From the NCBI GenBank assembly GCA_051382305.1, contig JBBCAV010000071.1, positions 1 through 10,050 on the forward strand: DNA of 10,050 nucleotides, written 5' to 3'. Numbering within the stretch: position 1 is the stretch's first letter; every line of letters starts with the position of its first letter. The notes beneath the pieces are model-generated. The model did no database searches and was not told where the DNA came from. It worked only from the letters and a program-made list of their open reading frames with translations. This document shows, one piece after another, positions 1-10,050 of the stretch. The stretch comes from Bdellovibrionota bacterium FG-2. GTDB taxonomy: Bacteria > Bdellovibrionota > UBA1018. Position numbers and translations under genes: made by a program.

Positions 1-12
1 CTATTCTCATCT

Positions 13-474
13 GTGGCTCCTTGTTTTTTAATTGGTACCGTGGAGTATTCCACGGGGGAGCCACTCAATCAAATTTCAACGGACTTCAGCATAATCTCTT
101 TGGTCGTCGATGACATGAAGAGTATGCGTTCGATGATCGCAAAAGCCTTAAGGGAAATTGGATTTACCGATATTGCCGAAGCAGAAGGTGGAGCGAACGC
201 GTGGACGCTCTTAACGCAAGCGTCTCCCCCTTTTGGGTTGATACTTTCTGACTGGAATATGCCTATAAGCACTGGGATTGACCTGCTTAAATCCGTACGC
301 GCTGACTCGCGGTTTAAGAAAACACCTTTCATTATGGTTACCGCTGAAAATGAAGCCTGCAAGGTGATCGAAGCGGTGAAATCGGGCGCGACTAATTTTC
401 TCGTTAAGCCCCTTACTAAGGAGTGGCTCCGAACTAAATTGGAAGACGTTCACAAGCAAACCATGAAGGAATAG
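13..474 (+). CDS. Single-domain CheY-like response regulator (receiver only)
   Basis: LVVDD acidic pocket, SDWNMP phospho-acceptor Asp, MVTAE Thr, LVKP Lys; no output domain. Start uncertain (GTG13 or GTG40; no ATG after the GGGGAG at 55-60). Confidence 0.9.
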   Translation: MAPCFLIGTVEYSTGEPLNQISTDFSIISLVVDDMKSMRSMIAKALREIGFTDIAEAEGGANAWTLLTQASPPFGLILSDWNMPISTGIDLLKSVRADSRFKKTPFIMVTAENEACKVIEAVKSGATNFLVKPLTKEWLRTKLEDVHKQTMKE

Positions 475-505
475 TTGCTATTGCAGCCTGTTCCTTCTTA
501 TCAAA

Positions 506-2953
506 CTACTTACACACTCCCAACACACAGCTCTTCAACCAACCGCAAACGATGCCGCAGGCTCCACAATTATTAACATCCGAGTTAGTATTAATTTCAC
601 AACCATCGTTCGTATTGTTGTTACAATTCGAGAAACCCTGCATGCAGTTTTGGATGCCACACACCATGTTGTTACAGGAGGCTGTGGCATTTTGGTAATT
701 CGGACACGCCAATCCGCAGTTTCCGCAATTTTTGACGTCATTATAAAGAGTGGTTTCACAACCATTACCGGGATACATGTCGCAATTCGCATATCCCGAA
801 TTACATTGCTTAACCCCGCACACTGAATTGATGCACGCGCCACTTCCGTTAACGATGCTAGGACACACCTTCCCGCAGCTCCCGCAATTTGCATCATCTG
901 AAGTCGGATCTACGCAGGTGGCACCGCACAAGATCTGCCCGGCGGCACAAAAGTTTTTGCAAACTCCGCCCTGGCAAGACTGAGTGGGCCCATAACAATC
1001 GGTGTTTGCAGAACAGGTCTTGCCAAGTCCGCAATGGGGACACGCGGGCCCACCGCAATCGATATCTGACTCCATTGCGTTCTTGAGCATGTCATTGCAG
1101 GATGCGGCCGCGCATTTTCCATTAATACAATTATTTGAGGAACAGTCCGAACCCTTGCTGCAGCTCTTGCCGTCGATGCACGCTTGACAAGTTCCACCGC
1201 AGTCTACATCAGTCTCGGCACCATTCTTCACGGCATCAATGCATGTCGCCTTGATGCACATTCCGCTTTGGCACATTCCATCCACGCAATCCGCCCCTGT
1301 CGCGCAACTTTGTCCTGAACTACATTTTGGGCAAACTCCGCCACAATCTACAGCGCTCTCAGTTCCGTTCTTAACGCCATCGTTACAGCTCGGATCAGCG
1401 CACTTACCAAAAGCGCAGACGCCATTCAGGCAATCGGTAGCCTTTGCGCAGCCCGAGCCAGACCCGCACGCCGTTGCACAAATGCCCCCGCAGTCCACGC
1501 CTTTTTCCAGGCCATTTTGAATTCCATCGGAGCAAGAAGGTGCGATACATTGACCGTCTTTGCAAAGATTGGAGGTACAGTCACCTGAAGCCTTACAGAA
1601 TTTCCCGTCTTGGCAAGGTGAGCAGATGGGCCCGCCACAATCGACATCCGACTCCGCGCCATTAAATAGTTTATCGGCACAAGTTGGGCTATGGCAAACG
1701 CCGGCGGTGCAAATTCCAGAAACGCAATCGGTGGGCGAGATACAACTCTTGAGGTCCACACATTTTTGGCAGCCGCCGCCCCCGCAATCCGTATCGGACT
1801 CGGTAGCGTTTTTAACCCCATCCGAACAGGTTGGAATATCAAGCCTCGAGCCGGATAGGGTAACCTGAGTTTTCTGTGGCCCGATTCCGTTGTGATAGGA
1901 AAGAAACAAAGTGGCTTCGTAGTTCCCGGGTGCTTGAGGTACGAACTGAAGCTCCAGCTTACAATTGCCCTTTGTCTCCGCACCGCAAGTACCATTTGTG
2001 CCGGGATAAACCCCGGAGGTAAATGAAAAAGGAGTTCCAGGCGGAACGATGCTCATGGACATCGACTTCGCCTTCAATAGTCCCGAAAAGCTAACGGTTA
2101 AAGTTTTCTTGATTAGGCCTTTGAAGTTGGCATCGACATTAATCTCTCCAAAGTTATAGTCCTCGCTATCGCCCAAGGAAAGTACGGCCGGGTTAGCCCC
2201 ACCATACTGACAAACCTCCGCATACTGAGAAAGCAGTGCCGATCCACATTTCTGATAAGCTGCCAAATCTTTGGTCGTCTTATCAAGGAAAACCGAGTAA
2301 TCCGCGACGCGCGATAGGGGCTGCCAAGAACTTGAAAAGTCAAAAGATCCACATTGCGCAAGAAGTTGCCCGTTGATGTAGGGCTTTCCGGATGACTGAC
2401 ACGAATTCAGCGCTAAAGTCGAGTCATGACTTTTCCCTTGCACGCGAAACTCGAAAACATAGTTTTTAGTTTGGGCAGCTACGATGCTTCGCTGTTCCCT
2501 AGGGATCATCGCCAAATTAAGTGAGCTTGGTTTCCAGCAAATCTCCGCTGAAAAAGTGCCATCCGAATTGACCACGGGGTCTACTGATCCAGAAACAGAA
2601 GAGTAATATCGAGCCTGAACAACACGATAATCTAAACTGTAGTCAAATGATGAGGTGGGATTCAGAGGCGTGGGGCGTACAAACGAAGCAAGAAACTTAG
2701 AGCGGGCCCCTGGATCAAAATAGAGGCGGCCTTGAATGCTCGCTTTTTGCAGCCCCGTAGGACAAACAATGGGCAGTCGCGCTCTTCCAATTGCGGCGGG
2801 GGATCGCGAACCGTTCCAAACTTCACTATGCATGCTCGAATAGATGGCCAAGACGGAGAGTCCGGCAAGTACAACACCTGTGACGGCGAACCACTTTGCA
2901 AAATGGCGTTTAAAAATGAAAGTAGCTTTTGTGAAATCAATTTTCTTGGACAT
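506..2953 (-). CDS. Membrane-anchored/secreted cysteine-rich repeat surface protein with one Ig-like (choice-of-anchor D/ASH-like) domain
   Basis: 815-aa ORF. Basic N-terminus plus hydrophobic helix (WFAVTGVVLAGLSVLAIY); Ig-like segment FSFTSGVYPGTNGTCG..C.LELQFVP..G.Y.ATL.LSY (~1850-2170); six CxDxxxNxxExxxDCGG repeats; three Stig1-like DxxNCGxCGxxC repeats at the C-terminus. Confidence 0.85.
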   Translation of the reverse strand: MSKKIDFTKATFIFKRHFAKWFAVTGVVLAGLSVLAIYSSMHSEVWNGSRSPAAIGRARLPIVCPTGLQKASIQGRLYFDPGARSKFLASFVRPTPLNPTSSFDYSLDYRVVQARYYSSVSGSVDPVVNSDGTFSAEICWKPSSLNLAMIPREQRSIVAAQTKNYVFEFRVQGKSHDSTLALNSCQSSGKPYINGQLLAQCGSFDFSSSWQPLSRVADYSVFLDKTTKDLAAYQKCGSALLSQYAEVCQYGGANPAVLSLGDSEDYNFGEINVDANFKGLIKKTLTVSFSGLLKAKSMSMSIVPPGTPFSFTSGVYPGTNGTCGAETKGNCKLELQFVPQAPGNYEATLFLSYHNGIGPQKTQVTLSGSRLDIPTCSDGVKNATESDTDCGGGGCQKCVDLKSCISPTDCVSGICTAGVCHSPTCADKLFNGAESDVDCGGPICSPCQDGKFCKASGDCTSNLCKDGQCIAPSCSDGIQNGLEKGVDCGGICATACGSGSGCAKATDCLNGVCAFGKCADPSCNDGVKNGTESAVDCGGVCPKCSSGQSCATGADCVDGMCQSGMCIKATCIDAVKNGAETDVDCGGTCQACIDGKSCSKGSDCSSNNCINGKCAAASCNDMLKNAMESDIDCGGPACPHCGLGKTCSANTDCYGPTQSCQGGVCKNFCAAGQILCGATCVDPTSDDANCGSCGKVCPSIVNGSGACINSVCGVKQCNSGYANCDMYPGNGCETTLYNDVKNCGNCGLACPNYQNATASCNNMVCGIQNCMQGFSNCNNNTNDGCEINTNSDVNNCGACGIVCGWLKSCVLGVCK
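509..940 (-). repeat. Three Stig1-like Cys repeats
   Basis: CVDPTSDDANCGSCGKVC, CETTLYNDVKNCGNCGLAC, CEINTNSDVNNCGACGIVC. Boundaries approximate. Confidence 0.8.
950..1834 (-). repeat. Six tandem ~48-49-aa Cys-rich repeats
   Basis: TCSDGVKNATESDTDCGG, TCADKLFNGAESDVDCGG, SCSDGIQNGLEKGVDCGG, SCNDGVKNGTESAVDCGG, TCIDAVKNGAETDVDCGG, SCNDMLKNAMESDIDCGG. Boundaries approximate. Confidence 0.9.
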
Positions 2954-3039
2954 AGTCGTGAGTTCTCCCGATTCTCTGTTCTACCCCATGAGTATACCCA
3001 AGGGAATCCCAGTGTACTAATGAGAAAATAGGCGTCAGA

Positions 3040-4185
3040 TTAGTGACTCCGGGAGAGCCAAACCAAAGTTTCAAAGTGCATCGTGTGGGGAAACATATCG
3101 AAAAGTTGAACCCTCTTTAGCGTAAAGTCCCGTGACAGTGATTTAAGATCCAGCGCCAGAGTTTGAATGGAGCAACTGGAGTAGAGCAAATGCTTAGGCA
3201 ATTGCTTCTGAATAAGGACAAGCGATTCGCCCAGCCCCCTTCGAGGAGGGTTGGCCAAAATCAGATCGGATTTAAAAGCAGCTAATTCGTTAGAGATTTT
3301 AGCAGCGTCCAGTGCTTTAAAAGTTAGATGTTGGAATCCTTGTTCGCGAGCGCTTAGATTCGCGATATTGACAGCGTCGGAATTAATTTCGATCCCCAAT
3401 ATTTCAGGTGCACTTCCCGCCGCGAAAAAACTAAATGCGCCCTGGCCGCAGAAAAGATCAAGGACTTTGGTTGGCCGCGCATCCCTGATCCAGTTTGCGG
3501 CGGTTTGATACAGCTGCCCCGCCATCTCAGAATGAGTTTGAACAAACGCGCGCGGCGCAAGCTTGAGTCGGATGGCGCCTATTTGATGATCAATAAAGGC
3601 ATTTTTGGTTAAATAGATTTCTTCAGGGCCTTCTAAAATCGCATGCGGAATCGGCTGAATATTGACCGAAACGCAGATAAGCTCCGGAAACTGGTTTTGC
3701 AGAACCGGCAGTAATTTCTCAATCCCGGAAACGCACGCTTTTGAGCGCAAAATGAACCGAAGATACATCTGATCGGTGCGGGGCGAATAAAATGCAATCA
3801 GGCCTTTGCACTCGCCCTTGCGCTCCTTAATTCGATACGGGGTGAGCTGAAACTCTCGAATCAGGGTCGGCATCGCACGGATGAGTTGATTTAGTTTTGG
3901 ATGATGAATCGGGCAAGCCAGAAGTTCTCGTCCGTGGTCCAAATCTGACTCCCCAAGCAGTCCGACCACGGGTGCGTCCACCGAACCTGTAACGAACATC
4001 TTGGCGCGATTTCGAAAACCTTGCAGGGGCGATAAAACAGAAGGGGCCAGGGGAGTGTCCGGGAAAAAGCTCAAAGCCTCTCGAATCGTTTGCTCTTTGG
4101 TTTGAATTTGCGAGGCATAGTCGCGCTCAAGCCATTCGCATGAACGACAGATCGCTTGATTATAATAAGAGCAAAAGCTCAGCAC
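3040..4185 (-). CDS. rlmC: 23S rRNA (uracil-C5)-methyltransferase, RlmC/RumB type
   Basis: N-terminal CSYYNQAICRSC Fe-S cysteines with no TRAM domain; FRNRAKM; F.QT; VLDLFCGQG SAM motif; ANPPR; YSSC catalytic Cys; DMFPHTMHFE. 381 aa, in line with RlmC length. Confidence 0.88.
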   Translation of the reverse strand: MLSFCSYYNQAICRSCEWLERDYASQIQTKEQTIREALSFFPDTPLAPSVLSPLQGFRNRAKMFVTGSVDAPVVGLLGESDLDHGRELLACPIHHPKLNQLIRAMPTLIREFQLTPYRIKERKGECKGLIAFYSPRTDQMYLRFILRSKACVSGIEKLLPVLQNQFPELICVSVNIQPIPHAILEGPEEIYLTKNAFIDHQIGAIRLKLAPRAFVQTHSEMAGQLYQTAANWIRDARPTKVLDLFCGQGAFSFFAAGSAPEILGIEINSDAVNIANLSAREQGFQHLTFKALDAAKISNELAAFKSDLILANPPRRGLGESLVLIQKQLPKHLLYSSCSIQTLALDLKSLSRDFTLKRVQLFDMFPHTMHFETLVWLSRSH

Positions 4186-4187
4186 AC

Positions 4188-4559
4188 TCAGATTCCTACG
4201 CAGGAGTCGAGTCGCTCATTGCAGCCGTTTTTTGCAGCACATTCTCTGCAGCTTTTGCCGGTGGGCGATCCCATGCAAGGCAACCAACAGTGTTTCTTGC
4301 CACAGGCAGCGACCTCGCCCCAGCAATCAGCACAAGCAGGAGTAAGTCCAAGCTCTTCGGACATGCATTTGGAAGTGCATTCCTTGCCGCCCAGACATTT
4401 TTTGCCGCAAACCAATTCTTTTGCTTCCATGGCGGGCTTCCCAACAGCAGCGTCTTGTTCGTTTGTGCAGGCGCCTTCGTTAGCAAAAGCAGGTTGGCTC
4501 GCGATGGAAAAACTGAGGCAGAAAGTGAAGCAGACTACACGAAGAAATGGGGGTTTCAT
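4188..4559 (-). CDS. Small secreted cysteine-rich protein
   Basis: Signal-peptide-like N-terminus ending PAFA; mature region rich in CxxxC/CxxC pairs. Stops 2 nt before the rlmC GTG, so probably co-transcribed. Confidence 0.75.
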   Translation of the reverse strand: MKPPFLRVVCFTFCLSFSIASQPAFANEGACTNEQDAAVGKPAMEAKELVCGKKCLGGKECTSKCMSEELGLTPACADCWGEVAACGKKHCWLPCMGSPTGKSCRECAAKNGCNERLDSCVGI

Positions 4560-4607
4560 GGGGGTAATCGATCATGGACCATGGGCCGAGTAAAGAAAAA
4601 TGCCCTC

Positions 4608-4636
4608 TTAATGCGATGCGTTTTATTTGATATAGT
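4608..4636 (+). promoter_or_regulatory. Putative sigma70 promoter with extended -10
   Basis: TTAATG (4608-4613), 17 bp, TATAGT (4631-4636) preceded by TGa; AGGTG RBS (4644-4648) before ATG 4655. Confidence 0.45.
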
Positions 4637-4654
4637 CCCGCCCAGGTGATTTTT

Positions 4655-4858
4655 ATGAAACGACAAATTCAAAAAAAAACGACATTCTTCTGGGCCGTTC
4701 TGAGTTTAGTGGCCACCACCCTGCTACAGATACATGAATCCCAGGCGTTTAGCGGAGCGAGGCAAGCCGCAGACGACAAAGCGATCGACAGAGCCATTAG
4801 GCGCACAGAATGTCGTGGCCCCCAAGAATATCCACAAATATGGCACTGTTCTCTTTGA
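4655..4858 (+). CDS. Small exported protein, possibly the 5' part of a frameshifted pseudogene
   Basis: RBS AGGTG; clear Sec-like signal MKRQIQKKTTFFWAVLSLVATTLLQIHESQA|F. A protein-like sequence continues in the +1 frame to 4931. Confidence 0.5.
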   Translation: MKRQIQKKTTFFWAVLSLVATTLLQIHESQAFSGARQAADDKAIDRAIRRTECRGPQEYPQIWHCSL

Positions 4859-4992
4859 TTCAAGCGACCGCGATGGCGTTCCAGAAGTGTTGTCAACCAT
4901 AGAGAACGGGATCAAATCCGGCAATCGGTAGGATGCTTTTCTTCGGGCTACCCAATAACTCGCCTCGGGCAAACTTCACTCAAACTTGAGAA

Positions 4993-5011
4993 ACTCAAGT
5001 CCCACTTGAGT
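4993..5011 (-). terminator. Hairpin, possible terminator downstream of the original tRNA-Pro 3' end
   Basis: ACTCAAGT-ccc-ACTTGAGT perfect 8-bp inverted repeat; only a weak U tract (TTCT) follows on the minus strand. Confidence 0.35.
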
Positions 5012-5129
5012 CACGCCCACCAAACCCAATACACAACCAGGCCTGAGACTCGCTTTTAATATCGCGAGCTTATATCTATTATTATGTAATGAAAGTGTAA
5101 TTAACTGATTTGAATTTTGGAACTTAATA

Positions 5130-5174
5130 TGGTCGGGATGACGTGATTCAAACACGCGACCTCTTCGTCCCGAA
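5130..5174 (-). pseudogene. 3' half of tRNA-Pro(CGG); att-site remnant
   Basis: Minus strand reads TTCGGGA (anticodon loop) CGAAG AGGTC GCGTG TTTGAAT CACGT CATCCCG ACCA. The 5' half is absent: TCTCC lies where CTTCG is needed, with no D arm or 5' acceptor strand. T-loop is TTTGAAT instead of TTCGAAT. Confidence 0.9.
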
Positions 5175-5261
5175 GGAGAGCCCCAAAAACGCTGTTAAAC
5201 CCTGATAATCACGAGGAATCGGTGTTTTCAAAACCCGACTTTCTCGTGCAAAAGTCAGCGG

Positions 5262-5328
5262 AACTCGCAGAAAAAATCCGAATGATAATGCAACTCGCAG
5301 AAGGAGCGTGTGCCGCATATGCGCCGCA
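5262..5328 (+). repeat. Direct repeats next to att; candidate integrase arm-type/excisionase sites
   Basis: AACTCGCAGAA at 5262-5272 and 5292-5302; TGTGCCGCA (5309-5317) and TGCGCCGCA (5320-5328) at 11-bp period. Confidence 0.55.
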
Positions 5329-5421
5329 CGGATTCGAGCCTACGAGTGAAATTATCAAGTCCACTTCCAAATCTGGAAGGAGGACGCCTAAGTGAATACC
5401 TACAAATAATCATCTTTAAAA

Positions 5422-5548
5422 CAAAAAAGCCCAGGGTTGATGCCCCAGGCTTTTTAAACTTTGCTGTTGTCAGCTTTTTATCTTGGCGGATTTGAAGCTG
5501 GTCTTTCACACCTTAACCGGAACTGCTTTCGCAGATCCTGGCGGGTAC
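5422..5548 (-). ncRNA. Predicted counter-transcribed antisense RNA in the parA-rep leader
   Basis: Minus-strand promoter at 5555-5584; GAAA-tetraloop hairpin 5519-5538; CGCCAA-loop hairpin 5471-5500; intrinsic terminator 5423-5451. Ends approximate. Confidence 0.65.
5423..5455 (-). terminator. Rho-independent terminator (minus strand; possibly weak on plus)
   Basis: Minus-strand RNA AGCCUGGGG-CAUCAA-CCCUGGGCU then UUUUUGUUUU. Fully paired via two G-U pairs only on the minus strand. Confidence 0.8.
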
Positions 5549-5554
5549 TTCTCT

Positions 5555-5584
5555 ATTCTTAATGAGAGGTGCCTTCCCTGTCAA
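5555..5584 (-). promoter_or_regulatory. Sigma70 promoter for the antisense RNA
   Basis: Perfect TTGACA (5584-5579), 18 bp, AAGAAT (5560-5555; 4/6 to TATAAT). Confidence 0.6.
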
Positions 5585-5601
5585 CTTGAATGGAGAAGAA
5601 A

Positions 5602-6441
5602 ATGGAAAATCAAAAAGCGGTAATCATAGCCGTGGCCACCCAAAAAGGGGGCGTCGGAAAAACAACGACAACCGTCAATCTTGCGCAAGCCCTATCCTTA
5701 CTAGGTGAAACCGTCCTGGTCGTAGATCTCGATCCCCAGGGCAACGCTACGCAAGGTCTCGGGATCAAACTTGATCAGGTGACTGCTTCAATTGCGGATC
5801 TGCTCCGTGACAAAACGTTTCCTGAGCAAAGTGCGATTTACAAAGGGCCGGGCCTCGACTTGATCCCTGCAACACCGCTGCTTGCACGAATGGGGCGCGA
5901 ACTTGTTGGAATCACAAACGGTGAAATGCGACTCGCTCTACGGTTGCGAGCTTTATCACTTCGCTACTCGGTCATTCTAATTGACACTCCCCCATCAGCG
6001 AGCACACTGATGAACTCGTCTTTGAACGCGGCAAACAAGCTGATTGTGCCGGTCGACTCAGGCTTCTACGCAATGATGGGAATCAGGGAGTTGCTCGCGG
6101 AGGTTGAGGAGATTCGCGCAGCTTCGAATCCCGGTTTAGCAACCCTAGGTTTCTTACTTACGATAATAGATCAAACCCGTATTGCTGATGAGGTTTGCCA
6201 GGGTCTCATATCGAACTTCGGAGAGGAGGTATTTGAGACCAAGATCCATCGCAACGTGAAGCTCAAAGAAGCGCCCGCTTTCGGAAGAACGATCTTTCAT
6301 CACGCCCCCCACTCCCAAGGCGCAACCGACTACATGAGTTTAGCACAGGAGGTTTTGCAAAGATTGAAGTCAGAGCACACAGGGGCGACAAGTCCCAAGC
6401 GTGATATACGCTTAAGCCTTGTCGAAGGGGGCGCACAATGA
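5602..6441 (+). CDS. parA: ParA/Soj-family Walker-type partition ATPase
   Basis: QKGGVGKTTT deviant Walker A, VVDLDPQGNAT, ILIDTPPS Walker B, LKEAPAFG. ATG 5602 preferred over 5590 because GGAG (5592-5595) lies 6 nt upstream. Confidence 0.95.
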   Translation: MENQKAVIIAVATQKGGVGKTTTTVNLAQALSLLGETVLVVDLDPQGNATQGLGIKLDQVTASIADLLRDKTFPEQSAIYKGPGLDLIPATPLLARMGRELVGITNGEMRLALRLRALSLRYSVILIDTPPSASTLMNSSLNAANKLIVPVDSGFYAMMGIRELLAEVEEIRAASNPGLATLGFLLTIIDQTRIADEVCQGLISNFGEEVFETKIHRNVKLKEAPAFGRTIFHHAPHSQGATDYMSLAQEVLQRLKSEHTGATSPKRDIRLSLVEGGAQ

Positions 6442-7727
6442 GTGAGCGCAAAGAGCTAAAGCGAGTGATTGCGGACTTTCCATTTAAAAAACCCCTCCCT
6501 ATCAAGCGAAGTTCGGTCGAGTTGAAAGCTCCGGTTGAGGAGGCACCCGACCCCCAAACGGCCTTGATCAAATCGATTATAGAGGAAAGTCTGTCCACAA
6601 CGGACACTCTTTCAAGCCCACAGTGTTCAGAAATGACAGTATCCACCGCGAACAGTGTGCAAGCTAAACCCTCCTCTGAACACACCACAGTATCCAAATT
6701 GAACACTGTGCCAGATGCGATTGCCTCACGCCCTGTGGAAAGGCTTCAAGGGAATTTCACGCAAGTTCCAAACACGCTTTTGCGAACAGCGGGCATGTTC
6801 GAGGACCCGTTTGACTTCATGATCTACCTGCTCTTGTATTCGTACTCCTACGGGTTTGGCAGAGACACGGCCAGCATGAGTCAATCTCAGATCGAGAACT
6901 TTGCAGGAGTTTCAAAGAATCGGGTTAAGCGATCCCTGGATCGTTTGATCAAGCAACGGTGGATAAAGCGCATCGGGGAATTCGAGCGTTCACGGGTTTC
7001 CCGAAAGTGGCGCGTCTTCGCGCCTGAGGAGCGCAATCCGGGACCCAAGAAGTCAAACAGCACAGTGGCCAGCGCGCACACTGTGCAAAACGCACAGAGT
7101 CCGCAGCAGACACCTACAGTGTTCGCGGCGGACACCGTCACACTATCCACAACGGATACGTTCAAAGAAAGGGGATCCAAAAATAGTTTTTCAAACAAAG
7201 CTCTCTCTGCAATTTCAGAAAACTTGAACTTGCTGGAGTATTTCGACGGACTCAAGCCAATGCGAAAGAGAGAGAGCGAACTCAAGGCTTTTGAAGAACT
7301 CCAGGGGGATTTTTCGGATGTTGAAATTGCTAATTGCCTGTCCCATCTTCAATGCAAAGGCCTCCCAGGAAGGGACGCATGTCACTCTCCGATGACGTAC
7401 CTTGCTCGGGCTATGGGAAATGTTTTGCCGGTTGTGAAATCAAACCAGGAAGCCCAGCGAAGGACTGCCGAAAACGCCGCAAAGATTGAACTCCAAAAAC
7501 AGAAAGATGCCGCGATTGAGGCTCGGGAGAGGAGCGAGTGGGAGGAAAAAGAGCGTGCGTTCGTAGAAGCGTTTCCAGAACAGCGTGAGCAGGAGGAAGC
7601 CGTTGTGGGCTTTTGCGTGCAAAACGGGTTTTTCACGACAAAAGGTCAGGCTGCGCGGATTTTCGCGATTGGGGCTTGGAGCCGGGGGATGAATCGCGAA
7701 GAGAGCGAGGTTGTTATGGTAGGTTAA
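6438..7727 (+). CDS. Putative replication initiator with winged HTH (phage O/replisome-organizer-like)
   Basis: NFTQVPNTLL..IYLLLYSYSYGF..SMSQSQIENFAGVSKNRVKRSLDRLIKQRWI is a typical initiator wHTH; C-terminal SPMTYL segment; ATGA overlap with parA; internal iterons. Confidence 0.75.
   Translation: MSERKELKRVIADFPFKKPLPIKRSSVELKAPVEEAPDPQTALIKSIIEESLSTTDTLSSPQCSEMTVSTANSVQAKPSSEHTTVSKLNTVPDAIASRPVERLQGNFTQVPNTLLRTAGMFEDPFDFMIYLLLYSYSYGFGRDTASMSQSQIENFAGVSKNRVKRSLDRLIKQRWIKRIGEFERSRVSRKWRVFAPEERNPGPKKSNSTVASAHTVQNAQSPQQTPTVFAADTVTLSTTDTFKERGSKNSFSNKALSAISENLNLLEYFDGLKPMRKRESELKAFEELQGDFSDVEIANCLSHLQCKGLPGRDACHSPMTYLARAMGNVLPVVKSNQEAQRRTAENAAKIELQKQKDAAIEARERSEWEEKERAFVEAFPEQREQEEAVVGFCVQNGFFTTKGQAARIFAIGAWSRGMNREESEVVMVG
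6592..6705. repeat. Iteron cluster 1 (palindromic TRTYC-N5-GRACA)
   Basis: TGTCC-ACAAC-GGACA 6592; TGTTC-AGAAA-TGACA 6624; TATCC-ACCGC-GAACA 6640; TATCC-AAATT-GAACA 6691. Confidence 0.75.
7066..7158. repeat. Iteron cluster 2; probable replication origin
   Basis: TGGCC-AGCGC-GCACA 7066; TGTGC-AAAAC-GCACA 7082; AGTCC-GCAGC-AGACA 7098; TGTTC-GCGGC-GGACA 7120; TATCC-ACAAC-GGATA 7144. An AT-rich tract follows (~7179-7230). Confidence 0.75.
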
Positions 7728-7816
7728 TCACAAACCAGTGTAACGGAGCGGTCATTTCACGAGTTGCAACATCATGAAATCACGGACCATTCCAGTTTCT
7801 GTTTTTCGACAATCAG

Positions 7817-7836
7817 TGGTATTCTAAGCATGAGGA
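7817..7836 (+). promoter_or_regulatory. Putative extended -10 promoter and RBS of the two-gene operon
   Basis: TGgTATTCT (7817-7825); GAGGA (7832-7836) before ATG 7843. Confidence 0.4.
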
Positions 7837-7842
7837 TTATTT

Positions 7843-8112
7843 ATGGAGAAAGAAAAAGAAATAGCTCACAGCCCACAGTTAAACGAATCAACTCGCACGC
7901 CTCTTCACGATCAGTTTGATTCGGCAAAGCCAATTTATCCAGATAGCCAGTCGGCGATAGAGGCCCTTGGCTTTAAATTAGAACAGTTGGCCGCGAGCGT
8001 CGGCAAAAGTAGGGAAACCCTTTTGCTGGAAGCTCACACGGCATCCCATTATCAGCCGCAGCATCGGACCGCTTTGAATCTTGAGCGCCAAATCAACTTG
8101 CTGAAATCATGA
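7843..8112 (+). CDS. Small protein, putative antitoxin
   Basis: 89 aa with a good RBS; ATGA overlap with the next gene. LEQLAASVGKSRETLL loosely recalls the LxxFExxYGxSSxxF partners of DUF6516 proteins. Confidence 0.55.
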   Translation: MEKEKEIAHSPQLNESTRTPLHDQFDSAKPIYPDSQSAIEALGFKLEQLAASVGKSRETLLLEAHTASHYQPQHRTALNLERQINLLKS

Positions 8113-8573
8113 AACACGATTGGAACACGCTGGACGACTACTTGTCGGTTCATCATCGTATTCTCCATTTTTATGGAAAATACATGGAGACCCCAAAGGC
8201 TGCTTACCAGGTAACTCAGTTAACCCCCAGGTTTTATACCTTGGAATGCGCGGGGATCATTTTTCGTACTTATCTTTCAAATCGCGTTCGCGTAGATATT
8301 TACAAGGAAATCTTGGTCGATGATTCAAATCCAAGACGGCGACGCGCTCGCACTATAGGCTATAGTTACAATGCCAATACGCCCCAAGGGGCAAATCTAA
8401 TTCGATACGACAGTCCCGATCCACTCAGCACACTTGGGACAAATTCACCCCATCACCACTCGTATCATCACAAGCACGACGAGAGCGTTTCTCCCTCAAG
8501 AATTATTCGAATTGAAGATGACGAATATCCGCATGTTGGTGAGTTCTTTGACGAGATTCTTAGTCGCTTTTGA
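8109..8573 (+). CDS. DUF6516/TumE-like putative toxin
   Basis: YSY..LIRYD..PHH..YHHKH..P...EFFDEI matches the DUF6516 signature (RYD..H..HHxH) as I recall it. Confidence 0.65.
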   Translation: MKHDWNTLDDYLSVHHRILHFYGKYMETPKAAYQVTQLTPRFYTLECAGIIFRTYLSNRVRVDIYKEILVDDSNPRRRRARTIGYSYNANTPQGANLIRYDSPDPLSTLGTNSPHHHSYHHKHDESVSPSRIIRIEDDEYPHVGEFFDEILSRF

Positions 8574-8588
8574 AAAGGATAGTAGACA

Positions 8589-8699
8589 TAGACGGTCCCC
8601 TTCTTAACACCGAGGACTAACCGCAAACAAAAAAGTTGCGGGTACCTCCAGAGAGATGCTTGATGATCTCTCAACCATTTAAATTAAGGAGACCGTCTA
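8589..8699. repeat. 14-bp inverted repeat covering the transposase RBS
   Basis: TAGACGGTCCCCTT (8589-8602) vs AAGGAGACCGTCTA (8686-8699), 13/14 complementary. Confidence 0.85.
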
Positions 8700-9818
8700 A
8701 TGAGCGAGAAAGTACTATTTATTGGCCTGGATGTCGATGACAAAGCTTTTCATGGAGCAGTCCTAGTCTCGAATCTTGGAGAGCTAATCGAGTTTAAATG
8801 CAGGCCTCATGTCGATGGGCTGAGCAAGAAACTTAAGGAACTCCAAGCCCGATTTCCTGACCATAAAATTCGAATTTGTTACGAAGCCACCTATATCGGC
8901 TTCACCCTTCAACGAGACCTTGCGAAAAAGGGCTTTCATTGTGATGTCATTGCTCCGGGGAGCATCCCAAGGACCTATGGTAACCAAGTCAAAACCGATC
9001 GTGTGGATGCCGGCAAGCTGGCTCAGTATTACTGCTCTGGCCTGCTCGCAATCGTTACCCCGCCCGACGAACAAACCGAGAAGGACCGCGATTTATTGCG
9101 ATCCAGAGCATTCGTAATGGGACAACTCTCCGAGGTGAGAACTCACATTCACTCACTGCTTCGGCGTGCCGGCAAGAACTTCAAGGTTGAAACGGGTAGC
9201 AAATCTCACTGGACTAAACACCACTTGTGCTGGATTGAACGAGTAATTGCGGACTCTTCTGGGTGTTTCAGATCCAATCTCGATCTGCTCTACAAACAAA
9301 TGAAATCTCTAAATGTCACACTGGCTGAATACGATGCGGCGGTGGATGAACTCGCGGCTAGCCCTCGTTACGTGAACCAGGTGCAGGCACTCACGTGCTA
9401 CCGCGGGGTGAAGAATCTTTTTGCCATGGTTATGATCACTGAGATCGGCAATATCAAACGATTCCCGCACCCCAGGAAACTCGTCTCGTGGATGGGAATG
9501 GACATTCGGGAATACTCCTCGGGAGGAAAGCAAAATCGCTTCGGCATCACAGGTCATGGCAATCGATATCTTCGTACCGCCTTTGTTGAGGCAAACCAGA
9601 AGAGCTTTCGAAGCCCGGTGTCCGGTAGTGATGTGCGGCTACGAAGACAAAAGCTCCCGCCGCCTCTGGTTGAAATCGCCGAGCGCTGCCAAAAGCGAAT
9701 CTACAAAAAAGGGAACCGATTGCTTCATGCAGGAAAGCACCCCAATAAAGTCAAAGTTGCCTGCGCGCGAGAAATGGTGGGATTCGTCTGGGAATCCCTA
9801 AACAAAGTTGCAGCATGA
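8700..9818 (+). CDS. IS110-family DEDD transposase/recombinase
   Basis: FIGLDVD, CYEAT, KTDRVDA RuvC-like DEDD; C-terminal WMGM..EYSSGG..GIT..GNRYLR with the catalytic Ser; ACARE; AAGGAG RBS. Confidence 0.97.
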   Translation: MSEKVLFIGLDVDDKAFHGAVLVSNLGELIEFKCRPHVDGLSKKLKELQARFPDHKIRICYEATYIGFTLQRDLAKKGFHCDVIAPGSIPRTYGNQVKTDRVDAGKLAQYYCSGLLAIVTPPDEQTEKDRDLLRSRAFVMGQLSEVRTHIHSLLRRAGKNFKVETGSKSHWTKHHLCWIERVIADSSGCFRSNLDLLYKQMKSLNVTLAEYDAAVDELAASPRYVNQVQALTCYRGVKNLFAMVMITEIGNIKRFPHPRKLVSWMGMDIREYSSGGKQNRFGITGHGNRYLRTAFVEANQKSFRSPVSGSDVRLRRQKLPPPLVEIAERCQKRIYKKGNRLLHAGKHPNKVKVACAREMVGFVWESLNKVAA

Positions 9819-9851
9819 AAAAATGAACGAAAAGAATTTCTAGGAAAGGAG

Positions 9852-10035
9852 TTTCACTTTCAGCGTGAAAAAGCGGGTCTTTTGAAAGGGTAAGACAGAC
9901 TCAACGGGAGCCCACCGGAATTGCCCTTAGTCTAAAGCGACTGTGGATAGATTGTGGATAACCGTTACGGACAAATCTTAATGCGTTAGCCAGTACGCGA
10001 ATACGAGGTTGTAAGTCAAAGGTCGAACCTGACTT
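9852..10035 (+). ncRNA. Candidate IS110 bridge/seek RNA
   Basis: Non-coding and hairpin-dense: TTTCAC/GTGAAA 9852-9870; GTCTT/AAGAC 9877-9896; AACGG/CCGTT 9903-9966 closing a large loop; TGCGT/ACGCG 9982-9999; AAGTCA..GGTcgaACC..TGACTT 10013-10035. Confidence 0.6.
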
Positions 10036-10050
10036 TCAAAATGATCCATG

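Follow-up and report, generated by a model that had tools for sequence, protein, structure and literature searches.

The analysed stretch of DNA (the window; 10,050 nt, positions 1 to 10,050 of contig JBBCAV010000071.1 of Bdellovibrionota bacterium FG-2) carries on its plus strand a gene for a ParA/MinD-type ATPase (parA, 5602-6441), followed by a rep-like gene for a lambda O-like winged-helix initiator (6438-7727; henceforth rep). Based on an alignment of 27 leaders, parA likely starts at the ATG at 5602, 6 nt 3' of GGAG (the ORF lister placed the start at 5590), and its product matched the Pfam families AAA_31 (1e-45 class) and CbiA as well as PHROG 164 (ParA-like, 7.8e-59). The rep product matched PHROG 678 (“replication initiation O-like”) at 8.6e-9 and, weakly, the Pfam families Phage_rep_O and HTH_36; in one homolog, the Phage_rep_O score exceeded its cutoff. 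The start codon of rep overlaps the stop codon of parA (ATGA), the two genes sharing 4 nt, and the antisense RNA predicted below maps upstream of parA. The ATGA overlap on which an earlier note on this DNA had based translational coupling was found as stated, with a lambda-O-like second gene (PHROG 678). In the 7 homologous loci whose ORF tables were examined, the stop of parA and the start of the next gene overlapped by 4 or 8 nt. The window has no parB-like gene separating the two.

Among 41 homologous loci scanned, 22 carried a co-oriented tRNA or tmRNA gene 220-350 nt upstream, and the parA-rep operon is best read as part of a genomic island that inserts at tRNA/tmRNA genes in an order of the Bdellovibrionota. 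A distant DNA search of the plasmid collection with 5200-7727 as query returned 7 records, each with 3-6% coverage located within parA-like genes, and no homologous leader.

The leader upstream of parA (about 190 nt) has three further copies elsewhere in this genome and was detected in 48 of the 116 genomes of the order. Conservation was counted over 42 unique leaders, consisting of 27 closely related seed leaders and 15 more distant ones. Consensus folding with RNAalifold on the first MAFFT alignment (A1) missed one hairpin (SL2, see below) because A1 had misplaced its 3' arm, and a second alignment (A2) and a third, model-based alignment fitted to the structure model (A3) were used instead. 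Within the single sequence, the signals discussed here occur at close to chance level: scanning of 1.2 kb of the window yielded two promoter-like sites versus 1.2 expected and two terminator-like sites versus 1.5 expected, and CGCCAA occurred five times in the window versus 7.9 expected. By sequence comparison, it is the conservation across the 42 unique leaders that makes the case.

The four minus-strand signals that the earlier note had listed (promoter, SL2, SL3, and terminator) were all recovered at the same positions by scanner and folding. The promoter scan placed a -35 element TTGACA at 5579-5584 and, separated from it by an 18-nt spacer, a -10 element AAGAAT at 5555-5560 on the minus strand; the window promoter matches the consensus at 10 of 12 positions, the -10 alone being weak (4 of 6). 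The claimed minus-strand promoter is supported by comparison, in that its pattern TTGAC(A/G)-17/18-nAnnnT was kept in 40 of the 42 unique leaders, distant ones included, and its key bases in all 42; the two remaining leaders carry TTGACT with GAGAAT and TTGACA-17-TTAAAT, respectively. Across the 42 leaders, the -35 hexamer was TTGACA in 39, TTGACG in one, and TTGACT in one, with one more read by eye, and the -10 hexamer at 17-18 nt was AAGAAT in 32 and another nAnnnT in 8 (40/42). GTCAA was invariant (42/42) and T5579 was kept in 40/42, with variable flanking columns, and positions 2 (A) and 6 (T) of the -10 hexamer, the equivalents of -11A and -7T, were likewise invariant (42/42). This was the sole conserved promoter-like site in the leader, present in 27/27 seeds at a fixed 18-nt spacing; the leader scan yielded no conserved plus-strand promoter between hairpin T (see below) and the start codon. 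Candidate sense promoters were noted by eye upstream of hairpin T, i.e., TCGACA-16-nAnnTT in most homologs and, in the window, TGAAATTAT at 5347-5355 and TTCAAA-17-AAAAGT near 5227-5255.

Downstream of this promoter on the minus strand, hairpin T (5423-5455; stem 5429-5436/5443-5450, loop 5437-5442) was identified as a putative intrinsic terminator. Read on the minus strand, its 13 pairs span 5455-5424 and precede TTTTTTGTTTT, with a T-run at 5428-5423. In the window it is fully paired on the minus strand only, as had been claimed, because the plus-strand mismatches C-A and A-C correspond there to G.U pairs. Among the 27 seeds, the non-Watson-Crick cells of hairpin T, which count sequences and not independent events, were G.U on minus in 36 cases and G.U on plus in none; the 15 distant leaders had 5 on minus versus 6 on plus, so that the asymmetry is confined to the close seeds. 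Changes on both sides of the stem were observed in 6 of 8 pairs (A2) and 7 of 8 pairs (A3), and the tail had a mean T content of 6.2/8 on minus versus 3.8/8 on plus. A TTTTT run follows T on the minus strand in 40/42 leaders (table read by eye), and some copies, the window included, also have TTTTT after T on plus. The terminator proposed earlier is consequently supported in the homologs by a covarying stem and a T-rich minus-strand tail.

Promoter and terminator together delimit a cis-antisense RNA predicted to be about 129 nt long (5420-5548, minus strand), whose 3' end would fall in the T-run and whose +1 would be the G opposite C5548, 7 nt past the -10; C5548 was kept in 41/42 leaders. No ORF was conserved on the minus strand across homologs, and indels did not come in multiples of three. 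A small protein encoded on this strand was considered and rejected: the 84-aa ORF at 5255-5509 crosses the terminator, and the open frames are not the same from one homolog to the next.

The 131-mer of the minus strand folded at -43.6 kcal/mol (z -3.7; 0 of 200 shuffles as good) and the plus strand at -43.0 kcal/mol (z -2.4; 2 of 200 shuffles as good), and the consensus fold over identical columns reached -35.8 kcal/mol on plus versus -29.6 kcal/mol on minus. In A2, 89.6% of helix cells were paired versus 37-49% with the partners slid, and both-side changes occurred in 28 of 40 pairs versus 7-11 when slid; none of 500 shuffles matched the observed values. In A3, 90.4% of helix cells were paired and 36 of 40 pairs were altered on both sides.

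The hairpin SL2 (5471-5500), detected by folding and covariation, is the proposed recognition (kissing) hairpin. Its lower stem CAGCTT/AAGCTG (5471-5476 and 5495-5500) is separated by an internal loop from its upper stem ATC/GAT (5480-5482/5489-5491), which closes a hexaloop (5483-5488) reading TTGGCG on plus and CGCCAA on minus. All 7 lower-stem and all 4 upper-stem pairs had changed on both sides in A3, and the hexaloop was TTGGCG in 21 of 42 unique leaders. The stem-loop of the earlier claim therefore holds up, by comparative evidence, as a covarying hairpin with a TTGGCG loop in half of the leaders (21/42). The U-turn motif YUNR was present in the SL2 loop of 38/42 leaders on plus versus 6/42 on minus; a YUNR U-turn in the recognition loop of one partner is a feature of antisense systems according to PMC4485353. 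Four copies in one isolate-labelled genome had four distinct loops (TTAGCA, TTATCA, TTGGCG, and TTGGCA). In the assembly of the window, 3 of 4 copies have the TTGGCG loop; these three would cross-talk if in one cell, the assembly being a bin with 4.4% contamination. An Inc-type pseudoknot was rejected, as no plus-strand CGCCAA partner was found between 5489 and 8085.

Hairpin SL3 (5517-5541) belongs to the plus-strand leader, where its structure appears to be selected, and its complement lies within the antisense RNA. In A3, 94% of its cells were paired and 11 of 11 pairs had been altered on both sides; a U.G pair at one position was kept in 19/27. Its loop in the window reads TTTC on the plus strand, hence GAAA on the minus strand. 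The GAAA loop on the minus strand that had been reported is thus present, but it is particular to the window copy, SL3 loops varying widely elsewhere, and its use as a strand marker was ruled out, given that it is not conserved among the 42 leaders.

Further downstream, hairpin SL4 (5544-5573, plus strand; 5544-5553 pairs with 5564-5573) had 92% (A2) and 90% (A3) of its cells paired, with both-side changes in 5 of 10 and 7 of 10 pairs, respectively. Its 5' foot (5544-5548) is overlapped by the antisense RNA, and the antisense -10 lies within its loop. Both RNAalifold and the minimum-energy fold of the window also gave an anti-SD:SD helix on the plus strand (5548-5598), in which the anti-SD at 5551-5558 (extended to 5548) pairs with the SD region GAATGGAG at 5588-5595 (extended to 5598). 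This helix and SL4 are mutually exclusive. In A2, 98.6% of its cells were paired, a duplex of at least 7 bp could form in 41/42 leaders, and compensatory changes were found in the leaders L071, L076, L080, and L086. When the antisense-covered part was blocked, the predicted mean SD accessibility over 27 leaders fell from 0.24 to 0.055; for the window copy, the SD was predicted to be paired in both states (0.00 and 0.00), and the modelled SL4/anti-SD switch is without thermodynamic support for this copy. No terminator-like site was found on the plus strand within 5456-5602, where SL4 is followed by TTCCCTG, not by a U-run.

The G.U cells, counted as for hairpin T, were 27 on plus versus 8 on minus in the upper stem of SL2, 48 versus 8 in SL3 (42 leaders), and 57 versus 9 in SL4, and the U.G cells of the anti-SD:SD helix in A2 were 14 on plus versus 0 on minus. 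The bias in SL2-upper, SL3, and SL4 points to a sense RNA with structure, an indirect sign of the parA mRNA across 5471-5500 whose absence the earlier note had named as a refuting condition, and at the level of predicted pairing the G.U bias shows SL3, SL4, and the anti-SD:SD helix to be selected in the plus-strand mRNA. Since both the strand-wise fold energies and the G.U bias favour plus, the comparison shows structure selection chiefly in the mRNA; in the antisense RNA, the terminator is the one part for which it is shown.

Conservation and covariation in homologous leaders as well as a comparison with Rfam had been named in the earlier note as ways to check the antisense RNA. The -35 and the terminator hairpin were kept in the homologous leaders, the SL2 loop was TTGGCG in 21/42, and the hairpins covary; the scan of the window against Rfam 15 gave no family match in 5400-5610 at E ≤ 10. 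At the gathering threshold, the Rfam scan of 20 homologous loci returned tRNA and tmRNA only. In searches of an open-access library, no account of this Bdellovibrionota parA-rep antisense system was among the papers listed; none was returned for UUGGCG together with antisense RNA, and the listed papers containing UUGGCG were unrelated.

Taken together, 5420-5600 is probably a sense/antisense control module placed before the translationally coupled parA-rep operon of a tRNA/tmRNA-inserting island. Comparative analysis shows a sigma-70-type promoter candidate on the minus strand, a putative terminator about 129 nt downstream of it, and three covarying hairpins between the two; it also shows a plus-strand leader in which the parA ribosome-binding site is predicted either to pair with the upstream anti-SD or to stay free with SL4 formed. 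From these features we infer the transcript and any effect on copy number or silencing. Production of the antisense RNA would be constitutive, and the sense transcript would have to begin 5' of hairpin T and pass through it. The antisense RNA would then contact the nascent parA leader via the SL2 loops, i.e., UUGGCG (mRNA, with its U-turn motif) and CGCCAA (antisense RNA), and the duplex would extend as far as the 5' end of the antisense RNA, near 5548. In doing so it would remove the foot of SL4, free the anti-SD, and close the parA ribosome-binding site, whereupon ParA and, via the ATGA overlap, also the lambda-O-like Rep would drop. The outcome would be a negative feedback on the replication and partition genes of the element, amounting to copy-number control or silencing.

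Two other explanations, both of which we regard as unlikely, retain parts of the same evidence. The promoter and terminator may act in cis by transcriptional interference at the parA ribosome-binding region, with RNA-RNA pairing being unimportant: polymerase at or firing from 5584-5548 would collide with sense transcription, and T would shield the att site and the tRNA gene. Such an arrangement would fit the overlap of the promoter with the SD-proximal leader (the -35 is only 4 nt from the SD region), the location of T just inside the island end, adjoining a tRNA/tmRNA gene in 22/41 loci, and the fact that structure selection in the shared hairpins is seen on the plus strand and not on the antisense RNA. 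A conserved U-turn hexaloop on covarying stems is, however, needed for RNA-RNA recognition and not for interference, the position of the antisense 5' end exactly at the SL4 foot fits a structural switch, and the differing loops among copies residing together in one genome would suit a trans-acting RNA with specificity. The region might otherwise be solely a cis-regulatory leader on the plus strand, with an SD-sequestering switch answering a protein, a ligand, temperature, or the translation of a mini-ORF, with T as a (bidirectional) terminator or attenuator of an upstream transcript, and with the minus-strand promoter as a by-product of plus-strand constraints. The plus-strand G.U bias in SL2-upper, SL3, SL4, and the anti-SD:SD helix points this way, as do the location of the -10 inside the anti-SD/SL4 loop, where it is constrained in any case, the SD and mini-ORF (often with Pro-Pro) that end a few nt before T on plus, and the TTTTT after T on plus in some copies, including the window. 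A by-product would nevertheless hardly account for GTCAA, which is invariant (42/42) between variable flanks though it lies outside every conserved plus-strand helix; moreover, variation in the -10 always preserves nAnnnT, even with an altered anti-SD, the spacing is fixed at 17-18 nt despite common indels elsewhere, and the A-run before T, which gives the minus-strand U-run, is preserved much better than the T-run of the plus strand.

Less probable still is that the inverted repeats serve, not as RNA structures, but as protein-binding sites on the DNA (iterons, or an operator bound by ParA, Rep, or a repressor) or as the hairpin of a transfer or replication origin. The region does adjoin the island end and a replication gene, and repeats resembling protein sites occur upstream of T, namely a series of CCTAC spaced by 11 bp plus a 7-bp inverted repeat in most homologs and direct repeats at 5262-5272 and 5292-5302 in the window. 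Against this, all five helices show pairing-preserving changes on both sides while their sequences drift, and a strong strand bias of G.U versus A-C cannot arise from double-stranded DNA sites.

Read as a sense/antisense control module, the locus can be compared with known antisense controls. In the plasmids of the I-complex, an activator pseudoknot joins the target loop to a CGCCAA located further 3', close to the ribosome-binding site of rep. The target stem-loop reportedly carries 5'-UUGGCG-3' in its loop (Asano et al. 1998). The present module resembles the Inc RNA/RNAI of that group in the short cis-antisense RNA from the leader of a replication operon (here predicted), the loop-loop kissing (here proposed), and the UUGGCG target loop. 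For Inc RNA/RNAI of IncI-alpha and IncB, roles of kissing and of an interior loop in antisense binding are described, and the antisense RNAs of IncK are given as 61 and 60 nt, in PMC10724649. Unlike the I-complex, the module has no Rfam match, no downstream CGCCAA on plus, and no leader peptide in the antisense-covered part; its predicted RNA has three hairpins and a length of about 129 nt, that of the I-complex having about 60-70 nt and one hairpin; parA is the first regulated gene, and an integrating island in a member of the Bdellovibrionota takes the place of the plasmid. The label of a CopA/Inc-type antisense RNA given earlier accordingly stands for the TTGGCG target loop (window, 21/42) but not for an Rfam match or a CGCCAA pseudoknot partner, and is to be taken as an analogy, not as membership.

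In plasmid R1 (IncFII), CopA is a stem-loop counter-transcript of CopT with a Rho-independent terminator, and Rep is controlled by coupling to an upstream reading frame. Stem-loops plus terminator, a U-turn kissing loop, and the reaching of Rep through coupling to an upstream frame (here predicted) are common to both; the module differs by the lack of sequence or covariance-model similarity, by an upstream frame that is the full parA gene, and by a proposed SL4 to anti-SD:SD switch about 40 nt downstream of the duplex instead of occlusion of a leader-peptide start. The antisense RNA of repABC plasmids is encoded between repB and repC and has repC as its target. With these the module shares a ParA-type ATPase and an initiator in one operon restrained by a small antisense RNA (here predicted), and it differs in being located upstream of parA, with no parB-like gene separating parA from rep, in another lineage, and with no Rfam match. 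In systems of the pT181/pIP501 type, attenuation works through a terminator (hairpin plus U-run) that the sense leader forms, ahead of the gene under control, in dependence on the antisense RNA, unlike the leader here, which has no terminator-like plus-strand site at 5456-5602. PMC4485353 mentions a small antisense RNA of Rhizobium etli p42d (repABC) and describes RNAII of pMV158 as inhibiting translation of the initiator from the copG-repB mRNA of a two-gene operon, with a single hairpin that has no U-turn loop and binds by its 5' tail. An antisense RNA against initiator translation in a two-gene operon (here predicted) is shared with pMV158; the conserved U-turn partner loop and the action upstream of the first gene (predicted) are not shared with its RNAII.

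If this reading is true, an unrecorded and well-conserved RNA family (48 of 116 genomes of one order, no Rfam match) would be placed among the classic antisense controls, and antisense control of replicons would extend to the Bdellovibrionota and to tRNA-integrating islands with defence cargo. The UUGGCG U-turn loop in an unrelated lineage would then represent convergence on one RNA recognition device, and the family would supply a covariance model and a mutation set for how an integrated element restrains its replication and partition genes.

Just 5' of hairpin T, the plus strand of the window carries an SD-like AGGAGG (5378-5383) and a GTG mini-ORF (5392-5409) encoding VNTYK followed by a stop (together 5378-5409). 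A script calling an SD plus a start plus 1-9 codons, ending 7-29 nt before T, found such mini-ORFs in 23/27 seed leaders (with 2 uncalled and 2 calls that look spurious) and in 13/15 distant leaders; three uncalled leaders carry a mini-ORF by eye. Pro-Pro occurs in many of them, and the codons of KPP-stop vary synonymously. The module may be a three-layer gate not known to be described for any replicon, made up of the mini-ORF, T, and the antisense-set switch, with expression linked to excision, an extension that we hold to be speculative and rather unlikely. In its first layer, a ribosome stalled on the Pro-Pro mini-ORF ending 4-10 nt before T would decide on sense read-through; in the second, T, being strand-asymmetric and fully paired only in the antisense RNA, would be a firm antisense stop and a conditional sense stop; and in the third, the antisense RNA would set the SL4/anti-SD:SD switch. 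Because the module lies at most about 350 nt from the tRNA-side end of the island, sense transcription might enter only via the other end after excision and circularisation, and under that entry route parA-rep expression might be restricted to the excised form.

Regarding the contents of the element, two contigs (C166 and C388) that share the 127 nt at the right end of the window encode a Phd/ParE pair along with a histidine kinase, a solute-binding protein, and an HU-like protein, and no integrase was found among their genes. Defence cargo occurs on tRNA-integrating islands of this kind, e.g., a BREX system in one relative.

The region 5420–5600 is non-coding and precedes two overlapping genes. 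The first, parA (plus strand), encodes a ParA-type ATPase and likely starts at the ATG at 5602, 6 nt past a GGAG (5590 according to the ORF lister), and the second encodes a 429-aa rep-like protein whose N-terminal domain is lambda-O-like (PHROG 678, E 8.6e-9; Pfam matches were weak); the stop of parA and the start of rep overlap in an ATGA at 6438–6441. An earlier note had claimed an antisense RNA with a CopA/Inc-type UUGGCG/CGCCAA loop on the minus strand of this leader, and its elements were all found in place by consensus scan and folding. The consensus scan returned a minus-strand promoter match (TTGACA 5584–5579, 18 nt, AAGAAT 5560–5555; 10 of 12 matches) and a 13-pair minus-strand hairpin (5455–5424) followed by a T-run. 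The 131-nt minus-strand RNA folded into three hairpins (−43.6 kcal/mol, z −3.7; none of 200 shuffles was as stable), and the plus-strand fold of the region was nearly equal (−43.0 kcal/mol, z −2.4). Promoter-like sites (2 observed vs. 1.2 expected), terminator-like sites (2 vs. 1.5), and CGCCAA in the window (5 vs. 7.9) place the leader signals within chance if judged from one sequence. The Rfam scan proposed in the earlier note gave no family match in 5420–5600, even at E ≤ 10.

Homologous leaders were collected by several searches. The same assembly holds three further diverged copies (79–84% identity), and a DNA search found the leader family in 15 of 75 genomes, including the window's own. 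An exact core pattern hit 15 stretches in a 185,579-species collection (by title, Oligoflexia 7, Bdellovibrionota 4, Bacteriovoracaceae 3, and “bacterium” 1), and a slightly looser pattern hit 7 metagenome contigs. De-duplication left 28 unique leaders, of which one was truncated by a contig end and excluded; the remaining 27 constitute the seed set (alignment A2). With a covariance model derived from A2, matches at E ≤ 0.001 were obtained in 48 of the order's 116 genomes, spanning nine of its 12 families. The model-based alignment A3 contains 46 matches, and removal of duplicates and of one weak reverse-strand match (31.8 bits) yielded 42 unique leaders; 15 of these lie beyond the seed set (henceforth distant leaders).

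Across the hairpins T (5423–5455), SL2 (5471–5500), SL3 (5517–5541), and SL4 (5544–5573), 89.6% of the cells in A2 were paired, with both-side changes in 28 of 40 pairs, vs. 37–49% and 7–11 pairs when partners were slid by 1–3 columns; the observed pairing values were reached by none of 500 shuffles. The corresponding A3 values, counted on 43 distinct rows with the weak 31.8-bit match still included, were 90.4% and 36 of 40 pairs vs. 36–47% and 15–21 when slid, in an alignment that is model-fitted and favours structure. Covariation in homologous leaders, which the earlier note had named as a check, is hence present in all four hairpins in both alignments, and argues that the leader helices are real.

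Strand use was assessed by counting non-Watson–Crick cells that are G·U on one strand and A–C on the other, whereby cells count sequences and not independent events. In the 27 seed leaders, helix T had 36 G·U cells on the minus strand and none on the plus strand, its variable positions reading as a G–C, G·U, A–U series on the minus strand; among the 15 distant leaders, T pairs are nearly all Watson–Crick, with few and unbiased exceptions (5 minus, 6 plus). Over the 42 leaders, G·U cells lay mostly on the plus strand in SL3 (48 vs. 8 minus), SL4 (57 vs. 9), and upper SL2 (27 vs. 8), and equally on both strands in lower SL2 (10 each). The eight bases past T contain on average 6.2 T on the minus vs. 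3.8 on the plus strand. For the shared part, consensus folding gave −35.8 kcal/mol on the plus vs. −29.6 kcal/mol on the minus strand, where the lower stem of SL2 alone forms and the CGCCAA region lies in a large open loop. Together, strand counts, tail composition, and consensus folds indicate that T is a minus-strand terminator and that SL2, SL3, and SL4 are adapted to the sense RNA.

When both strands of the 27 seed leaders were scanned, the sole promoter-like site common to all lay on the minus strand, with a constant 18-nt spacer. The pattern TTGAC[A/G], 17–18 nt, nAnnnT was present in 40 of the 42 leaders, the other two having TTGACT with GAGAAT and TTGACA-17-TTAAAT. GTCAA is invariant (42/42) and the four columns preceding it vary; likewise, within the −10 hexamer the bases behind the A of position 2 and the T of position 6 never change (42/42), and the remaining positions drift (AAGAAT, AACAAT, AAAGAT, GAAAAT, AAAAAT, TAGATT). 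In 41/42, the inferred antisense start has the same base. Constraints on the sense strand alone would explain these columns poorly, GTCAA lying outside every conserved sense-strand helix; judged from the alignments, the pattern is that left by a working sigma-70 promoter.

The tip of SL2 is a hexaloop in all leaders. It starts with TT in 41/42 and reads TTGGCG in 21/42, including distant leaders with differing stems; the same UUGGCG hexamer is found in R1 CopT. Of the signals whose lack of conservation would have refuted the earlier note, the −35 and the terminator hairpin are conserved, and this loop sequence is kept in half of the leaders. In the window's own bin, TTGGCG is common to three of the four copies, and the four copies of one isolate-labelled genome (G064) carry four different SL2 loops. 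YUNR occurs in the loop on the plus strand in 38/42 and on the minus strand in 6/42. The GAAA loop of SL3, also listed as a minus-strand signal, was not conserved among leaders. A YUNR U-turn loop in one partner is described as general for loop–loop antisense systems in PMC4485353, and a title cited in PMC10724649 gives 5′-rUUGGCG-3′ in the target loop of the I-complex. The predicted counter-transcript resembles classic plasmid antisense systems in its proposed mode of working and in its UUGGCG/YUNR loop, but did not pass the membership tests for the Inc, CopA, repABC, and attenuation families; the label CopA/Inc-type holds as an analogy.

RNAalifold paired CTCYATTC (5551–5558, anti-SD) with the Shine–Dalgarno (SD) region GAATGGAG (5588–5595). 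In A2 this helix was 98.6% paired, with five pairs invariant and three varying solely between C–G and U·G (14 G·U on plus, 0 on minus). In 41/42 leaders, a duplex of ≥7 bp was found (mean −12.7 kcal/mol vs. −10.9 for the complementary strand), and compensatory changes occurred in distant leaders (CTCCATTT with AAATGGAG; CTTCATCT with AGATGGAG; TCTTCATTC with GAATGAAGA). Since the anti-SD shares bases with the 5′ arm and the loop of SL4, SL4 and the anti-SD:SD helix are mutually exclusive. The predicted antisense RNA (inferred 5′ end 5548) reaches across the first five SL4 bases. Over 27 leaders, barring pairing in the antisense-covered part lowered the mean predicted unpaired probability of GGAG from 0.24 to 0.055. 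For the window's own copy this probability was 0.00 in both states because an 11-bp anti-SD:SD helix dominates; the switch would hence have to work kinetically, SL4 folding before the competing helix as the RNA is transcribed. Sequence comparison gives good support to a predicted short counter-transcript against the parA-rep leader, the core of what the earlier note proposed. The best explanation, an antisense unit combined with the SL4/anti-SD mechanism, is as a whole probably correct, the existence of the transcription unit being held more firmly than the mechanism.

The leader scan found no sense promoter between T and parA, so the sense transcript must start upstream and pass T. Upstream of T, a script identified on the plus strand a mini-ORF of 1–9 codons with start codon and SD-like site (5378–5409 in the window), ending 7–29 nt before T in 23/27 seed leaders (two uncalled, two calls looking spurious) and called in 13/15 distant leaders; three uncalled leaders show the mini-ORF by eye. 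Many contain internal or terminal Pro-Pro (KPP-stop, MPPP, MDPP, MPPK), the KPP-stop mini-ORFs differ in synonymous codons, and in five leaders ATG is immediately followed by a stop. The mini-ORF may be a ribosome-stalling leader gating read-through of T. Additionally, ~100–250 nt upstream of T, homologs (e.g., L026, L008, L022) show a strongly conserved block lying between tRNA gene and mini-ORF, with a 7-bp inverted repeat (TTCCCGA/TCGGGAA) flanking a possible promoter (TCGACA-16-nAnnTT) followed by three CCTAY repeats 11 bp apart; possible roles are an operator with promoter, iterons, or arm sites for an integrase. This block is absent from the window, which instead has AACTCGCAGAA twice (5262–5272, 5292–5302) and a near-palindrome at ~5311–5330.

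At 14 of 20 homolog loci and 8 of 21 further loci, a co-oriented tRNA or tmRNA gene (tRNAs Asn, Ala, Cys, His, Gln, Arg, Asp) lies 220–350 nt upstream, which identifies the leader module as the end of an integrating island on its tRNA side. In one relative, the island L056 (G064:C52:52500–72000) adjoins a tmRNA gene and carries leader-parA-rep and then a BREX-type defence set (BrxA, BrxC-like, PglX-like (Eco57I/MmeI-type) methylase, PglZ, BrxL). Inside its rep (L056:2297–3127), ~18 tandem copies of an 18-nt unit either encode a Pro/Thr/Val/Gln-rich hexapeptide linker or are iteron-like DNA repeats, compared with just one 22-nt unit repeated twice (7094–7136) in rep of the window. The window is also arranged differently: its 5127–5177 stretch (51 nt) matches the 3′ part of a tRNA-Pro(CGG) gene at 94% identity, and the complete gene lies on contig C166 (5031–5108, complement). 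This partial copy resembles an integrated element's attachment-site repeat; its orientation is opposite to that of the tRNA genes found ahead of the leader in most relatives.

The window is all of a 10,050-bp contig from a binned genome of 433 contigs (85% complete, 4.4% contaminated). Its ends (1–99 and 9924–10050) are exact repeats of other contigs' ends (left C356/C392/C162, right C166/C388), i.e., assembly-graph branch points with ambiguous true neighbours; C166, which carries a Phd/YefM antitoxin and ParE toxin pair (412–1004), may adjoin the right end. A paralogous copy in the same assembly (C27, ~3337–7741) is 82% identical across parA-rep, with parA interrupted by a ~4.4 kb insertion (ORFs of 350, 610, and 228 aa) and a tRNA-Ala gene upstream of its leader. 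Elsewhere in the window lie a 154-aa ORF with a weak TumE-like match below the Pfam cutoff (8109–8573), an IS110-family transposase downstream of rep (8700–9818), and, on the minus strand (506–2953), an 815-aa ORF without Pfam family whose sole match was a weak one (E 3e-5, below cutoff) to an MXAN_6577-like cysteine-rich C-terminal model.

Follow-up and report, generated by a model that had tools for sequence, protein, structure and literature searches.

An IS1111-type insertion sequence of Bdellovibrionota bacterium FG-2 with a predicted bridge RNA encoded in its 3' non-coding end

What is encoded behind the transposase gene that closes this contig, and could it tell the enzyme where to insert? 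The stretch analysed here, called the window throughout, is the entire contig JBBCAV010000071.1 (C71; positions 1-10050, 10,050 nt) of Bdellovibrionota bacterium FG-2. A preliminary description of this DNA had proposed that the non-coding end of the window specifies a bridge RNA of the kind used by IS110/IS1111 recombinases, and had predicted a right end lying past position 10050. We find that the window ends inside a 1500-bp insertion sequence of the IS1111 type (IS110 family), which runs from position 8583 to 32 nt past position 10050. The best overall explanation, which we hold to be very probable, is an RNA-guided IS1111-type element whose 3' non-coding end encodes a predicted bridge RNA (= seekRNA). 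We show directly where the element ends and which core it uses, that the RNA fold is conserved, and that the guides match the flanks and covary with them across relatives, as set out below.

The transposase/recombinase gene (8700-9818, + strand) encodes a protein of 372 aa that is placed in the IS110 family by its profile matches. The protein matches PF01548 and PF02371 (the DEDD RuvC-like N-terminal and the C-terminal Tnp domains, respectively) and scores 195.7 bits with NF033542 ('IS110 family RNA-guided transposase'), for which the cut-off is 140. Residues D11, E62, D100, D103 and S274-G275 are invariant in an alignment of 12 sequences, comprising the protein itself and 11 relatives. Among solved structures searched by sequence, the sole match is the ISCro4 transposase, which is weak (E = 6.9e-4). 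Judged from its sequence, the transposase is full length, possesses the DEDD and SG residues and is intact, as the preliminary description had supposed.

The right end of the element is found on two other contigs. C388 and C166 both begin with the same 127 nt that close the window, and the assembly therefore forks at this point. Both contigs run on in the same manner (...GGGGACCGTCTATACGAG / ...TTGACAGGGGACCGTCTATACGAG) and diverge only afterwards; their continuation reads ...ATCCATG(G/A)AAATTCACGTTGACAGGGGACCGTCTATACGAG, with one base differing between the two right ends. On each of them the right end contains TAGACGGTC in inverted orientation and, next to it, ACGAG, which is what had been predicted for the DNA beyond position 10050.

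The left junction was set by uninterrupted sites. The last six host nucleotides before the element (8577-8582, + strand), consisting of the left target half GGAT and the core AG, recur where uninterrupted copies of the repeat begin on C208, C260, C364 and C284 (...ACGGATAG followed by GAAAATT), and the left terminal extension TAGAC (8583-8587, + strand) begins directly after them. The left junction tracks the uninterrupted site through GGATAG and the C388 junction tracks the same site from AGGA onward; this places the first base of the element at 8583 and its last bases at ...CTATACG, gives a length of 1500 bp and makes AG the core, in agreement with the core proposed earlier. The uninterrupted sequence, ACGGATAG joined to GAAAATTAAAACGG, overlaps both element junctions by AG, and the junctions observed are GGATAG/TAGAC...CTATACG/AGGGCAAT. 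Insertion is sequence-specific and without a long target duplication, the right junctions and the empty sites sharing only AG.

Counted with the core, the left extension is AGTAGAC (7 nt), and the right extension is ACG (3 nt), which matches the convention of 7 nt on the left and 3 nt on the right stated for IS1111 elements in the part of PMC11187229 drawn on here. Inside the extensions lie subterminal inverted repeats of 13 nt, ATAGACGGTCCCC on the left (8588-8600, + strand) and GGGGACCGTCTAT, its inverted copy, on the right past the window (positions 144-156 of L065/L066). The non-coding DNA measures 117 nt before the ATG (8583-8699) compared with 264 nt after the stop codon (9819 to the window equivalent of 10082). 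Subterminal repeats (of about 11-13 bp), 7- and 3-nt extensions and a long non-coding region downstream are the hallmarks that the same part of the source gives for the IS1111 group (PMC11187229).

Relatives of the element were recovered at 64 loci in a search of one genome per species, with a best-segment identity of about 42-70%. The 64 loci all come from metagenome-assembled genomes, among them members of Pseudobdellovibrionaceae, Gammaproteobacteria, Acidobacteriota and Nitrospirales. Near full-length matches exist at 37 loci, and 26 of these carry subterminal repeats of this kind with the same spacing. The nearest annotated plasmid relatives have a protein identity of about 34%, and behind three such plasmid genes the RNA model R1, introduced below, scores 23.7-35.1 bits about 40 nt past the stop codon (filters off). 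Two of the three plasmid relatives examined sit about 80 nt behind a Tn3-family transposase gene.

In its own genome the element has inserted at the 5' edge of dispersed repeats, and these repeats are located after the ends of open reading frames. The right flanks on C388, C166 and C197 belong to three dispersed-repeat families of about 110-130 nt. Uninterrupted copies of ACGGATAG joined to GAAAATTAAAACGG are present on C208 and C260, and other right halves follow GGATAG on C364 and C284. Uninterrupted GGATAAGCCGTTCAAACGCGG is found on C65 and C201, with CGATAAG... on C422, and GAGTATAG is joined to CCCGTTCAAACC on C93 and C77 and to GCCGTTCAAACC in two copies on C39. A target consensus, which the preliminary description had left to be sought in empty sites and other insertion flanks, does emerge: GGATAG starts the uninterrupted copies, and the flanks of relatives, 31 distinct ones on the left and 45 on the right, give GAGgATAG / AGGaagaATAAA.g.c.TtTT, the slash marking the junction. 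This consensus of about 30 nt, in short form GAGgATAG/AGG....ATAAA......TtTT, is shared across several phyla, and its conservation reaches beyond the range of the guides described below. A perfect unoccupied target, GGATAGGGCAAT, has no exact match in the assembly; at one mismatch or fewer it has 20 matches, about the expectation of a uniform model by an arithmetic estimate.

Integron attC sites, imperfect hairpins with RYYYAAC and GTTRRRY ends that lie in cassette arrays of integrons, were tried as an identity for this target and rejected, because the repeats show no hairpin folding, the flank ends are not paired, the own genome has no integrase and the integrases of the relatives are distant. 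The repeats fold no better than shuffled sequences (z = -1.06, +1.21 and +1.43). An Rfam search of 12 loci with the target repeats returned a single match, to GadY (E = 0.8), which falls short of the gathering score and was put down to chance. Among the right flanks of 14 relatives, none shows attC-like end pairing, inverted repeats involving the first 30 nt do not exceed 8 nt, and the GTTRRRY motif occurs in 2/14 (L023 and L020). No integron integrase scored above the cut-off in the own genome, which is 85% complete. An integron integrase is present in four of the five relatives' genomes examined; two of the three that could be placed are separated from it by about 250 kb or more, and the third is on a different contig from the element. 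It is a doubtful but conceivable idea that the clade homes on the first bases of an undescribed, cassette-like class of repeats, in which case the insertion sequence would flag a novel type of mobile or recombination site.

Does the 3' non-coding end specify this choice of site? The preliminary description had noted that GGATAG, the sequence at the left junction (8577-8582), recurs at 9945-9950, where it is enclosed by AACGG (9903-9907) and CCGTT (9962-9966), and both copies and the enclosing strands are indeed present. It had also conceded that a 6-nt match alone is weak, which is borne out by the counts: the window contains five copies of GGATAG where 2.5 would be expected, and as many are reached in 13 of 200 shuffles. 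On these counts alone the match could be a coincidence, and the 3' region could simply be where the transposase mRNA has its untranslated tail or its terminator. Two null results are in keeping with such a reading. A single-sequence fold of 9887-10029 is no better than those of shuffled sequences (-32.4 kcal/mol, z = +0.34), so that the energy does not bear out the label 'hairpin-rich', and Rfam 15 gave zero matches at E up to 1 for positions 8000-10050. However, the match is lifted above chance because the right end lies exactly as predicted, because empty targets exist that start with GGATAG, and because structure and guides covary over dozens of loci; in addition, a scan of the + strand found no terminator-like site. 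We therefore attach virtually no credence to a coincidence in an ordinary mRNA tail, and the predicted bridge RNA is the reading followed from here on.

The predicted bridge/seek RNA domain spans 9860-10050 on the + strand and is truncated by the end of the window: its outermost helix has its 3' strand 5-14 nt beyond position 10050. The post-stop regions of the relatives align well, and a covariance model of 144 positions (R1) was built from 24 of them. It matches 9887-10029 with 120.9 bits, this sequence being a member of the training set. Modelling the 3' ends of homologs had been put forward as a check of the initial idea, and the outcome is in its favour: at 58 of the 64 related loci R1 hits the RNA immediately downstream of the transposase match, and 35 of these 58 loci are outside the training set (three of the 35 being near-copies of training members). 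In the own genome, the R1 search located a complete RNA on C71 only. In a model-fitted alignment of 63 rows, 96.9% of the cells of the four core helices are paired compared with 91.8% after shuffling, and versions of the helices with slid partners pair in just 22-48% of cells. Compensatory changes are seen at 9 of 17 pairs, amounting to 42 cells versus 9.1 in shuffles.

The four core helices, placed on the + strand by the covariance alignment, form two modules. Helix P1, with AACGG (9903-9907) as its 5' strand and CCGTT (9962-9966) as its 3' strand, closes the target-binding loop; 96.1% of its cells are paired and compensatory changes occur at 4/4 pairs. Within it, P2 joins CCAC (9912-9915) to GTGG (9954-9957), with 98.6% of cells paired. 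The donor-binding loop is closed by P4, which pairs GGAC (9969-9972) with GTCA (10015-10018). Just three of the four P4 pairs form in this element; in the relatives 92.5% of the cells are paired, with GGAC/GUCC changed to GAAC/GUUC in 11 rows. The hairpin P5 (9982-9999), which lies inside the donor-binding loop, consists of TGCGT (9982-9986) and ACGCG (9995-9999), and has 99.6% of cells paired and one compensatory change.

Outer closing helices, as well as the right-target guide at 9920-9927, were absent from the preliminary description. The outermost helix, P0b, has TCAGCGTGAA (9860-9869, + strand) as its 5' strand, pairing with TTCACGTTGA beyond the window (L065, positions 132-141). Its best helix here is 10 bp long; over 49 distinct elements the mean is 10.18 for cognate strands versus 7.71 for swapped ones, a difference reached by 0 of 5000 shuffles. 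The next helix, P0a, joins TTTTGAAAG (9880-9888, + strand) to CTTTCAAAA (10033-10041, + strand) through 9 Watson-Crick pairs, and its cognate mean is 7.35 versus 5.79 when swapped (0/5000 shuffles; the same number of 49 distinct elements). P0a differs in sequence among the relatives, with the pairing kept.

The guides were defined according to the part of PMC11208160 on which we draw. The right-target guide ATTGCCCT (9920-9927, + strand), made up of ATTGCC and the core-binding CT, lies on the 5' side of the P1/P2 loop. Its reverse complement, AGGGCAAT (AG-GGCAAT), makes up the 8 nt that directly follow the right end on C166, an agreement at 8/8 positions; with the C388 flank, 5/8 non-core positions match. 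The left-target guide GTGGATAG (9943-9950, + strand) is on the 3' side of the loop, and its GGAT plus core AG (9945-9950) equal 8577-8582, while its outer two positions mismatch the flank (4/6 non-core positions matched). The earlier reading of GGATAG as target guide is supported: in the alignment it occupies the position where the relatives have GGCTAG, GCATAG, GAATAG, GTATAG or GGATAG, mostly the same as their own left flank.

The agreement of guides with flanks also holds in numbers. Right-target guides match their right flanks at a mean of 5.07/8 positions in 44 distinct pairs compared with 3.57 when shuffled, and left-target guides match their left flanks at 4.30/6 in 23 distinct pairs compared with 3.55; 0 of 20000 shuffles reach the observed value in either case, although these counts overstate independence because related elements inherit guides and targets by descent. 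The left counts omit L011 and L039, whose flanks are too short, L061 and L032, in which no left end could be recognised, and the second entry of the own element, and the right counts omit L016, L021, L039 and L034 (end off the usual distance, or flank too short). A first, smaller set of 21 elements gave the same outcome for the target guides. Poor fits of guide and flank are found in L006 (2/8), L044 (2/8) and L041 (3/8). As to the order of segments, the one complementary to the top strand stands first, 5' in the target loop; in IS1111 seekRNAs, too, the top-strand-complementary segment is described as lying 5' of the bottom-strand one (PMC11187229, in the part consulted).

The second module had been described as a TGCGT/ACGCG stem followed by a sequence ending in AG, and this is what we observe. 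Directly after P5 lies the left-donor guide AATACGAG (10000-10007, + strand), which ends in the core AG and equals the tip of the right end; its last 7 nt, ATACGAG, are the last 7 nt of the right end plus core on C388 and C166. Among relatives, the guide 7-mer and the right tip are identical in 39 of 51 cases (ATACGAG 24, ATATGAG 14 and ATAAAAG 1), and in the remaining 12 cases a single base separates the right tip from the donor guide. A candidate right-donor guide, ATCTT (9975-9979, + strand), is complementary to AAGAT, with which the left end starts in most relatives. In L026, both sides are changed together, to ACCTT and AAGGT. Here, ATCTT pairs with the own left end TAGAC at only 3/5 positions, and L018 and L037 misfit as well; we therefore regard ATCTT as a tentative right-donor guide. 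Three guides (right-target, left-target and left-donor) are accordingly supported and one is tentative.

It could be argued that only the first module guides, in the manner of a short seekRNA, and that P5 with AATACGAG forms a scaffold for binding the protein, the element ends being recognised by the transposase through the 13-nt repeats. The weakness of the right-donor guide here and its inconsistency in the relatives would suit this proposal, as would the seekRNAs of 82-96 nt for which Siddiquee et al. give target matches only, in the part of their paper considered here (PMC11187229). Moreover, the donor 7-mer exists in three versions only, so that few events may lie behind its match to the right tip; the C/T change in it may represent just two or three. 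However, we consider this proposal unlikely, given that the guide 7-mer and the right tip change together through all three versions, that L026 alters the candidate right-donor guide and the left end alike, and that the covarying outer helices enclose both modules together. Durrant et al. also predict donor loops for IS1111 elements, in the part of their work used here (PMC11208160). Two guiding modules, one for the target and a probable one for the donor, are the likelier reading.

How many copies the genome possesses bears on whether the element is still functional. The assembly (minimum contig 1006 nt, 85% complete) contains one complete transposase gene of this type and one left junction, together with two right junctions, on C166 and C388. 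In run X1 the contig depths are 19.7 for the element body, 10.6 for the left flank and 30.1 for a 79-nt piece at 8577-8655; these values, which are contig depths and not copy numbers, hint at two full copies and a further fragment. Joined to the left flank on C71, either right flank would restore the beginning of a repeat with the correct length, and the one with a perfect fit to the guide is that of C166. At the start of C197 lie the final ~165 nt of a related right end, whose identity is 84% across a 68-nt stretch. This orphan right end finishes with ...GACCGTCCATACGAG, and its last 38 nt are tandemly duplicated. The contigs of run X1 contain no joints, and therefore neither a circle junction nor an empty site was obtained from them.

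A dead or crippled copy, whose RNA architecture is a relic, might be suspected from some of these features. For instance, the left end reads TAGAC instead of AAGAT and misfits the donor guide; it differs from all relatives at two of its first five positions, with the candidate guide unchanged. The weakened helix P4 and the lone complete transposase gene in the assembly point the same way. However, the open reading frame is full length with all catalytic residues, the two right junctions are different and their ends differ by a single base, the contig depth of the element body is about twice that of the flank, and both target guides perfectly match a flank. A relic is very improbable in our view, and the copy is treated here as an intact RNA-guided element.

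With regard to expression, a + strand scan found no sigma-70-like promoter ahead of the RNA, and the RNA may therefore be cut from the transposase transcript. Such processing would have a parallel in the 'long form' precursor of seekRNAs mentioned in a passage of PMC11187229. Among the sequencing runs listed, no RNA run contains this stretch. A promoter formed at the circle junction was considered and rejected: a conserved TTGACA stands 18 nt before the first post-core base, and the left-end hexamer TAGACA makes a poor -10 element. A scan for junction promoters returned only a hybrid with the C388 flank.

From the mechanism published for the family, we infer that the RNA is produced, bound by the transposase and used to direct recombination. 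In the proposed scheme, the outer helices P0b and P0a would enclose the two internal loops, one binding the target and the other the donor. The element would excise as a circle in which the right end, AG and the left end are joined, that is ...CTATACG-AG-TAGACATAG.... The DEDD/SG recombinase would then act together with the RNA, the donor loop pairing with the circle junction and the target loop pairing with the site GGAT-AG-GGCAAT. Strand exchange at the AG core would give, as its product, the junctions seen here.

Recombinases of the IS110/IS1111 group are under development for inserting DNA without double-strand breaks. The element adds a fully annotated natural example from a little-sampled clade: both ends and the AG core are placed, the target is given, three guides out of four are assigned and the RNA fold covers about 200 nt. 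It is accompanied by some 45 related elements with naturally reprogrammed guides. For the annotation of this genome, the element accounts for assembly breaks here and at many short repeats. The known mechanism is left unchanged by it.

RNA-guided IS110/IS1111 systems have been known since 2024 (Durrant et al. 2024, PMC11208160; Siddiquee et al. 2024, PMC11187229), and the IS1111 RNA folds published in the supplements of these two papers may already depict the present architecture. In the part of PMC11187229 drawn on here, the description of ISEc11, ISKpn4, ISPst6 and ISPa11, IS1111 elements with a downstream seekRNA, agrees with ours in a DEDD transposase, 13-nt subterminal repeats, 7- and 3-nt extensions, a long downstream non-coding region, a top-strand-complementary segment placed 5' and a fixed insertion point in a repeated sequence. 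By contrast, the transposase of 372 aa exceeds the 330-350 aa given there for the IS1111 family (PMC11187229). Unlike the named IS1111 elements, the present one has relatives above 40% identity only in metagenome-assembled genomes, and it targets the start of an uncharacterised ~125-nt repeat in place of an attC site, a REP sequence or a Tn21 end.

Compared with the bridge RNA of IS621, a member of the IS110 group, the predicted RNA is similar in having two internal loops for target and donor, a target loop that reads both strands and a 2-nt core within the guides, as far as the part of Durrant et al. (2024, PMC11208160) used here describes them. Going by that same part of the description, it differs in that the RNA is at the right end (left in IS621), the order of guides in the loop is reversed, the core is AG (CT in IS621), the subterminal repeats are long and the right-donor guide is not clearly core-pairing. 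The IS621 bridge RNA is reportedly also the subject of work by Hiraizumi et al. in 2024.

ISPpu9 of Pseudomonas putida resembles our element as an IS110-family element located in dispersed repeats with a small-RNA gene downstream of the transposase, and its orphan RNA gene copies may be compared with the orphan right end on C197, although host and target are different (PMC12288879, in the part considered). The nearest annotated plasmid relatives are IS4321/IS5075-like, and all three that were examined carry an RNA recognised by R1; they differ from the present element in their target and are related to it merely at the low protein identity given above (~34%). Elements like IS4321/IS5075 are said, with reference to Partridge and Hall in 2003, to be associated with the ends of Tn3/Tn21-family transposons. 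What distinguishes the element described here from these known systems is a somewhat longer protein, a clade drawn here from uncultured genomes only, the core AG and an uncharacterised target repeat.

Dispersed repeats of about 110-130 nt are present in the assembly that carries the element; they belong to three families, with some 6-7 copies of each found, and window positions 8577-8582 are the edge of one of these repeats. They start with (G)GATAG, GGATAAG or GTATAG and end with CTTACTGAGA or GCTGAGTCAG. Copies are seen, for instance, at L068:156-276 (contig C208) and in locus L069 (C260:7938-8048), and further loci with repeats are L070, L071, L072, L073, L074, L075 and L076. They are often placed directly 3' of an ORF or close to contig ends, and tandem copies occur on C77 and C39. 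The repeats have no match to any Rfam family, and hairpin folding was looked for in them and not found.

Nearly all relatives have a left target whose last bases are TAG; for the most distant of them these are TAAG or TTAG. The TAG of the window (8580-8582) is in frame with the ORF at 8109-8573, two codons past its TGA. Right flanks of many relatives (L001, L003, L004, L005, L015, L020, L027, L037 and L045) carry (A/G)AGTAT some 33-37 nt past the point of insertion. This motif is similar to the left target GAGTATAG, and there may be a repeat inside the target region.

Repeated sequence is also found within the bridge RNA. Window positions 9943-9961 form a near-direct repeat, GTGGATAG ATT GTGGATAA, the second copy of which is the 3' strand of helix P2 plus the junction. 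GGATAA also begins the C166-type repeats (GGATAAG). The RNA of one relative (L015:1661-1818) has a 15-nt tandem duplication, with GATAGTGGTAACCCC occurring twice, which takes in the 3' strands of P2 and P1 as well as the end of the left-target guide.

Contig C197 starts with an orphan right end (L067:1-165) that comes from a related element and shares 84% identity across 68 nt; no transposase gene of its type is present in the assembly. Its terminal 38 nt (...TTGACAAGGGACCGTCCATACGAG) are present as a tandem duplicate, and it adjoins a third repeat family at the junction GTATAG|CCCGTT. At the left end, the contigs of sequencing run X1, where depths are not copy numbers, give 30.1 for window positions 8577-8655 (79 nt); the element body stands at 19.7 and the left flank at 10.6. 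After position 8655 one path departs, and a 2793-nt contig has only 8576-8607 in common with the window, with 2 differences; additional left-end fragments may exist outside the binned genome.

Upstream of the element, a 429-aa ORF (6438-7727) matches HTH_36 and, below its cut-off, Phage_rep_O. The two small ORFs at 7843-8112 and 8109-8573 have no Pfam or NCBIfam family match. The surroundings of the element may be phage- or plasmid-like. The same genome has further IS110-family transposase genes or fragments that are distantly related, with 28-32% identity (C69:148-1008, C153:52529-53176 and C260:8188-8355), the last about 140 nt downstream of a target-repeat copy.

The closest annotated relatives, about 34% identical, are plasmid-borne (L089:1-2301 in NZ_CP010775.1 and L090:1-2307 in LR723678.1), and their RNA is still recognised by R1, the covariance model of the bridge RNA. 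In both cases a Tn3-family transposase gene ends about 80 nt upstream of the relative, a placement resembling that of IS4321/IS5075 at the ends of Tn21-family elements.
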